Shown: one piece after another, positions 1 to 64,000 of the stretch
How the letters are laid out: each line of letters opens with the position of its first letter
Position numbering within the stretch: the first letter of the stretch is position 1
Source of the DNA: an uncultured Candidatus Saccharibacteria bacterium
GTDB lineage: Bacteria > Patescibacteriota > Minisyncoccia > Phycocordibacterales > SBAW01
Reading direction: 5' to 3'
Length of the DNA: 64,000 bases
Assembly (NCBI GenBank): GCA_964615415.1
Contig: CAZTNI010000002.1
Span: forward strand, 104,687-168,686
Made by a program: the position numbers and the translations under genes
Notes under the pieces: generated by a model
The model's input: the letters and a program-made list of their open reading frames with translations, nothing else
Told to the model about the DNA's origin: nothing
Database searches by the model: none

Positions 1-145
1 GGTGATCTTAAAAAACAGGGGATTGATTCCTCAAAAGGCTGTATCCGGTTTCCCTACACCAAGCCGCTTCCGACTGCACTCATCAAAAAAATAATAAAAT
101 TCCGCCTGCAAGAAGAAAAGATGCGAAACAAAATACAGTAAAAGT

Positions 146-535
146 ATGAACAAAGAAATTCAAGCATATAATGCAGCACAAAGCGCAAAGGATAAGAAAA
201 TCTGTGCCCTTTTGATGCGCGAGATACACGCCAACCTACCCAAGGCTGAAAGTAAGATCTGGCACCGGAACCCGGTGTGGTTTTTGGATGGCAACCCAAT
301 TGTGGGGTATGACAAACTGAAAGACTGTGTACGACTTTTGTTTTGGAGTGGGCAATCGTTTGATGAAGAGGGGCTGGAACCCGAAGGAAGTTTTAAAGCT
401 GCCGAGGCTCGGTATGTTGATGTGAAGGAGGTAGATGTTAAAGCATTGAAGCGCTGGCTTAAAAAAGCACAAACAATCCAGTGGGATTATAAAAATATTG
501 TTAAACGAAAGGGGAAACTGGTTCGTATAAAATAG
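146..535 (+). CDS. small DUF1801-like protein
   Basis: 129 aa ORF; N-terminal MNKEIQAYN... resembles the DUF1801/YdhG-like family from memory; no transmembrane segment or signal peptide. Confidence 0.35.
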   Translation: MNKEIQAYNAAQSAKDKKICALLMREIHANLPKAESKIWHRNPVWFLDGNPIVGYDKLKDCVRLLFWSGQSFDEEGLEPEGSFKAAEARYVDVKEVDVKALKRWLKKAQTIQWDYKNIVKRKGKLVRIK

Positions 536-558
536 ATATAAGTGTATTAAAGAATAAA

Positions 559-1038
559 ATGTCCCAAGAGGAAATATTTCAACAAGTTTACGAAAAATAT
601 AAAAGTGTCTTTCCTGAGATGTTGCACAGCTCAGGTGGACTTCCGGATACAAAAGGACCTGGGACAAGTGATGTAGATATTTCCTTGTTTCATAAAGAGC
701 CCGCTTCTCTCGTAAAGTTTTTTCCAGAAGATACGGAAATGGACACAAGTAATCCTGGGAGAACCATTTATAAATTAAAAGGCTATCCGCGAGAGGTTAA
801 TATCTATTCCTCGGATGGAGCATGGTGGAACCAAGCTGTATTGCATAGAAATACAGAATTGGCATTGCGCGACAAGCATCCTCATTTATTCCAACAAGCA
901 TTCGCGTACAAAAAAGACCTCGGCATTTCCACCGAGGCAGCGTGGGCTAGGGTGCTAGGTCTGGGCGATGATTATTTTGAAATCCTTCTAGATACTGAAA
1001 AAACATTAAGAATTGCAAGTTCAGTTGGTACAAAATAA
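559..1038 (+). CDS. GrpB-like nucleotidyltransferase-fold protein (hypothetical)
   Basis: Motif GGLPDTKGPGTSDVDISLF resembles the GrpB HxGST...IDI signature; 159 aa. Confidence 0.3.
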   Translation: MSQEEIFQQVYEKYKSVFPEMLHSSGGLPDTKGPGTSDVDISLFHKEPASLVKFFPEDTEMDTSNPGRTIYKLKGYPREVNIYSSDGAWWNQAVLHRNTELALRDKHPHLFQQAFAYKKDLGISTEAAWARVLGLGDDYFEILLDTEKTLRIASSVGTK

Positions 1039-1039
1039 A

Positions 1040-1681
1040 ATGAAAGTGCAATTTCAATACGAGAAGGAAAAAGATATTTGGTGCCTTTTAAACAAAGGCA
1101 AGAGTTCTAACAACTCTAAAAACCCGACAAAGCAGTATGAACAACTTGTCGCTGCGCATGGAGAAAATCCTACTTTAACGGAGACGGCTGCGTTTATAGA
1201 AACATATCTTGTTGAAAATAAGATTGATGTGCAGGAACGTATAAAAAAGTTTCAAAAAGAGTGGGAGAGTGTTGCAGAAGAATATCAAAAACGCGCAGAA
1301 ACAATCTTTGGAGTTTCTCTCCCCGTCGATATTATTGCCTACCTTACTGTAAATAGCCGCTGCCCGTACAGTATCAAAGAGAACTCTTTTTATGTATCTT
1401 TACAGTCGGCGTCTGTCAAAAAAACGGCCATGCACGAGTTGTGGCATTTTTACACGTGGTACGGCCTTGGTACTGATCAAGAGGAAAAGCTAGGCAAGGA
1501 AAAATATAACGATCTAAAAGAGGCTCTAACTGTGTTGCTAAATGTAGAGTGCAAAGACCTGCTCCCAGAAGGAGTTACTGACGGCGGGTATCCGCAGCAC
1601 AAGGAACTAAGAGAAAAAATAGTAGAATTGTGGGGTAAAGAGAGGAATATAAACAGTCTTTGGAAATCTTTAACAGTATAA
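1040..1681 (+). CDS. hypothetical protein with HExxH-like motif (MHELWH)
   Basis: ORF trimmed to the internal ATG (MKVQ) immediately after the upstream stop; HELWH motif; no family confidently recognised. Confidence 0.35.
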   Translation: MKVQFQYEKEKDIWCLLNKGKSSNNSKNPTKQYEQLVAAHGENPTLTETAAFIETYLVENKIDVQERIKKFQKEWESVAEEYQKRAETIFGVSLPVDIIAYLTVNSRCPYSIKENSFYVSLQSASVKKTAMHELWHFYTWYGLGTDQEEKLGKEKYNDLKEALTVLLNVECKDLLPEGVTDGGYPQHKELREKIVELWGKERNINSLWKSLTV

Positions 1682-1693
1682 GAGCCTCTCAAT

Positions 1694-2056
1694 ATGAAAG
1701 AGACCACGAAAAAACACCGAGTATACACTATGCCTGTTGCACGCGTGTACCCTTTGTATATTACTAAGGCAGAGAAAAAGGGCCGCACCAAGCAGGAAGT
1801 CGATACTATCATCCACTGGCTTACTGGTTATACGCAGAAAAAGCTTGAGACAGAACTAAAAAAGGAGACAGACTTTGAAACTTTCTTTGCACAAGCTCCC
1901 AAACGTAACCCGTCGCGTAAACTCATTACGGGTGTCATTTGTGGCATGCGAGTTGAAGATATTAAAGAACCCACAATGCAAGAAATCCGCTACTTAGACA
2001 AATTGGTGGACGAGCTGGCAAGAGGAAAAGCGATGGAGAAAATCTTACGCAAGTGA
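1694..2056 (+). CDS. DUF2200-like protein
   Basis: 120 aa; [39 protein letters not shown] matches my recollection of DUF2200. Confidence 0.4.
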
Positions 2057-2133
2057 TCCACAAGAGATTAATTTACAAACACAATAATTCATGATATAAT
2101 CATATTTAGATTCCTCAATATAAAGGTGCAACG

Positions 2134-2721
2134 ATGGCTCTAAAAGTAGCTATATGGAAGAGGTACATCGACAAGAAAAAAGGTGCGCCGCCTCGCGAAC
2201 TACTTCTCGAGGCAGTGTCTCGTGTTCCAGGTCGCGGTACTGCTATTGATCTGGGAGCTGGACCGATGAACGATTGTCGTTACCTTTTGAATCAAGGTTT
2301 CGAGCGTGTGGTAGCTGTCGATTATGACGAGACTGCCGAGGAGTGCTCAAAAGAGTTTGCGGACGATGCCCGTTTTAGCTTTGCAAAGAGTCGCTTCGAT
2401 GAATTTCAGTTTCCTCTGGAGGTCGACCTCGTAAATGCGGCCTACGCATTGCCGTTCAATCCTTCGTGGACGTTTGCGGTGGTGTTGCAAGCAATACATG
2501 CATCACTCAAGAAGGGTGGCGTGTTTTGTGGCCAGTTTTTCGGCATCAACGACTCGTGGAATGTTCCGCGTACCGCAAAAACATTCCTTACTCGTGCAGA
2601 AGCAGAAAAATGTCTCGCCGAGTATGAGATTTTGAAATTCCTCGAAGAAGAACAAGATGGAACATCTTCCTTAGGAGAGCCAAAACACTGGCACGTCTTC
2701 CACTTTATTATGCGGAAATAG
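2134..2721 (+). CDS. class I SAM-dependent methyltransferase
   Basis: AIDLGAGPMNDCRYLLNQGFERVVAVDYDE is a GxGxG SAM-binding motif followed by an acidic loop. Confidence 0.55.
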   Translation: MALKVAIWKRYIDKKKGAPPRELLLEAVSRVPGRGTAIDLGAGPMNDCRYLLNQGFERVVAVDYDETAEECSKEFADDARFSFAKSRFDEFQFPLEVDLVNAAYALPFNPSWTFAVVLQAIHASLKKGGVFCGQFFGINDSWNVPRTAKTFLTRAEAEKCLAEYEILKFLEEEQDGTSSLGEPKHWHVFHFIMRK

Positions 2722-2831
2722 GTGTCTCACGGGTCTGCGTATCTACGCAGACCTTTTTCTTTTACAACAATAATTCGAGTAAACAAAAACCGCCACGACT
2801 CTTTCGAGGTGGCGGTTGCAGATAAGTATGG

Positions 2832-3389
2832 CTAACAAATAAGGGCTTTTATGAGTTCGGGGTACAAATACTGCTCGACTTTTTTGATCCTCTCGTGGAG
2901 GCTTTCAACAGTATCGCCTGGTAAAACCTTCACGGCTTCCTGAGCTAAGATGGGCCCGTCATCAAGCTCCGCAGTGGCCCAATGAATCGTGCATCCGGTA
3001 ATTTTGACGCCGTGTGCAAGTGCTTGCTTAACCGCGTCCTTTCCTTTGAATGACGGAAGCAGTGATGGATGCGTGTTAAGAACTTTTAGTTGGTACGCAT
3101 CGCGTGTAAACATGGCTGGTGCTAAGTGCGTTCTGTAGCCAGCCATTGCTACTGCGTGGATTCGATGCAGCTGTAGCTGCTCGAGCACGAGATTCGTATA
3201 TGCTTCTCGATCGAAGGTTTCATCGAAACTTCTTGGCACGATTGTGCAAGGAATGCATGCGTCTATGGCAATTTTCAGTGCACGGCACTGCCGATCCGCT
3301 AGCACAAACGCAATAGGTATTCGCTGCTCTATCATTGCGTTCAGTAGTGACCCAGTACCAGAGACGAATACTGCAAGACGAAGTGGCAT
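2832..3389 (-). CDS. purN: phosphoribosylglycinamide formyltransferase
   Basis: MPLRLAVFVSGTGS...NTHPSLLP...; start moved to the internal Met, which has an AGGAGG RBS; strong PurN family resemblance. Confidence 0.8.
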   Translation of the reverse strand: MPLRLAVFVSGTGSLLNAMIEQRIPIAFVLADRQCRALKIAIDACIPCTIVPRSFDETFDREAYTNLVLEQLQLHRIHAVAMAGYRTHLAPAMFTRDAYQLKVLNTHPSLLPSFKGKDAVKQALAHGVKITGCTIHWATAELDDGPILAQEAVKVLPGDTVESLHERIKKVEQYLYPELIKALIC

Positions 3390-3510
3390 AGCAGCCTCCT
3401 GTGTGTGATGAGCAAACCCGGCAAGCACTATAGCATAAAAGTTTTTGTGGCTGATGTAAGTGAGAGCGACCTGTGCCGTCTATAAAAATACATACTTTAT
3501 TATTGTATAT

Positions 3511-4089
3511 ATGACATCTAAACAAATAGGAGTGGGAGTTGCAGTGGTGCTTGCAGTTGCAGCAGCAGGATATTTTTTCTTTTTTGATGCTATAGCGAGT
3601 CAATTTAAGACTCAGAATGTAGATGCTATTCCTCAAAATGTGACTCTTTCTGGTACATACACTTGCTTGCCGCATCTCGACACGACGGGTCCCCAAACGG
3701 AAGAGTGCGCATTCGGTATCCGCACCGACGAGGGCGACTACTATGCAGTTAACTTTGGTCAGTCTGCAAGTGCGATGGAACAATTCCAAAGCGGCGCGCA
3801 TGTACGCGCAGAAGGCTTTGTAGTGATTAAAGAAGCACTAAGTTCCGATCATTGGCAAAAATATAATATGAAAGGCATCTTCACGGTGACGCAGATTCTT
3901 GAATCTTCGCAGCCGACTTCCGGCGCAAAGCTCAATATCCACGTGGTGTGCGAAGAGGCGCTCGCATTCATGACCTTCCCTGATGCTGCAGCTGCTGAAG
4001 CTTTTGTTGCCGAGTGTGAGGCGGGCGAGCATCCTGACATTATTGAGCGTTACAAGGCGGACCACGGCTATAACGGCGCCACTATTTAG
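3511..4089 (+). CDS. membrane-anchored hypothetical protein
   Basis: Start placed at MTSKQIG; one N-terminal TM helix then a soluble Cys-containing domain. Confidence 0.45.
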   Translation: MTSKQIGVGVAVVLAVAAAGYFFFFDAIASQFKTQNVDAIPQNVTLSGTYTCLPHLDTTGPQTEECAFGIRTDEGDYYAVNFGQSASAMEQFQSGAHVRAEGFVVIKEALSSDHWQKYNMKGIFTVTQILESSQPTSGAKLNIHVVCEEALAFMTFPDAAAAEAFVAECEAGEHPDIIERYKADHGYNGATI

Positions 4090-4139
4090 GCCCACCACGC
4101 AAGACTTTTCTTTGCTCGGGTTATCTATATACTTGAGCC

Positions 4140-4535
4140 ATGGATATTAATTACATTGCCGTTTTCTTGGCAGCTTTATCAGCATTTGTTTTGGGCTACG
4201 TGTGGTACTCAGTAGTGTTTGCAAAGCCGTGGCAGAAGCTTATTGGTATGCACAAGGAGGGTGGCGCTGCACGTCCGCCGCAGATGTGGAAACTACTCGT
4301 TGGTTCCGCGATCATTCAAATTTGTATGGCGCTTAACCTTGCCGCCTTTCTTGGCCGCAATGCGGACTGGACCTTTGGTCTTTTTGCAGGTGTTGCAGTT
4401 GGATTCGGCTGGGTAGGTTTAGCATTCGGCCTGAGCTATCTCTTTGAAGGGCGCCCGTTCAAACTCTGGCTTATTAACGCAGGGTACAACACAGTCTCAT
4501 TCGTGCTTATGGGCGTTATTCTTGGTGCGATGTAA
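4140..4535 (+). CDS. DUF1761-like small membrane protein
   Basis: MDINYIAVFLAALSAFVLGYVWY... with 3-4 TM segments; resembles DUF1761. Confidence 0.45.
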   Translation: MDINYIAVFLAALSAFVLGYVWYSVVFAKPWQKLIGMHKEGGAARPPQMWKLLVGSAIIQICMALNLAAFLGRNADWTFGLFAGVAVGFGWVGLAFGLSYLFEGRPFKLWLINAGYNTVSFVLMGVILGAM

Positions 4536-4592
4536 TTGACGCGCTTCTTGCTCTAGATTTAAATAGAGGGAGGTGTTCATCGGGAGGAACTG

Positions 4593-4778
4593 ATGTTGGA
4601 TGTGCAAGGAGGTCCGGCTCCGGCTCGGCTCGCTTGCGCTTTTTGTGGCGCGGCGCTTACGGGACACCCGAAGCATGTCATGTGGCGTGCAGAGGGGAAG
4701 GAGGATGTGTTTTTTTGCAATCGTGTGCATGAACAGGAGTACGTAGCGGAGCAAGCTGCAACTTCTGTAGCAGCGTAG
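4593..4778 (+). CDS. small YHS/TRASH-like metal-binding domain protein
   Basis: CAFCGAAL...FFCNRVHEQEY pattern; GGAGG RBS 6 bp upstream; 61 aa. Confidence 0.35.
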   Translation: MLDVQGGPAPARLACAFCGAALTGHPKHVMWRAEGKEDVFFCNRVHEQEYVAEQAATSVAA

Positions 4779-4964
4779 CTGCTCACCCCACGATTGCGTG
4801 CGTATGGCGAGGAGTACCCGGTTTCGAATGCTCGTAGCGAGCGACAAAGCTGGGAGGATACGTGCCCAGTACAAAAACCTATCGGGGAAGACTGGCGTAA
4901 GCCCCTCGCCCACCCTTTTTAACAGCTCGTAAGAGCTGTTTTTCTTTGGGGTACAATTATACAT

Positions 4965-5387
4965 ATGTGGATGGTATACGCATTCGGCTCTGCAGTCGCC
5001 GCGTCGCTCGTTGCAATTTTTGGAAAGATCGGATTACAAGGAGTTGATCCTACCCAGGCAACCGCCGTGCGCAGCGTTATTATGGCCGTCATGTTGGTAC
5101 TAGGTGCGCTGATGTTCGGTAAGTTTGCCGGGTTTGATATTTCTTCGCTCGGCAGCAAGGTATGGGTTTTTATCCTGCTTTCCGCGCTCGCGGGTGCTGC
5201 CTCGTGGCTTTTGTATTTTATTGCACTGCAAACTGGTCCTGCGAGCGCTGTGTCGGTGATAGACAAACTGAGTGTTGTGTTTGTGATACTGCTCGCGGCA
5301 CTGTTTTTAGGAGAAGCACTTACGTTGAAGAGCAGTATCGGCCTCGTGCTCACATTAGTAGGTACAGTATTAATTGTTTTTAAATAA
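4965..5387 (+). CDS. EamA-like (DUF6) small transporter
   Basis: 140 aa with 4 TM helices; half-size EamA architecture. Confidence 0.5.
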   Translation: MWMVYAFGSAVAASLVAIFGKIGLQGVDPTQATAVRSVIMAVMLVLGALMFGKFAGFDISSLGSKVWVFILLSALAGAASWLLYFIALQTGPASAVSVIDKLSVVFVILLAALFLGEALTLKSSIGLVLTLVGTVLIVFK

Positions 5388-5388
5388 T

Positions 5389-5865
5389 ATGAAAAAGAAA
5401 GACTGGGCAACGCTCGCGGGTTTTATTGTTTTTGCACAGGCTGCAGGGTTAATCGGCTCCTTTTTTACCATGCCGGCAATAGACAGTTGGTACCGCACAC
5501 TTGCGCGGCCAGACCTTGCGCCACCGAACTGGGTCTTTGGACCTGTGTGGACGACCTTGTTTCTTTTAATGGGTATAGCGGCGTTTTTGGTCTGGAAGAA
5601 GGGGTGGGGGAAAGTCCGTGTACAAGAAGCGCTCGGGATGTTTGTGGTCCAGCTCGGGCTTAATGTGCTGTGGTCATTCATCTTTTTTGGACTTAAAAAT
5701 CCAGGTCTCGCGTTTGTAGAGATCATGTTCCTGTGGCTTGCGATTATGGCAACGATCGTGCTCTTTGCACGGGTGTCTAAGTGGGCAGCGTTACTCCTTG
5801 TGCCGTACATTGCGTGGGTAAGTTTTGCTTCCTATCTTAATTATATGATCAGCATCTTAAATTAA
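5389..5865 (+). CDS. tspO: TspO/MBR tryptophan-rich sensory protein
   Basis: Trp-rich five-TM protein with WYRTLARPDLAPPNWVFGPVWTTLF motif; start at MKKKDW directly after the EamA stop. Confidence 0.75.
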   Translation: MKKKDWATLAGFIVFAQAAGLIGSFFTMPAIDSWYRTLARPDLAPPNWVFGPVWTTLFLLMGIAAFLVWKKGWGKVRVQEALGMFVVQLGLNVLWSFIFFGLKNPGLAFVEIMFLWLAIMATIVLFARVSKWAALLLVPYIAWVSFASYLNYMISILN

Positions 5866-5874
5866 ACTACTTAT

Positions 5875-6258
5875 ATGAAAGGATTTATTGCAGATATTGA
5901 AGATGAGTCGTTGAGTAATGAGTATTTTCGCAAAGTGCTCTACACAGACGAACGCTTGCAGTTAGTGGTGATGAGTTTACAGCCGAACGAAGACATTGGA
6001 GAGGAAGTGCACCAATTGGACCAGTTTATTCGTGTTGAGTCTGGCGAAGGAAAAGCGGTACTCGATGGTGTTGAGCATGAAATTCATGATGGGTCAGTAG
6101 TAGTTGTTCCTCAGGGTGTGCGCCATAACATCATCAACACTTCAAACGAGCAGCCGATGAAACTCTATACCCTGTACGCCCCGCCGAACCATCCCGACGG
6201 CACCATACATAAAACAAAGGAAGAAGCCGAGGCCGCTGAAGCGCAGTACGAAAAATAA
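5875..6258 (+). CDS. cupin-domain protein
   Basis: HQLDQFIRVESGEGKAVLDGVEHEIHDGSVVVVPQGVRHNI is a cupin two-motif pattern. Confidence 0.55.
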   Translation: MKGFIADIEDESLSNEYFRKVLYTDERLQLVVMSLQPNEDIGEEVHQLDQFIRVESGEGKAVLDGVEHEIHDGSVVVVPQGVRHNIINTSNEQPMKLYTLYAPPNHPDGTIHKTKEEAEAAEAQYEK

Positions 6259-6288
6259 AACAGGCCACTCCCTTGGGAGTGGCCTGTT
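6259..6288. terminator. bidirectional intrinsic terminator hairpin
   Basis: AACAGGCCACTCCC-TTG-GGAGTGGCCTGTT flanked by an A-run upstream. Confidence 0.6.
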
Positions 6289-6299
6289 GTTGTAGATGG

Positions 6300-6794
6300 T
6301 TATTCCGGAACGGATGCGAGGAGTTGCCGAACTGCGTCGCGAATCTCGTTCGAGATAAATACAGAAATGTTCGGGTCGCCCTGGGCACCTGCTCCTGGGT
6401 GAGGAATGTTGAGGTAGTTCCCGAAGCGGATGAAGCGTCCCTGCACCGAAGCATGCGCTCCATAGCGGTTGGCAAAATCAGCCATCTCTGCAGGTTGCTC
6501 AGAAAAACGGACCTCTTTCAGTCCAAACGCAACTTCAAGTTCCTTGCTGGTTACTTGAGTCTGGCCCCGTACAGAACCATCGATGTGGTGCACTTCCCAT
6601 ATAAGGCGCCACTCATCCGGTACGTCCGCCAGTTGTATGGTGAGGGTGGCTACTTCTCCATTTCGGATAACGAGCATGTTGCGCTCAAAATCGGGCTTGT
6701 CCGGCACCATTTTGTCGCCATGTCCAACCCACCAATCGGGTGGAAATGTTGCACGACGAGCCACGGGTCGTTCAGAAGTTGCAAGGGTCTGCAT
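6300..6794 (-). CDS. hypothetical protein
   Basis: 164 aa ORF bounded by a bidirectional terminator at 6259-6288; no family recognised. Confidence 0.4.
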   Translation of the reverse strand: MQTLATSERPVARRATFPPDWWVGHGDKMVPDKPDFERNMLVIRNGEVATLTIQLADVPDEWRLIWEVHHIDGSVRGQTQVTSKELEVAFGLKEVRFSEQPAEMADFANRYGAHASVQGRFIRFGNYLNIPHPGAGAQGDPNISVFISNEIRDAVRQLLASVPE

Positions 6795-6862
6795 GTAGTC
6801 CTCCTTAGGGTTAAAGCGACTTCCGCTTGCAGACTACCATACCTTTATAAAATGAACTATAT

Positions 6863-7387
6863 TTGCATAAGGAGTTTTTTAGAAAGGAGAAACGCGTGTC
6901 GCAAGATCCAATTCGCGCAGTCATTGGTGTGTGGTATCGGCGTGAGCCGGTAACCAACATGCTGCAGACATTCTACGTTCGCCGGTCCGAGTCTATGAAA
7001 AATTATCCTGGTGTGTGGAGTCTTCCGTCCTATCAGTATCGCCCGGATGATCTTCCTGATCCGATGGATCATGAAAGTGTTAGTGCGCTGTTTTCGGCCA
7101 TGAGTCGAGAACGCTTCCTTGGGGCGCCCGTAACCGTGCTCGAGTTTTTAACGGCCGGCCGATCGGATGATAACCCAATGGGCAGAATGGTGGAGTTGCT
7201 GCTGTATCGTATTGCGTTTGAGTATCCGCCACTCTTGCATTCTGCGTTTTATATCGACGCTGCGTGGTTAACGTCGCCGGAGTATGAACTGCGTACTGTG
7301 GGAGCTGCTATCGAGTGCGGTCTGTGCACGCATTTGTGGCGGGCATACGAATACGACACCTTGCTTAGCACTTCTGCGGCATCATAA
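6863..7387 (+). CDS. hypothetical protein (possible degenerate Nudix-like)
   Basis: 174 aa; weak GxxxxxE...RE-like segment (SAMSRERFLG); terminator immediately downstream. Confidence 0.35.
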   Translation: MHKEFFRKEKRVSQDPIRAVIGVWYRREPVTNMLQTFYVRRSESMKNYPGVWSLPSYQYRPDDLPDPMDHESVSALFSAMSRERFLGAPVTVLEFLTAGRSDDNPMGRMVELLLYRIAFEYPPLLHSAFYIDAAWLTSPEYELRTVGAAIECGLCTHLWRAYEYDTLLSTSAAS

Positions 7388-7417
7388 AGCCGCTCCCTAG
7401 GGAGCGGCTTTTCTTAT
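7387..7417. terminator. bidirectional intrinsic terminator
   Basis: AAGCCGCTCCC-TAG-GGGAGCGGCTT + TTTCTTATTT between convergent genes. Confidence 0.7.
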
Positions 7418-8907
7418 TTCAATATTTCCCACATGCCGGGGGACTGTGCGCCGCCCATACTGAAGACTGCTACGCCGCGCACACCTAAGCGCTTCGCAAG
7501 AGCTACCTTGTCGGCAATAGCTTGTGCATCGCTCCATGTCATGTAGTTAAATGGCTGCAGAGAATTTCCTAATTGTGACCCGAGATTTTGTGTTACAGAA
7601 GTCGTCGGTGTTGTTTGTTGTGTTTGCGTTGATTCGCTTCCTGTTGGCGCAAGTGTTGCAAGCTGGGAAGGGTAGTACGTAAAGCCAACTTCGTTTGCAC
7701 TGGTGCGCAGCGGTGTAATGCCAAGCTTTGCAGCAATATCAGTTGCATACTTGGGGTTAAATGCCCAGAGTCGTTGATATTTAAAACTACCATCTGCTTG
7801 CGGCGTTACTTCGTACTCGTAGCCGTAGGTTGCAACACCGACAATAATTTTGTTGCGCGAAATAGTTTGCGCAGCAAGGGTTACAAGAGTTTCTACCCAG
7901 CCGGTATCTGCAACCGGTGCATATGGCGCGGAACGCGCGATGTTAAGTCGGCGGTCGACGGTGCCTTGGTCGTAAGCCATTATTTCCACACGGTCGCAAT
8001 ACTTATTGAGCGCGTAGTAGTCGTTTGCGTAGTTGGTGGCATCTGGCGGAATCGTTTGTCCGGGTAAGTAGCGATTCTCAAGTGGCATGCGGGCCTCGAT
8101 GGTGCAGTAGACCCACTTGTTGCCCATACGTTGATACAGCCCTTTGAGGAATGTTGAGAAGTAATCTATTGTTTCGTGTTTCTTCGCTTCGAAGTCGATG
8201 TCAATGCCATCCCAGCCCTGCGCTTTCACAAGCGCAGCAATCTCATCCTCAAGCGCGATACGCGTTGTTTGGTTACTCAAGATGCGATGCATCTCTTCGC
8301 CGTCTCCCCACATAATAGAAGGTACTACGCGTACGTTTTGACGTTTTGCTTCTGCAATGAATGAAAGCCAAGGCTCTTTGTTGGTTATGCCGGTGCGGTC
8401 TACCAACTTTCCATTACTGTCTACACTAAGGGCAAACGGCATCACGCTTTTAAGTTGTGACAGACGGGGAAGTACGTCTTGTGTTGCAGATGCTACTCTC
8501 CAGTCGGGAAGCCATCCAGAAAATTCAAATGCTCCTGTTGCGCGGGGAGTTAAAGCCCCGCTGATAGTTCCGGGGTTTTGTATTCCTGGTACAACAGAGG
8601 TGCTGCCCAGACCGAGTGCAGCTTGGGTGCGAGGTCCAACAATGCCATACCCCGAGACGGCCGCTCCCGAGCAAATGATGCCTTTGTCGCACTGAAATTT
8701 TTTAACTGCTGCTTCAGTGAGTGGTCCAAAGTATCCCGTATTTTTTCCTGCTGCCAAGTATCCCTGAGCGATAAGTGTGTTTTGGAGTGCAGTCACGTCG
8801 CTGCCAGACATGCCGGAAGAAAGCGAACGTGTCGCAGCAAAAGTAGTAAGAGGGGATGCAAAGGCACAAGCGAACACAATAGATGTAAATACAAAAAAGC
8901 GCTTCAT
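7414..8907 (-). CDS. secreted peptidoglycan-binding domain + glycoside hydrolase family 18 protein
   Basis: Signal peptide; PG_binding_1-like LSSGMSGSDVTALQNTLIAQGYL...FGPLTEAAVKKFQ; GH18 catalytic motif WDGIDIDFE (DxxDxDxE). Confidence 0.7.
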   Translation of the reverse strand: MKRFFVFTSIVFACAFASPLTTFAATRSLSSGMSGSDVTALQNTLIAQGYLAAGKNTGYFGPLTEAAVKKFQCDKGIICSGAAVSGYGIVGPRTQAALGLGSTSVVPGIQNPGTISGALTPRATGAFEFSGWLPDWRVASATQDVLPRLSQLKSVMPFALSVDSNGKLVDRTGITNKEPWLSFIAEAKRQNVRVVPSIMWGDGEEMHRILSNQTTRIALEDEIAALVKAQGWDGIDIDFEAKKHETIDYFSTFLKGLYQRMGNKWVYCTIEARMPLENRYLPGQTIPPDATNYANDYYALNKYCDRVEIMAYDQGTVDRRLNIARSAPYAPVADTGWVETLVTLAAQTISRNKIIVGVATYGYEYEVTPQADGSFKYQRLWAFNPKYATDIAAKLGITPLRTSANEVGFTYYPSQLATLAPTGSESTQTQQTTPTTSVTQNLGSQLGNSLQPFNYMTWSDAQAIADKVALAKRLGVRGVAVFSMGGAQSPGMWEILK

Positions 8908-8996
8908 ATTTTTATATAGTAACAGACGAAGTTGAGTAAACAGTCTTACTGCTCTAGATGAGCGTACGTGTATGTAAATGATGTTATGCTGAAGTT

Positions 8997-9491
8997 ATGC
9001 GCGAGAGAGGTTTTACTCTTATTGAGCTTTTGGTAGTCATCGCTATTATCGGCATTTTGGCAGGACTTGTGTTGAGTTCTCTGAGCACAGCGCGTACTAA
9101 CGCGCGGACCGCTGCTATTAAATCCGGTGTAAATGAATTTCGTAAATTAATGGAGTTCGAATATATAGCGACCGGGAGTTACACCAATTTAAATAAACTG
9201 TGGGTAGGAACGGGCACGTCTTGCGCGGCGCGCGGTTACGCAGGTGCATATGCAGCCAAAGCAGTTGAGATCTGCGAAAATTTGATAAATAATATCGGCA
9301 GTAGTGTGACGCTTGCGTTCCATACCGGAGTAGATACAGCGAGCGGATTCAGTAATGCAAGCCAGTATGCCATCATGGCTCGTCTGCCGAGTGGTACGTT
9401 TTATTGTGTTGGTTCGAGCGGCAAAACCTCTGATACAGAAAACGGTTCAGGCGGTGTGTGGGCGTCACCCGGGTGTTGGGGAAATCCGTAA
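8997..9491 (+). CDS. type IV pilin (prepilin-type N-terminal cleavage/methylation domain)
   Basis: MRERG|FTLIELLVVIAIIGILA is the class III signal peptide and N-methylation motif. Confidence 0.75.
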   Translation: MRERGFTLIELLVVIAIIGILAGLVLSSLSTARTNARTAAIKSGVNEFRKLMEFEYIATGSYTNLNKLWVGTGTSCAARGYAGAYAAKAVEICENLINNIGSSVTLAFHTGVDTASGFSNASQYAIMARLPSGTFYCVGSSGKTSDTENGSGGVWASPGCWGNP

Positions 9492-9511
9492 AATAATAAT
9501 CTTTATTACAT

Positions 9512-9910
9512 ATGTTGATAAAACTCTACGCTATTGCGCTGCCGATTTGTTTCCTGCTCGATTTGGTATGGATTGGGTTTGTTGCCAACGGTTTTTACCG
9601 CACACAGTTAGGTGAGTTGATGAAAACCAACATCACCTGGTCTGCCGCTATTAGTTTCTACGTATTGTTTATTATCGGCCTTGTCTTTTTTGTAATAGCA
9701 CCTGCAGTTGAAAAACAATCACTGCTGTACGCGCTCGGAGCGGGAGCATTTTTTGGGCTTATTGCGTACGCAACCTATGACCTTACTAACCTTGCCACAA
9801 TAAAAAACTGGCCGCTTATTGTTTCGATAGTAGATATGGTGTGGGGTGCAGTACTTGCAGCGATTGTGTCGGGGGCAACATATTTCATTGCCACAAAACT
9901 TCACTGGTAG
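9512..9910 (+). CDS. DUF2177-like membrane protein
   Basis: 132 aa with 4 TM helices; MLIKLYAIALPICFLLDLVWIGFVANGFY. Confidence 0.4.
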   Translation: MLIKLYAIALPICFLLDLVWIGFVANGFYRTQLGELMKTNITWSAAISFYVLFIIGLVFFVIAPAVEKQSLLYALGAGAFFGLIAYATYDLTNLATIKNWPLIVSIVDMVWGAVLAAIVSGATYFIATKLHW

Positions 9911-9914
9911 GTAT

Positions 9915-10424
9915 ATGCGGCGAGTTACCGTTAACGACAAGATGCAGCAAGGGTACCAGTACACCTGTACTGAACCAGTAGGAAAACATTTTGATCCGCG
10001 TTTTAAGCCCGAACTAACTCCTAAGCAAATGCTCGCGCTCGGTGTGTTTGGTGGTGTGTATATGCGCGACTGCACGAAAGAATTTCCGAAAGAGTGGTTT
10101 ACTAAAGCAAAGTTCCAAAAGAAGGGGAGTTATGAGCACGACCCAAAGCTCAATTACTTTAAAGTGAATGCAAGCCAGCCGCTTTCGGTCTGGCGTAAGA
10201 AAGGATGGATACATGCAGACGACCCGCGGGGTTGGTTTCAGTGGTACTGTCGATACTACATGGGACGACGAGGTCCGGACGACGAGCGACAAATTAAACG
10301 ATGGGTTGCGATCCGTCGACACATTATGCAAATTAAAAATCACTGCACAGTGGGTGATAAAAACTGCCACACCAAACAACGCCAAGCAGTACTTCATTGG
10401 GCGTACGATAGCAGGAAGATGTAA
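9915..10424 (+). CDS. conserved hypothetical protein
   Basis: Start set at MRRVTVNDK just after the upstream stop; W/Y-rich segment WFQWYCRYYMGRRG; family not recognised. Confidence 0.4.
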   Translation: MRRVTVNDKMQQGYQYTCTEPVGKHFDPRFKPELTPKQMLALGVFGGVYMRDCTKEFPKEWFTKAKFQKKGSYEHDPKLNYFKVNASQPLSVWRKKGWIHADDPRGWFQWYCRYYMGRRGPDDERQIKRWVAIRRHIMQIKNHCTVGDKNCHTKQRQAVLHWAYDSRKM

Positions 10425-10496
10425 AGCGTCTTCCTGATTTCTTCATGTTTCTTGGTATACCTTTATGCCGTTACTAAATAACGGTTTTTAAAAGGT

Positions 10497-11060
10497 ATGA
10501 ATAAGCAGACTATTATTGGTATTTTGGTATTTCTGGTGCTTGTGGCAGTAGGTGTGTGGTACTTCACTTCCGGTCCTTCAGTTACCCCTGAGGTTGAAGA
10601 AAATAATAATCAGACCGCTACAACAACTACCTCGGGCACGCAAAACTCAACGGGTGCTACTAGTGGTGCTACCCGCGGCACAGGTACGTTAAGTGCTGCT
10701 ATTACACGTGGCGGTAATTACACCTGCAGCGTCAACACTAATCGCGATGGTATTACAACAAAAGGTACGGTGTATGTTGAAGGAACTAAAACTCGGGTAA
10801 ATCTTCGCATCGAGCCGACAACAGGCGCACCAGTTGAAACACACGTTATTCGTACGGGTGGATGGGCGTACACATGGACTGAAGGTCAGACCACAGGAAG
10901 CAAGACTCGCGTTACTACTACCAGCGCTATCGTGCCTCAGGCACAGGGAGCAGGAAGTATTGTAGATGAGGGCGCTACCTTTGATTGGGAGTGTCGTGCA
11001 TGGATTCCTGATCAAGAAGAATTTACGCCTCCTACCCAAATTACTTTTACAGAAGCGTAA
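10497..11060 (+). CDS. secreted/membrane-anchored hypothetical protein (Thr/Gly-rich linker)
   Basis: N-terminal TM/signal segment, T/S/G-rich linker, then a C-terminal domain; terminator at 11065-11094. Confidence 0.4.
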   Translation: MNKQTIIGILVFLVLVAVGVWYFTSGPSVTPEVEENNNQTATTTTSGTQNSTGATSGATRGTGTLSAAITRGGNYTCSVNTNRDGITTKGTVYVEGTKTRVNLRIEPTTGAPVETHVIRTGGWAYTWTEGQTTGSKTRVTTTSAIVPQAQGAGSIVDEGATFDWECRAWIPDQEEFTPPTQITFTEA

Positions 11061-11171
11061 CAACAAAAACTCCCCGGTAGGGGAGTTTTTGTTTAATCCT
11101 GTTAAAAACTGTAGGTAAAGCGTAAAAATAATGGTATAACTACCAACGTATATTATTTTTTAAGATTTAGT

Positions 11172-11429
11172 ATGGCTACCAAAAAAGCTTCAGCGTTCAT
11201 GAAACCAATGACTATTAGTGGAGACCTCGCAGCAGTGGTGGGCAAGGGTCCTATGCCTCGCTCAGAAGTAGTAAAGAAGCTCTGGGCCTACATTAAGAAG
11301 AATGGCCTTCAAGACGCAAAGAATAAGCGCAACATTAATGCTGACGATACTCTCAAGAAAGTATTCGGTGGCAAAAAGACAGTCAGTATGTTCGAAATGA
11401 CAAAACTCGTTTCGAAGCACCTTTCCTAA
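11172..11429 (+). CDS. SWIB/MDM2-domain protein
   Basis: 85 aa; KRNINADDTLKKVFGGKKTVSMFEMTKLVSKHL is a typical SWIB motif. Confidence 0.6.
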   Translation: MATKKASAFMKPMTISGDLAAVVGKGPMPRSEVVKKLWAYIKKNGLQDAKNKRNINADDTLKKVFGGKKTVSMFEMTKLVSKHLS

Positions 11430-12203
11430 TTGCGAATGGAAAAACGGGCGAACAACGAAACATCATGGGGCAAGGTGGCTGACTGGTATGGCGAGTATTT
11501 AGCCAACCCAGACAGCTACCAGGCTCAAGTGGTGCTTCCTAACCTTATGCGCATGCTTTCAGTTACGGCTGGAGAGCGCGTGTTGGACCTTGCTTGTGGG
11601 CAAGGTTTTTTCACAAAAGAGATACACAAAGCGGGGGCGAATGTTGTTGGTGCAGATATTTCGGAAGAGTTAGTTGCTGATGCGCGTCGGAATGTTCCAG
11701 GCGTAACCTTTTACGCTGCGCCTGCGTCCCAACTTTCGTTTGCAAAAAATAACGAGTTTGATGCAGTGGTGTGCGTATTGGCTCTCCAAAATATGGAAGA
11801 CCTGAGCGCTGTATGTAAAGAAGTGTCACGAGTATTGGAGCAAAAAGGCCGCTTTCTGATGGTGCTTAACCATCCGGCATTTCGTGTACTCAAGCGCTCA
11901 AGTTGGGGGTGGGACGAAGGGCTTGGGGTACAGTATCGTCGCGTCGACGGGTACCTCTCGGGGGCAAAAATAGAAATAGATATGCATCCGGGTAAAAGTG
12001 GTAAAAAAGTGAAAACAATTTCCTACCATCGCTCGCTCCAAGATTTTTCAAAAGCATTATTTGCTGCTGGGTTTGCTTTGACACGCTGCGAAGAGTGGAT
12101 TTCTCATAAAATCAGCGAACCAGGTCCACGCCAAAAAGCGGAAGATACAGCGCGCAAAGAATTTCCTCTTTTCTTAACACTTGAGGCTCGCAAACTCTCA
12201 TGA
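11430..12203 (+). CDS. class I SAM-dependent methyltransferase
   Basis: VLDLACGQGFF SAM motif I; 257 aa. Confidence 0.6.
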   Translation: MRMEKRANNETSWGKVADWYGEYLANPDSYQAQVVLPNLMRMLSVTAGERVLDLACGQGFFTKEIHKAGANVVGADISEELVADARRNVPGVTFYAAPASQLSFAKNNEFDAVVCVLALQNMEDLSAVCKEVSRVLEQKGRFLMVLNHPAFRVLKRSSWGWDEGLGVQYRRVDGYLSGAKIEIDMHPGKSGKKVKTISYHRSLQDFSKALFAAGFALTRCEEWISHKISEPGPRQKAEDTARKEFPLFLTLEARKLS

Positions 12204-12949
12204 AGCAGAAAAAAATATACATATACGGCAAACATGCCGTCACAGAAGCCTTGAAGCACCGTCCGCAAATTGTGCGAGAAATTTCTCTCGCTGCCCAGAT
12301 GGATGACAGAGAGTTGCGTAAGTTGATCCGCGATCGTGCAGTGCCGACGGTGCCGCTCGATGAGCGTAAAGCAACGTCTCAAGTAGAGCGGAATGCACCA
12401 CATCAAGGTGTGATTGCGCTTATTTCGCTTACTGAACTTACGACACCATTTGAAAAATTTCTTGATACGTTTACGCCAACTCCACACACATCGCTGGTGC
12501 TTTTAAGTGAAGTACAAGATCCGCACAATGTGGGGGCGATTATTCGCTCTGCGGCAGCGTTTGGGGTGTCCGCAGTATTGCTGCCCACACATAACCAGTC
12601 TCCAATAACTGGCGTCGTTATTAAAACCTCTGCAGGTATGGCGTTTCGTGTACCGCTCGTAACGCTCGATAATATGCAGCAAGGAGTCGCTCTTCTTAAA
12701 AAGAAAGGTGTTCGGGTCTATGGTCTTACAGCAGGAGGAAAAACATCGGTGACGACAGAACAATTTTCGACCCCTTCGTTATTTGTGTTGGGAAACGAAG
12801 CGGAAGGAGTTGCTCCTGCAGCTAAAGCGCTGTGCGACACGATGCTCTCTATTCCGATCAACGCTCGCGCAGAGTCGCTCAATGTTGCGGCGTCTGCCGC
12901 GGTAGTGCTCTATGCGTGGAGTGCGCAACACAAAGAAGCTTTAGAGTGA
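12200..12949 (+). CDS. rlmB: TrmH/SpoU-family 23S rRNA 2'-O-methyltransferase (RlmB-like)
   Basis: SLVLLSEVQDPHNVGAIIRSAAAFG, LGNEAEGV and ESLNVAASAAVVLY SpoU motifs; start overlaps the upstream stop. Confidence 0.7.
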   Translation: MKQKKIYIYGKHAVTEALKHRPQIVREISLAAQMDDRELRKLIRDRAVPTVPLDERKATSQVERNAPHQGVIALISLTELTTPFEKFLDTFTPTPHTSLVLLSEVQDPHNVGAIIRSAAAFGVSAVLLPTHNQSPITGVVIKTSAGMAFRVPLVTLDNMQQGVALLKKKGVRVYGLTAGGKTSVTTEQFSTPSLFVLGNEAEGVAPAAKALCDTMLSIPINARAESLNVAASAAVVLYAWSAQHKEALE

Positions 12950-12964
12950 TAGTACAATAAAAGC

Positions 12965-13603
12965 ATGGCTTCGTTTCGTCAGCATGTAACTTTTGGTGCA
13001 CTTATCGGCATTGTTGGTACCACGCTCTTATATTTTTACGCGTTTGTAACCGACCCACTTTTGCTGGCGCTGATATTTGTTGTTACTACTATCGCTTCAT
13101 TTTTACCTGACCTAGACAGCGACTCAGGTGTACCGTTTTATCTACTTTTTGGAATATTCACACTCTTGTGTACCGGCCTAAGCTTGCTCTATGCACTACG
13201 GCACTATCCGCACGATGTGTATTACCTCTTCGGCATTCCTCTTGGAACTGCTCTAGGGGTGTGGTTTGTAGGGGGAACAATACTAAAAAAGTTTACCCAC
13301 CATCGTGGCATGATGCATTCGCTGCCAACGATGCTGATTGTCGGCACAGCGACGTATCTTATTACGCAGTACTTAGGACAAGGAAATACTGTCGCTGCAG
13401 TAGTGGCTGTAGGAGTAATGGCGGGTTTTTTTAGTCACTTAGTCCTTGATGAACTGCATGCAGAGCTCAACATGCAAGGGAAACCATTTGTGGCGCGGCG
13501 TTCTTTAGGAACTGCAATGAAATTATTTTCGCCACAGAAGGGAATTACTGTTTTTACCTATGTTGTGCTCGCGTTTTTGCTCTACAAAGCAGTCACACTC
13601 TAA
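12965..13603 (+). CDS. membrane-bound metal-dependent hydrolase (YdjM/DUF457-like)
   Basis: Polytopic membrane protein with His-rich motifs (HHRGMMHS, HLVLDELH). Confidence 0.5.
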   Translation: MASFRQHVTFGALIGIVGTTLLYFYAFVTDPLLLALIFVVTTIASFLPDLDSDSGVPFYLLFGIFTLLCTGLSLLYALRHYPHDVYYLFGIPLGTALGVWFVGGTILKKFTHHRGMMHSLPTMLIVGTATYLITQYLGQGNTVAAVVAVGVMAGFFSHLVLDELHAELNMQGKPFVARRSLGTAMKLFSPQKGITVFTYVVLAFLLYKAVTL

Positions 13604-13647
13604 AAATAAACCCGCGGCTTTTCAGCCGCGGGTAAGGGGAGCATGTG

Positions 13648-14217
13648 CTACCAGGTGCAGACGATGACCGGGTTGCTGCCGGAGTCGAGCGAAGTGATTT
13701 CCTCGGCGCGCGCAAGTGCTGCGTTACCTTCCCCGAGGAAGATCACGATGTCGGGCAGAGAAGTGCTGCCACTGCTGTCGGAGCTGTCACTGCCGCTCAT
13801 AGTGTCGGCGGCAATGTATACATCGGTGTGGCCGTCGATCCGAATGTGGGTGCCGAGCGGGATGTAGTCGAGTACGGCGACCATACCCACCTCGAGCCGC
13901 TGACCTTCCGACGTGAGCGGGTAGGGTGTGTAGACCCAGCCATCGTTCTCGTCGTAGCGGATGTAGCGCGTGCCGATGCGTCCCATCTGTTCGAGCAGTA
14001 CGGCGTTGACGAACTCGACCGACACGACCACAGGTTCACTGTTGATGTCGATCGTGACCGGAACGCTGTCCATCTCTTCAGCGATGGGAACGTAGGAAAA
14101 GCCGGCCTCAACGCGTCTGGTCGTTTCGGATGGTGCGCACGAGCCGCCTTCTTGAGCGAACGCACTCGCTCCAGACGCGACAACAAAGAGTGTTGCCGCA
14201 ATAATCGTTCTAAGCAT
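13648..14217 (-). CDS. secreted hypothetical protein (possible 3D-like domain)
   Basis: Signal peptide MLRTIIAATLFVVASGASAFA; IPLGTHIRIDGHTDVYIAADTMSG weakly resembles a 3D domain; GC-rich region with spurious overlapping ORFs. Confidence 0.35.
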   Translation of the reverse strand: MLRTIIAATLFVVASGASAFAQEGGSCAPSETTRRVEAGFSYVPIAEEMDSVPVTIDINSEPVVVSVEFVNAVLLEQMGRIGTRYIRYDENDGWVYTPYPLTSEGQRLEVGMVAVLDYIPLGTHIRIDGHTDVYIAADTMSGSDSSDSSGSTSLPDIVIFLGEGNAALARAEEITSLDSGSNPVIVCTW

Positions 14218-14527
14218 CGAAGAACTCTCCCAGTTTTGGTGCCGCGGGTGCGGACACTACCATGTACTATGGTGTCACGGCGCGTCTTTTGGGGCAATTA
14301 GTTTTAGTACTACAAGCGACAGGGGAACTTCTTGTCAAACCACCCTTGTAGGTTAGGACGAAGCATCTTGACACTTGTAAATGAAGTATTCAATTACATC
14401 TATCACGTAATATTCAGTGCTCCTGTGCGTTACTACTACCTAAGTAGCGAGGGTGTGTATGACTCGCATGCATATCGCTGCTTCCTTATTACTATATGAT
14501 TATTAGTAATCTAATTAGCACATTGAT

Positions 14528-15790
14528 ATGAAAGTATATGCATATGCAAATTCACTTCGGGAATATGCGCGCATTCTTGCGGTTGCTGCAGTAGGTGTTG
14601 CGGCAGCTTGTATAGCGCTGCCGGCAGCTCAGGCACAAGTAGTCCCTACTGTATCAGCAGAGATACGTAACGCTTCAAATAATACTATTACCAGCAGTCC
14701 TGTGGGTGCTATGGTGCATCTTCGTGCGGTAGTAGCCTCCTCGACCTCATCTACGTCTCCGCAAGGAACGGTAGATTTTATTCGCTACGAAGGAGCAACG
14801 TGTAGTGGCACGGGTACTTCCTTCGAGTCTAATACGACTCTCAATGGAGGCGTAGCACTTTCCGACGCTTTTCCGGCACAGCTTTCGAACACGTCGTTCC
14901 GTGTCCACTATGACGGTCAAGGCGACATGTTTGCACAAGCAACCAGCTCCTGTGTGTCACTTCAAGTCACACAGTTTGATCCGGCACTCGCTCTATCACT
15001 TTCAAGTTCGACAATTCATGCCGGAACATCAGTGTATGCATCTTCAACCTTGAGTAGTGCTACATCGACTGCAGACGGGACACTGACGTACCGTGTGTAC
15101 ACCAACAATTCGTGCACCAACCTCTATGCACAAGCAGGAGTTAAAACGGTAACGAATACAAATATTCCGGGTTCAGATGCTATTCAGTTCAACACCCCGG
15201 GTACGTACTACTGGCAAGGCGTCTACAGTGGTGATGCAGAAAACGAAGCGGCAACGAGTACCTGCAGCAGCGGTATGCTGACTGTTCTTGCAACATCGTC
15301 TACGCCAACCACGACGGGTAACGGCACCATTAGTGGTACGGTATATCACGACAAAAACGGTAACCGCACGTACGATAGTGGTGACACTGGTCTCTCGGGA
15401 TTCACCGTCTGGCTCTTTAAGTTGCCAACCAAACACTACAAAGCAGAGTACGCATTCAAAACAGCGGTCTCTGACACCAACGGTAATTACAGCTTCGCTA
15501 ATCTTCCTGATGGTACCTATCGTGTAGAATTGCACGAACAGAAGAAAAACGGATGGAATCAGAAAACGTCTGACTATAAGTCGATCAGTATTCAAAACGG
15601 GTCTGACCTCGACGATATAGACTTCGGTAATGCATCAACTACCGGCAAAGGTAAAGACAAAGATAAAGATGACGACAAGTGGCGTGGTGGGTGGTGGTCA
15701 TGGGGCGGATGGGTTCGCGATAATAACGCTTCAACAAGTGTAAAAGATTTCCTGGAGCATCTTCGCGAATGGAAATGGAACTGGCGCTAA
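14528..15790 (+). CDS. secreted repeat protein with C-terminal SdrD-B/CnaB-like domain
   Basis: Signal peptide; Ser/Thr-rich Ig-like repeats; GTISGTVYHDKNGNRTYDSGDTGLSGFTVWL...DTNGNYSFANLPDGTYRV; odd KDKDKDDDKWRGGWWSWGGW tail. Confidence 0.5.
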   Translation: MKVYAYANSLREYARILAVAAVGVAAACIALPAAQAQVVPTVSAEIRNASNNTITSSPVGAMVHLRAVVASSTSSTSPQGTVDFIRYEGATCSGTGTSFESNTTLNGGVALSDAFPAQLSNTSFRVHYDGQGDMFAQATSSCVSLQVTQFDPALALSLSSSTIHAGTSVYASSTLSSATSTADGTLTYRVYTNNSCTNLYAQAGVKTVTNTNIPGSDAIQFNTPGTYYWQGVYSGDAENEAATSTCSSGMLTVLATSSTPTTTGNGTISGTVYHDKNGNRTYDSGDTGLSGFTVWLFKLPTKHYKAEYAFKTAVSDTNGNYSFANLPDGTYRVELHEQKKNGWNQKTSDYKSISIQNGSDLDDIDFGNASTTGKGKDKDKDDDKWRGGWWSWGGWVRDNNASTSVKDFLEHLREWKWNWR

Positions 15791-15813
15791 CCTCTATCCT
15801 TGTGTGACAAAAC

Positions 15814-15846
15814 AAAAACTCCCTACAGGGAGTTTTTGTTTTTTAA
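15814..15846 (+). terminator. intrinsic terminator
   Basis: AAAAACTCCCT-ACA-GGGAGTTTTT GTTTTTT; similar hairpin at 11065-11094. Confidence 0.7.
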
Positions 15847-15915
15847 CCATTCCTTCATGCACATGTGGTTGTATGAACAGGTGTGTAGGTTTAGTCGCAA
15901 TAATACATAAATCAT

Positions 15916-16461
15916 ATGAAACAATTTACTCTTGGAGTGTTCGCGACCCACGCGGAAGCAGAGCAGGCGATTAATGAGCTACATCGGAGTCTCGGTGTAT
16001 CTACCGATGATATCTCATACGTCTATCGTAACAACAATGGGCAAATTCGAGAGGTCGATGCAAGCGACGTGGCTGACGATACCCCTGGAGAGGGCGCTAC
16101 AAAAGGTGCTGCTATTGGCGGTACGCTAGGTGCGCTCGCCGGGTTAGCAACGTTTGCGGGTATTATTCCTGTTATTGGTCCACTCTTTGCAGCAGGGCCA
16201 CTGGCAGCAGCGCTTGGCTTAACAGGAGCGCTTGGTTCCGCGGCTGCTGGCGGACTTACGGGTGCAGCAGCGGGCGGGGTAGTTGGAGCGTTAGTGAACC
16301 TTGGTGTCAGCGATGAACATGCACAGCAATACGAAGAAAGTATTCGTGCAGGCAGTGTCCTCGTTGCGGTACACACCGATAGTGATATTGATGTTGCCTC
16401 GACACTCGTGAAGCAAGGAGCTGTGGATGTAAACGAGTATTCGCTCGCTTCAGCGATCTAA
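15916..16461 (+). CDS. general stress protein (YflT-like N-domain + glycine-zipper)
   Basis: MKQFTLGVFATHAEAEQAINEL...DDISYVYRNN N-domain; GxxxG glycine-zipper membrane segment. Confidence 0.5.
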   Translation: MKQFTLGVFATHAEAEQAINELHRSLGVSTDDISYVYRNNNGQIREVDASDVADDTPGEGATKGAAIGGTLGALAGLATFAGIIPVIGPLFAAGPLAAALGLTGALGSAAAGGLTGAAAGGVVGALVNLGVSDEHAQQYEESIRAGSVLVAVHTDSDIDVASTLVKQGAVDVNEYSLASAI

Positions 16462-16542
16462 CGGCACGGTTGCCGAAAAGTCCAAACCATCGTATTATGA
16501 AAGTATCTAGCTCGGGGACCCGAGCTATTTACTTTAAATACT

Positions 16543-18309
16543 ATGGATATCCGAAACATCGCGATTATTGCTCACGTGGACCACGGTAAGACAACGCTTA
16601 CTGACGCTCTTTTGCGTCAAACAGGTGTTGCTGCTGAGGGTGTCTCCATGGACTCTAACGACCTCGAGCGCGAGCGCGGCATTACGATTTATGCGAAAAA
16701 TGCCGCAGTGTTTTATAAAGACACTAAGATCAATATTGTCGACACGCCGGGTCACGCAGACTTCGGCAGTGAAGTAGAGCGTGTGCTCCGCTCGATCGAC
16801 TCGGTGCTGCTTGTGGTCGACGCACAGGAGGGTCCTATGCCACAGACGCGTTTCGTATTGAAGAAGTCGCTTGAACTCGGCCTTAAACCAATTGTGGTTA
16901 TCAATAAAATCGACAAGCCAGCAGCAAACCCTGCACAGGCAGAGGAGCAGGTGCTTGAGTTGTTCTTGGAGCTTGGCGCATCTGACGAGCAGTCTAACTT
17001 TCCAGTTGTGTATGCGATCGGCCGCCAAGGTATTGCAAAGAAAAAACTCGAGGATGATTCGAAAGATTTAACCCCACTTCTCGATACTATTTTGGAAAAG
17101 GTTCCTGCTGCAGATCCTGCAAAGGCATCTTTGCCACTGCGTGCACAGCCGTTTAACCTTGCGTACGACACGTTTATGGGTCGTCTCGCGGTCGTGCGTG
17201 TGTATGAAGGAGCTATCTCTACCGGGCAGAGCGTGTTTGTAAAAAATGCAGACGGTGTTGCGCGTCCGGGTAAGGTAGTAAAAATGTTTTCGTTCAAAGG
17301 CCTTGAACGTGTAGAAACTACTACTGCGGTTGCGGGCGACATTGTCGTGGTTGCTGGCTTTCCAGACATCGATATTGGCGAAACTATTTGCAGCGATGAG
17401 CATGCAGAGATTCTTCCTGTTATTGCGGTTGATGCGCCAACAATCGCGCTTAACTTTATGGTTAACGCCTCTCCTTTTGCTGGTCGCGAAGGAAAGTTTG
17501 TCACAACGCGTCAGATCCGTGAGCGCCTTGAACGCGAACTCGAGGTAAACGTCGGGCTTAAGGTAGATTTTTCATCAGCAGAGGCATACAAAGTGTATGG
17601 TCGTGGCGAAATGCACATTTCAGTATTACTTGAACATATGCGCCGCGAAGGATACGAGATGCAGGTGTCCCAGCCACAAGTTATTTTCCATGAAGAAAAC
17701 GGTGTAAAAATGGAACCGTTTGAAGAAGTGGTTATTGATATCCCAGAACAATACCAAGGTGCAATTATCGAGCGTCTAGGCCAGCGTAAAGTAGTGCTTA
17801 AAGACATGCGCGTGCAAAACGGCGCAGTGCGCATGGTGCTTGAGGGTCCAACGCGCGGGCTCCTTGGCTACCGCTCACAATTTGTGCTCGACACCAAAGG
17901 CGAAGGCATTTTCTCATCTCGCTTTATTGAATTCCGTCCACACGCAGGAGAAATAACGAAGCGCGCAGTAGGCTCTATGGTCTCGATGGCAGCAGGGAAG
18001 GCACTCGGCTTTTCACTCTGGAATTTGCAGGACCGCGGCCAGCTGTACATCGCTCCTACAACAGAAGTGTATGAAGGTATGGTGGTGGGTAATACCTCTA
18101 AGGGTGATGAGATGTTTGTAAACCCAACGAAGGGTAAACAACTTACTAACATGCGCGCATCTGGTTCTGACGAAGCGATGTATCTTACGCCGCCGTATGA
18201 ACTCACGATTGAACGTGGTCTTGAAGTAATGTCTGAGGACGAATATCTCGAAGTGACTCCAAAGTCTGTCCGCCTCCGCAAACAAGGAGGTGTTGCTCGC
18301 AAGTTTTAA
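16543..18309 (+). CDS. typA: translational GTPase TypA/BipA
   Basis: [34 protein letters not shown]-motifs; 588 aa; full-length family match. Confidence 0.92.
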
Positions 18310-18322
18310 CTAACGATACATA

Positions 18323-18360
18323 AAAAAGAGGCGAGGTCTTATAAGACCTCGCCTTTATTT
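18323..18360. terminator. bidirectional terminator between typA and nadV
   Basis: AAAAAAGAGGCGAGGTCTT-ATA-AGACCTCGCCTTTATTT. Confidence 0.75.
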
Positions 18361-18361
18361 G

Positions 18362-19777
18362 TTACAGAACCTGCGCACGGGAGCGAATCTCGGCGAAGGT
18401 GTATTCATGGAGTACTTTCCCGTTTACAAACACCGGCACCAGCACGTTCTCGAGGTTTTGAACAATCGCATCTTCCTCGCGGATCGTGCGGTAGGTGCCG
18501 TCTTCCTCGACGAGAGCCAGTCGACCGGCCTTCGAGCGCTTGCCCGGGTCGGTCACGGGGTCCTTGATCACGTCGTGCCAGGTACCGTCGACATCGACCG
18601 CAGAGCATTTGATCGCGAACTTCTGCGTATCGCGATTCATATTCTGCAGTAGTCCGCCGCCGGAGCCGAACGCAACGTTGTCTGCAGACCAGCCCGCCTC
18701 CTTCATCGCTTCGAGTACGACACCGAGCATTGTGTAGTCGATGCCGTCGCCCTGGATGACACGCACCTTCGGGTTGAGGACCTTGTACCCCTTCTCGTTG
18801 GTGGTGTATCCGAAGGCACTGCCGAGTGCTTCGAGCACCTTCACGACGACATCGGGCGGATTGCCCGAGTCCGGGCGTACCACTAGGGTGCCGTCGCGGG
18901 CCAGGACCTGCTCACGCAACTCCTTGCCCCAGAGCTCGGTGCATGCCCGGTAGATGTCGAAGCTGTCAGAGACGACAGCGACGAGGCCGGTCGGGTACTG
19001 TTCGAGCATGTTGCGGTACGCGTCCGCCTCCTTGTTGCGACCCCACGAAGTAATTGTGGAGTGCTCCGCAGCGGGGATCGAGTATCCCGCCATCGGCTCG
19101 TGGTAGTACTTGCGCGCGACACGAGTCGCCTGGAGCGTGTCGGTGCCGCGGAAGGAAACCAAGTGTGCGGCGCCGCCGAGGCCCGCGGACTCGACCGAAG
19201 TCGAACCGCGGAAGCCGAAGTCGTGGACCTTGAAGTCGATCAGCGCAGGAGTACCGGTCTGCTCCAGATAGGAGAGGACTAATCTCCGCATCTCACGGCT
19301 CTGAGTCGCCACGGTGGTGGGGTACCAGAGCATCGAGAGTAGGGTCTCGACATAGTTGGTGATCCACGGTAGTTCCGGATCCGTATTTTCGATCGTCATC
19401 AGCACGTTGCGGGTCGGAACCGAAATTCCTTCCGGCACTGCCTTGATGATGACCGGCAGCCGTCCGCCGTGAACGTTCAGGATACGATCCCATCCGTCAC
19501 GGTTGTAGACGCCCGGAGTGCCGAAGTGTGCAGCAAAATCTTCTGCCGCTTCCTCGACATTCTGCCGGTTGACGACCGGACCCTCGAGATACCGCTTGAG
19601 ATAGTACTGCAGTCCAAAGAAGGTGGTGCTCGCAAAGAGGCCACCCCGGCTTTCGAAGAAGGAATACACCTTCCTCGTTTTGGGCGGGTACTGCCGCCAG
19701 TGCGAGACCTTGTAGCTGTCGGTCAACTCGACCGTATTGACTTCGTCTTCGACGAAGAGGCGAGGATTGTAGTTCAT
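18362..19777 (-). CDS. nadV: nicotinamide phosphoribosyltransferase (NadV/Nampt family)
   Basis: NPRLFVEDEVNTVELTDSYKVSHWRQYPPKTRKVYSFFESRGG Nampt signature; start at the internal Met with an AAGGAG RBS; ~470 aa. Confidence 0.85.
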   Translation of the reverse strand: MNYNPRLFVEDEVNTVELTDSYKVSHWRQYPPKTRKVYSFFESRGGLFASTTFFGLQYYLKRYLEGPVVNRQNVEEAAEDFAAHFGTPGVYNRDGWDRILNVHGGRLPVIIKAVPEGISVPTRNVLMTIENTDPELPWITNYVETLLSMLWYPTTVATQSREMRRLVLSYLEQTGTPALIDFKVHDFGFRGSTSVESAGLGGAAHLVSFRGTDTLQATRVARKYYHEPMAGYSIPAAEHSTITSWGRNKEADAYRNMLEQYPTGLVAVVSDSFDIYRACTELWGKELREQVLARDGTLVVRPDSGNPPDVVVKVLEALGSAFGYTTNEKGYKVLNPKVRVIQGDGIDYTMLGVVLEAMKEAGWSADNVAFGSGGGLLQNMNRDTQKFAIKCSAVDVDGTWHDVIKDPVTDPGKRSKAGRLALVEEDGTYRTIREEDAIVQNLENVLVPVFVNGKVLHEYTFAEIRSRAQVL

Positions 19778-19802
19778 GAGAGTGTCTCCTTTTGTATTGC
19801 GA

Positions 19803-20756
19803 TTACCGGTGCCGTAAGGCTTCCAGGTCATCGAGCATGGGTTGGACAGACGTTTTCCTTGCAGATTCCGTAAGATGCTCAGTCAGCATCTCACCAAACG
19901 CTTGGTGTCCGGGTTGAAGCACTGCAAGTAGCTTGTCGTACGGAATCCAAGCAAGGTGTGCGATATCGTCTGCGGGGCAGGGAGTCCCGGAGACATACGT
20001 TGCCGCGAAGAGAGTACTCATGATGACGTCTCCTGTGCCGCGGTAGCGCCAGTCGTCAACAACGCGCGAGCCTACAAAGCGGATGTTGGCGAGCGTAGGT
20101 AGTGAAGTTTCTTCCCTGGCTTCGCGCAGGGCTGCTTGTTCAAGAGATGCGTCAGTCGTGTCGACAAACCCGCCGATAAAGCGGTACTTGTCGCCGTCAC
20201 TCACCTTTGCCCCGAGCAAGACTTCTTGTCGGGCCGGATTGAGGATGGCGATGTCGACCGCAGGGTAGGGAATAGGAAAGCGATTTTCCTGCGTGTGAAT
20301 CACTCCCCGTCTGAATGCTGCTGAGCGCAAGATGCGTTTTGAAGTTTTGCGGCGATACTCGGTGCCGCTTTGCGCATCAATCTTCGGCACTTCAACGACA
20401 GTGTTTCCTCCACTGTAGTAGGGGATGAACGAGTCTCGAGATCCGTAGAGCACGGCGTTTGCGGCGGGGAACGTTTTCGCGATCAATGCATCGAGATTCT
20501 TACTCCACTCTTCGTTTGAAGGGTGGTCATAGAGTGGGGCAATATGCGCGTGCGGATATGCCGTGCGCACCATTGCTTCGCGCATTACATACGAGAGAGG
20601 ATTCTTCTTGGTGGGGAAGGCCTCGGTCGCGCCGATCAAGATCAACAGCTGGTCGTGGCGTGCAGCAACGTAGTCGAGAAGATAGCGGTGGCCAGCGTGG
20701 AGAGAGGCTACTTGAAAGCGGCCAATTACCACGCCAACGCTGGTTCGTGTGTGCAT
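19803..20756 (-). CDS. nadM: bifunctional NMN adenylyltransferase / Nudix hydrolase (NadM-Nudix)
   Basis: GVVIGRFQVASLHAGHRYLL cytidylyltransferase HxGH motif; C-terminal Nudix box GGFVDTTDASLEQAALREAREETSL; start moved to MHTRTSVG, which has a GGAG RBS. Confidence 0.8.
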   Translation of the reverse strand: MHTRTSVGVVIGRFQVASLHAGHRYLLDYVAARHDQLLILIGATEAFPTKKNPLSYVMREAMVRTAYPHAHIAPLYDHPSNEEWSKNLDALIAKTFPAANAVLYGSRDSFIPYYSGGNTVVEVPKIDAQSGTEYRRKTSKRILRSAAFRRGVIHTQENRFPIPYPAVDIAILNPARQEVLLGAKVSDGDKYRFIGGFVDTTDASLEQAALREAREETSLPTLANIRFVGSRVVDDWRYRGTGDVIMSTLFAATYVSGTPCPADDIAHLAWIPYDKLLAVLQPGHQAFGEMLTEHLTESARKTSVQPMLDDLEALRHR

Positions 20757-20797
20757 GTTATTTCTCCATGTTGTTAAAGAACCTCCCGTTCGATTAG

Positions 20798-20818
20798 TTA
20801 GTGTTATTAATACACTAA
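20798..20818. promoter_or_regulatory. NrtR-type operator TTAGTGTTATTAATACACTAA (21-bp palindrome, GT-N7-AC core)
   Basis: Perfect 7-bp inverted arms TTAGTGT/ACACTAA with a 7-nt AT spacer, 42 bp upstream of the nadM start. Confidence 0.6.
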
Positions 20819-20861
20819 CATTAGGTAAAAAAATAAGCCTTTTTACCCTATCGTACGAGAC

Positions 20862-20882
20862 TTCGTGTATCTTATACACTAA
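20862..20882. promoter_or_regulatory. second NrtR-type operator TTCGTGTATCTTATACACTAA
   Basis: Same 21-bp layout with one arm mismatch; 64 bp from the first site, in the ARH-nadM intergenic region. Confidence 0.5.
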
Positions 20883-20950
20883 CAAAACAGAAGTCAAGTC
20901 GCGCTGTGGATAAGAAAAACCCCGGCTTCTGTGAGCCGGGGTGAGTGTCG

Positions 20951-21970
20951 TTACGCGAACTGTTGATTATCGGGACGAAAGAGCTGGGCTTTGTTGAACA
21001 AGGCTACGCCCAGCTCGGTCATTTTCTCGCGTCCATGCAGCACCTTAAGCCATTGCTCCGGAATCCCGCCAATGCCGTAGCGAAGTCCAAGGAGCCCGCC
21101 CGCAATTGCGCCGTAGGTGTCGACGTCGCCGCCCACAGAAATTGCCTTGATGATGCCGTTGGCAAAGCTGGTGGCAGTGACTGTTGCCCATACTGCGACA
21201 CGCAACGAGAGTACCACGTCGCCCTCATGGCCCTGAATGTTGAGGTTGTAGTTGGGGCTGGTAAGGGGAAGAGAGGTGACATATTTGACTGCATCTGCTT
21301 CAAGGTGCGGAACATCTGAGAATTTGCGCGCAAGTCTGCAAGCATCTTCCCATGCATTGCGTGGTTCGATGCCGTAGAGCAGTAGGTTGGCCATGATGCT
21401 GTAGATCGCGCACGAAGCAATTGCGAGACCGTTGCGGTGAGTCACCCACGACTGTTCGGCGCCCAGCACTGCTGCTTGGCGAGCGTCGCCTCTTGCGGCA
21501 AGAGGTGCTGCAATACAGCGCATAAGGCTCCCGTTGCTTGCTGGAGTAGGAATGTTTCCTGCGGCAAACTCCGCGATAGACTCTGCGTGAGTTGCCGGTC
21601 TCAGTGCTGCTCGTAGTGTACTGCCGCTGCCATACGCGACCTTGCCGAGGATGGGCCTGCGGCCATGGATGAACGCACGCAAGTGGTCGTATACGAGAGA
21701 TGCAGAAAAGTCGTCTGCGGCGAGTAGGGCAGAGGCAAGGTAGGCAGCAAGCTCAGAGTCGTCGGTCGGCTGCCCTGCCTCCATGAGAGTCTGGCCCAAC
21801 TTCCCCGGAGGATCGAAGGGTTTGTAGTCATGGAAGACCAATCCGCCACGTGCTATGTCGGCAGCAATGTACGCATCGCTCTTCCATTCGTACGGTGCGC
21901 CGAGTGCGTCACCGCAGGTAGTGCCGACCATGGCACCAACAAAACGATCAAGTGTTTCTTTTTCAAACAC
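20951..21970 (-). CDS. ADP-ribosylglycohydrolase family protein
   Basis: MFEKETLDRFVGAMVGTTCGDALGAPYEW...GQPTDDSELA are ARH (DraG-like) signatures; 339 aa. Confidence 0.8.
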   Translation of the reverse strand: MFEKETLDRFVGAMVGTTCGDALGAPYEWKSDAYIAADIARGGLVFHDYKPFDPPGKLGQTLMEAGQPTDDSELAAYLASALLAADDFSASLVYDHLRAFIHGRRPILGKVAYGSGSTLRAALRPATHAESIAEFAAGNIPTPASNGSLMRCIAAPLAARGDARQAAVLGAEQSWVTHRNGLAIASCAIYSIMANLLLYGIEPRNAWEDACRLARKFSDVPHLEADAVKYVTSLPLTSPNYNLNIQGHEGDVVLSLRVAVWATVTATSFANGIIKAISVGGDVDTYGAIAGGLLGLRYGIGGIPEQWLKVLHGREKMTELGVALFNKAQLFRPDNQQFA

Positions 21971-22051
21971 GAATGTTTCCTTTCTTGTTGAGAATAACTT
22001 CCAAACCGACTATAGCAACAGCGCTGAAGAGTGTAAAGCAAACACTAATTG

Positions 22052-22750
22052 TTACAGTACTTCTATTTCGTGCACTTTTGGTGAGGTGAACTTATAGAGT
22101 TGTGCGGGGCGGAAGCGGCCGCCAGTGCGCTTGCGAGGGAGTTCAGTCACGATTTTTAATTTGTGAATTTTTTTACGGAAATTTCGCTTGTCGAGGTCAG
22201 CATGCAAAATACTTTCGTACGCTGATTCAAGTTCGGTTAGTGTAAATTCCTCTGGCATAAGTTTACTCATGAGGGTGGTGTAGGTAACGCGCGAGCGAAG
22301 GCGTTTAAGGGCAATGTCGAGCATCTCGTCGTGGTCGTAGGCAAGTGACTTTGCGTCTTGAACGCGCGCCCACCACGCATCTTGAGAATCTCCTTGTTCG
22401 GCGGTCGAAAGAGCGTCCCATGGTATAAACCCGCTGTACGCTACAGCGACAACACGGCCGCGAGGGTCGCGACTTACTTCACTAAAGGTATAGAGTTGCT
22501 CGAGATAAATCTTTTTTGATGAGACTCCCGCTTTTTCTTCAAGCAGGCGCTTCGCTGCTTCTTCAGCAGTTTCTTTCGGGTGGATAAGGCCGCCGGTAAA
22601 TGCAGCAGAGTTGGGGAAGTGGGGAGGGCGATGTACTGAAACAAGACGCACAAGGAGTTCGTTGTCGCGAATAGTAAAAAGCACCACGTCGGATGCGATA
22701 ACTGCAAACCGCAAATGGGCAGGCGCAAGAGAGGTTTTTGCCTTTTTCAT
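22052..22750 (-). CDS. nrtR: Nudix-related transcriptional regulator NrtR (Nudix domain + C-terminal winged-helix)
   Basis: N-terminal Nudix-like domain (FAVIASDVVLFT...TGGLIHPKETAEEAAKRLLEEKAGV); C-terminal ~90 aa wHTH; sits at the head of the nadM/nadV/ARH operon with matching palindromic operators. Confidence 0.7.
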   Translation of the reverse strand: MKKAKTSLAPAHLRFAVIASDVVLFTIRDNELLVRLVSVHRPPHFPNSAAFTGGLIHPKETAEEAAKRLLEEKAGVSSKKIYLEQLYTFSEVSRDPRGRVVAVAYSGFIPWDALSTAEQGDSQDAWWARVQDAKSLAYDHDEMLDIALKRLRSRVTYTTLMSKLMPEEFTLTELESAYESILHADLDKRNFRKKIHKLKIVTELPRKRTGGRFRPAQLYKFTSPKVHEIEVL

Positions 22751-22807
22751 ACATGTATTATAGCAGCAGTATAGATATTGTCAAGAGTACACTTATCAAC
22801 ACCTAAG

Positions 22808-22828
22808 TTAGTGTAAACTTGACACAAA
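22808..22828. promoter_or_regulatory. NrtR-type operator-like site TTAGTGTAAACTTGACACAAA
   Basis: Left arm perfect, right arm 6/7; lies in the nrtR / J-pseudokinase divergent intergenic region. Confidence 0.4.
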
Positions 22829-22860
22829 ACAAGTGCGGGTGTAGAGTCCGATATAGATAG

Positions 22861-22881
22861 TAAGTGTAGCAAATACACTTA
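22861..22881. promoter_or_regulatory. NrtR-type operator TAAGTGTAGCAAATACACTTA (perfect 21-bp palindrome)
   Basis: 8-bp perfect inverted arms with GT-N7-AC core; 46 bp upstream of the 22927 gene and 111 bp upstream of nrtR. Confidence 0.55.
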
Positions 22882-22926
22882 TAAACAAAGATCTTTCACA
22901 ACAGCAAAAACGCTAGGAGGTGGCGC

Positions 22927-24081
22927 ATGAGTAGCGTCGACGCAGTTGAACAGGTGCTCGCAAAACTCACTACCGCAACCACGTTCGTAGCGGTCTTCGG
23001 ATCGCTCCCAACGGGCGATGTGCGAGAAAAGCGAGGCGCGCTGCGCAAGCAGTTTGCGTACTTGGTTAATCTGGTACATCCAGACCACGTGCCGCCGATT
23101 ATGAAAGATCGTGCAGGCGAAGCGGTGCAACGACTTACCGACCTGCATGCTGCAGCGAAAGTTGCGGTCGATGCGGGAAAGTATGAGGTGCCGTTTGCTG
23201 CTGGGTCGACCGTGTCGCCCAAGTCGGCAGAAGTGGTGCTGCAATCACCGACCGCGACATATCGCCTTTCCGGTAATCCGTACAAGGAAGGAGACTTCTC
23301 GGTACTCTATCGGGGTAGTGTGGTTGGTACTGGACACGACGTGATCATAAAGATCGCCAGTGTTCCCGCACACAACACGTACCTCGAAGCAGAAATCAGA
23401 ACGCTGAAGAAATTCAGTGGCGCTGATCCTGTCTCGCCTGTCGGTAAGATAGGCCGGTTTGTGCCACGAGTGCTCGATACGTTTCTGGTGTCTGACGAAG
23501 ACAACCGGCGTGTGCGAGCAACAGTGCTTCCGTATCTCGATGGCTACGTGGCAGTGAGTGACATCATTGGCGCGTTCCCAAACGGGCTCGACCCACGAGA
23601 CGCTGCATGGATTGCCCGGCGACTGCTTGCACAAGTGCTTGCGGCGCAGGCTATCAAGGTGGTGCATGGGGCGATCGTTCCTGACCACCTGTTGGTGTCA
23701 CTTCATTCGCACGACCCGCTGCATATCGGGTGGGTGCACGCGATCGAGGACCCAGCGACTACCGGCAAGCGCATCACTCAGGTGATCGACCGCTATCGCG
23801 AGTGGTATCCGGAAGAAGTCTTCCACAAGGAAGTGCCTGACTTCCGGACTGACCTCTACATGGCCGGGAAAACTATCATCAAGCTTTTGGGTGGCGACGT
23901 AAGGCGGAATACATTTCCGACAAGCGTTCCCGACCAACTGAAGCGCATCATTCTTCGGTGCGTTGAAACATCTCCCGCGCGCAGGCCAAGTAACGGCATG
24001 CAGTTCCTCGACGAGTTCACAAGCGTCGTCAGGAATGTGTGGGGGAAGGCGTGGCGACCTCTTTCGATGCCGCCACGTTAA
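22927..24081 (+). CDS. J-domain (HPD) + kinase-like domain protein (predicted pseudokinase)
   Basis: N-terminal FVAVFGSLPTGDVREKRGALRKQFAYLVNLVHPDH aligns to a DnaJ J-domain including HPD; kinase-like GDFSVLYRGSV...DVIIKIAS...LEAEIRTL; catalytic-loop position reads VVHGAIVPDHLL (no catalytic Asp); AGGAGG RBS. Confidence 0.55.
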   Translation: MSSVDAVEQVLAKLTTATTFVAVFGSLPTGDVREKRGALRKQFAYLVNLVHPDHVPPIMKDRAGEAVQRLTDLHAAAKVAVDAGKYEVPFAAGSTVSPKSAEVVLQSPTATYRLSGNPYKEGDFSVLYRGSVVGTGHDVIIKIASVPAHNTYLEAEIRTLKKFSGADPVSPVGKIGRFVPRVLDTFLVSDEDNRRVRATVLPYLDGYVAVSDIIGAFPNGLDPRDAAWIARRLLAQVLAAQAIKVVHGAIVPDHLLVSLHSHDPLHIGWVHAIEDPATTGKRITQVIDRYREWYPEEVFHKEVPDFRTDLYMAGKTIIKLLGGDVRRNTFPTSVPDQLKRIILRCVETSPARRPSNGMQFLDEFTSVVRNVWGKAWRPLSMPPR

Positions 24082-24120
24082 AATCGCTTATGAGCAACCA
24101 GAAGAAAAGGAGTACTCCAC

Positions 24121-25158
24121 ATGGGTGGCGGTACCTTTGATTCAAGTGCCTACCGCGCAGCAGCTGCTGCGCGTGCGAGTGCCGGCGTCGACGACTTCGA
24201 CTATGACCGCAAGGTTAAGTCGGGCGTCGTGTCTGGCATTCATGCAAGCCTCGACCCGAAGACGGTCGCGGGCGCAACCAGTCCTCTCGCGGGAAAGAAT
24301 GTCCGCGAGAGTCGCGACAACGATGAGCATCCGAACTCGATCCCGATCGCTGTCTTCTTCGACGTCACGGGTTCGATGCATCGTGTGCCTGTCGTGCTCC
24401 AGAAGAAGCTCGCGACGCTGATGGACGTGATCATCGCCAAGGCCGGCATCCCCGACCCGCAGGTTCTGGTCGGCGCTATCGGCGACTCGAGTCCGTACTA
24501 CGGGCGTGGTATGACCGACCAGTATCCGTTCCAGGTCGGGCAGTTCGAGTCGGACAACCGCTTCGACGACGCTCTGCGCAACATCATCCTCGAGGGCGGA
24601 GGCGGCGGGCAGGTCATGGAGTCCTATGGACTTGCATACCGCTTCGCCGCTCACCACACGGCAACCGACGCGTGGGACAAGCGCGGCAAGAAGGGCTACC
24701 TCTTCACCATGGGTGACGAGGCCTTCTGGCCCACGATCACTTCTGGCGAGCTGAAGCAGATCTTCGGCGTCGAGGATGCGGCGGATGAATCCGTTGCGGA
24801 TCTCTATGCCAAGGCCTCGGAGCGCTGGGAGATCTACCACATCGCTATCACCGCCGGCACGTCGCACGGCGGCAACACCGCCATCCACGACAAGTGGCGT
24901 GCTCTGCTCGGCGAGCGCTTCATCAAGCTCGACGACGCAGACCTCGTCTGCGAGGTGATCGCCGGTATCGTGCACATGCTCGAAACGGCGAACGACCTCG
25001 ACAAGGTCGTCGGCGACATCGGCCTCTCCGGCCGGGCGGCAACGAGTGTGAAGAACGCACTCGTTCCCGTATCGGGCGGCCGCGTCCCCGGTCACCTCGC
25101 GAAGGGGAATCTCCCCAAGCGGCGTGACAAGGGCGCGGGCGGTGTGAGCGCGATCTAG
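24121..25158 (+). CDS. von Willebrand factor A (vWA) domain protein with MIDAS motif
   Basis: IAVFFDVTGSM (DxTxS MIDAS) plus downstream T and D residues; 345 aa; ~62% GC; AAGGAG RBS; terminator at 25181-25214. Confidence 0.6.
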   Translation: MGGGTFDSSAYRAAAAARASAGVDDFDYDRKVKSGVVSGIHASLDPKTVAGATSPLAGKNVRESRDNDEHPNSIPIAVFFDVTGSMHRVPVVLQKKLATLMDVIIAKAGIPDPQVLVGAIGDSSPYYGRGMTDQYPFQVGQFESDNRFDDALRNIILEGGGGGQVMESYGLAYRFAAHHTATDAWDKRGKKGYLFTMGDEAFWPTITSGELKQIFGVEDAADESVADLYAKASERWEIYHIAITAGTSHGGNTAIHDKWRALLGERFIKLDDADLVCEVIAGIVHMLETANDLDKVVGDIGLSGRAATSVKNALVPVSGGRVPGHLAKGNLPKRRDKGAGGVSAI

Positions 25159-25180
25159 TATCGCCTCTATACACAAACCT

Positions 25181-25214
25181 ATGGCTGGACGGTATACCCG
25201 CCCAGCCATTTTTC
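25181..25214 (+). terminator. intrinsic terminator separating the vWA gene from the purA-like gene
   Basis: ATGGCTGGACGG-TATAC-CCGCCCAGCCAT + TTTTTCT. Confidence 0.65.
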
Positions 25215-25233
25215 TCACCGAAAGGAGAACGAC

Positions 25234-26577
25234 ATGAGTAACAGAAAAGCGACTATCGTCGTCGGACTCGGGTTCGGTGACGAAGGTAAGGGAACAACCG
25301 TCGACTACCTTGCTCGACAGAACGACGTGTCGGCAGTAGTTCGCTTTAACGGCGGCGCACAAGCCGCACATAACGTGGTGACTCCCGATGGGAAGCATCA
25401 TACGTTCCAGCAGTTCGGGAGCGCATCGTTTCTGCCGCGGGTACGCACGCATCACTCTCGTTTTATGGTGCTCGACCCGCTTGCTCTTGCGAACGAGGCG
25501 AAACATCTGGCGGAAATTGGATGCGGCAATGTGTTCGCTCGACTTTCGGTCGACGAACAAGCGCTCGTGGTGTCGCCCTTCCACAAGGCGGCGAATCGCA
25601 TTCGCGAAGTGCTTCGAGCGAAGGGTAAGCATGGCAGTGTTGGTATGGGTGTGGGCGAGACGGTTGGCGACTCGATCGCATTTCCGGAGTACGCACTCCA
25701 TGCACGCGACTTGCGAGACCGTGCAGCAATTCTTTCTCGCTTCAAGTTCTTTCAGAATATGAAGCAAGGAGAATTTCGGGAACATCTCTCCGACCTTGCG
25801 AGTAATCCGCATATACAAGAAGAAGTGAAGATCCTTGCGGATCCGGATATGCCTGCGCTACTCGCCGACTTGTACTACCGGGTAGCCATGCGCTTTCCTA
25901 TCGTCGATGGAAACTACCTTGCGCGACTCGCACGCGAGGGAAGTCTTATCTTCGAAGGGGCGCAGGGAGTACTGCTTGACGAGTGGTATGGGTTCCATCC
26001 CTACACCACCTGGAGCACAACGACGTTTAGAAATGCACTGACTCTCTTGCGAGAAATCGGCTACGAGGGTCATGTGGAAAAGCTCGGTGTGCTCCGTGCG
26101 TACTCGACGCGCCACGGTGCCGGTCCCTTCCCGACGGAAGATCCGAATCTTGGCATGTTGGTGCCGGAGCTGCATAACGGCATTGGGCCGTGGCAGGGCG
26201 GCTTCCGTATCGGCTGGCCGGACCTGGTGCTCGCCCGGTACGCGCTCGCGGTTGCGGGTGGGGCAGACGCACTTGCGATCACGCACCTCGACCGCTTCAT
26301 GCCGCTTACTCGTAAAAAAGTCGCGGTACGCTACCAAGTTCGCGACACGACTGTTGCTACTCTGCAGCCGAAAGAGCACCTTACTGATCTGGTCTACCAA
26401 GAGCAGCTCATGGGGCTCGTATCTCGTGCTACTCCGCAGTATGAAGATATTGCTCCGGGGGAAGCAGCGTACCTACAATTCCTCGAGCGACGGCTCTGCG
26501 TGCCGATCGCGCTTACCTCGCACGGCATGACGTATCTCGATAAACGTTCCCGTTCTATGGTAAGAGCGGCAGCATGA
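25234..26577 (+). CDS. adenylosuccinate synthetase (PurA) family protein, divergent paralog
   Basis: GLGFGDEGKGTTVDYL, FNGGAQAAHNV, FEGAQGVLLD and GVLRAYSTRHGAGPFPTE match PurA; canonical GTTGRGIGP reads GSVGMGVGE and GATTGRRRR reads GPWQGGFRIGWPD. Confidence 0.7.
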   Translation: MSNRKATIVVGLGFGDEGKGTTVDYLARQNDVSAVVRFNGGAQAAHNVVTPDGKHHTFQQFGSASFLPRVRTHHSRFMVLDPLALANEAKHLAEIGCGNVFARLSVDEQALVVSPFHKAANRIREVLRAKGKHGSVGMGVGETVGDSIAFPEYALHARDLRDRAAILSRFKFFQNMKQGEFREHLSDLASNPHIQEEVKILADPDMPALLADLYYRVAMRFPIVDGNYLARLAREGSLIFEGAQGVLLDEWYGFHPYTTWSTTTFRNALTLLREIGYEGHVEKLGVLRAYSTRHGAGPFPTEDPNLGMLVPELHNGIGPWQGGFRIGWPDLVLARYALAVAGGADALAITHLDRFMPLTRKKVAVRYQVRDTTVATLQPKEHLTDLVYQEQLMGLVSRATPQYEDIAPGEAAYLQFLERRLCVPIALTSHGMTYLDKRSRSMVRAAA

Positions 26578-26596
26578 GTTCTTTGTTCTACGTACT

Positions 26597-26630
26597 AAGC
26601 CCTGCTACGCGCAGGGCTTTTCTTTTTGTA
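26597..26630 (+). terminator. intrinsic terminator after the purA-like gene
   Basis: AAGCCCTGC-TACGC-GCAGGGCTT + TTCTTTTT. Confidence 0.7.
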
Positions 26631-26649
26631 TATTTGGTAGGATAGAGGT

Positions 26650-27177
26650 ATGCACACGGAAACTATTGTTCTTGGAGGTGGGTGCTTTTGGTGCACCGAA
26701 GCGGTGTTTACGATGCTGAAGGGTATCGTGTCTGTGCGACCAGGATATGCAGGCGGTCATGTTGCAAACCCAACCTACGAACAAGTTTCAGGAGGTAAGA
26801 CGGGCCACATAGAAGTGATAGAAATTGTGTACGACCCGGACCAACTTTCTTTCGAAGAGATTTTGCAGGTATTTTTTGATACCCACGACCCGACGACACC
26901 CAACCGACAGGGGAACGACGTGGGTCCGCAGTATCACTCGGCTGTTTTTTACACCACTCCTCGGCAGAAAGAAAAAACCGAGCACTACATCATGCTCATA
27001 AAAAATAAATTCACCAAGCCTATCGTTACTACGGTTGCGCCACTTGATACGTTTTATGTGGCCGAGGATTATCATCAGCAATACTACGAGCACCACAAAG
27101 ATGCACCGTACTGCCAAGTCATTATTGATCCGAAGGTAGAGAAAGTGCAGACTAAATTCAAAAATCTACTAAAATAA
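26650..27177 (+). CDS. msrA: peptide methionine sulfoxide reductase MsrA
   Basis: IVLGGGCFWCTEAVF...YHQQYY are MsrA active-site motifs. Confidence 0.85.
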   Translation: MHTETIVLGGGCFWCTEAVFTMLKGIVSVRPGYAGGHVANPTYEQVSGGKTGHIEVIEIVYDPDQLSFEEILQVFFDTHDPTTPNRQGNDVGPQYHSAVFYTTPRQKEKTEHYIMLIKNKFTKPIVTTVAPLDTFYVAEDYHQQYYEHHKDAPYCQVIIDPKVEKVQTKFKNLLK

Positions 27178-27570
27178 ATGTCCCAAGACGAATTTGAACA
27201 ACTTGTTGCAGAAGAATTTCCTAAGGCGGTGCCCGAGAAATTTCATAGTGTCATAACGAACGTTGCGTTTTTAATAGAAGACGAACCTTCAGAAGAGGTG
27301 CGCCGCATAGAGGGCTTGGGACCAGAGGAAACCTTGCTTGGCTACTACAAAGGAGTGCCGGTCACTGCGCGTGGCGACGGATACGGCATGGGCGGCACGC
27401 TGCCGGACACTATTACGCTGTACCAACTTCCCATAGAAAAAGTTGCTGCGGAGGAAGGGGTAGAGGTGCGTACTGTCATTCGCGAAACTATTTGGCACGA
27501 AGTGGCACACTACATGGGTATGGATGAGGATGTGGTAAGAAATCGCGAGGCCAAACGTGATAGCATATAA
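27178..27570 (+). CDS. zincin-like small metallopeptidase-fold protein (DUF1025-like)
   Basis: WHEVAHYMG HExxH motif; 130 aa; start 1 nt after the msrA stop. Confidence 0.5.
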   Translation: MSQDEFEQLVAEEFPKAVPEKFHSVITNVAFLIEDEPSEEVRRIEGLGPEETLLGYYKGVPVTARGDGYGMGGTLPDTITLYQLPIEKVAAEEGVEVRTVIRETIWHEVAHYMGMDEDVVRNREAKRDSI

Positions 27571-27573
27571 CGT

Positions 27574-28140
27574 ATGAATAAGACTATTTTCGCAGGAGCA
27601 ATTGCGGCGCTACTTCTTATTGGAGGCGGCTATTGGGTCTGGAGCACTATGGCAGCGAGCGGGCCAGAGCCGGTGACTGAAGTGGAAGACAATGAATACC
27701 ATTCAGCGCAGTACGGCATTTCCTTTACCTACCCGGAGCAGTACACCATGACTGAACATGACGAAGGTACTGGCGAGCGTATGATGCACACGATCGTTCT
27801 TATTAATAAAGAGTATGCAGATGGGGGTGGTATGGAGGGACCTCCGGCGATCGCGGTAACCGTATTCGAAAATCCAGAAAATCTTTCCCTTCAGAATTGG
27901 ATTACGACTACCTCGTATTCAAACTACAAACTCGCAACCGATGAGACGCTCCATGCAACGTCAGTAGGCGGGCAAGCGGCGCTTTCGTATGCACATAGCG
28001 GTCTTTACGAAACTGATGCCGTGGTCGTGATGAATAACGGCCGTGTGTACATGTTTACCGCAGGTTGGTTGACAGTACAGGATGACATTCGCAGCGATCT
28101 TGAGAAGATTCTCTCTAGTGTAGAATTTGTCGCTTCGTAA
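27574..28140 (+). CDS. membrane-anchored hypothetical protein
   Basis: N-terminal TM anchor; 188 aa; no recognised domain. Confidence 0.4.
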   Translation: MNKTIFAGAIAALLLIGGGYWVWSTMAASGPEPVTEVEDNEYHSAQYGISFTYPEQYTMTEHDEGTGERMMHTIVLINKEYADGGGMEGPPAIAVTVFENPENLSLQNWITTTSYSNYKLATDETLHATSVGGQAALSYAHSGLYETDAVVVMNNGRVYMFTAGWLTVQDDIRSDLEKILSSVEFVAS

Positions 28141-28154
28141 TATACTATATAGAT

Positions 28155-28607
28155 ATGAAGCTCACACCATATCTGCTTATCGCGGGCGCCTTAATTGGTA
28201 TTGGCGATACAGCGTTTTTGTCGTACTACCAGTATTTAAATCTTATTCCGTCGTGTGCGGTCGGAGGCTGCGAGGTGGTATTGTCGCACGCGCTGTCTAA
28301 ATTCTTTGGTGTGCCGTGGGGATACATCGGCTTGGTGTACTATGCCTTTGCACTTTTCCTCGCATTCTTTTTGTCGTTCGACCAATACTCAAAAGGGTTG
28401 CGCGCAGCAGTATTGCTCTATACTGCAATCGGCGTCGTGTGTTCAGCGATCTTTATCTTCTATATCCAGATGGCGATCATCGGTGCGATCTGTCTGTACT
28501 GTGCAATTTCCGCAGGCACGACTGCATTCCTCTTTATAGTAGCGCTCTGGCACTACCTTACGACAAAGCCGAGACACCTCGACATTCGTCAGGATCTTAC
28601 ACGGTAG
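28155..28607 (+). CDS. vitamin K epoxide reductase (VKOR)-like membrane protein
   Basis: 4 TM helices; loop cysteines CAVGGC and CxxC (CLYC) within a TM segment. Confidence 0.5.
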   Translation: MKLTPYLLIAGALIGIGDTAFLSYYQYLNLIPSCAVGGCEVVLSHALSKFFGVPWGYIGLVYYAFALFLAFFLSFDQYSKGLRAAVLLYTAIGVVCSAIFIFYIQMAIIGAICLYCAISAGTTAFLFIVALWHYLTTKPRHLDIRQDLTR

Positions 28608-28608
28608 A

Positions 28609-29388
28609 TTAAAACTCTGGGTAGGCGGGGCGACGCATTCTTTTATAGAGACGCCACAGACCGTAGAGGAACAGTACTGCAAAGAGCGGGTAGAAAATAG
28701 CCGCGTTTGAAATCAAGTATTTCAGAATATTGAAGAGGTGGAGGAGAAGGGTCGCAGCGATGGTCCAAATCGTGCCCACAATACCCCCGTCTTCTTTTGT
28801 GTCTTGTGCGCCAGCGATACTACCCGACGAGGTTGCTTTCTTTTTTGTCGCTTGTTCTTCAGCCCACGCAATGCCTTTATCGATTGCACTGACTGCAGAA
28901 TTGCGCACTGAGTCGATTCCGGAAAATACAGGAGTCGCTGCTTGTGCAACGCCGGGCGAAAGGTTTGCGAGTTGTGCCTGAATATCCTCAGACGACTCTA
29001 CGATTGTCGGCTCGTTTGAGTCTGGTTTTGGCTTTTCCTGAATACGAAATGTTGCAGACTGCTTTTCGGCTACCTCTCCGTCGGTTGCAGTAAGAGTAGC
29101 TTCAATGGTGTGCGAACCAGCAACCGGCTTCCACGACACAGACACGGCTTGTGCTTCTTGGGCGGCAAGAGTAACCGGCACCGTACCGATTTTCACATCG
29201 CCTTCTTTCAGAATAAGAGTGCCGGTAAACGCCTCTATGTTTTCGTTCGACACCACGGCGTGGATAAGCACGGTTTCTCCTTCTGTCACTGCGTTGCGAG
29301 AAAGAAAGAGCGACTGTTTGCTAAACCCGGCAGCAAAGGTAAGGGTAGGGAGCGCAAAAAAGACGAGCGCAATGAACAGCTGTTTCAT
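28609..29388 (-). CDS. membrane hypothetical protein (signal peptide + C-terminal TM)
   Basis: Start set to MKQLFIALVFFALPTLTFA; C-terminal TM helices. Confidence 0.4.
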   Translation of the reverse strand: MKQLFIALVFFALPTLTFAAGFSKQSLFLSRNAVTEGETVLIHAVVSNENIEAFTGTLILKEGDVKIGTVPVTLAAQEAQAVSVSWKPVAGSHTIEATLTATDGEVAEKQSATFRIQEKPKPDSNEPTIVESSEDIQAQLANLSPGVAQAATPVFSGIDSVRNSAVSAIDKGIAWAEEQATKKKATSSGSIAGAQDTKEDGGIVGTIWTIAATLLLHLFNILKYLISNAAIFYPLFAVLFLYGLWRLYKRMRRPAYPEF

Positions 29389-29430
29389 ATACACCCAGTA
29401 TACCCCACGCACGCGTGCTACAATTTTTGC

Positions 29431-30495
29431 ATGCGCAAGGTTTTGCACAAGCTGCGACAGTACTTTTTTCCGTCGCATCATAATGCGTACCGGCCTCATA
29501 TTCTAAAAAAACAGTGGCTCCTCTTTTTTCTTACGATGGTACTTACTGCGGAAGCAGTCTTTGTAGGAGGCGCGCTACTAAAACAAACGGGGATACAGTT
29601 TCTTGCTGCGGTACTGCCGGGAGAGATTATTGCGTTCACTAATACCGAACGCTCAGGAGTGGCCGTGGGTACGGTAGTTGAATCTTCGCTGCTTTCAAAA
29701 GCTGCGCAAGCTAAAGCGGAAGACATGGCAGCAAAAGGATATTTTTCGCATGTTGGGCCGGATGGCAAAGAGCCGTGGGTATGGATAGAAGAAGCAGGAT
29801 ACAGCTACACGTATGCAGGAGAAAACCTGGCAGTCCGATTTTTAGACTCTCATCAAGTAGTTGATGCGTGGATGGCGTCCCCAAGCCACCGCGCAAACAT
29901 TGTAAAAGGGCAGTACACCGAAATCGGCGTAGGTGTTGCAGAAGGTATGTATGAAGGCCAACCTGCAACGTATGTGGTGCAGTACTTTGGCACGCCGCGT
30001 GTTGCAGCAGTTGCACAAGCCGCTGAACCAGTCTCCACTCCTGCGTCGGTTGTTGATGAAGAAGAGACCGTTTCTGCACCAGTAATTCCAGAACCTGAAG
30101 TGCAAGGTGTCGCAACGCCAGTTGTTACAGAAATTGTGCCAGACGTCGAGCTGCCGGCTGCCGTTGAGTCGCAAGGAGGAGTGGAAGCATATCTGCGCGC
30201 TGTCTTTGAAGGAATTATGCGTGCAGATACATCCGCGCTATGGCTTATCGGCGGCATAGCGGCGCTGCTGGTGGTCGCACTTCTGCTAGCATTCTTTATA
30301 CATCTCCAAGTGCAACCGACCGATATGTTAATGAGCGGAGCAACTGTTGCAGCAATTGCGATAACACTGCTTGCGATTAATGCGTACTATGTGCGACCTG
30401 GGGGAGTTGATACGCCGCTCGGTGCTTCTGTTGCGACGGCGCTCCCAGAAGGCGTGGTGGGCGACAGTGCTGCATTTGCGGAGGCATCCTTTTAA
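29431..30495 (+). CDS. CAP/SCP (YkwD-like) domain protein with C-terminal TM
   Basis: GYFSHVGPDGKEPWVWIEEAGYSYTYAGENLA...WMASPSHRANI are CAP-domain motifs; start at MRKVLHK; alternative starts possible. Confidence 0.5.
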   Translation: MRKVLHKLRQYFFPSHHNAYRPHILKKQWLLFFLTMVLTAEAVFVGGALLKQTGIQFLAAVLPGEIIAFTNTERSGVAVGTVVESSLLSKAAQAKAEDMAAKGYFSHVGPDGKEPWVWIEEAGYSYTYAGENLAVRFLDSHQVVDAWMASPSHRANIVKGQYTEIGVGVAEGMYEGQPATYVVQYFGTPRVAAVAQAAEPVSTPASVVDEEETVSAPVIPEPEVQGVATPVVTEIVPDVELPAAVESQGGVEAYLRAVFEGIMRADTSALWLIGGIAALLVVALLLAFFIHLQVQPTDMLMSGATVAAIAITLLAINAYYVRPGGVDTPLGASVATALPEGVVGDSAAFAEASF

Positions 30496-30525
30496 ACACT
30501 CACAAGAGTGGTACACTACAACTAT

Positions 30526-31017
30526 ATGTCAAAACGATTTACACAAGGTGTCGCGGTAGCAGCGTCTCTCGTTGTTGTCGCGCTTTTCTTTATTTTTGGT
30601 AGTCCGTTTGCTGCATCACTGTCACTCTTTCAAGGAGCTGGTGCGGCCAGTGGTCAAGCACAGCTTGTCGTGCAAGACGAAGTTATCGGCACTGGCACAA
30701 CCGCTATGCCCGGAGACATTGTGACTGTTAACTACACTGGTCGTCTGGAAAACGGTACTGTGTTCGACACGTCCGTTGGTCGCGGACCATTCCAGTTTAT
30801 CCTCGGCGCAGGACAAGTGATCCAAGGATGGGACCAGGGTCTTGCGGGCATGAAAGTGGGTGGTAAACGCATCCTTATTGTGCCGCCACAGCTTGGCTAT
30901 GGTAGCGATGCATACGGACCCATCCCGTCTAACTCAACTCTTATATTTGAAGTCACGTTGGTAAACGTTTCGCCTGCATCAAACAACCTCCTTCCGCAAA
31001 ACCCTTCCGCACAGTAG
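30526..31017 (+). CDS. FKBP-type peptidyl-prolyl cis-trans isomerase
   Basis: VTVNYTGRLENGTVFDTS...FILGAGQVIQGWDQGLAGMKVGGKRILIVPPQLGYG is the FKBP core. Confidence 0.8.
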   Translation: MSKRFTQGVAVAASLVVVALFFIFGSPFAASLSLFQGAGAASGQAQLVVQDEVIGTGTTAMPGDIVTVNYTGRLENGTVFDTSVGRGPFQFILGAGQVIQGWDQGLAGMKVGGKRILIVPPQLGYGSDAYGPIPSNSTLIFEVTLVNVSPASNNLLPQNPSAQ

Positions 31018-31029
31018 TATAGGGCTTCA

Positions 31030-32259
31030 ATGCGTCCGATTTCGTTTGATATCAAGCACGAACTGCCCGGCTCCCTTGCGCGAGCCGGCGTTTTGCATAC
31101 CCCACACGGCGATATTGAAACTCCGGCGTTTATTGCTGTCGGCACTAAAGCGAACGTAAAAGCGGTACCATCCGCAGTGTTTGAAAAGCTCGGCATCCAG
31201 GGAATTATTGCAAACACGTACCACCTCTACCTTTCCCCGGGAGAGAACTTGATACAAAAAGCAGGAGGTATTCATACGTTCATGGGATGGCAGGGGCCGA
31301 TTATGACTGACTCCGGTGGCTTCCAAGTATTTTCCCTCGGCGAAGGGTTTGGCAAAAAACTTTCAAAGTTTTTGCCGGAAGAAGCTGCTCGTGAAGAAGG
31401 CGTAGCAGTCTATGATGAAGAATTGGCGACGAGTCACGGAAAACTTGCGGTGATAGACGAAGATGGGGTGTCCTTTACGTCACACCTCGACGGCACGCTT
31501 CACCGCTTTACTCCAGAACGCTCGATAGAAATCCAGCATAAAATCGGTGCAGACATTATTTACGCATTCGATGAATGCACTGCACCAAATGCAGAATATG
31601 ACTATCAGAAGGAGGCGATGGATCGCACGCATCGCTGGGCAGAGCGCAGTTTAAAGGCGCATCGGCAAAATATTGATGCAAATAATAAGCAGGGTATCTA
31701 CGGCATCGTCCAAGGCGGGCGCTTTGCCGACCTGCGCATAGAAAGCGCGAAGGAAATTGCGGGGATGGACTTCGACGGTTTTGGCATCGGCGGTTCATTC
31801 AGTAAACACGATATCTTGGGTATTTTAGATAAAGTAAATCGCGAGTTGCCGAAGGAAAAACCACGCCACCTCCTTGGTATTGGCGAGCCGGAAGATATTT
31901 TTATTGGAGTTGAGGCCGGCATCGATACGTTCGACTGTGTGCTCCCGACACGCAACGGCCGTACGGGCGGGATGTACACCAAAGACGGCAAGAAACAGCT
32001 TCCTAATGCTGAGTTCCGCGAAGACTTCACACCGCTCGACGAAGGTTGCGAGTGTGGTGTATGTAAAAAATACACGCGCGCATACGTACATTCGCTCTTC
32101 CGCAGCAAAGAAATGTTAGGGCAAATCCTCCTTTCGCAGCACAACATCTTCTTCCTTACTAATTTAACGAAAAAAATCCGGGAATCGCTTCTTAATGGCA
32201 CCTTCGAGGAGTTTCGTGATACATTTTTAGGACGATATCAGGCTGCAAAAGCAGCATAA
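31030..32259 (+). CDS. tgt: queuine tRNA-ribosyltransferase (tRNA-guanine transglycosylase)
   Basis: Full-length Tgt match including the zinc motif CECGVCKKYTRAYVHSLF. Confidence 0.9.
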   Translation: MRPISFDIKHELPGSLARAGVLHTPHGDIETPAFIAVGTKANVKAVPSAVFEKLGIQGIIANTYHLYLSPGENLIQKAGGIHTFMGWQGPIMTDSGGFQVFSLGEGFGKKLSKFLPEEAAREEGVAVYDEELATSHGKLAVIDEDGVSFTSHLDGTLHRFTPERSIEIQHKIGADIIYAFDECTAPNAEYDYQKEAMDRTHRWAERSLKAHRQNIDANNKQGIYGIVQGGRFADLRIESAKEIAGMDFDGFGIGGSFSKHDILGILDKVNRELPKEKPRHLLGIGEPEDIFIGVEAGIDTFDCVLPTRNGRTGGMYTKDGKKQLPNAEFREDFTPLDEGCECGVCKKYTRAYVHSLFRSKEMLGQILLSQHNIFFLTNLTKKIRESLLNGTFEEFRDTFLGRYQAAKAA

Positions 32260-32264
32260 AGGGA

Positions 32265-32339
32265 GGCGAGTGGGACGATAAAAATGGGTTAGACTTGGCC
32301 TAACGGCCCGGAGTGCACATTTTTATCGTCCTACTCGCC
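32265..32339. repeat. long inverted repeat (22-bp arms with 1 mismatch, 31-nt loop) immediately after tgt
   Basis: GGCGAGTGGGACGATAAAAATG ... CATTTTTATCGTCCTACTCGCC; the loop contains the nested inverted repeat GTTAG/CTAAC. Confidence 0.6.
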
Positions 32340-32355
32340 GGACAACACCACTAGT

Positions 32356-34401
32356 ATGACTTTTAAAATCAAATCTAACTACAAACCAGCCGGTGACCAG
32401 CCAAAAGCGATTAAGGCGCTTGTGGAGGGATTGAAGCGTGGAGAAAATCATCAGACACTCCTTGGTGTCACCGGCTCGGGTAAAACATTTACTGCGGCAA
32501 ATGTTATTGAAGCCTACGGCAAGCCGACCCTTGTTATTGCACACAACAAAACACTCGCAGCACAGCTGGCGCAAGAGTATCGCGACTTCTTTCCGGATGC
32601 TGCAGTACACTACTTCGTGTCGTACTACGACTACTATCAACCAGAGGCCTACGTGCCGCATAGCGATACGTATATAGAAAAAGAGGCGCAGATTAACGAA
32701 GAGATCGAACGTCTTCGTCACGCGTCAACCCAAGCGCTTCTTTCGCGTAAAGACGTTATTATCGTGGCGTCGGTGTCATGTATTTACGGCCTCGGCTCAC
32801 CAGCAGAATATAAGAAGGCGCTCATAGAAATCGCCCCTGGGTTAAAGAAGAATCGCGCCGACTTTATCCGCGACCTTATCCATATTTACTTCGAGCGCAC
32901 GAACGCCGACATTACTCCGGGCACTTTCCGAGCGCTCGGTAACTCGGTTGAAATTATGCCGACCAACGAACGTGTGCTCTACCGCGTCGAGTTTGGTACC
33001 GACACAATAGAAAAAGTTCGCGTTATCGACCCAGTGACACGCGCCGAGCGCGAGGAAGCACACTCGGTATTTCTCTTCCCAACAAAGCATTATGTGACTC
33101 CGGAAGACGAACGCGACCGCGCTGTTGCAGACATTAAGCACGAGCTCGAGATGCAGCTTACAAAGTTGAATGCGCAAGGAAAAATGCTCGAGGCAGAACG
33201 CCTGAAGCGCCGCACCAACCACGACCTCGCTCTTATTAAAGAAATCGGCTACTGCAACGGTATTGAAAACTACTCCCGCCACTTCGACGGACGTAAGGCA
33301 GGGGAACCGTCTTACACCTTGCTCGACTACTTTCCGCACAATAAAGACGGCTCTGCAGACTTTCTTACCATTATCGACGAGTCGCACGTAACGGTGCCGC
33401 AAATTGGCGGTATGTACGCGGGCGACCAGGCACGCAAGACGACGCTCGTCGACTTCGGCTTCCGCTTGCCGTCTGCGCTCGACAATCGCCCGCTTCAGTT
33501 TGAAGAGTTTGAAGCGCGTATCGGGCAAACAATATATACGTCTGCGACTCCGGGGCCTTACGAAAAAGAAAAGTCAGGGAAAAGTGTTGTGGAGCAGATT
33601 ATTCGCCCGACTGGTCTTGTCGACCCGGAAATTATCGTGCGTCCAGTTACAGGGAATCGCGACGAAGACAAACGCGGCCAGGTGGAAGATTTCCTCGACG
33701 AAGTAGATAAGGTGGTGGAGCATGGCGGCCGCGTCATGGTCACAACGCTTACTAAAAAAATGGCCGAGGACTTGGCAGAGTTTCTTAAAGATAGAAAAAT
33801 TAAAGCAGCATACCTCCACTCTGATGTAGAAACACTCGATCGTATTACCACTCTTACTGAGCTGCGTAAGGGTACGTATGACGTATTGGTGGGCGTTAAC
33901 CTTTTGCGCGAGGGTCTCGATCTTCCTGAAGTAGAACTTGTGGCAATCTTGGATGCGGACAAATCGGGCTTCCTTCGCTCAGAAACGTCACTCATTCAAA
34001 CTATCGGCCGCGCGGCACGTAACGTGTTTGGTCGTGTGATCCTCTATGCCGACGAAATGACGCCGCAGCTCGACTTCGCAATTAAAGAAACTGAGCGCCG
34101 CCGCACCATCCAGATGGCGTATAACAAAGAACACAATATTACGCCGCAGACCGTAAAGAAAAATATTAAAGATATTACCGAGGGGCTCCGCACCGAGCAC
34201 GACAAAGCTGTGGGGGAGATGATTACTATCGAGCAAAAGCTCTACAAGGAAAATCCGCGCAAATTTATTGCAGAAAAGCGCGAGCAAATGGCACAAGCCG
34301 TAAAAGACCTAGACTTCGAAACAGCAGCGCTTATTCGTGATGAACTAGCTGCCTTAACAGGAGAAAAGCTAACTACTAAGCCAAAAAAGCCTAAAAATTA
34401 A
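32356..34401 (+). CDS. uvrB: excinuclease ABC subunit B
   Basis: GVTGSGKT Walker A, helicase motifs and C-terminal UvrB/C interaction motif; 681 aa. Confidence 0.95.
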   Translation: MTFKIKSNYKPAGDQPKAIKALVEGLKRGENHQTLLGVTGSGKTFTAANVIEAYGKPTLVIAHNKTLAAQLAQEYRDFFPDAAVHYFVSYYDYYQPEAYVPHSDTYIEKEAQINEEIERLRHASTQALLSRKDVIIVASVSCIYGLGSPAEYKKALIEIAPGLKKNRADFIRDLIHIYFERTNADITPGTFRALGNSVEIMPTNERVLYRVEFGTDTIEKVRVIDPVTRAEREEAHSVFLFPTKHYVTPEDERDRAVADIKHELEMQLTKLNAQGKMLEAERLKRRTNHDLALIKEIGYCNGIENYSRHFDGRKAGEPSYTLLDYFPHNKDGSADFLTIIDESHVTVPQIGGMYAGDQARKTTLVDFGFRLPSALDNRPLQFEEFEARIGQTIYTSATPGPYEKEKSGKSVVEQIIRPTGLVDPEIIVRPVTGNRDEDKRGQVEDFLDEVDKVVEHGGRVMVTTLTKKMAEDLAEFLKDRKIKAAYLHSDVETLDRITTLTELRKGTYDVLVGVNLLREGLDLPEVELVAILDADKSGFLRSETSLIQTIGRAARNVFGRVILYADEMTPQLDFAIKETERRRTIQMAYNKEHNITPQTVKKNIKDITEGLRTEHDKAVGEMITIEQKLYKENPRKFIAEKREQMAQAVKDLDFETAALIRDELAALTGEKLTTKPKKPKN

Positions 34402-34738
34402 GAATACTTGACATTTATTGTAAGTGGGTGTATTATAGTAAATGGAGGCTCTTCTATAGAGGTTTATTCTTACCTTGTCGGTGGAAAGCGGTGCTGTGGG
34501 GGCTTGCTCCTTATGCCCGTTTGATCCAATACCGTCAACGGCGAAGAAATACTCGTGAACAAGGTGTGAGGCCCAGCCTCTATCCTATTTCACCCTCTAG
34601 GGTTTGTCGGGTCCATAAAGTTTTGCCCGCTCTATCCAAACCCTGTTCCTCCCGTCAAAGATTCGGGAGTCGTCGTTAACTAACTAACATGAATAGGCCC
34701 GCTGTCTCTCTATTGGGATGGCGGGCCACTTATTTTTT
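34402..34738 (+). ncRNA. candidate structured non-coding RNA or long leader (unidentified)
   Basis: 337-nt coding-free gap between uvrB and uvrA; several hairpins (e.g. CTCCCG-N9-CGGGAG); ends with intrinsic terminator GGCCCGC...GCGGGCC + T7 at 34697-34738; only an R-rich low-complexity ORF. Confidence 0.3.
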
Positions 34739-34753
34739 ACAGATGAGCTACTT

Positions 34754-34789
34754 GTGTATCCTGTGTATAAGTCAGTGGATTTGTGTACA
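34754..34789. promoter_or_regulatory. three direct TGTGTA(T/C) repeats upstream of uvrA
   Basis: TGTGTAT at 34754 and 34763 and TGTGTAC at 34783, about 90-120 bp upstream of the uvrA ATG. Confidence 0.3.
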
Positions 34790-34874
34790 AGTAGGGTACT
34801 ATTAGTGTGTGACTAAGCGTGGTATACTGCTCTATACCCACCCCTCGGAGCATCCGTGGGGCCATTAACGTTAT

Positions 34875-37457
34875 ATGGCTGAAGAATTTATACATATCAA
34901 AGGCGCCAAGACGCACAATCTTAAGAATATCGACCTTAAGATTCCGCGTAACAAGATGGTGATTTTTACAGGACTCTCCGGTAGCGGAAAGTCATCTTTG
35001 GCGTTCGACACTATTTTTGCAGAAGGGCAGCGCCGTTACGTTGAGTCGCTTTCCGCATACGCGCGACAATTCTTGCGCCAGATGCAAAAACCGGATGTAG
35101 AGGAAATTACAGGTCTTTCCCCAGCAATTTCTATCGACCAAAAGTCTCGCTCTAACAATCCGCGCTCAACCGTTGCAACAATTACTGAAATTTACGACTA
35201 CCTGCGTATTCTCTTTGCTCGCGTAGGGCACCCGCACTGTCCTGTGTGTGGTCGCGAGATCAAAAAACACTCAAACGAGGAAATTGTGCAGAGTGTTGTT
35301 GAAAGTGTTACTAAAAATGCTCCACAAAAGTCCCGCAACGTGATGGGTGTGGAAATTGCAGACGATGTCGTGCGTATTTACGCGCCGGTCGTTGTTGGTC
35401 GCAAGGGTGAATACTATCAACTGCTCTACGATCTGCTTGGTAAAGGCTTTGAGCGTGCAAAGATCGATGGCGAATTGAAGAGTTTGCGCGAGCAAGTCAT
35501 CCTTTCGAAGTATAAAAAGCACGACATAGACGCGCTTGTTGATGAAATTGTCATTACTGACTTTACTCGGCAGAAACAAGCAGCGCTCGAGCGCTTAAGT
35601 GAGGCGGTTGAGCGTGCGCTCGCAGAGTCTGAAGGCTTGGTGCGTATTGAAAGTGCGGGAGAGTCGCGCCTTATTTCTGCAAAGTTTATGTGTGCGTACG
35701 ACGGATTCTCTTTCCCGGAAGTAGAGCCGCGCCTGTTCTCATTTAACTCGCCGTACGGCGCGTGTCCTGCATGTAATGGCTTGGGTACGAAGCATTTTAT
35801 GGGCGAGGAGCCCTGCCCCGTCTGTAAGGGTGCGCGTTTGCGCCCAGAGTCACTTAATGTGTTTATTGGCGACAAGAAAAACATTGTCGATACTTCAACG
35901 TTTTCTATACAAAATGCATACGACTTCTTCGACTCGCTTGAATTAACTAAAAAAGAGCAAGAAATTTCTAAGACCATCATTAAGGAAATCATGGCGCGCC
36001 TGAAGTTTATGCTCGATGTGGGCTTGGACTACCTCACCCTCGACCGTCGTGCGAATACACTCTCCGGCGGCGAGGCGCAGCGCATTCGTCTTGCATCGCA
36101 ATTGGGGAGCGGCTTGGTGGGTGCACTCTACGTGCTCGACGAGCCGACCATCGGCCTCCATCAGCGTGACAACGAGCGCCTTATTAAAACATTGGTTAAC
36201 TTGCGCGACTTGGGCAACACTATTTTGGTTGTCGAGCACGACGAAGACACTATTTACGCAGGCGACTATCTTGTCGACATCGGCCCGGGTGCCGGCGTGC
36301 ATGGCGGCAACGTGGTCGTTGCGGACTACTTAGACAAGCTCCTTACTGCAAAGAAAAATGATAGCGGCTCGCTCACTTTGGCGTACTTGCGTGGCGAGAA
36401 GCAAATCGAGGTGCCGGAGAAACGTCGCGATGGCGAAAAAGGGCATATCAAAATTAAGGGTGGTAAGGCATTTAACATCGACAATCTTTCTGCAGAGATC
36501 CCGCTCGGCCGCTTGGTAACCATTACCGGCGTCTCTGGTTCAGGGAAGTCGACCTTCCTTTATGAAATTGTGCACCAAAACTTGCGCGCACGCTTCGATA
36601 AAAAATATCGCACGAACAAGGTCTACAACGCTGCATCATTTGATGTGACCGCACTCATTTCTCGTACGATTCTTATCGACCAGTCGCCTATCGGCCGCAC
36701 ACCACGCTCTAACCCGGCAACATATACCGGCGCCTTCCAACACATTCGCGACATGTTTGCAGAAACGACCGAGGCTCGTGCGCGCGGGTGGAAGTCATCC
36801 CGCTTTTCATTCAATGTGCCGCAGGCTCGTGGTGGCGGTCGCTGCGAAGCGTGCGAGGGTAACGGTATGATCGCAGTTGAAATGTCCTTCCTCCCGACTG
36901 TCTATGTGCTTTGCGACATTTGTAACGGCAAGCGCTTTACCAAGGAGACCTTGGAAGTGAAGTATAAAAAGAAGAGCATTTACGACGTGCTTGAAATGAC
37001 GGTTGAAGAGGGGCTCGAATTCTTTAAAGATATACCGGCAATTTACGATCGCTTAAAAACTTTGCAGGAAGTAGGGTTGGAATACTTGAAGTTAGGTCAG
37101 TCTGCGACGACACTCTCGGGCGGTGAGGCACAGCGCGTTAAAATTTCTGCCGAGCTCTACAAACCCCATCTCCAGAAAACGATTTATCTTCTTGATGAGC
37201 CTACGGTAGGTCTCCACTACGAAGACGTTTCTAAACTCATCGATATTCTGAACCGTCTTGTTGCGGCAGGGAACTCGGTTATTTTGATCGAGCACAATAT
37301 GGACGTTATAAAATGCTCGGACTACCTCCTCGACTTCGGTCCGGAAGGGGGTGTGGGTGGCGGCAAACTGATAGCAAAAGGCACACCAGAGGAAGTTGCA
37401 AACAATAAAAACTCTCACACGGGTAAGTACTTAAAACGCGTGCTCAAGGGCAAATAA
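34875..37457 (+). CDS. uvrA: excinuclease ABC subunit A
   Basis: Two ABC ATPase modules ([22 protein letters not shown]), zinc-finger cysteines; 860 aa. Confidence 0.95.
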
Positions 37458-37482
37458 CACGAGTATGCTATAATGTCAAAAT

Positions 37483-38766
37483 ATGACGTTGGAGCACTAT
37501 AACGACATAAAGAAGACCATTCCGGATAACCCGGGGGTGTACTTCTTCATGGGGCCTCGCAAGGAGGTGCTCTATATAGGCAAGGCAACATCTTTGCGTG
37601 ATAGAACGCGCTCGTACTTTGCTGCGGACTTGTTGACTACTCGGGGGCCGCTTCTTGTAGAAATGCTCAGCAATGCTGTTGCTATTGAGTGGAAGGAAAC
37701 AGACTCTGTGCTTGAGGCACTTATTTTAGAGGCAAACCTCATTCGTTCACACTTACCGCGCTACAACACTGACCTGAAAGACGACAAAAGTTTTAATTAT
37801 CTTGTTATCACCAAGGAAGACTACCCGCGTGTGCTTATTGTGCGCGGAAAAAACTTAGAAGATGAATTTCCGTCGCGCAATCGCCTTTATACGTTTGGTC
37901 CGTTCCCACACGGGTTACAGTTGCGCGAGGCAATGAAGCTGGTGCGTAAAATTTTCCCCTTCCGCGATACGTGTACACCCGCAGAAGAGCTTATTGCAGC
38001 GGGGAAGAAGCCGAAGTCGTGTTTTAACCATCATATAGGCCTCTGTCCCGGTGTGTGCACCGGAGAAATCTCTAAAGAAGAATATCGTCGGATTATCCGC
38101 CACATAGCACTCCTCTTCCAAGGGAAGAAAAAAGAGCTCGTAAAAACACTCGAGAAAGAGATGAAGCGTGCGGCAGAGTGGGAAGACTTTGAAGAGGCGG
38201 CACGCTTACGCTCGCAGCTCTTTGCGCTTAACCATATTCAGGACGTGTCGCTTATTAAAGAAGAGTATCGCAAGCCACGCTTGGTGGTGGGGACGATGCG
38301 TATAGAGGCGTACGACATGGCGCATCTTCAGGGTTCCGCAAACGTTGGTGTGATGACTGTGGTGGAAGATGGTGTGGCACAAACAAATGAGTATCGTAAA
38401 TTTAGAATCCGCTCCGCAAAGCCGGGAGACGACATTGGTGCGCTGCGCGAAGTGCTGACACGCCGACTGACACACGAGGAGTGGCCGATGCCGCGTATGA
38501 TCGTCGTTGACGGTTCGACTGCACAGATGAACGCTGCGGGGGCAGTGCTTGAGGAGTACGAGATGCAGATTCCGATTGTTGGCGTCGTGAAAGACCAGAA
38601 GCATCGCCCGCGTGATATTAAAGGTGACCGCAATTTAATTGCAGGACGCGAGCGCGACATACTCCTTGCCAACGCCGAGGCGCACCGCTATGCAATCGGT
38701 TACCATCGCAAAACAAGCAGAGCACGCTTGAAAGATGTTCCAGAAGGGGAACGCACGATTAGATAA
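37483..38766 (+). CDS. uvrC: excinuclease ABC subunit C (short form, no C-terminal HhH)
   Basis: N-terminal GIY-YIG (GVYFFMGPRKEVLYIGKATSLRDR), UvrB-interaction region, RNaseH-like endonuclease domain; only 427 aa. Confidence 0.8.
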   Translation: MTLEHYNDIKKTIPDNPGVYFFMGPRKEVLYIGKATSLRDRTRSYFAADLLTTRGPLLVEMLSNAVAIEWKETDSVLEALILEANLIRSHLPRYNTDLKDDKSFNYLVITKEDYPRVLIVRGKNLEDEFPSRNRLYTFGPFPHGLQLREAMKLVRKIFPFRDTCTPAEELIAAGKKPKSCFNHHIGLCPGVCTGEISKEEYRRIIRHIALLFQGKKKELVKTLEKEMKRAAEWEDFEEAARLRSQLFALNHIQDVSLIKEEYRKPRLVVGTMRIEAYDMAHLQGSANVGVMTVVEDGVAQTNEYRKFRIRSAKPGDDIGALREVLTRRLTHEEWPMPRMIVVDGSTAQMNAAGAVLEEYEMQIPIVGVVKDQKHRPRDIKGDRNLIAGRERDILLANAEAHRYAIGYHRKTSRARLKDVPEGERTIR

Positions 38767-38769
38767 ATG

Positions 38770-38802
38770 AAAAGCGGCGCCTGACGGCGCCGCTCGTTTT
38801 CG
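38770..38802. terminator. bidirectional terminator after uvrC
   Basis: AGCGGCGCC-TGAC-GGCGCCGCT CGTTTTCG. Confidence 0.7.
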
Positions 38803-38807
38803 ATTTA

Positions 38808-39065
38808 TCAGAAGGAAACTCCGAGTGATTCCTTCAGCCAGGCCTGCAAGAGGAGGACCCTACCCCGCTTGTCGCCCGATATTTCGGCTGCTTCCATGGC
38901 AGAAATCTTGCCGAAGGAAAGAACGGCCTCCATCTGGCGCCGGGTCAGGTCGGCCGACTTCGTATAGCCTCCGTCGGTGTTGATCCAGAAGGCCGTGCAG
39001 AGCTGTCCGAAAATATCCCTGTGTACGTCGGCGGACAAGGCTGCAAATTCTTCGTTTGTCATCAC
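38808..39065 (-). CDS. small hypothetical protein
   Basis: 85 aa ORF between a bidirectional terminator and ddl; no homology recognised. Confidence 0.3.
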   Translation of the reverse strand: MMTNEEFAALSADVHRDIFGQLCTAFWINTDGGYTKSADLTRRQMEAVLSFGKISAMEAAEISGDKRGRVLLLQAWLKESLGVSF

Positions 39066-39152
39066 TTCTCCTGTCAGATATCAGGTTGTAGTCCTGTTCG
39101 AATCTATCAAAGTACAACCTTTTGCGCAATTTTCTTGTTGTACAATGTGTAT

Positions 39153-40130
39153 ATGCGTAGGGTAGTTGGCGTGCTTCGCGGCGGTCCTTCAACTGAATAT
39201 GAGGTGTCACTTAAAAGTGGCGCCAACGTGCTTCAGGCTCTAAACCAAGAGCACTTTGAGCCGCGCGATATTTTTATAGACAAAAAGGGTCAGTGGCACC
39301 TCCATGGTGTTGGCGTGCACCCGGAGCGTGCGCTGCGCGGCGTCGATGTTGCGTTTAACGCAATGCATGGTGAGTTTGGCGAAGACGGCGAGGTACAAAA
39401 ACTGCTCGAGCAGCTCGCGATTCCCTACACTGGGTCAGACGCGCTTTCGTCGGCGATCGCGTTTAATAAACACAAAACAAAAGACGCGGTAGTGAAGTTC
39501 GGTGTAAAAGTGCCGCGACATGTGATAGTGAATCAACCAACGGCGGAATTTCCGCTCGAGGCCAAGGCGCTCCATATTTTCCGCACATTTCCGCTGCCGG
39601 TTATTGTTAAACCTGTTGTTGGTGGTTCTTCAGTAGGGACCACACTGGTGGAAAACTTTCACGCACTGGAGTGGGCGCTCGCACAAGGGCTCCAAGTAGC
39701 ACCGAAGGTACTTGTCGAAGAATTTATTAAAGGACGAGAGGCTACGGTGGGTGTTATAGATCATTTCCGGAATGAAAAAGTGTACGCCTTGATGCCGATA
39801 GAAATTATCCCGCCACCAGACCGACCATTTTTCGATTACGAAGCGAAGTATAGTGGAAAATCTATCGAACGTGTGCCAGGGAACTTTACCGATACAGAAA
39901 AGGCGCACTTGATGGACTTGGCACGCAAGGTGCATGAAGGTATGGGGCTTAAGCACTACTCGCGCTCGGACTTTATCGTTTCGCGCAGGGGGATTTACTT
40001 CCTTGAGGTGAATACGCTTCCGGGTTTAACAGGAGAGTCACTCCTGCCGAAGGCGCTCGGTGCTGTTGGCTCAAAAATGTCGGACTTCCTCCACCACGTA
40101 ATAGACTTGGCACACAGAAAAAATGCCTGA
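39153..40130 (+). CDS. ddl: D-alanine--D-alanine ligase
   Basis: MRRVVGVLRGGPSTEYEVSLKSG...ATP-grasp motifs...EVNTLPGLT; start trimmed to MRRVV. Confidence 0.85.
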   Translation: MRRVVGVLRGGPSTEYEVSLKSGANVLQALNQEHFEPRDIFIDKKGQWHLHGVGVHPERALRGVDVAFNAMHGEFGEDGEVQKLLEQLAIPYTGSDALSSAIAFNKHKTKDAVVKFGVKVPRHVIVNQPTAEFPLEAKALHIFRTFPLPVIVKPVVGGSSVGTTLVENFHALEWALAQGLQVAPKVLVEEFIKGREATVGVIDHFRNEKVYALMPIEIIPPPDRPFFDYEAKYSGKSIERVPGNFTDTEKAHLMDLARKVHEGMGLKHYSRSDFIVSRRGIYFLEVNTLPGLTGESLLPKALGAVGSKMSDFLHHVIDLAHRKNA

Positions 40131-40470
40131 CTCTTCCAAACAGCCGCTCGCAAAGCGTAAGTGCAAACCATGCGAAGGTAACGTGCCTCCTTTGCCGCCC
40201 AACCGGGCTATGGAAATGATGCGGGAGTTAGACAGCGAGTGGATGCTTATTGACGATGCACACATGCTCGCAAAGTCATTCCATTTTAAAGATTTTGCAG
40301 AAACTATGGCCTTTGTAAACAAAGTAGCTGTCATTGCCGAAGAAGAGGGGCACCACCCGGACATGACTATTTCCTACGCCGACTTATCGATAGAGTTAAT
40401 GACCCACGCCATAGGCGGCCTTTCCGAGAATGACTACATCCTTGCGGCAAAGATAGATGAAATAAAATGA
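40123..40470 (+). CDS. pterin-4a-carbinolamine dehydratase (PCD/DCoH)
   Basis: EEEGHHPD motif and 115 aa size. Confidence 0.75.
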   Translation: MPDSSKQPLAKRKCKPCEGNVPPLPPNRAMEMMRELDSEWMLIDDAHMLAKSFHFKDFAETMAFVNKVAVIAEEEGHHPDMTISYADLSIELMTHAIGGLSENDYILAAKIDEIK

Positions 40471-40495
40471 CCTCGCTCAGTGGCGAGGTCACAAG

Positions 40496-41095
40496 TTATA
40501 TTTGAGGCGTGAGGCGCTCAAGAATTTCTTCCCAATTTGCCACACGTGTGACGAGCGGCGGCATCTCGCCTTGGTTCCACGGCCTGTCCGGCAGATAGAC
40601 GGGGATTCCAGCTGTTGCAGTAGTGCGTGCTGTGCCCGGACTGTCGTCTATGAGCGCCGCAACGTTGAGGCGTTTGCATATCTCCACCTTGGGGATGGGT
40701 GTCTTGGTATCTCCAAGAACATAATGATTTGCAAAGTGGAGTTCTTGGAAGAGTTGTGCAAAATGCTTCGCAACAAGTTCGTCCACCGGATTGCGCATGA
40801 TGTCGTCCCGGGCAGTAATAACGAACAAATCGTAGTAGTCGCTCAGGGTCCGCATTGCGTCCGCGGCCCCTTCAATAGGGGCGACTTGTATATGATGATG
40901 AGAAAACACGAAGTCGTACACACGCCGACGCATTTCCTCTTCGCTGCAGCCAAAGACATTACCGAGGTTCCAGTCGACAAGATGACCGTACTCGAGAGTG
41001 GTCCCGTGGAGTTCGTTGTGATGGATACGGAACGTGTTGGTGAAGTCTATAAGGACGTCGTCAAAGTCGACCCCCAATCTAGGCTTATTTGCCAT
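40496..41095 (-). CDS. HAD-superfamily 5'(3')-deoxyribonucleotidase-like hydrolase
   Basis: N-terminal DxD motif (LGVDFDDVL) and later HAD motifs. Confidence 0.55.
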   Translation of the reverse strand: MANKPRLGVDFDDVLIDFTNTFRIHHNELHGTTLEYGHLVDWNLGNVFGCSEEEMRRRVYDFVFSHHHIQVAPIEGAADAMRTLSDYYDLFVITARDDIMRNPVDELVAKHFAQLFQELHFANHYVLGDTKTPIPKVEICKRLNVAALIDDSPGTARTTATAGIPVYLPDRPWNQGEMPPLVTRVANWEEILERLTPQI

Positions 41096-41202
41096 TATGT
41101 ATCTCCTGTTGTTCTATCTAAACCGACTATAGCAGAGGCGAGTAAAAGGGTCTAGACGGTAGATAAAATTGATGTAATATAAGGAATGTTCAACATTTAG
41201 TT

Positions 41203-41278
41203 GGGCCCGTAGCTTAGTTGGTAGAGCACCTCATTTGCAATGAGGGGGTCAGGAGTTCGAATCTCCTCGGGTCCACCA
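41203..41278 (+). tRNA. tRNA-Ala (TGC)
   Basis: Cloverleaf with G3:U70 identity pair, anticodon loop TTTGCAA, encoded CCA; terminator at 41289-41312. Confidence 0.9.
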
Positions 41279-41489
41279 GACGAAAATTAACCTGCCTTGA
41301 GGCAGGTTTTTCGTACTGGTGGAGGCCGGAGCGATGTTTCGTCAGTAAACGAAACCGCGAGGCGGGGCCGGCGACCAAACTTTGCGACGGCAAAGTTTGA
41401 GTTGTGGGCCACAAGGTGGAAGTCTTTGAGTCGTAGTCCATAAAAACTTTTATGCTATAGTGCTTCTCGGTTAGAAACGGAGAGTTCTT

Positions 41490-41795
41490 ATGAGTCGGCA
41501 TGCAGCTACACTTTCTCCTGAAGAAGCCGCATTCAGGCGACTGGAAGCGGAATTCATACCACACATCGAAGACGTGCGCCGTAAGTGGATGCAAGAAAAT
41601 AATCGCATTCCCATGGGTGCAGGGCTCTATGAACTTGATCCTCAAGAGCAAAATCGGGTCAAGTGGGTTATTGCTGCCTGGGAGCGATACATCACTCCTA
41701 TTGCAGAAGCGTGGTGGCGAGAGCGCGGCTATGAAATTATCTGGCCGGAACAGTCTTCCGACCCGTGCACATACAGAAAGCTTGTAGCAGCGTAA
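41490..41795 (+). CDS. hypothetical protein
   Basis: 101 aa ORF followed by a strong terminator at 41798-41835. Confidence 0.4.
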   Translation: MSRHAATLSPEEAAFRRLEAEFIPHIEDVRRKWMQENNRIPMGAGLYELDPQEQNRVKWVIAAWERYITPIAEAWWRERGYEIIWPEQSSDPCTYRKLVAA

Positions 41796-41901
41796 TCAAA
41801 AGTCCGTCTGTTTTCAGACGGACTTTTTCTTTTTGGCATATAAATTGACTTTCACCACAAAAATGGTATTTTAGTTTCGGATACAACCACGGGAGAGTTC
41901 A

Positions 41902-42315
41902 ATGCAAGTTTCTGACATTCCGCTCCAGCATCTGCGGATCGGACAGGTTGTGTATATGCCCCGCACAGGTCTCTATGCTTTCATTCTTTCCATACATGCC
42001 GCTATTTTGTCAGCGACTACTGCTAAAAGACCTCCGTATACACAAATTGCTGTACAAGACACCAGAGGACATATACTTGAGTTTGCTCGTGTACCCAGCA
42101 ACAATGTAAAAGCAGTCTCGCGTGTTATCGATGAAAGCGAGTTCGAGCGCTTCCTCGAAATCGTCGCGCTCGAGTCGAAGCATTGGCAGCCACTTACACC
42201 TGAAGCGTTTGCAGAGTCGGGAAGTTGGGCGTCGAACCTTGTTCGCAGAGCCGCCGCCGGCCCTGAACTCCCAGTGGGTGAAAGCCCTGACCTCGGTGCT
42301 GCGCCCTCCTCGTGA
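41902..42315 (+). CDS. hypothetical protein
   Basis: 137 aa ORF; terminator at 42301-42331. Confidence 0.35.
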   Translation: MQVSDIPLQHLRIGQVVYMPRTGLYAFILSIHAAILSATTAKRPPYTQIAVQDTRGHILEFARVPSNNVKAVSRVIDESEFERFLEIVALESKHWQPLTPEAFAESGSWASNLVRRAAAGPELPVGESPDLGAAPSS

Positions 42316-42397
42316 GGGCGCTTTTCTTTTTATGAAAATAAAATACGCCAGTCTCTTGAAGAGACTGGCGTTCTGGAGAAGCAGAAACATTGCTAGG

Positions 42398-42775
42398 TTA
42401 CCAACGAAACCACCCGTAGTCGGCGTAAGTGGAACAGGCATAGTCGCCGCGATAATTCTGGACGCATACTCGCGTATACCCGTCTCGGCAGGTCTGGTCG
42501 ATCCACCAATAGATCTGCTCACCATTGGTGCCGTTCTGACGCAGAATTCGCTCCATGGTGTTGTAACCTGCGCCTGAGTATACACAGTAGCGTTCGGTAC
42601 CGCCCAGTTCGAGCGCCCAGCCATTGCCGTCACCAAGAATGAGGTAGCGCTGGCCGTTATCGTAGGTACCATATTCCCAATCGCCCCAGTATGCCTCCTG
42701 AGCGGCACTGACAGTAGCGCTCGCCGCAAGGAACATTGTGGCGACTGCAAGCATTGCAATGAACTTCCTTACCAT
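42398..42775 (-). CDS. small secreted W/Y/G-rich protein
   Basis: Start at MVRKFIAMLAVATMFLAASATVSA (signal peptide); terminator hairpin at 42345-42371. Confidence 0.4.
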   Translation of the reverse strand: MVRKFIAMLAVATMFLAASATVSAAQEAYWGDWEYGTYDNGQRYLILGDGNGWALELGGTERYCVYSGAGYNTMERILRQNGTNGEQIYWWIDQTCRDGYTRVCVQNYRGDYACSTYADYGWFRW

Positions 42776-42853
42776 CACTTCCTCCGTGGGGTTGATGACG
42801 GCCCCACTATATGAAGGGTTTAGATACTTGTCAAAGCTCCCTATCAACAGTCT

Positions 42854-43909
42854 CTATTTCTTTTTTGCAGCGTCGATAACTTTTTTATAGATAGCTTCGT
42901 AGCCTTCGGCCATCTTTGCGGCATTAAATTTTGTTAATGCGTGTGCGCGACAGTATGCGCGGTCGATAGTGTCAACGTTTTTAATAGCTTCAACCATCTC
43001 GTCAAGATTTTTTACGAGAAAACCAGTTTTCCCTTCTTCAATTATTTCTGGCATAGCACCAAGGTTGAATGCCACAACCGGGAGGCCGCAGGCATTCGCT
43101 TCGATGATGGTAAGGCCGAATGGTTCGCGCCAGGTGATAGGGTGGAGGAACACGAGCGCACGCGCCATCAAGTCGTTACGTTCGGTTTCATCGATCTCGC
43201 CGATCCATTTGATCTGATCATTTAAAAACGGCTTTACGTATTTTCTGTAGTAGCGTTGACCAGCCTCTGTTTCCTCGATTTTTCCTGCAAGGATAAGCGG
43301 CAGGTTGAGTCGTTTTGCTGCAACGATAGCATGGTGTGGTCCCTTCTCGAGACAAATTCGGCCCACCCACAAAAGGTAGCCATCATGCTGGGCAGAAAAT
43401 GGATAGTGCTCCATCGGGAGACCGTTGTGTACAAAGCCCGCAAGATTCAGGTCCTGAATATCTCGTCCTAAGTCTTGAGAGATAGTAACGATATTCATTT
43501 TACGGAACTCGCGGTAGGTAGAAATGTGGTCCGGTTCAATGTGGCCATGCAGGGTAAGGACTGCCGGAGTGGTAGATTTTTCTGCGAGTGCAGCACCGAT
43601 AGACGGTCCTGGAAACGCTACGTGGTCGTGGATAACATCAAACTCTTTTTCCATCACGTATGCACGACTAATAGAATGCATGAGCGGTGCGTTGAATCCG
43701 TATACGGGGCGTATTTTGCTGTTGCGGATAGAGGTAGGGAATACCGAGTTTAATTTTGCCGAGGTGATGGAATCGCCGGAAGCAAAGAGTGTTACTTCAT
43801 GGCCCCGCTTAACAAGCTCCTCGGTGAGAGCGTGAACCACGCGTTCCGTGCCGCCGTACTTTTCCGGAGGGACACGAATAGCGAGTGGCGCTATTTGAGC
43901 AATTCTCAT
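42854..43909 (-). CDS. GT4-family glycosyltransferase
   Basis: MRIAQIAPLAIRVPPEKYGGTERVVHALTEELVKRGHEVTLF and a C-terminal EX7E-like region. Confidence 0.8.
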   Translation of the reverse strand: MRIAQIAPLAIRVPPEKYGGTERVVHALTEELVKRGHEVTLFASGDSITSAKLNSVFPTSIRNSKIRPVYGFNAPLMHSISRAYVMEKEFDVIHDHVAFPGPSIGAALAEKSTTPAVLTLHGHIEPDHISTYREFRKMNIVTISQDLGRDIQDLNLAGFVHNGLPMEHYPFSAQHDGYLLWVGRICLEKGPHHAIVAAKRLNLPLILAGKIEETEAGQRYYRKYVKPFLNDQIKWIGEIDETERNDLMARALVFLHPITWREPFGLTIIEANACGLPVVAFNLGAMPEIIEEGKTGFLVKNLDEMVEAIKNVDTIDRAYCRAHALTKFNAAKMAEGYEAIYKKVIDAAKKK

Positions 43910-44079
43910 AGATGCCTAAAAGACACGTAAGAAAAGGCACGTTAATAGTGCCACGAGGTTGGTGTGCGCACAATGCAAGTTCTTGACAGTAAAAATAGGG
44001 GCTGAGTAGAAAATATTTACAATTTTGAATTTTGTGACATAGTTTATTTAGAAGGAATACAAACATAGGGAGAAGCCTA

Positions 44080-44589
44080 ATGGGCGCTTTTAGTATCTTC
44101 TTTCAAGATCGAATGGCGGCTGGAGTGCGCGTGTGCGGCACCTGTAGCGCGTGCTGTAAAACCCACGGCGTGACACTTGCGCCCGATACATACAAACCAA
44201 AAGGAGTCTGGTGCCCACACTGGGACAAGCAGGAGCGTTGCACTATATATAAGACGCGCCCGAGGGATTGTCAGGATTTTCGGTGCGAGTGGCTGAAGGG
44301 ATACGGATCCGACTCGCTGCGTCCCGATAGAACAAAAGTAGTGCTCGACTTTGTAAACCTTCCTGATGGCCCCCAGGGAGGAATGCTCCAGATGTTTGAA
44401 GTGTCGGAGGGGGCACTCCTAAAGTCGGACATGCAAGCACTTACGCAGGAAGTTTGTACGCGTGGCGTGACCGTGGTCCACGTGCCGCTCGGTAGGCAGA
44501 AAAAGATCTTCATTCCTCGTCGGGTGAAAGATTTTACAGAAGTTGTAGAAAGTGCAACGGAAGAAGGGTATATAATCGTGCTCGTTTAA
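44080..44589 (+). CDS. YkgJ-family Fe-S/zinc-chelating domain protein (CxxCxxCC)
   Basis: CGTCSACC motif and further Cys pairs; terminator at 44594-44623. Confidence 0.55.
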   Translation: MGAFSIFFQDRMAAGVRVCGTCSACCKTHGVTLAPDTYKPKGVWCPHWDKQERCTIYKTRPRDCQDFRCEWLKGYGSDSLRPDRTKVVLDFVNLPDGPQGGMLQMFEVSEGALLKSDMQALTQEVCTRGVTVVHVPLGRQKKIFIPRRVKDFTEVVESATEEGYIIVLV

Positions 44590-44673
44590 GTTCGCCGCTT
44601 CTCCTTAGAAGCGGCTTTTTCTTGCTCGACACCTCGTCAAACTCGCTCTATAGTAGCTACATTCGAACCCCCT

Positions 44674-44747
44674 GTCGGGCTGTCGTATAGTGGTAGTATG
44701 TAGGCCGTCGGAAATTTAGTCGGGCTGTCGTATAGTGGTATTATGTA
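44674..44747 (+). repeat. tandem direct repeat of the tRNA-Pro 5' half (29 nt, 1 mismatch, 45-bp spacing)
   Basis: GTCGGGCTGTCGTATAGTGGTA(G/T)TATGTA occurs at 44674-44702 and again as the 5' part of the tRNA at 44719-44747. Confidence 0.7.
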
Positions 44748-44791
44748 CGCTTCGGGTGCGTAAGATCCGAGTTCGATTCTCGGCAGCCCGA
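44721..44791 (+). tRNA. tRNA-Pro (CGG)
   Basis: Acceptor CGGGCTG/CAGCCCG, anticodon stem TACGC/GCGTA with loop TTCGGGT, T-arm CCGAG-TTCGATT-CTCGG; weak D-stem; no encoded CCA. Confidence 0.6.
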
Positions 44792-44812
44792 CTAAGTTTC
44801 TGACAATTCATA

Positions 44813-45430
44813 ATGAAAAAGACTGACCTACAGAGCATTACCGATTTTATTTACGAGATAGGCATCTTGCGCCACACGCCACGTTCGGGCTTTTGGTTTT
44901 TGGGTACGGGCAAGCAGTCTGTTGCGGAACATTTGTTTCGCACCGCGATGATAGCCTACGCGCTGTGTAAGATGACTCCGGGTGCAAACAAAGAGCGTGC
45001 GATTTTTATGGCACTGGTACACGACGTAGGCGAAGGGCGTACCTCGGACCTTAACTATGTGCACCAGCGCTACGGCCGCTTGGCAGAAACAACCGCGTTT
45101 GAAGACATTGCCCGCGCAGTACCCTTCGGTAAAGAAATGCAGGACGCATACTTAGAAGAGCAAAAGCGCGAAAGTCTTGAAGCAAAGCTGGTTAAAGACG
45201 CAGACCAGTTGGAATGGATAGCGTCACTCCGCGAAGAGGAAATGAAAGGGAATGCAAAAGCGAAGGAGTGGGTCGCTATTGCAGCAAAGCGTCTTAAAAC
45301 TCCTGCTGCGCAAACTATCTGCAAACTTTTGTTGAAGACAAAGCCAGATGCGTGGTGGTTCGACAAAGCCGACAAGTGGTTTGTCGACCGGCAAGAAGCC
45401 CACAGGAAAATTTCTAAAAAGAAGAAATAG
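44813..45430 (+). CDS. HD-domain phosphohydrolase (YfbR-like 5'-deoxynucleotidase)
   Basis: H...HDVGEGRTSD...DADQLE HD motifs. Confidence 0.65.
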   Translation: MKKTDLQSITDFIYEIGILRHTPRSGFWFLGTGKQSVAEHLFRTAMIAYALCKMTPGANKERAIFMALVHDVGEGRTSDLNYVHQRYGRLAETTAFEDIARAVPFGKEMQDAYLEEQKRESLEAKLVKDADQLEWIASLREEEMKGNAKAKEWVAIAAKRLKTPAAQTICKLLLKTKPDAWWFDKADKWFVDRQEAHRKISKKKK

Positions 45431-45494
45431 ACGCGGTGCTGTACGCGTGGTATAGTTTTTTTGGAAAAGTTTCCTTACAAATAGGAGGCATGCC

Positions 45495-46280
45495 GTGCTT
45501 GACCAGCCGACACTAACACTTGATCATCCTGCCGTGCAGGCAGCGAAGGATCAGTGGGAGAGGAGACTCGCTAAACGTCCCGCTCCTCGAAAACATTCTT
45601 TTACGTTCGAGACCTTTTTCGAGCGTTTTAGTGACACCACTCTACCTCTTTCGCATTTACAGAAAGAGACAGGTCTGACACGAGCCCGGTTGTATCAAAT
45701 CTATGACAGATATTTCCGTACTCTATTTGGAGGGGTGTCCGCACGGAAACGCTTCCAAAAGATACTGTCTCGCAAGCGCGCTGCAGAGCTTGAAACAGCA
45801 GAGCAAACATTGCTCAAAAAACATCCTCGCTGGCGGCATGTTGTAAAGCAAGCACAACTCGCTTCCTGTGTCGTGGAAGCGGTGCCTATGGGGAATCATG
45901 GAAAAGAAACAGGGAGGGTGCTTGCCACTTCCTTGCGCATTAATGGACACCTTTGCTCTGCTCACATTGCACGCACTGCCCGCAGGTTGGCAGACACCAA
46001 GCGGAGTTATGTGCGTGTGCAGCTGAGTACTTTGGTGGTTCAAAGAAAATATGCAGTCGTTATTCATACGAGAGTGAAGGATCAAAAGCCACACACGTTC
46101 GTAATCCCGACTGCAGACATCCTCGCTGCCTATCCTGCGCTCCGCGAAGGTAAAGATGTGATGTTGAACATACCAGTAGAACGGTCGTCGGCATCTCATA
46201 AAAACATGTCGAAGCTTGCGTATTGGAACTACGAAAATGCGTGGCACTTGCTACGCCCCGAAGAAACATCCGCCCCGTAA
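45495..46280 (+). CDS. hypothetical protein with HTH-like segment
   Basis: LSHLQKETGLTRARLYQIYDRYF is HTH-like; 261 aa; terminator at 46268-46300. Confidence 0.4.
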   Translation: MLDQPTLTLDHPAVQAAKDQWERRLAKRPAPRKHSFTFETFFERFSDTTLPLSHLQKETGLTRARLYQIYDRYFRTLFGGVSARKRFQKILSRKRAAELETAEQTLLKKHPRWRHVVKQAQLASCVVEAVPMGNHGKETGRVLATSLRINGHLCSAHIARTARRLADTKRSYVRVQLSTLVVQRKYAVVIHTRVKDQKPHTFVIPTADILAAYPALREGKDVMLNIPVERSSASHKNMSKLAYWNYENAWHLLRPEETSAP

Positions 46281-46305
46281 ATAGGGGCGGATTCTTTTTT
46301 GCAAG

Positions 46306-46339
46306 CATATTGACCATCGAGGTTTTTAATGTTAAAAAT
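46306..46339 (+). promoter_or_regulatory. sigma70-like promoter CATATTGACC-N16-(TG)TTAAAAAT
   Basis: -35 TTGACC and extended -10 TGTTAAAAAT; shares the upstream ACATATTGAC block with promoters at 47540 and 51294. Confidence 0.45.
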
Positions 46340-46408
46340 CTGCCTGGAAGTCCGGCGGTAGTTGCCGCCACACAACCTCTGTTCAATCAACCACGAAAGG
46401 GTTCTCTC

Positions 46409-47482
46409 ATGTGGATTCTCGCGCTTATTGCGCTCGGTTTCTTTGCCTACATGGCGTATGACTTTCTGAGAGTAAACAGTCTTGATACTGCAGTGGCAGA
46501 TGCATTTTTTGCAGCCTCTTCTGAGACACAAGCAGTGCTTGGTATAACTCTCTGCCTGGTTATTGGGTTTATTATCCTGCAAGGAACGACATACCGAGCT
46601 GCCAAAAAAGATCGTGAAATAGCGCAGAAGGAGGCAGGTAGTCTTGCGGACGACTTGCTCGAACTTCGTGCCAAGCGAACGGAGCCTTATGACGATCCTA
46701 TCGCAGAGCTTGCCAGAATGATGGGTCGTCCTATACCAACTTCTCGTGTCTTCGATCAAGGCGAAGAGTCGGAAGATGTGCTCAAGACACTCGGTACGAG
46801 TATCGAAGAGTTGGAGACACAGTTGGGTACGGTGCGTCGCGAGTTCGGCGACGATGATCGGGTGCAGGAACTCTCCGAGCGTCTTGGACGCCTGCGGACT
46901 TTGCATAGCGAAGCGATGCGGCGATTCGAGTCGATCGAGAGCCTCCAAGAAGAGACGGATCGTCTTCAGCAGCGTCTTACGTCAGCTTTTGAAAAGGTCG
47001 ACATCGACGACCTTGAAGCGAAAGTCGACGAGATTGCCGACTTTGTTCGCGAAAAGCGCGATGTTGTAGAACGAGCAGCTACGCTCGCGCAGTCGCTTCC
47101 GGCGCATACTACTCGTCTGAAGAATTTGGACGAGCAGTCTCGCAAGATGATCGATGGAGAGTCGGGCATCATGGCGCAGGTTCGCGCTGCGGAGCGGACC
47201 ACTGCCGTGGTGAAGGGCCGCATCGAACAGCTGGCGGGTCGGCAAGGGGATCAGCAGCGAGGTGTCGCCGCTATTCCACCGATTGGCCAGCGGATCAGCA
47301 CCCTCGCTCAAGAGGTTGCGACTATCGAACGCGACATGGACAAACTGGATACTGATACCGGGATCCAGCGAGTCAATAGCCTCGGTACTCGCCTAGAAGC
47401 GCTGCGTGTGCAGCTGACCGGTCACAATTCGCCGCCGGTCCAGAGGCAGCAGCTCGCGGTTGTCCCCGCCGCTGCAGAGTGA
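46409..47482 (+). CDS. membrane-anchored long coiled-coil protein
   Basis: Start at MWILALIALGFFAY (2 TM helices) then ~300 aa of heptad-rich coiled coil; GC-rich. Confidence 0.5.
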   Translation: MWILALIALGFFAYMAYDFLRVNSLDTAVADAFFAASSETQAVLGITLCLVIGFIILQGTTYRAAKKDREIAQKEAGSLADDLLELRAKRTEPYDDPIAELARMMGRPIPTSRVFDQGEESEDVLKTLGTSIEELETQLGTVRREFGDDDRVQELSERLGRLRTLHSEAMRRFESIESLQEETDRLQQRLTSAFEKVDIDDLEAKVDEIADFVREKRDVVERAATLAQSLPAHTTRLKNLDEQSRKMIDGESGIMAQVRAAERTTAVVKGRIEQLAGRQGDQQRGVAAIPPIGQRISTLAQEVATIERDMDKLDTDTGIQRVNSLGTRLEALRVQLTGHNSPPVQRQQLAVVPAAAE

Positions 47483-47503
47483 GTTCTTTTTGTGCAGTAA
47501 TCA

Positions 47504-47536
47504 AGCGCGGCCAGTAGGCCGCGCTTTTTCTTTTTG
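47504..47536 (+). terminator. intrinsic terminator after the coiled-coil gene
   Basis: AAGCGCGGCC-AGTA-GGCCGCGCTT + TTTCTTTTT. Confidence 0.75.
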
Positions 47537-47539
47537 ATA

Positions 47540-47574
47540 CATATTTGACGATACGCACTTTTAGTGTTAAAAAT
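47540..47574 (+). promoter_or_regulatory. sigma70-like promoter CATATTTGACG-N16-(TG)TTAAAAAT
   Basis: Near-identical architecture to the 46306 promoter; 45 bp upstream of the E2-like gene. Confidence 0.45.
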
Positions 47575-47618
47575 TTGTCAGACGGACATCGTCAATATGT
47601 CAACAAAGGAGTCTTCTG

Positions 47619-49016
47619 ATGAAAGAAGAAATTCTTTATTTTCTGCCGAAGACGCTCGAAAGCGCTTTTGCGTGTCTTGATGCCGAAGGGCTTACAGCTG
47701 TGGAGCGAATAGTCGAGATCGAAGGATTCAAATTCCCCGGTCTCGTCATCTCTGGGCCAGAGGAAAAGCTTGAGCATTTTGCTCGGACGGCACGCGTACC
47801 CGAAGGTGGGCCGCGTGCGAGATTGCTTACTAATTTGGAAAAGATCTACGGCTCGCGCCTTGTGTTCGATGAAAAAATCGAACTCTGTGGCGAAACTGTT
47901 GTGGACGACAAAATGTGTCACGTGCTCGGGCTCGAGGGTGTTGTTGCAAACCTGCCGGAATATGGGTGGGGCTTAGATAAACATACCGAGCTTCTGGACG
48001 AGATCAATAGTACGCTCGCCGATATTTCTGCTTGGGCGGGGAAACCTGTTCTTCTTGCGGCGCCTTCGGAAGTCGTGGTGGGTCTCCCGCTTATTCCAGA
48101 GACGCAGATCTGCGTCATTCTCGATAGTTCTCCGGCGGGACACTACTCTGAAATGAGGAGTAAAAAACTGTGCGGCGTTTCCTTCAGCGAAATCGATGAA
48201 GGTATACGCCACTCAGGACCGACCGCAGGGAGAGGGTATGTAGTGCGCGACGAAGATGGTACTGCAGTTGCACAAATTATCCGGAACTGTTTCTACCTCT
48301 TCTTGCCATATGATGTGCTCCATAAGCGCATGGTACTGACTCAGGGTGGAAACGGCCTCGGCCTCTTTCGTAAGACGCTCATGCGAGCATGGAATGCGCA
48401 GTTTGAAGCGCGTGATCCTCAGATAGAAGTGTTCGAAAGTGCTGAGGCATACGTTGCCTTTGGACGAGAGACGGTTCAGGAAGCGCCGAGGATCCTTCGT
48501 GCACTTGTGGACGCACACGACAAAAAAATCGCTGAGGCAGAAGAAAAACTGCGGAATGCGATATCTGAAAAACGTCGTATGCTCCGCCTGATCGAGCACT
48601 TAGAGCGCGAGGCGAGTGAACTGACGCCTGAAAAGTTGAAACAGAGTTGGAACAAGCTTACTCAGTTGCCACAGGTGCGCTCTATAGCTTCGGTAGATAA
48701 CGCACTCCAGGTCGAGACTAACCTGCTTGTGAATACGCAGTACGGTCGTCGGCCGCTCGGGCGCTACATCCTACGTCTTGCAGAGCAGCAGATCTTTGTG
48801 TGGTGTATCGAGTCGTGCCATCCGGCCGGCTTGTCGCATCCGCACATTGGCGTTAAACATGGTAACCCGTGTTTCGGCAACGTTTCTATCGCGATTCAAA
48901 AAGCAGCAAGCGAGTCTCGAGCGTATGCTATCGAGTTAGCTATCCGCTGGCTCGAAAGTGGATACGACCACGACCTCGCAGATATAAAGATCACTGAGTG
49001 GCCGGAGGCAGCGTAA
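47619..49016 (+). CDS. multidomain protein with C-terminal E2 (UBC-like) ubiquitin-conjugating-like domain
   Basis: C-terminal IFVWCIESCHPAGLSHPHIGVKHGNPCFGNVSIAIQ parallels the UBC HPN-x(5-8)-G-x-(I/P)C(L/F) catalytic motif; AAAGGAG RBS; stop overlaps the E1 start (TAAATG). Confidence 0.5.
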   Translation: MKEEILYFLPKTLESAFACLDAEGLTAVERIVEIEGFKFPGLVISGPEEKLEHFARTARVPEGGPRARLLTNLEKIYGSRLVFDEKIELCGETVVDDKMCHVLGLEGVVANLPEYGWGLDKHTELLDEINSTLADISAWAGKPVLLAAPSEVVVGLPLIPETQICVILDSSPAGHYSEMRSKKLCGVSFSEIDEGIRHSGPTAGRGYVVRDEDGTAVAQIIRNCFYLFLPYDVLHKRMVLTQGGNGLGLFRKTLMRAWNAQFEARDPQIEVFESAEAYVAFGRETVQEAPRILRALVDAHDKKIAEAEEKLRNAISEKRRMLRLIEHLEREASELTPEKLKQSWNKLTQLPQVRSIASVDNALQVETNLLVNTQYGRRPLGRYILRLAEQQIFVWCIESCHPAGLSHPHIGVKHGNPCFGNVSIAIQKAASESRAYAIELAIRWLESGYDHDLADIKITEWPEAA

Positions 49017-49658
49017 ATGGTAGAACGTAACTACTCGCACCAAGACGATTTCTTTAACCCTGCGAACGCTCGGTCGGTAACGCTAATCGGCTGCGGATCG
49101 GTCGGGAGTATGGTAGCGTACACTCTGGACAAGATGGGTGTGCCCACGCTTGAGATATGGGACGGCGACAAAGTGGATTCCCACAACTGCCCCATGTCGT
49201 TCTATGACGAACCTGACATCGGCCGCTTCAAGGTCGATGTGCTGGCAGAGCGGCTTCGTAACGCGCAGGTGGTCCCTCATCGGGCCATGTATGCCGGCGA
49301 AGCGCTTACGAGTAGTGTCGTTATCGCTTGTGTCGACACCATGGTTGCGCGCAAACTCATATGGGAGCGCGTAAAAATGGTGCCGAGCGTCGCTTTGTTT
49401 TGCGACACGCGTACGGCAGAGCTCTATGTCGAAGTCCTTACTGTCTCGCCCTGCGAGCATGAAGACATCGGCAACTACGAGCAGCTGCTCTACGGCGACG
49501 AAAAGGCGGTGCGTCAGTCGTGTGGCCGGCATGGGCTCATGACCGTTTCCATGCGGGCAGCGCAAGTGGTTGCTTCCAACCTTGCTGCGTTTTGGCAAGA
49601 TGGGAGAAAGACGTGGCGCGTTGGTGAGCGGACAGACATCCACCACCGCGCGTTCTGA
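49017..49658 (+). CDS. minimal E1-like ThiF/MoeB-family adenylyltransferase
   Basis: VTLIGCGSVGSMVAYTLDKMGVPTLEIWDGDKVDSHN (GxGxxG Rossmann plus acidic loop) and VIACVDTMVARK match the E1 adenylation fold; 213 aa; translationally coupled to the E2-like gene. Confidence 0.65.
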   Translation: MVERNYSHQDDFFNPANARSVTLIGCGSVGSMVAYTLDKMGVPTLEIWDGDKVDSHNCPMSFYDEPDIGRFKVDVLAERLRNAQVVPHRAMYAGEALTSSVVIACVDTMVARKLIWERVKMVPSVALFCDTRTAELYVEVLTVSPCEHEDIGNYEQLLYGDEKAVRQSCGRHGLMTVSMRAAQVVASNLAAFWQDGRKTWRVGERTDIHHRAF

Positions 49659-49688
49659 AGTACAACTCACAACCAGAGAGGAACAAGC

Positions 49689-49937
49689 ATGTTCGGAAAA
49701 GACAAAAAGGGAACGATCAACATCAAGCTGATCGTCGTCACTGCGGCGGGTACACCGGTTGGCGACCGCGAGGTGCCGGTCGAGGAAAGCGCGACCATCG
49801 CGCAGATCCTCGAAACCCAGGGGATCAGCACTGAGGGGATGGAAATTTCCGTCAACGGCAAGCCGACCAGCAACCTCAGTCAGAAGGTGCGAAGCGGCAT
49901 GCAGATCTCGGTCACCGAGCGCCCCAAGGGCTCGTAG
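49689..49937 (+). CDS. ThiS/MoaD-like beta-grasp (ubiquitin-like) small protein, C-terminus -RPKGS
   Basis: 82 aa; ...ISVNGKPTSNLSQKVRSGMQISVTERPKGS resembles the MoaD/ThiS C-terminal strand; immediately downstream of the E1; terminator at 49955-49988. Confidence 0.45.
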   Translation: MFGKDKKGTINIKLIVVTAAGTPVGDREVPVEESATIAQILETQGISTEGMEISVNGKPTSNLSQKVRSGMQISVTERPKGS

Positions 49938-49954
49938 TTCTTTTGTGCGACAGC

Positions 49955-49988
49955 AAGTGCGACCTACGGGTCGCACTTTTTCTTTTGT
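49955..49988 (+). terminator. intrinsic terminator after the Ubl-like gene
   Basis: AAGTGCGACC-TACG-GGTCGCACTT + TTTCTTTTG. Confidence 0.75.
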
Positions 49989-50065
49989 ATTTTTATGAAG
50001 AACTACGTATAGTAGGAGTGGAATTGGTACTGCTTTTTTGACTCACACACACGAGAGAGGAAAGC

Positions 50066-50458
50066 ATGAAAAAGATCGTCGTAATCGCCCTGGGGGCACT
50101 ACTCTGTGCGGGTGTCGTTGCCTATGCGCAAAATATAAATGCGTGGCGCGGACAACTGGAAGAAGTGGTGTTTATGGGAGATCAGCAGATTCAGCTTCGT
50201 TTTTTTGAAACACCTGAAGGTACCGGCGGTGCGATCGCGCTCGGGCGCGACGAAACTAACGTCTGCAGAACGCGTAATTCGTTTGATGATTTTGTATACG
50301 CACTCAACGCAGACGCAGATCGACAGATATGGGGAGTTACAAGTCGTTGCAGCGTCGAAAACTATGTTGCTGTATGTCTCGACCTCTCTGGTCGGGGACG
50401 CAGCGAGATGTGTACCTCCTTCACGCTGCTGCTTTGGGATATTGAGTGGATCGAATAA
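50066..50458 (+). CDS. small secreted hypothetical protein
   Basis: Signal peptide MKKIVVIALGALLCAGVVAYA; 4 Cys; bidirectional terminator at 50462-50496. Confidence 0.4.
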   Translation: MKKIVVIALGALLCAGVVAYAQNINAWRGQLEEVVFMGDQQIQLRFFETPEGTGGAIALGRDETNVCRTRNSFDDFVYALNADADRQIWGVTSRCSVENYVAVCLDLSGRGRSEMCTSFTLLLWDIEWIE

Positions 50459-50522
50459 GTAAAAGCCGCACCTTTTGGGTGCGGCTTTAGTTTTTGTGGG
50501 AACTTTCGACTTGAGGCAGCTG

Positions 50523-51170
50523 CTACCAGCTGTTCGATTCGTCATTCCACATCTCGGGGGTGAGCCCGGCGCGCGGAGGAACGATGTGCCCCTTCAGGAT
50601 CTGGCACATCCGCCGGACGTTGCGTCCGACCAGGACTCGGTCGGTCGTCTGCCAGTCGCCTTCGGATGAACCCCCCGCCATGTTCTTGTTGTAGAAGTAC
50701 GAGCAGAACGGCGGGATGTGCAGGCCCATGTGGTTGGCCGGACTGAACATCTTTTCATTCGCCGACTGGCCGCCATCTTCTTCGCATGCACTCATGAACG
50801 CGCCGACCTTGCCCGCGAGGCAATAGTCCGGGGCGTCTGTCGTGACTTGGAGCCAGCTCAGAAGAGCGAGCATCCGCGACGATGCGGTAAAGTTCCGCAC
50901 CGGTGTCGCGAAGATGATTCCGTCGGCCGCGAGAATCGCACGTACGATGTCCGGGAGGCGGCCCTCGTCGGGCAGCATCGCGATCCGCGTCTCGAGGTCG
51001 TAGACCTCTTCGTGCCGACGGCCATCGTCGTGCGGGATCTGGCCGAGGTGAATCATATTCACCTCGGTATCGACCAGCTCACCAGCTGCCCTGAGGGCAG
51101 TGACAAGCATGTTGGCGACGTTGCCGTTTTGGAACGGCGAGGCGTTGATGCCAACGATCTTGATAGTCAT
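50523..51170 (-). CDS. NADPH-dependent FMN reductase / flavodoxin-like fold protein
   Basis: MTIKIVGINASPFQNGNVANML... is typical of the FMN_red N-terminus. Confidence 0.55.
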   Translation of the reverse strand: MTIKIVGINASPFQNGNVANMLVTALRAAGELVDTEVNMIHLGQIPHDDGRRHEEVYDLETRIAMLPDEGRLPDIVRAILAADGIIFATPVRNFTASSRMLALLSWLQVTTDAPDYCLAGKVGAFMSACEEDGGQSANEKMFSPANHMGLHIPPFCSYFYNKNMAGGSSEGDWQTTDRVLVGRNVRRMCQILKGHIVPPRAGLTPEMWNDESNSW

Positions 51171-51293
51171 GTATGTTCTCCGTCGAGTTGATCTAGGGGT
51201 TGAGCCAAAGAGGGCTTCTACCTTTAATCATAGCATATTTCAACACAAAAGTCAAGAATAGCCGAGAAGTGTTTATGTATAGCCTGCGCCGAG

Positions 51294-51326
51294 AACATTG
51301 ACGAATATTAAAAATTACTGTATTTT
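51294..51326 (+). promoter_or_regulatory. sigma70-like promoter ACATTGACG-N17-(TG)TATTTT
   Basis: Shares the ACAT(AT)TTGAC(C/G) upstream block with the 46306 and 47540 promoters. Confidence 0.4.
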
Positions 51327-51371
51327 GCGAGCGGAAATTGTTCACTGTCACTCACGGAAAGGAGTCGTCCC

Positions 51372-52667
51372 ATGCTTGTTACAGATGCAGCGCGCGAACT
51401 GATGGATCTTCCCAACACAAGCCTGCGGTTTGTCTTCGACGAAAAGCAACAGCAAACAAGTGCTCAAGTGCTTTTGCAGTGGTGTATCGACCCACAACTT
51501 GTCGCATTTTTGCGCGAGAACACAATCAAAGACCCATTCCTCTTTATTTGCGTTACCAGCCCGTCAGGGCGAGAGGAGCGGCGGATTGTGTCGCTGTGGA
51601 GCATGCAGGAACTCATTCAGTTCCACAGGCCAGGCATGCACACTGTCTATGGTCGCGTGTTGTGGGGACACGAGTCGCTCGCCGCTATGCGCAAGAAGTA
51701 TCTCAAGATGTGGAATCGCTTCGAGTATGAGAATGAAATCGCCCTAGTTCAGAAGCGTCAAAGTTCGCTCGGTCATGCCGAACTAAAGCTTGAAGTCCCG
51801 AAGGACTTCTTTGCGAAAGAACTTTCGGCATGGGAAAAGTGGTGGCTCACGCTGTGGCTGGGGGAATTGTGGGATGAATGCAACATTCGGCGTCGCCGTG
51901 CGTTTGCATATTTCATCCAAGGTCCACTCGTACTGGTGTGGCTCCTCATCTCCTTCTTGGTCCGGTTTGCTATAGCGGGGACCCTTAGTGGGTTACTCTT
52001 GGAGCGCAAGATCAACTGGAGAGCTGTCGTGCACCCGTTCGAATATGATGTCGAAGATGTGTGGGGCAAATGGGACGGTAGTCGATCTTTTTGGCATAAA
52101 GCGTTCGGCTCCCGTATTCTGTACAACGCCGAGGGTAGGAGGCGGCCTCCAGTTATGCATCTGCTATGGTTTGTCTTCCCGTTCTTCCATGCGACACTCT
52201 TTGTTTCTGTCACCGCCGTTGCTCTTACAGTAGATGCGCCGCTTCTTGAGATGGTGAAGTGGCACTTCTTGATCTTTGGCGGAATCTTAGTACTTGCGGC
52301 ACTCTTCGCAGCTATCACGACAATCGTCGCGTCGATCGGTATTTTCTGGGAGAGTGTAAAGAGAGAAAAAACCGCAGGGAAAACGTCGGAAGGTCAGCAG
52401 GCTGTAGGCATCCTCCCGTCTTGGCTGACAAAAGCGGGGAGTTGGTTCTATCGTATGCTCAACACTCCTGTTGATCGTCTCGGAAACTATGTCGCACGTC
52501 GAGCGGACGAACGTACCGAGCGGCTCTACCAGAGTTTGCAGTGCGACACAGTCCCCGAGTCAGGTCTACGACCCATACGGGCTCTGCCTGTTCCGGTGAC
52601 ACAGCGTGCACGTCTGCTGTACCAGCAGGCCAAGAGCAAGGTCTGCAAACCTATGGCTCGCGGATAG
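51372..52667 (+). CDS. hypothetical membrane protein (N-terminal soluble domain + multiple TM)
   Basis: 431 aa; AAAGGAG RBS; TM-rich middle and C-terminal region; terminator at 52695-52723. Confidence 0.45.
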   Translation: MLVTDAARELMDLPNTSLRFVFDEKQQQTSAQVLLQWCIDPQLVAFLRENTIKDPFLFICVTSPSGREERRIVSLWSMQELIQFHRPGMHTVYGRVLWGHESLAAMRKKYLKMWNRFEYENEIALVQKRQSSLGHAELKLEVPKDFFAKELSAWEKWWLTLWLGELWDECNIRRRRAFAYFIQGPLVLVWLLISFLVRFAIAGTLSGLLLERKINWRAVVHPFEYDVEDVWGKWDGSRSFWHKAFGSRILYNAEGRRRPPVMHLLWFVFPFFHATLFVSVTAVALTVDAPLLEMVKWHFLIFGGILVLAALFAAITTIVASIGIFWESVKREKTAGKTSEGQQAVGILPSWLTKAGSWFYRMLNTPVDRLGNYVARRADERTERLYQSLQCDTVPESGLRPIRALPVPVTQRARLLYQQAKSKVCKPMARG

Positions 52668-52694
52668 TCAGAGATGGTATGTTCAACAACAAGC

Positions 52695-52723
52695 GATGCG
52701 GCCCACGGGCCGCATCTTTTTAT
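52695..52723 (+). terminator. intrinsic terminator
   Basis: GATGCGGCC-CAC-GGCCGCATC + TTTTTATT. Confidence 0.7.
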
Positions 52724-52761
52724 TAGGTTGCACGTTATTTTTTAATGTACAATACAGACAT

Positions 52762-53058
52762 ATGATCTACGGGGCAGTACTTGCACTCCATATTGTTGCT
52801 GCGTGTGTAACTTTTGCAGTTATTGCGGGTGTAGGCATTGCGCTTTTGAAGCAAATGCATCGTTTCTATAAACCACTGGGTCTTTCGCTCGCTCTCGTTG
52901 CGCTTGTACAAATTGCAAGCGGCGTCATGATGATCGTACTTAATCCGGAACTCTCTGTACTAAAAGTTGGTCTGCACTTACTTGTGTACCTTGGCGTGTG
53001 TGTGATGGTTGAGGGTGCGCTCTACCTTAAGGCGCGCTCAGTTGCATGGACTTCTTAA
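52762..53058 (+). CDS. small membrane protein upstream of cyoA
   Basis: ~99 aa, 3 TM helices; start MIYGAVLALH follows the terminator; overlaps the cyoA start. Confidence 0.4.
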   Translation: MIYGAVLALHIVAACVTFAVIAGVGIALLKQMHRFYKPLGLSLALVALVQIASGVMMIVLNPELSVLKVGLHLLVYLGVCVMVEGALYLKARSVAWTS

Positions 53059-53861
53059 ATTTTTTTGACGTCTTAAACCCTGCGGGAACTATCGCCCTTG
53101 CGGAGCGCGGACTTATGATCCACGCAGCACTGTTCATGACTATAGTCACCATTGCGGTCTTTGGTCTGACTTTTTTCTTTGCGTGGTATTACCGCGCAGG
53201 GAACACGAAGGCGAAATATACTCCCGACTGGCAGCACTCGCGGATGGAGGAACTTGTCTGGTGGGCGATCCCACTCGAAATTATTCTTGTACTTGGAGCA
53301 TTAACGTGGACGAGTACACACAACCTCGACCCGCGTAAACCACTTTCAGCAGAACCGCCGCTTGTGGTGCAAGTGGTGGCGCTGGATTGGAAGTGGCTGT
53401 TTGTGTATCCGGAAGAACATATTGCGACGGTTAATTATGTGCGCATCCCGGTTAATAAACCGGTGCGATTTGAAATTACTGCCGACGCGCCGATGAACTC
53501 GTTTTGGATCCCGCGCTTGGGCGGACAAATTTACGCGATGACGGGCATGGTGAATCATTTGAACTTAGATGCAACCGAAGAGGGAACGTTTAAGGGATTG
53601 TCTGCGAACTATAGCGGTGAAGGGTTTGCAGATATGAAATTTACAGTCGAAGCGACCTCGCAGGAGGAGTTTGATGCATGGGTAGCACAGACAAAAATGC
53701 AGCACGCAGTACTAACAACCGACTCCTACGCTGCGCTTGCGGCACCGAGTGTGGTCGAAGAGCCTGTGTATTACGGAATAGTCGAATATAATTTATTCGA
53801 CCAGATCGTAGGAAAATTCATGGGGCACGCACATGAAGTGAATGAACACGCACATCAGTAA
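53046..53861 (+). CDS. cyoA: quinol oxidase subunit II (CyoA/QoxA-like, no CuA ligands)
   Basis: 2 TM helices plus cupredoxin-like domain NSFWIPRLGGQIYAMTGMVNHLNL without the CuA Cys/His set. Confidence 0.8.
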   Translation: MDFLNFFDVLNPAGTIALAERGLMIHAALFMTIVTIAVFGLTFFFAWYYRAGNTKAKYTPDWQHSRMEELVWWAIPLEIILVLGALTWTSTHNLDPRKPLSAEPPLVVQVVALDWKWLFVYPEEHIATVNYVRIPVNKPVRFEITADAPMNSFWIPRLGGQIYAMTGMVNHLNLDATEEGTFKGLSANYSGEGFADMKFTVEATSQEEFDAWVAQTKMQHAVLTTDSYAALAAPSVVEEPVYYGIVEYNLFDQIVGKFMGHAHEVNEHAHQ

Positions 53862-53864
53862 TAT

Positions 53865-55673
53865 ATGTTTGGAAACCTTACCTTAGACGCTTTCATACAT
53901 GGTCCGATAGAAACCGGCGCGCAGCTCATGGTTGTACTTGGCGGTGTGGCTATCGCCCTTTTGCTCACCGTCTTTAAACGGTGGGGATGGTTCTATAAAG
54001 AGTGGCTCACGACCGTCGACCATAAAAAGATCGGCATCATGTACATCATCCTCGCGGTGATCATGCTCTTCCGTGGTGCGATGGATGCGTTTATGATGCG
54101 TGCACAACAAGCGATAGCGGTGGGTGACAGCGTGGGCTACCTCGACCCAAACCACTTTTCGCAAATCTTTACGGCGCATGGGATCATTATGATCTTTTTT
54201 GTCGCTATGCCCTTGATGTTCGGGCTCATCAACTACATGGTCCCGCTCCAAATTGGTGCGAAGGATGTCGCGTTCCCGTTCCTGAACTCTGTCTCGTTTT
54301 GGCTTACTGCTGCAGGGGCGATGCTACTTAATGCGTCGTTAGTGATAGGTGAATTCGCGGCAACGGGGTGGCTCGCATATCCGCCGCTCTCCGGTATTGA
54401 GTACAGTCCTGGTGTTGGAGTCGACTACTACATTTGGGCGCTCCAGATAGCAGGTGTCGGTACACTCCTTTCGGCAATCAACTTTATTGCGACGATTCTG
54501 AAGATGCGGAAGGCAGACATGAAGTTGATGCAGATGCCTATCTTCCCGTGGACCGTGTTCGGCTCGATGCTGCTCGTCTTGTTTGCATTCCCGATCCTTA
54601 CCGCAACGCTCGCACTCTTGTCTTTGGACCGTATCTTCGGCATGCACTTCTTTACCACCGACCTTGGCGGGAATGCCATGATGTACATCAACCTGATTTG
54701 GGCATGGGGTCACCCGGAGGTGTACATTCTTATCCTCCCCGCGTTCGGTATCTTTTCAGAAATTGTGCCAACGTTCGCGCAGAAAAAACTCTTCGGCTAC
54801 ACCTCTATGGTTGTTGCAACGATGATGATCGTCTTTTTGTCGTTCATTGTGTGGGTGCACCACTTCTTTACGATGGGTGCTGGCGCAAATGTGAACGCAT
54901 TCTTCGGCATCATGACCATGGCTATTGCTGTACCAACCGGCGTAAAAGTATTTAACTGGCTCTTTACGATGTTCCGTGGTCGCATCATCTACAAAACCCC
55001 GATGCTGTGGTTTATGGGATTCCTCGTCACCTTTGTAATCGGCGGCATGACGGGTGTCTTGATGTCGATCCCTGCGGCGGACTTCCAGCTCCACAACAGT
55101 TTGTTCCTTGTGGCGCACTTCCACAACATGATCATCGGCGGCGTATTGTTTGGCATGTTTGCGGGGCTCTCGTATTGGTTCCCAAAAATATTTGGATTCA
55201 TGTTGAACGAGCGCTTGGGCAAGTGGGCATTTTGGTCATGGATCATCGGTTTTTTGGTCGCGTTTTTGCCAATTTATGCTGCAGGGTTGATGGGTATGAC
55301 GCGCCGCTTAAGCCAAGTGGAGCCGCAGTTCCAGCCACTCCTTATTGTTGCTGCAATTGGTGCGTGTATCATTGCGCTCGGTATTTTCTTCCAAGTGCTG
55401 CAAATTGTGGTCAGTATTGTGCAGCGCAAACAGCATCCTGCAGGAAATAATCCATGGAACGGAACGAATTTGGAGTGGACACTGCCGTCGCCGCCGCACT
55501 ACGAGCCGTACGACCCGAAGCACAACACGCTGCTTGGTGTGATGATAGCGGGGCTTAGCTTCTTTCTGGGGTTTGGGATCATCTGGCACATATGGTGGCT
55601 CGCAGCCGTCGCAGCTGTGGCGATAGTTGGCGGACTTATCCTGCGTACATTTAGATATGAAGGAGCACACTAA
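53865..55673 (+). CDS. cyoB: heme-copper quinol oxidase subunit I
   Basis: [23 protein letters not shown] and His-ligand pattern; 602 aa. Confidence 0.95.
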
Positions 55674-56217
55674 CACAGCAACATTCGGATTTTGGATCTA
55701 CCTCATGAGCGATGTGGTGCTTTTTGCATCGCTCTTTGCAACGTTTGCGGTGCTGCAAGGCGCAACGTTCGGTGGACCGACTCCAAAAGAATTATTTGAC
55801 CTACAGTTTGTGTTGTTTGAAACGCTGATCCTTCTTACCTCAAGTTTTACTGTGGGATTAAGTCTTTTGTCTGCACATGCAGGGAAGCGACAAGCAACGC
55901 TTATCTTCCTCGGCATGACCCTGCTTTTAGGCTTAGGATTTTTGGCGATGGAACTGACCGAGTTTCGTCATCTTATTGCGGAAGGGCATGGTCCCGGAAC
56001 GAATGCATATCTCTCCTCATTCTTTACGCTCGTCGGGACGCACGGACTCCATGTCTTTTTTGGCGCACTATGGATGATAGTGACGATGGTCTTTATTGCG
56101 CTGCGCGGCCTTGACCGTGCGCTCACAAAACTTGCGTGCCTCTCGCTGTTTTGGCACTTCCTTGATGTGATCTGGATATTTATTTTTACGCTGGTGTATC
56201 TTATTCCGATGCTATAA
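55657..56217 (+). CDS. cyoC: quinol oxidase subunit III
   Basis: [24 protein letters not shown] is a conserved subunit III N-terminus; start within the overlap with cyoB is uncertain. Confidence 0.75.
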
Positions 56218-56222
56218 ATCGT

Positions 56223-56552
56223 ATGCTTACTTCATCGCGCACATATGTTATAGGGTTCGCACTCTCTACACTGCTGACGCTTGCTGCGTTTGGCTTGGTC
56301 TTTCAATACATAGCAGGAAGTTTGCCCATAGCGCGCGAGTGGCTCATTGTTGCGCTTCTGGTGTTCGCGGTCGCGCAGTTGATCGTACAGGTAACGTGCT
56401 TCCTCCACTTAGGATCAGAAACAAAACCGCGCTGGCAACTCATCACGTTCCTCTTTTCCCTCCTTGTTGTAGTAATTTTAGTAGGAGGCAGCATTTGGAT
56501 CATGACCCATCTCACGCACAACATGATGCAAGACACCTCGCACGTGTGGTAG
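56223..56552 (+). CDS. cyoD: quinol oxidase subunit IV
   Basis: 109 aa, 3 TM helices, position in operon. Confidence 0.7.
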   Translation: MLTSSRTYVIGFALSTLLTLAAFGLVFQYIAGSLPIAREWLIVALLVFAVAQLIVQVTCFLHLGSETKPRWQLITFLFSLLVVVILVGGSIWIMTHLTHNMMQDTSHVW

Positions 56553-56644
56553 GGTTGGAGCGAAGTGCTTTGCAAAAAAGAGGCTATGACTTGGGCTAGC
56601 GCCCCCGGAGCGCACTCTTTTTTGTAATGCACGAGCTACTACAC

Positions 56645-57370
56645 ATGTCCGCAATCATTAAAAAATATTACTACCTCGCAAAGCCGGGGATCGTGCGCAG
56701 TAACGCGCTCGCTGCTGCGGCAGGTTTTGTATTTGCTTCAAGCGGCGCGATCAATTGGGGAGTGTTTGCCGCAATGTTGTTGGGATTGATAGGAATCATC
56801 GCAAGTGGCTGCGTGTTTAATAATTACTACGACCGCGACATAGACGCGCGCATGGAACGAACGGCAAAACGCGCCCTTGTGCGCGGCACTATTTCCGACG
56901 CACATGCACTTATATATGGAACAGTATTAGGAGTCCTGGGTGGGGCAGTGCTGCTTTTATATACTAATTTCCTGACGTTTGCTGTCGCGCTTGTCGGCTT
57001 TGGTGTGTACGTGCTCCTCTATACGCCGGTTAAACACAAACACCCTGTAGCGCTGTTTATCGGCGCTGTTGCGGGCGCAGTGCCACCGGTCGTGGGTTAT
57101 GTTGCGGTAACCAATACGTTCGACTGGTGGGCAGTGGTTCTCTTTACCTTTTTATATGTGTGGCAGTTGGTGCACTTTATGGCGATAGCGGTCTATCGGT
57201 ATGACGAGTATACGGCTGCTGGCGTGCCTCTCTATATAAAGGAGCGTCCGTCAGATGCCACAAAACAGAAAGCAAAAAAAGTATTTCACGTCTCGCTCGT
57301 TGTACTGCTTTTGTTTTGTGCAGGTCTTGTCGTGTATAGTTTATTGACTTTATTTAAAATTATTATATAA
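56645..57370 (+). CDS. cyoE: protoheme IX farnesyltransferase (heme O synthase)
   Basis: UbiA-family polytopic protein after cyoD; YYDRDIDARMERT motif. Confidence 0.8.
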   Translation: MSAIIKKYYYLAKPGIVRSNALAAAAGFVFASSGAINWGVFAAMLLGLIGIIASGCVFNNYYDRDIDARMERTAKRALVRGTISDAHALIYGTVLGVLGGAVLLLYTNFLTFAVALVGFGVYVLLYTPVKHKHPVALFIGAVAGAVPPVVGYVAVTNTFDWWAVVLFTFLYVWQLVHFMAIAVYRYDEYTAAGVPLYIKERPSDATKQKAKKVFHVSLVVLLLFCAGLVVYSLLTLFKIII

Positions 57371-57453
57371 TACCGTCGGTTTTGAACTTTGTAATCTACT
57401 GCAGTTTCAAGATGCATTTCGCATCTCGATAATCAACAAGGAGAGGTACGTTC

Positions 57454-59013
57454 ATGTACAATCGTTCTCTGACTGCTGCTGCGGCGCTCCGTGCTACAGT
57501 GGTGCCCGGACTGTATCGGGAGCTGCCGCTCGAGTCTATCCTTCCGGAGTTCTTTTACGACAAAGGTTACGACCTTGGCGTTGTAAAAGATCTTGCACGG
57601 AAGAGTTATCTCGGCAGTATGCTCGATGGCCTGTTTATGCGTGGCGGAGCTTTCGCTGATGCTTCATCAGTGTTCGAATACTTTGCATTGCGTGACGTGG
57701 GTGGTGTTCGGCGTCATGGAATCACAATTCCATACACCGGCACGCCCGACCAAAACCTCGAAATCGACCGTGTTCTCACGACACTGTCTGACTCTAGTCG
57801 GTTCCTAGGGGAAGGAGCGGGTTCTTCGTTTAAAACGAGGCACTTCTCTCATCCGCCTGATTACCTGCACGTGCCTATAGCGATCGTCGGATATGGTGCG
57901 GCGGGGATCATGGTCCACCGGGCACTCCGCGACCTCGGCTTCGAGAAAATAACCATCTTCGAACGGCGCGAGGCGCTCGGGATCTGGTCCCAGCGGAATG
58001 TCTTTGATGGATCCAGGAACAATCCTCGCAGAATCGAATTCCAGGATTTTAGACTCGACTCAGCTCCGGGAGGAGGAGATGAAGTGAAGAAGTTTCTCCT
58101 TGACTCAAGCATCTTAAGACCGGATCGGCTCGAAGTCGACGAGATCGTTCCTTCCGACCTTGGGCACTTACTCAGTGTCAAAGGAAAAGAGCCTGATGTG
58201 CGGACGTTTCCGATCGTCATCAACTGCTGCGGTATCGGCAAGCCGGTGCCGCTTTCCGACCCCGAACGTATGCTGGGGCCAGATGAGCGGGTGCCGGCGG
58301 TTCGCTGGCAGATGCAGCTCGAGGAAAAGGACGCTCGGAGAAAGCGTTTCATCCTGATCGGTCTTGGGAATTCGACCGCGGAAATGCTTCGGCAGATCCA
58401 CGCCCTCCAGGACGAAGGCGTTGACGTCGACTATCGGGTCCTTACCCACTATCCGCGCGACGCGGTCTTCAACCCCTCTCACTCTGTGGAGTTGCACGGG
58501 AGGATCTATCGAGTCTTTCGCGACCTAAGTCGGCCTGAGCTAACGTCCTTTCAGGGCGATCTGCCAGTCTCCCGAGAAGACTACTACCGGGCGCTTCACG
58601 GCGGCCGGATATTTTCTGGAGTCACGCAGTGGGATGTGTCTCAAAACGGCAGGCTCGGCGTTTGGCAAGGAAATGATAGAGGAGACGCTCATACGGAGCT
58701 GTCCTACGACGCTCTGTATGCGTTGATCGGGTATCGCCACTCGAAGGAGAGTTTCGAGGCGATGGGGTGCACCTACGACCACGTTGGAAGGTGTGCTCAA
58801 TACGACTACGACGGCGAGATGATCCGTACGCCGGGCAAAACCGGTGGGGATCGCGTGCATAAGGGATACTTCGGGTTCGGTGCGGTGCTGGATGCACCGC
58901 ATAACCGCAACACGAGCGTCATTCCCGGCATGCTATTCCGCCTCCCGGACCTCATCTTCGGCATCACTATGCGAGCCGGAGAGTGGGTCCGCCGGGAGCG
59001 GGTCAAGCATTGA
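57454..59013 (+). CDS. FAD/NAD(P)-binding class-B flavoprotein monooxygenase-like protein
   Basis: Two Rossmann dinucleotide motifs (IAIVGYGAAGIMVHRAL...IFERRE and FILIGLGNSTAEM); ~60% GC; 130-aa N-terminal extension. Confidence 0.5.
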   Translation: MYNRSLTAAAALRATVVPGLYRELPLESILPEFFYDKGYDLGVVKDLARKSYLGSMLDGLFMRGGAFADASSVFEYFALRDVGGVRRHGITIPYTGTPDQNLEIDRVLTTLSDSSRFLGEGAGSSFKTRHFSHPPDYLHVPIAIVGYGAAGIMVHRALRDLGFEKITIFERREALGIWSQRNVFDGSRNNPRRIEFQDFRLDSAPGGGDEVKKFLLDSSILRPDRLEVDEIVPSDLGHLLSVKGKEPDVRTFPIVINCCGIGKPVPLSDPERMLGPDERVPAVRWQMQLEEKDARRKRFILIGLGNSTAEMLRQIHALQDEGVDVDYRVLTHYPRDAVFNPSHSVELHGRIYRVFRDLSRPELTSFQGDLPVSREDYYRALHGGRIFSGVTQWDVSQNGRLGVWQGNDRGDAHTELSYDALYALIGYRHSKESFEAMGCTYDHVGRCAQYDYDGEMIRTPGKTGGDRVHKGYFGFGAVLDAPHNRNTSVIPGMLFRLPDLIFGITMRAGEWVRRERVKH

Positions 59014-59054
59014 GCTTCATGCAACTCCAACAAAGAAACGGAGGAACACGCACT

Positions 59055-59681
59055 ATGACGCTCACTCAACAGGGCCGAGCCGCGCGAGCGGCAGAAGCCC
59101 CGATCGTTGAAGGGCTTCCGCCCTTTCCCGGAATCATTGCGGCGATGCACCTCACTCCTACACTCGGGGTGCATCTGTGTGGCCTGGCGCAGACACTCAT
59201 GGTCGAGCCCTTCCCGGGTTCGACCATGGAGCGGAGCGAACGCGAGCTGATCGCGCTCCATGTCTCTGTGCGAAACGGCTGCTACTTCTGCGCCGATTCG
59301 CACGGGGAATTCGTCCGCCATCTCCTTCTTGGTGATGGGTGTGACGATGTATACTCCGCACGCGTGGTGGAGGAACTGAAAGAGGGCTGGCTTGAGAGCC
59401 AGCCCGACATGATGAAGGTCCTTCTCAAGATCGCAGAGCAGGTGGCGGAAGACCCGCTTACGCTCTCTGCAGACCTCGTCAGTAGGGCGCAGGACCTCGG
59501 GGCAACTCCTGGCGATATTCACCTTACGGTGCTTATCGCGAGTGCGTTCTCGATGTACAACCGGATCGTCGACGGTCTTCGGGCCGTAACGCCGGGCGAC
59601 CCAGCCGCCTTTACCGAGGCAGCACAGCGGGTCGTCGCTCACGGCTACATGCCGCCGAGTGCAACCCCTGCCCACCTGTAA
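59055..59681 (+). CDS. AhpD/carboxymuconolactone decarboxylase-family protein
   Basis: NGCYFCADSH (CxxCxxxH AhpD-like motif); AGGAGG RBS; terminator at 59702-59732. Confidence 0.6.
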   Translation: MTLTQQGRAARAAEAPIVEGLPPFPGIIAAMHLTPTLGVHLCGLAQTLMVEPFPGSTMERSERELIALHVSVRNGCYFCADSHGEFVRHLLLGDGCDDVYSARVVEELKEGWLESQPDMMKVLLKIAEQVAEDPLTLSADLVSRAQDLGATPGDIHLTVLIASAFSMYNRIVDGLRAVTPGDPAAFTEAAQRVVAHGYMPPSATPAHL

Positions 59682-59701
59682 GGGCAGAAAACAAGTTCTT
59701 C

Positions 59702-59732
59702 AGCCACCCCAAACGGGGTGGCTTTTTTCTTA
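59702..59732. terminator. bidirectional terminator
   Basis: AGCCACCCC-AAAC-GGGGTGGCT + TTTTTTCTT. Confidence 0.75.
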
Positions 59733-60260
59733 CACACTTTTATTTTTTATACTCCAAAGGTGGATGAGGTAGGGCACAATGGAGCCGATAAGGAACGCGC
59801 CCACCGCGCTGGTAAGCAAAGTAAGTGGCTGCATATTGTGGAAAAGAACCGTCGTAAGTCCTACTAAGTTAATAAGCACGAGCGCGCTCATTATGGTGTA
59901 GAAGTTAAGGAAGGTGAGCCAACTAAACTCTTTTACTTCGTCAGTATGAATATGCGCAAAGTGTCGCATGTAGTGCATAAGGCCTTCCATTTTGATGCGC
60001 AACTCGGCAGCGCGGACGCCTACAAAATAACCAGTCAACACTCCTACAAAAAACGCAGGGATCGTGTAGGGGAGTGTAATGAGCGTATATTCGCGGAAGG
60101 AAATAGTGAGGGTGAGGATAATAAATATATAGAACGAGGTCATCAGCAGACGCGCACGACGGAAGTAGTCGTCCACAGCAAATTTAATCGCGGTGCTGTA
60201 GATAAAAAACGCCGTTAAAAGCGCAATAGTTAAAGTAATAGTGAGCGGAAGCTGTTCCAT
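59730..60260 (-). CDS. hypothetical polytopic membrane protein
   Basis: 176 aa with 5-6 TM helices. Confidence 0.4.
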   Translation of the reverse strand: MEQLPLTITLTIALLTAFFIYSTAIKFAVDDYFRRARLLMTSFYIFIILTLTISFREYTLITLPYTIPAFFVGVLTGYFVGVRAAELRIKMEGLMHYMRHFAHIHTDEVKEFSWLTFLNFYTIMSALVLINLVGLTTVLFHNMQPLTLLTSAVGAFLIGSIVPYLIHLWSIKNKSV

Positions 60261-60516
60261 AGAATCTTGTTAAAACTGTATCATATAAATGAACCACCCC
60301 TTACGTAGCGTATGTATAGGCATGTTCTCCCACTAAAAAACGGCTTTGTTGCAAAGTAGAAAAAAATTCTACACACATTTCGCTTTCTACGACAAAAAAT
60401 ATTTCTAGTAAACTTGCGCACTTGTCAAAGAAATTTTCGAAAATCTTATACACAGCAATAAACCCTTAATTCAGGAGTCCTTCATTTTTTGTACTCTACA
60501 ATTCGAGCGTGTGTGA

Positions 60517-60536
60517 TTCATGAATTAGTTCATGAA
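60517..60536. promoter_or_regulatory. tandem palindromic 8-mers TTCATGAA-TTAG-TTCATGAA in the tasA-like leader
   Basis: Two self-complementary TTCATGAA copies 4 nt apart inside the 480-bp AT-rich region upstream of 60744. Confidence 0.35.
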
Positions 60537-60743
60537 GGAGTTCCGTTCCTTTATCACTAAGATTCCGCAACAGCACTATATGGGAATAGTGTCGGTGAGA
60601 ATTTGCAGCAGGGTTCCCGCAACAAAGGCCACGTTTGGTCGCGCAACTTGTGCGTGCCTAAGCGCGGTCTTTTTTGTTGCCACCTTTGGTCGATGAAGGT
60701 GGTGCCCGCTGTGTTTGTGGTTACTAACTAATTAAAATAATTA

Positions 60744-62300
60744 ATGAAACGAATCATTATGAGTTTGGGCGCCATCGTAGTTGTTGGCGCAATAGCAGCA
60801 AGTGCAACGGGCGCATTCTTTAGCGACACAGAAACATCAACAGGTAACACGTTTGCAGCGGGAGATATCGACTTGAAGATTGATAACGAGAGTTATGTAA
60901 CAGATGTGAACGGTACCTTGGTTGCAAGTCCAAATAACTCTTGGAGCATTTCCGACCTTACTAACCAACTCTTCTTTAGCTTTGCAGACGTAAAGCCAGG
61001 AGATGTGGGCGAAGACACGATCTCAGTTCATGCGGGTAGTAACGATGCGTATGCATGTATGGCCGCTGACATAACTGCTACACCAGAAAATACACTTGTT
61101 GACCCAGAAGTGGACGCGCTTGATGCTGGTCCAGCTAATGGAGACAATGGTGAACTTCAGAACTTCCTTAATTTCTCATTCTGGAACGATGACGGAGATA
61201 ATGTCTACGAATCTGATGAGACGATCATTCAGAGTCTTAGTGGTTCTGCAAACACAATCTTTAACGGTGCGTGGAGTCAGATCGGTACAACGACTATTCC
61301 AGGCAACTCAACTGCGTATGTTGCTAAGGCGTGGTGCTTCGGTACTCTCACGCCAAATCCAGTTGCTCAGGATAATGGTTCAGACGAAGGTCGTAGTCCT
61401 TTATCAGACGGGACTGGGTTCACTTGCGATGGTTCAGGTAACAACAACATTGCACAGACCGACGGTGTAGTAATGGATGTTTCCTTCTATGCAGTCCAGG
61501 CTCGTAATAACAGTGACTTTAGCTGTTCAAGTCTTCCTCCGTTTGTTGGCGAGGATAATGAAGTCGTAGTTGCAGACTATGCGACTGGCTTTGAACCAGG
61601 CGAAGGTTTTGCGCCGGGTAATATTAACGGTCAGAGTGGATGGAAAAAGACCGGAACGTACGATGCAGTAGTTGTTAATGATCCTGTGATTGCTAACGCA
61701 CAATCGCTCCGCATCTCTAATGCGGTTACAAGTGGTGCGTTTGGTGACCAGACTTTTGCTCCTGACCTTGCAAATGGAGCAGGAGAGACAGGTATTGGAG
61801 ACAGTGAAAATCATTTCGAAGCGCAGTTCGATATCAAATCAACACAGGCTGCGCAACAGCCTGGCTTGATACTTTCTGTCTCGCCAGATGATGGAAACGG
61901 AGCCCGTATGAGCTATCTTCGCTTTGAGGATCAAGCTGATGGTATCCATGTGTTCTTCTCTGAGGCTCAAAACGCAGGTCCATTACCTACCGCTACTAAC
62001 TTCACAAGTGAAGACATAGCTACTATCGATCGCACTAGTGCACACACGATTAAATTCGTTATGGACTTTGTAGATGGTCCAGGCAACGATGTTGTAAAGA
62101 TCTACGTTGACGGTGTCCTCAAGAAAACAGGAACCAGTTGGGAAAATTACTACCGCTTCGACCCTGAACAAACTGGCGGCGGCAACCTCCTCTCTGAGGT
62201 AGATACCCTTATCTTCCGCGCAGGAGGCACCGCAGCTCCAGCAACGAGTGGTAATGGCTTCCTCTTCGACAAAGTAACGCTTACAACTAGCAATATCTAG
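60744..62300 (+). CDS. TasA/CalY/camelysin-family secreted protein with SipW-type signal peptide
   Basis: MKRIIMSLGAIVVVGAIAASATGAFFSDTETSTGNTFAAGDIDL is a SipW-cognate signal peptide plus camelysin N-domain; large C-terminal extension. Confidence 0.8.
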   Translation: MKRIIMSLGAIVVVGAIAASATGAFFSDTETSTGNTFAAGDIDLKIDNESYVTDVNGTLVASPNNSWSISDLTNQLFFSFADVKPGDVGEDTISVHAGSNDAYACMAADITATPENTLVDPEVDALDAGPANGDNGELQNFLNFSFWNDDGDNVYESDETIIQSLSGSANTIFNGAWSQIGTTTIPGNSTAYVAKAWCFGTLTPNPVAQDNGSDEGRSPLSDGTGFTCDGSGNNNIAQTDGVVMDVSFYAVQARNNSDFSCSSLPPFVGEDNEVVVADYATGFEPGEGFAPGNINGQSGWKKTGTYDAVVVNDPVIANAQSLRISNAVTSGAFGDQTFAPDLANGAGETGIGDSENHFEAQFDIKSTQAAQQPGLILSVSPDDGNGARMSYLRFEDQADGIHVFFSEAQNAGPLPTATNFTSEDIATIDRTSAHTIKFVMDFVDGPGNDVVKIYVDGVLKKTGTSWENYYRFDPEQTGGGNLLSEVDTLIFRAGGTAAPATSGNGFLFDKVTLTTSNI

Positions 62301-62403
62301 TTCTCTCTAGCCGTTCACAGTCTCGCTTAGGCGGGGCTGTGCGGGCTGGTGAGAATTCTCCAGCATCGTTGGTAAATTAATAATTTTTATTCAGACATTC
62401 ATT

Positions 62404-63789
62404 ATGAGACGCATACTTCTTGGGCTGATAGCTATCGTGGGTGCAGGGTCTGCACTTTACGTCGGCAGTACGGGGGCATTCTTTAGCGACACGGAAACAT
62501 CCTCAGGTAACACGTTTGCTGCAGGCGCTATCGACCTTCTGGTCGACAACGAAAGCTACTACAACGGCGTGCTGAACCAAGGCACCACGTGGGAGGCAGT
62601 AAACCTCACTATCCAGAAGTTTTTTGACTTCGACGACGTAAAACCTGCCGACTACGGCGAGGATACTATTTCGCTCCATGTCGACACCAACGATGCGTAC
62701 CTCTGTGCTGAAGTATCGCTTACATCGAACGACGACAACGGCATTAACGAGCCTGAAGGCGATGCGGGTGACACGACCGACGGTCCGGGGAATGGCGAGC
62801 TTGCCGACGCAATGAACTTTGTCTGGTGGGCGGACGATGGCGACAATGTGCTTGAAACGAACGAGCAAGTAATCTCGCAGGGTCCTATTGGTGCACTCGA
62901 CCTTAACGCGACGACTACTGTTGCGCTTGCAGACTCTGCAACAAATATCTGGGGCGGCGTGGGACCAATTGATGGCGACACCACTTACTACGTTGGTAAA
63001 GCATGGTGCTTTGGTGCGATAGGCACTGCTCCCATTACGCAAGATGGTAATGGGACAACCATGTCTCCTGCTGGCGACAATAATGGCAATCAGACTATCG
63101 GCGAGCCAGAAGACGGCGGCATAACCTGCAACGGTGCGGACCTCGGAAACGAAACGCAGACAGACTCTGTTACTGCAGATGTCTCCTTCCGTGCAGTGCA
63201 GGCGCGCAATAACCCGAGCTTCCTGTGTGTGCCGCCTCCACCACCACCGACCTTTGGCGCCTGCGAACTTCCCACGCTCGCATATGCCGACAGTGTCGTT
63301 TCTTCAAGCCAAGGTGTTCGTAAAAATAACACTGCAGTTCTTGCGAACCGCAGCAACACCGCTTCAGTCCTTGGTGCACCACAATCATCTGGTCTTGCGT
63401 CCGACCCAGCAGTACCGGCAGGGAGCTTCTTCTCCCTCGGGTTCAAAAATAGTGGTGCAACGGATGGTGGCTCTATCATCGTCGAGTTTACCGATAACGT
63501 TATAGTGGACGGTCCGGGTAACGACCTCCAGGTGTGGGAAGTAACGGGCGGCACCTATCCAGATGAATTCGTAAAAGTTGAAGTCTCGCAAGATGGAGTA
63601 AGTTGGTTTACTGCGGCTGCAAGTCTCTCGCGCGATGCACAGGCTGACCTTGCAGGTTCGGGTCTTGCGTGGGCAAAGTTCATCCGCTTAACCGATGTAA
63701 CTCCTATTGGTCCGTTTGAAGCAGAGGCAGATGCCTACGACCTAGACGCCTTCAGCGCACTTAACTGCGGCGTGCCTCTGATTGATTAA
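62404..63789 (+). CDS. TasA/CalY/camelysin-family secreted protein (paralog 2)
   Basis: MRRILLGLIAIVGAGSALYVGSTGAFFSDTETSSGNTFAAGAIDL; PPPPPT linker then a distinct C-terminal domain. Confidence 0.8.
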   Translation: MRRILLGLIAIVGAGSALYVGSTGAFFSDTETSSGNTFAAGAIDLLVDNESYYNGVLNQGTTWEAVNLTIQKFFDFDDVKPADYGEDTISLHVDTNDAYLCAEVSLTSNDDNGINEPEGDAGDTTDGPGNGELADAMNFVWWADDGDNVLETNEQVISQGPIGALDLNATTTVALADSATNIWGGVGPIDGDTTYYVGKAWCFGAIGTAPITQDGNGTTMSPAGDNNGNQTIGEPEDGGITCNGADLGNETQTDSVTADVSFRAVQARNNPSFLCVPPPPPPTFGACELPTLAYADSVVSSSQGVRKNNTAVLANRSNTASVLGAPQSSGLASDPAVPAGSFFSLGFKNSGATDGGSIIVEFTDNVIVDGPGNDLQVWEVTGGTYPDEFVKVEVSQDGVSWFTAAASLSRDAQADLAGSGLAWAKFIRLTDVTPIGPFEAEADAYDLDAFSALNCGVPLID

Positions 63790-63812
63790 AACAACAAATC
63801 GACTTCCTGCTG

Positions 63813-64000
63813 ATGAAAAAAACTTCACGACACATAGGTAAGAGAGCGCTCCTCATTTTTGGAGCACTCTCCCTTGTCGTGGGTCTCTCGCAACTACGTG
63901 CAGAGGCGACGGGTACAACGTTTGCGGGTGGCAACTTTGACCTGAAGGTAGACAGTGAGGCGAGCTATAACGGCGCTCCTGTCCCGGGAGGCACATGGTC
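63813..64000 (+). CDS. TasA/camelysin-family protein (paralog 3, 5' partial; runs off window)
   Basis: MKKTSRHIGKRALLIFGALSLVVGLSQLRAEATGTTFAGGNFDLKVD; no stop before the window end. Confidence 0.55.
   Translation, partial: MKKTSRHIGKRALLIFGALSLVVGLSQLRAEATGTTFAGGNFDLKVDSEASYNGAPVPGGTW

Follow-up and report, generated by a model that had tools for sequence, protein, structure and literature searches.

A SipW-associated cluster of TasA-related paralogs in a CPR bacterium and its probable role as a donor-strand-exchange fibre operon

The window, by which we mean the whole 64-kb stretch of DNA analysed here, ends inside a run of tandem open reading frames, and the question raised by this locus is whether their products are subunits of an extracellular fibre or secreted proteins that act singly. 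The earlier note had described three TasA-related, SipW-associated paralogs with differing C-terminal parts, the third leaving the window. We reproduced the coordinates of all three (P1, P2 and the start of P3; Table 1), and the presence of three tandem secreted-type paralogs is supported. The same note had no sipW in view. Indeed, no SipW-type peptidase was found within the 64-kb window, and the gene that it proposed looking for downstream is present 815 nt past the window end, immediately after P3, on a contig (L001) that is identical to window positions 54024-64000 with 0 mismatches over 9,977 bases. Read on this contig, the operon consists of six genes, namely those for P1, P2, P3, the signal peptidase, P4 and a small membrane protein. 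The peptidase scored 105 bits against TIGR02228 (cut-off 51.85 bits) and 114.6 bits, at full length, against the SipW model NF046067, and by these profile matches it is of the SipW/archaeal type, encoded together with its putative substrates.

Table 1. Features of the locus. Positions refer to the window unless the contig L001 is named; domain, promoter and RNA features are predictions.
Feature	Position	Strand	Remarks
Membrane-protein gene	59730-60260	-	divergent from the leader
Upstream region/leader	60261-60743	+	483 bp, 39.5% GC
Promoter candidate TTGTCA-N18-TTATAC	60422-60451	+	TTTTCGAAAA in the spacer, 60434-60443
Predicted structured part of the leader	60455-60743	+	minimum free energy -91.8 kcal/mol
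TTCATGAA 8-mers	60517-60524, 60529-60536	+	two copies 12 nt apart, inside predicted RNA hairpin stems
Hairpin plus T-run, terminator-like site	60648-60667	+	
Hairpin	60680-60702	+	
P1 gene	60744-62300	+	ORF, 518 aa
P1 SipW-type signal peptide and putative donor strand	60744-60881	+	residues 1-46
P1 core domain	60882-61526	+	residues 47-261
P1 ConA-like lectin/glucanase-type domain	61590-62297	+	residues ~283-518; Foldseek of AlphaFold model
P2 gene	62404-63789	+	ORF, 461 aa
P2 signal and strand		+	residues 1-46
P2 core domain		+	residues 47-275
P2 Pro6 linker CVPPPPPPTFGAC	63232-63252	+	
P2 discoidin/F5-8 type C (CBM32-like) domain	63253-63786	+	residues 284-461; Foldseek
P3 N-terminus	63813-64000	+	ATG at 63813; ORF leaves the window; full length 332 aa
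P3 full gene	L001 9790-10788		332 aa
SipW/archaeal-type signal peptidase	L001 10792-11397		201 aa; SGSMEP, THR and GDAN motifs
P4	L001 11394-11984		197 aa; signal and strand motif, acidic tail

The end of the window lies inside a gene cluster that is conserved across CPR (Patescibacteria) bacteria, which are ultra-small. Of 78 related CPR loci, 73 have sipW directly after tandem paralogs, 1-4 in number (2-4 in 70 of the 73), and in at least 44 of the 73 there is a strand-motif protein, which forms a fusion with SipW in 25 and is its neighbour in 19. The arrangement recalls the Bacillus subtilis tapA-sipW-tasA operon of the TasA fibres (PDB 8AUR, 5OF1), as both operons have a dedicated SipW-type (archaeal/ER-type) peptidase, substrates with a TIGR04088 signal, and an accessory protein with a strand-like N-terminus (TapA in B. 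subtilis, putatively P4 in CPR). The CPR order is different, however, with the paralogs followed by sipW and then the strand-only protein, and CPR loci have 2-4 paralogs where B. subtilis has one major subunit. SipW together with several remote TasA paralogs is also found in sipW-bsaA-bsaB-bsaC of Clostridium perfringens, and heteropolymers have been proposed both there and for TasA/BsaA operons that combine several paralogs with a signal peptidase (PMC11580942). Unlike the CPR operon, the bsa operon has sipW first, no lectin fusions, and a VWA-domain protein (BsaC) that is absent from the CPR operon.

In connection with export, P1 and P2 contain the motif TGAFFSDTETSxGNTFAAGxIDL, and both pass the curated cut-off (19 bits) of TIGR04088, 'SipW-dependent-type signal peptide', with 21.4 and 20.1 bits, as does P4 with 19.5 bits. 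The motif had been assigned to all three ORFs, which holds for P1 and P2 but not for P3, where the segment AFFSDTETS is absent. P1 and P2 are 46% identical across their first ~275 residues and unrelated beyond, in agreement with the divergence noted before.

The resemblance to TasA and camelysin is uneven along the shared part. Against PF12389 (Peptidase_M73; gathering score 22.5 bits), P1 scored 22.4 and P2 21.7 bits over profile positions 9-56 of 196 only, covering residues 7-56 of P1, and in ten relatives the matches were restricted to profile positions 3-56. The core of the CPR family, which is about 215 residues long and contains four conserved Cys as well as a DDGDNxxE loop that is invariant, escapes PF12389, unlike TasA: five body-only (core) sequences gave no Pfam match at E <= 10, and with a family HMM the core had no PDB match. 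By hhalign, 151 CPR N-domains compared with 117 TasA-family proteins at a probability of 96.4% (P = 1.3e-9) over 203 colinear columns, joining CPR residues 1-254 to TasA 4-234. The mature N-terminal 75 residues, without the hydrophobic signal, reached 95.3% (P = 2.3e-8), compared to 7.3% (P = 0.005, score 25) for the core body alone, and reversed or shuffled controls scored 7-16 with P >= 0.13. The TasA signal thus comes mostly from the N-terminus and the last strand. The TasA donor strand (residues 28-38; PMC9674648) aligns to A24-G34 of P1, and TasA and the CPR family have in common a KPGD motif and a C-terminal strand N..Q.D.....F.A.Q, colinear with the donor-strand region. TasA was missing from the top 50 Foldseek matches; these lists are dominated by the C-terminal domains. 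What stands of the TasA/CalY N-domain claimed by the earlier note is therefore a remote profile-profile similarity (96%), while the PF12389 match falls below the cut-off and covers only ~50 N-terminal residues. The comparisons point to the core domain of P1-P3 being a remote homologue of the TasA superfamily. An earlier study reported PF12389 homologs from Patescibacteria (PMC9245690).

The same matches bear on whether P1-P3 might be camelysin-type (M73) metalloproteases, as would be suggested by the NCBI name 'M73 family metallopeptidase' on some relatives (P0076) and by the weak PF12389 scores. We regard this as extremely improbable, given that in 12 of 12 proteins (P1, P2 and 10 relatives) the match reaches no further than the signal and first strand (positions 3-56), that the body has no Pfam match, and that no metal-binding protease motif was seen. 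The assignment of CalY as a protease is itself a likely misidentification (PMC11580942).

Beyond the core, P1 and P2 carry different domains. The AlphaFold model of P1 has a pLDDT of 72, patchy in the C-terminal domain, and its top Foldseek PDB matches are ConA-like jelly rolls (2zzj, E 3.6e-8, TMt 0.52), with further matches to 1vav (TMt 0.49), 4b1m (0.50), PL20, PL7, CBM66, legume lectins and calreticulin. This domain has no Pfam or NCBIfam match, and by its fold it is predicted to be ConA-like. ConA-like folds include lyases and glucanases too. In P2, the proline linker of the earlier note was located as CVPPPPPPTFGAC and is followed by a domain that is predicted to be discoidin/CBM32-like: the model (pLDDT 78.8) matched neuropilin b1 (1kex), the chitobiase F5/8C domains 3f2z and 2kd7, and CBM32 4a42 in the PDB, with a Foldseek probability of 1.0 and TMt 0.43-0.60. 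Residues 275-461 gave no Pfam match, the PF00754 model included; relatives place PF00754, PF19403 or PF04862 where P2 has this domain, and PF00754 was found in two relatives of other architectures. A lectin function of the two C-terminal domains is predicted from similarity of fold alone, at a TM of about 0.5.

Such domains raise the alternative that P1-P3 are monomeric secreted or surface lectins, or polysaccharide-degrading enzymes, which are exported by a SipW-type signal peptide, have their shared N-terminal beta-domain as a stalk or cell-wall module, and form no fibre. The C-terminal folds are indeed of a carbohydrate-active kind (PL20 and PL7 lyases and CBM66 for P1, CBM32/discoidin for P2), the core is only weakly TasA-like outside the N-terminus, and the ConA-like domain is also found by itself, as a secreted protein (P0116, P0117, P0119). 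We nevertheless consider monomers unlikely, because conservation and colinearity with TasA extend to the donor-strand region, the strand with KPGD and the final strand, and because some family members (P0085, P0090, P0094; 287-303 aa) are without any C-terminal domain. It would also be hard to explain with monomers why, in many loci, the neighbours of sipW include a strand-only protein and also a paralog without the strand.

The strand-less paralog of this operon is P3, which reads ...LRAEATGTTFAGGNFDLKVD. It is 37% identical to P2 over 246 aa, the first aligned residues being exactly TGTTFAGG, and it matches the family HMM at positions 40-275 only, with no match to TIGR04088 or Pfam. Past the core it has a KPP linker and then a Thr/Asn/Gly-rich tail. 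By these alignments P3 is a true paralog without the segment that aligns with the TasA donor strand, and the motif is likewise absent from the paralog adjoining sipW in 28 of the 73 related loci. The cleavage sites are placed by alignment only, and P3, if cleaved further upstream, could retain a short, different N-terminal strand. P4 consists of a signal anchor and a strand motif (LAYFSDTETTLANQMRAG), matching family HMM positions 10-49 only, and then an acidic Pro/Glu-rich tail; it is likened to TapA by the strand motif but, unlike TapA, has no folded beta-sandwich domain. The strand-less P3 and the large lectin-type C-terminal fusions are further differences from B. subtilis.

From its genes and models, the operon probably encodes a fibre of the TasA superfamily that is assembled by donor-strand exchange, an operon of a known kind in a CPR variant that has been little studied. 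Sec export followed by SipW cleavage would expose the N-terminal strand (FFSDTETS...) of P1 and P2, and this strand would insert into the beta-sandwich of the following subunit, as in TasA. In both monomer models the putative strand region (residues 15-42) has a pLDDT below 50 (residues 15-41 in P1, 17-42 in P2) and the core is confident. The resulting extracellular fibre would display the lectin-type domains for glycan binding, possibly on host cells. More speculatively, P4, with a strand and no body, might start the fibre in the manner of TapA, the source of the first donor strand (PMC9674648, PMC10151520), and P3, with a body and no strand, might end and perhaps anchor it, since it could take up a strand yet would have none to offer to a further subunit. 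We infer these initiator and terminator roles for P4 and P3. The more elaborate proposal, in which the CPR fibre is a capped heteropolymer of a P4 initiator, lectin-bearing P1 and P2 together with modular paralogs, and a P3-type terminator, is tentative and for now rather doubtful. P4 is a SipW fusion in many genomes, where its release would need cleavage, and anchoring of P3-type proteins could take place via the Lys/Pro linker and the Thr/Asn/Gly-rich tail. If true, the capped heteropolymer would represent the first description, among TasA-type fibres, of an initiator-terminator logic that is built in, and CPR bacteria, as episymbionts, would have in it a candidate organelle for attachment.

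A variant of donor-strand exchange is known from C. perfringens BsaA, whose subunits are additionally locked together by an intermolecular isopeptide between Asn and Lys, with Glu as the catalytic residue. BsaA is also a member of the TasA superfamily, its operon contains sipW and paralogs (PMC11580942), and the CPR family has candidate residues for the N35-E56-K74 triad of BsaA, as N35 in the strand and K84 and E90 in KPGDxGED are invariant or nearly so. The Asn equivalent to N35 is kept in all seven P4-type strands that we looked at, those of P4 itself and of six SipW fusions, and is replaced in P3-type paralogs. However, the candidates follow each other in the order N, K, E, unlike in BsaA, the Lys of KPGD is also found in TasA, which forms no isopeptide, and the triad has been predicted for Clostridia above all and for a few further groups, with CPR unlisted (PMC11580942). 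An isopeptide-locked fibre of the BsaA type thus seems quite improbable here.

The proposed donor-strand-exchange fibre also resembles, by description, the archaeal filaments of the TasA superfamily (AbpA/AbpB bundling pili, AbpX, CanA cannulae and Tafi pili), where a jelly-roll subunit polymerises via an N-terminal donor strand, accessory tip and anchor proteins have been proposed (AbpB and Tafi loci), and, for AbpX, a TIGR02228-type peptidase is often adjacent. The calcium dependence of AbpX and CanA could find a parallel in the acidic DDGDN loop of CPR. The CPR proteins are nearer to the TIGR04088/TasA N-terminal motif, and there are ten TM helices in the peptidase associated with AbpX, whereas the CPR peptidase has the usual short form or, in relatives, is fused to the strand protein. 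Chaperone-usher pili are alike in logic alone, with subunits joined by donor strands, a chain-ending subunit that terminates and anchors the fibre (PapH) and an adhesin domain fused to a pilin domain (the tip adhesin FimH). This is analogy and not membership, as the CPR system shows no homology to them and has no chaperone, usher or outer membrane.

Lastly, we considered the region upstream of P1, described earlier as AT-rich and ~480 bp long; we measured 483 bp with 39.5% GC, compared to 50.6% for the whole window. The gaps upstream of related loci L079-L081 are 465 to over 600 bp, and the median upstream gap is ~420 bp (67 loci), compared to 49 bp between paralogs. The long upstream region is a family feature by length and not by sequence: nhmmer and blastn found no conservation of the leader among 80 related loci, and the leader matched no Rfam family. 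The earlier note had proposed a promoter and regulator-binding palindromes under SinR/AbrB-type control. The promoter string is present, but as a weak match; TTATAC was not called by a consensus scan because the -10 hexamer is without the required A2 and T6, and the upstream region has 4 promoter-like sites where shuffles predict 4.4. The palindromes are present as well, albeit each alone is weak against shuffles (TTTTCGAAAA, 1 vs 0.14 expected, equalled by 12 of 100 shuffles; TTCATGAA, 3 in the window vs 1.16, equalled by 11 of 100). TTTTCGAAAA is not conserved in L079-L081 and TTCATGAA is not conserved in L081, and the palindromes are missing from the leader of the nearest relative, whose protein identity is 80%. 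Moreover, a phmmer search of the window and L001 gave no SinR or AbrB homolog, a difference from B. subtilis. The palindromes, the close spacing of two TTCATGAA copies, and the long upstream regions typical of the family would fit an operator region of the SinR/AbrB kind, but with a weak promoter match, unconserved palindromes and leaders without similarity in the 80 loci we find such an operator very unlikely. Strong predicted RNA structure, towards which related loci tend as well, fits better with a structured 5' UTR, which is the more likely nature of the leader. Its structured part folds with z = -3.35 (1 of 200 shuffles equally stable). Across 35 related loci, the 200 nt that precede the first paralog fold better than coding controls, with a median z of -1.67 vs -0.65 (Mann-Whitney p = 5e-4).

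The downstream end of the window lies within a TasA-superfamily/SipW system. The open reading frames of the tandem TasA-like paralogs P1, P2 and P3 lie where the earlier note had placed them (see the table), the third being interrupted by the window end. P1 and P2 both contain TGAFFSDTETSxGNTFAAGxIDL and, with 21.4 and 20.1 bits, respectively, exceed the curated cut-off of 19 bits of TIGR04088, the NCBIfam model for SipW-dependent-type signal peptides. The two proteins are 46% identical across their first ~275 residues, with no relatedness beyond. The motif had been attributed to all three frames, which did not hold for P3: its N-terminus, MKKTSRHIGKRALLIFGALSLVVGLSQLRAEATGTTFAGGNFDLKVD, has no TGAFFSDTETS-type motif, and P3 has no TIGR04088 and no Pfam match. 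Just 3' of the P1 stop codon we observed an 11-bp hairpin (CACAGTCTCGC-TTAG-GCGGGGCTGTG, window 62316-62341) with two G-U pairs and no T-run, which could determine how abundant P1 transcripts are relative to downstream ones.

Neither a six-frame scan for SGSMxP nor phmmer with the peptidase described here detected a SipW-type peptidase inside the window; the note was thus right that the cognate enzyme is absent from it, but this is an edge effect. An exact look-up of P2 led to an 18.4-kb contig, L001, that is identical to window positions 54024-64000 (9,977 bases without a mismatch), and the window could therefore be extended by 8.4 kb. Indeed, a 201-aa SipW/archaeal-type peptidase is encoded in this extension, downstream of the window, where the note had proposed to look for sipW. 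It contains the motifs SGSMEP, THR and GDAN, and scored 105 bits on TIGR02228 (archaeal-type signal peptidase I; cut-off 51.85) and 114.6 bits on NF046067, the Bacillus SipW model, over the full length of that model. The next genes encode P4, which carries the strand motif (the stretch corresponding to the TasA donor strand in the profile alignment), and P5. Related loci contain no homolog of P5, which was therefore left out of the conserved parts.

Coordinates of features in the window, on its extension L001 and in related CPR loci (other L numbers)
Feature	Sequence	Position	Strand	Remarks
GH18 chitinase-like protein	window	7414-8907	minus	with peptidoglycan-binding domain
Type IV pilin	window	8997-9491	minus	N-terminal methylation motif
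Terminal oxidase operon	window	53046-57370		COX2 with COX_ARM motif; COX1 (502 bits); COX3; COX4_pro; UbiA-family heme O synthase
P1	window	60744-62300		518 aa
Acidic loop (W)xDDGDNVxE, P1	window	61185-61211		residues 148-156
Conserved Cys of P1 core				residues 105, 198, 228, 261
P2	window	62404-63789		461 aa
Acidic loop (W)xDDGDNVxE, P2	window	62830-62856		residues 143-151
P3, start	window	63813 (ATG)		continues beyond window end
P3, complete	L001	9790-10788		332 aa
SipW-type peptidase	L001	10792-11397		201 aa; starts 815 nt past window end
P4	L001	11394-11987		197 aa; 4-nt overlap with peptidase gene
P5	L001	next after P4		149-aa membrane protein
F-type ATP synthase operon	L001	13290 onward		downstream of P5
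SipW-strand fusion	L003	8705-10246		among 25/73 loci
SipW-strand fusion	L006	9651-11354		among 25/73 loci
SipW-strand fusion	L049	9990-11831		among 25/73 loci
SipW-strand fusion	L002	9404-10666		among 25/73 loci
Tandem P3-tail units	L029	586-3582
Tandem P3-tail units	L010	11738-14524
Tandem P3-tail units	L076	361-3165
Tandem P3-tail units	L007	11174-13666
Tandem P3-tail units	L069	11260-13699

Matches to the Pfam camelysin family, PF12389, are confined to residues 7-56 in P1 and 13-50 in P2 (profile positions 9-56 of 196), with scores of 22.4 and 21.7 bits, just under the gathering score of 22.5, and by the family's own threshold P1 and P2 are not members. In ten relatives, only profile positions 3-56 are covered, and five sequences stripped of their first ~46 residues gave no Pfam match at E <= 10. 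A reading of the paralogs as camelysin protease (M73) was rejected, the M73 label deriving from the signal peptide region alone. For the ~215-residue core there is a domain model in neither Pfam nor NCBIfam. Against PDB sequences, TasA (8AUR) included, phmmer with P1 returned chance matches only and the family HMM returned nothing at E <= 10, while hhalign against a single TasA sequence recovered the last strand alone (2.6%), and a TasA-family profile was therefore needed. Comparing a profile of 151 CPR (Patescibacteria) N-domains with one of 117 TasA-family proteins, retrieved with TasA of B. subtilis, revealed remote homology: the full domain gave 96.4% (P 1.3e-9, score 70; 203 colinear columns, residues 1-254 vs TasA 4-234), the mature N-termini without the hydrophobic signal 95.3% (P 2.3e-8, score 41), and the body alone 7.3% (P 0.005, score 25), as compared with P >= 0.13 and scores of 7-16 for reversed or shuffled controls.

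The signal comes from three pieces, namely the TasA donor strand, defined as residues 28-38 (PMC9674648), where 28-AFNDIKSKDAT-38 aligns with 24-AFFSDTETSTG-34 of P1; an F.F.DxKPGD strand common to TasA and the CPR family; and a likewise common last strand, N..Q.D.....F.A.Q. The middle of the core has diverged from TasA; four cysteines are conserved in it and its acidic loop, DDGDNVxE, is invariant, a sequence pattern that suggests a Ca2+ site and two disulfides. Assembly is calcium-dependent in the archaeal relatives AbpX and CanA. AlphaFold predicted a confident all-beta core (overall pLDDT of 78.8 for P2 and 72 for P1) with values below 50 at residues ~15-42, which would fit a strand lying outside the monomer fold.

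The family HMM covers P3 at positions 40-275 and P4 at positions 10-49, and therefore P3 is a body without a strand and P4 a strand without a body. P4 scored 19.5 bits on TIGR04088, above the cut-off, and is composed of an N-terminal region of 43 residues, a single hydrophobic helix, the motif LAYFSDTETTLANQMRAG and an acidic, Pro/Glu-rich tail, with no folded body. The alignment of P3 with P2 (37% identity, 246 residues) starts exactly at TGTTFAGG vs SGNTFAAG. By the -3/-1 rule, we infer that P3 is most likely cleaved between AEA and TG, a site that would leave three residues before TFAGG, compared with eleven in TasA. The C-terminal part of P3 consists of a KPPKPPKPPK linker and a Thr/Asn/Gly-rich tail (L001 10525-10785). 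Several copies of this tail, arranged in tandem, are found in proteins of 800-1000 aa encoded close to the operon in other CPR genomes, and the two of these that were scanned, in L029 and L010, also have DUF11 and a peptidoglycan-binding domain. There are hints that the tail may be a cell-envelope-associated module.

Each homolog search returned > 2,000 matches, nearly all from CPR where the source was named, under names such as 'SipW-dependent-type signal peptide-containing protein', 'TasA family protein', 'CalY family protein' and 'M73 family metallopeptidase'. The operon is conserved in many CPR lineages (Paceibacterota, Kaiser-, Nomura-, Zambryski-, Woese-, Levy- and Curtissbacteria). Scanning species-representative genomes yielded 77 loci, all Patescibacteria by title or content, or 78 with L001. 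A SipW homolog lies directly 3' of 1-4 same-strand tandem paralogs in 73 of the 78, and 70 of these 73 have 2-4 paralogs. The sipW-adjacent paralog is without xFSDxE in 28/73 loci, a count in which the regex also includes a few motif variants, and most of the 28 have a P3-type N-terminus (...G.TFATG...LELKIDS); the motif is absent from 4/45 paralogs two genes further upstream and from 1/11 three genes further upstream. By a strict motif test, at least 44/73 loci encode a strand-motif protein, fused to the SipW C-terminus in 25 (ORFs of 340-613 aa) and as an adjacent or overlapping ORF in 19. In these fusions, the extension contains a basic linker and another hydrophobic helix, together with a SipW-cognate strand motif (e.g. 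AYFHDIEASIDN), a beta-rich stretch and an acidic tail; beyond the peptidase domain, the only Pfam match is a Lamin Tail Domain in one locus (L015). From its sequence, the fusion looks like a peptidase joined to its own apparent substrate; in the window's genome, the peptidase and P4 are separate, slightly overlapping genes. Record titles of these loci look unreliable: four typical CPR operons (L019, L053, L058, L059) stand in MAG records titled 'uncultured Gammaproteobacteria', and many other loci are titled 'Saccharibacteria' despite closest relatives in Paceibacterota.

Beyond the core, P1 (~283-518) resembles ConA-like lectin/glucanase jelly rolls, the best structural match being the PL20 lyase 2zzj (E 3.6e-8, TMt 0.52), followed by PL7 lyases, CBM66, legume lectins and calreticulin. 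P2 (~284-461) resembles discoidin / F5-8 type C / CBM32 domains (probability 1.0, TMt 0.43-0.60), with matches to neuropilin b1, chitobiase C-terminal domains and CBM32. Relatives carry SpaA-like PF19403, DUF642 PF04862, PF00754 or PF24514 at the same position, or, in some proteins of 287-303 aa, no C-terminal module at all. In this family, therefore, the polymer-type core is constant and the outer domains are exchangeable. The ConA-like domain of P1 (GNINGQxGWxKTG ... LFDxV) also occurs stand-alone, in secreted proteins of ~317-350 aa with an ordinary signal peptide (the homologs P0116, P0117 and P0119, one example being from a Microgenomates MAG), and thus moves between architectures.

TasA polymerises via its N-terminal donor strand and loses function when residues 28-38 are deleted, and TapA is thought to supply the first strand (PMC9674648, PMC10151520). 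BsaA polymers grow with the newest subunit still signal-anchored, before SipW cleavage, and operons with several paralogs point to heteropolymers (PMC11580942); in the TasA superfamily, loci frequently combine a TIGR02228-type peptidase with tip/anchor accessories (bioRxiv 10.64898/2026.01.04.697558). We consider it fairly probable that donor-strand exchange joins P1 and P2 subunits into a polymeric fibre, which would display lectin-type domains. The full scheme, in which P4 would initiate polymerisation and P3 would terminate it and perhaps also anchor the fibre, is speculative and rather unlikely to be correct in its entirety. Compared with the Bacillus operon, the CPR version differs in gene order, paralog number and core-domain features, and has fused lectin-type domains, a strand-less paralog and, in relatives, the SipW-strand fusion. 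The CPR proteins have already been named by NCBI, and PF12389 homologs in Patescibacteria have been noted in a survey (PMC9245690); the literature searched for TasA, SipW or camelysin with CPR names contained no description of the CPR operon. CPR make up a large, mostly uncultured share of the diversity of bacteria; many of them live on other cells, to which they attach by means that are poorly known apart from type IV pili. Because its apparent TasA-type polymerising subunits carry swappable sugar-binding-type domains, the operon can be put forward as a concrete adhesive-fibre candidate. It also provides a natural setting for testing how TasA-type fibres are started and stopped, with strand-only, strand-plus-body and body-only proteins encoded by different genes.

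The 483-bp gap upstream of P1 (39.5% GC) had been read as a long regulatory leader. All of the motifs reported for it are present (60422-60451, 60434-60443, 60517-60524, 60529-60536), but the palindromes are not kept in the three closest relatives, and the promoter candidate is weak: its -10 hexamer, TTATAC, is without two positions demanded by the scan, and promoter-like sites occur at chance level. The suggested SinR/AbrB-type control found no counterpart, as phmmer detected neither a SinR nor an AbrB homolog in the window or on L001. The length of the leader proved typical: leaders of the same three relatives (80%, 76% and 66% protein identity) match it in length, with 465 to > 600 bp, and the median upstream gap in related loci is ~420 bp vs 49 bp between paralogs. 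Its sequence, however, is not conserved; alignment with the relatives' leaders is hardly possible, and nhmmer and blastn found no similarity in any of 80 loci. An Rfam scan of 59600-64000 gave no family, and one chance miRNA match below threshold. The predicted fold of 60455-60745 has -91.8 kcal/mol (z = -3.35), and the 200 nt that precede the first paralog in 35 related loci reached a median z of -1.67 vs -0.65 in controls that were coding sequence, not other leaders (p = 5e-4). Folding predictions thus loosely support a structured upstream RNA, and a structure of this kind would be more in keeping with a long 5' UTR than with a specific operator.

Export of the TasA-like BsaA polymer in C. 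perfringens depends on type IV pilus proteins (PMC11580942). The window also encodes a type IV pilin and, next to it, a GH18 chitinase-like protein. Closer to the paralogs lies a quinol-oxidase-type terminal oxidase operon, in an otherwise CPR-like genome. Aerobic respiratory complexes are uncommon in CPR. Lastly, a GC-rich patch (window 57454-59681; 56-58%, compared with ~50% over the window and 42% immediately downstream) has long ORFs overlapping on both strands, and encodes a 519-aa protein with a weak NAD/FAD-binding motif only and an AhpD/CMD-like protein; this patch may have been horizontally acquired.
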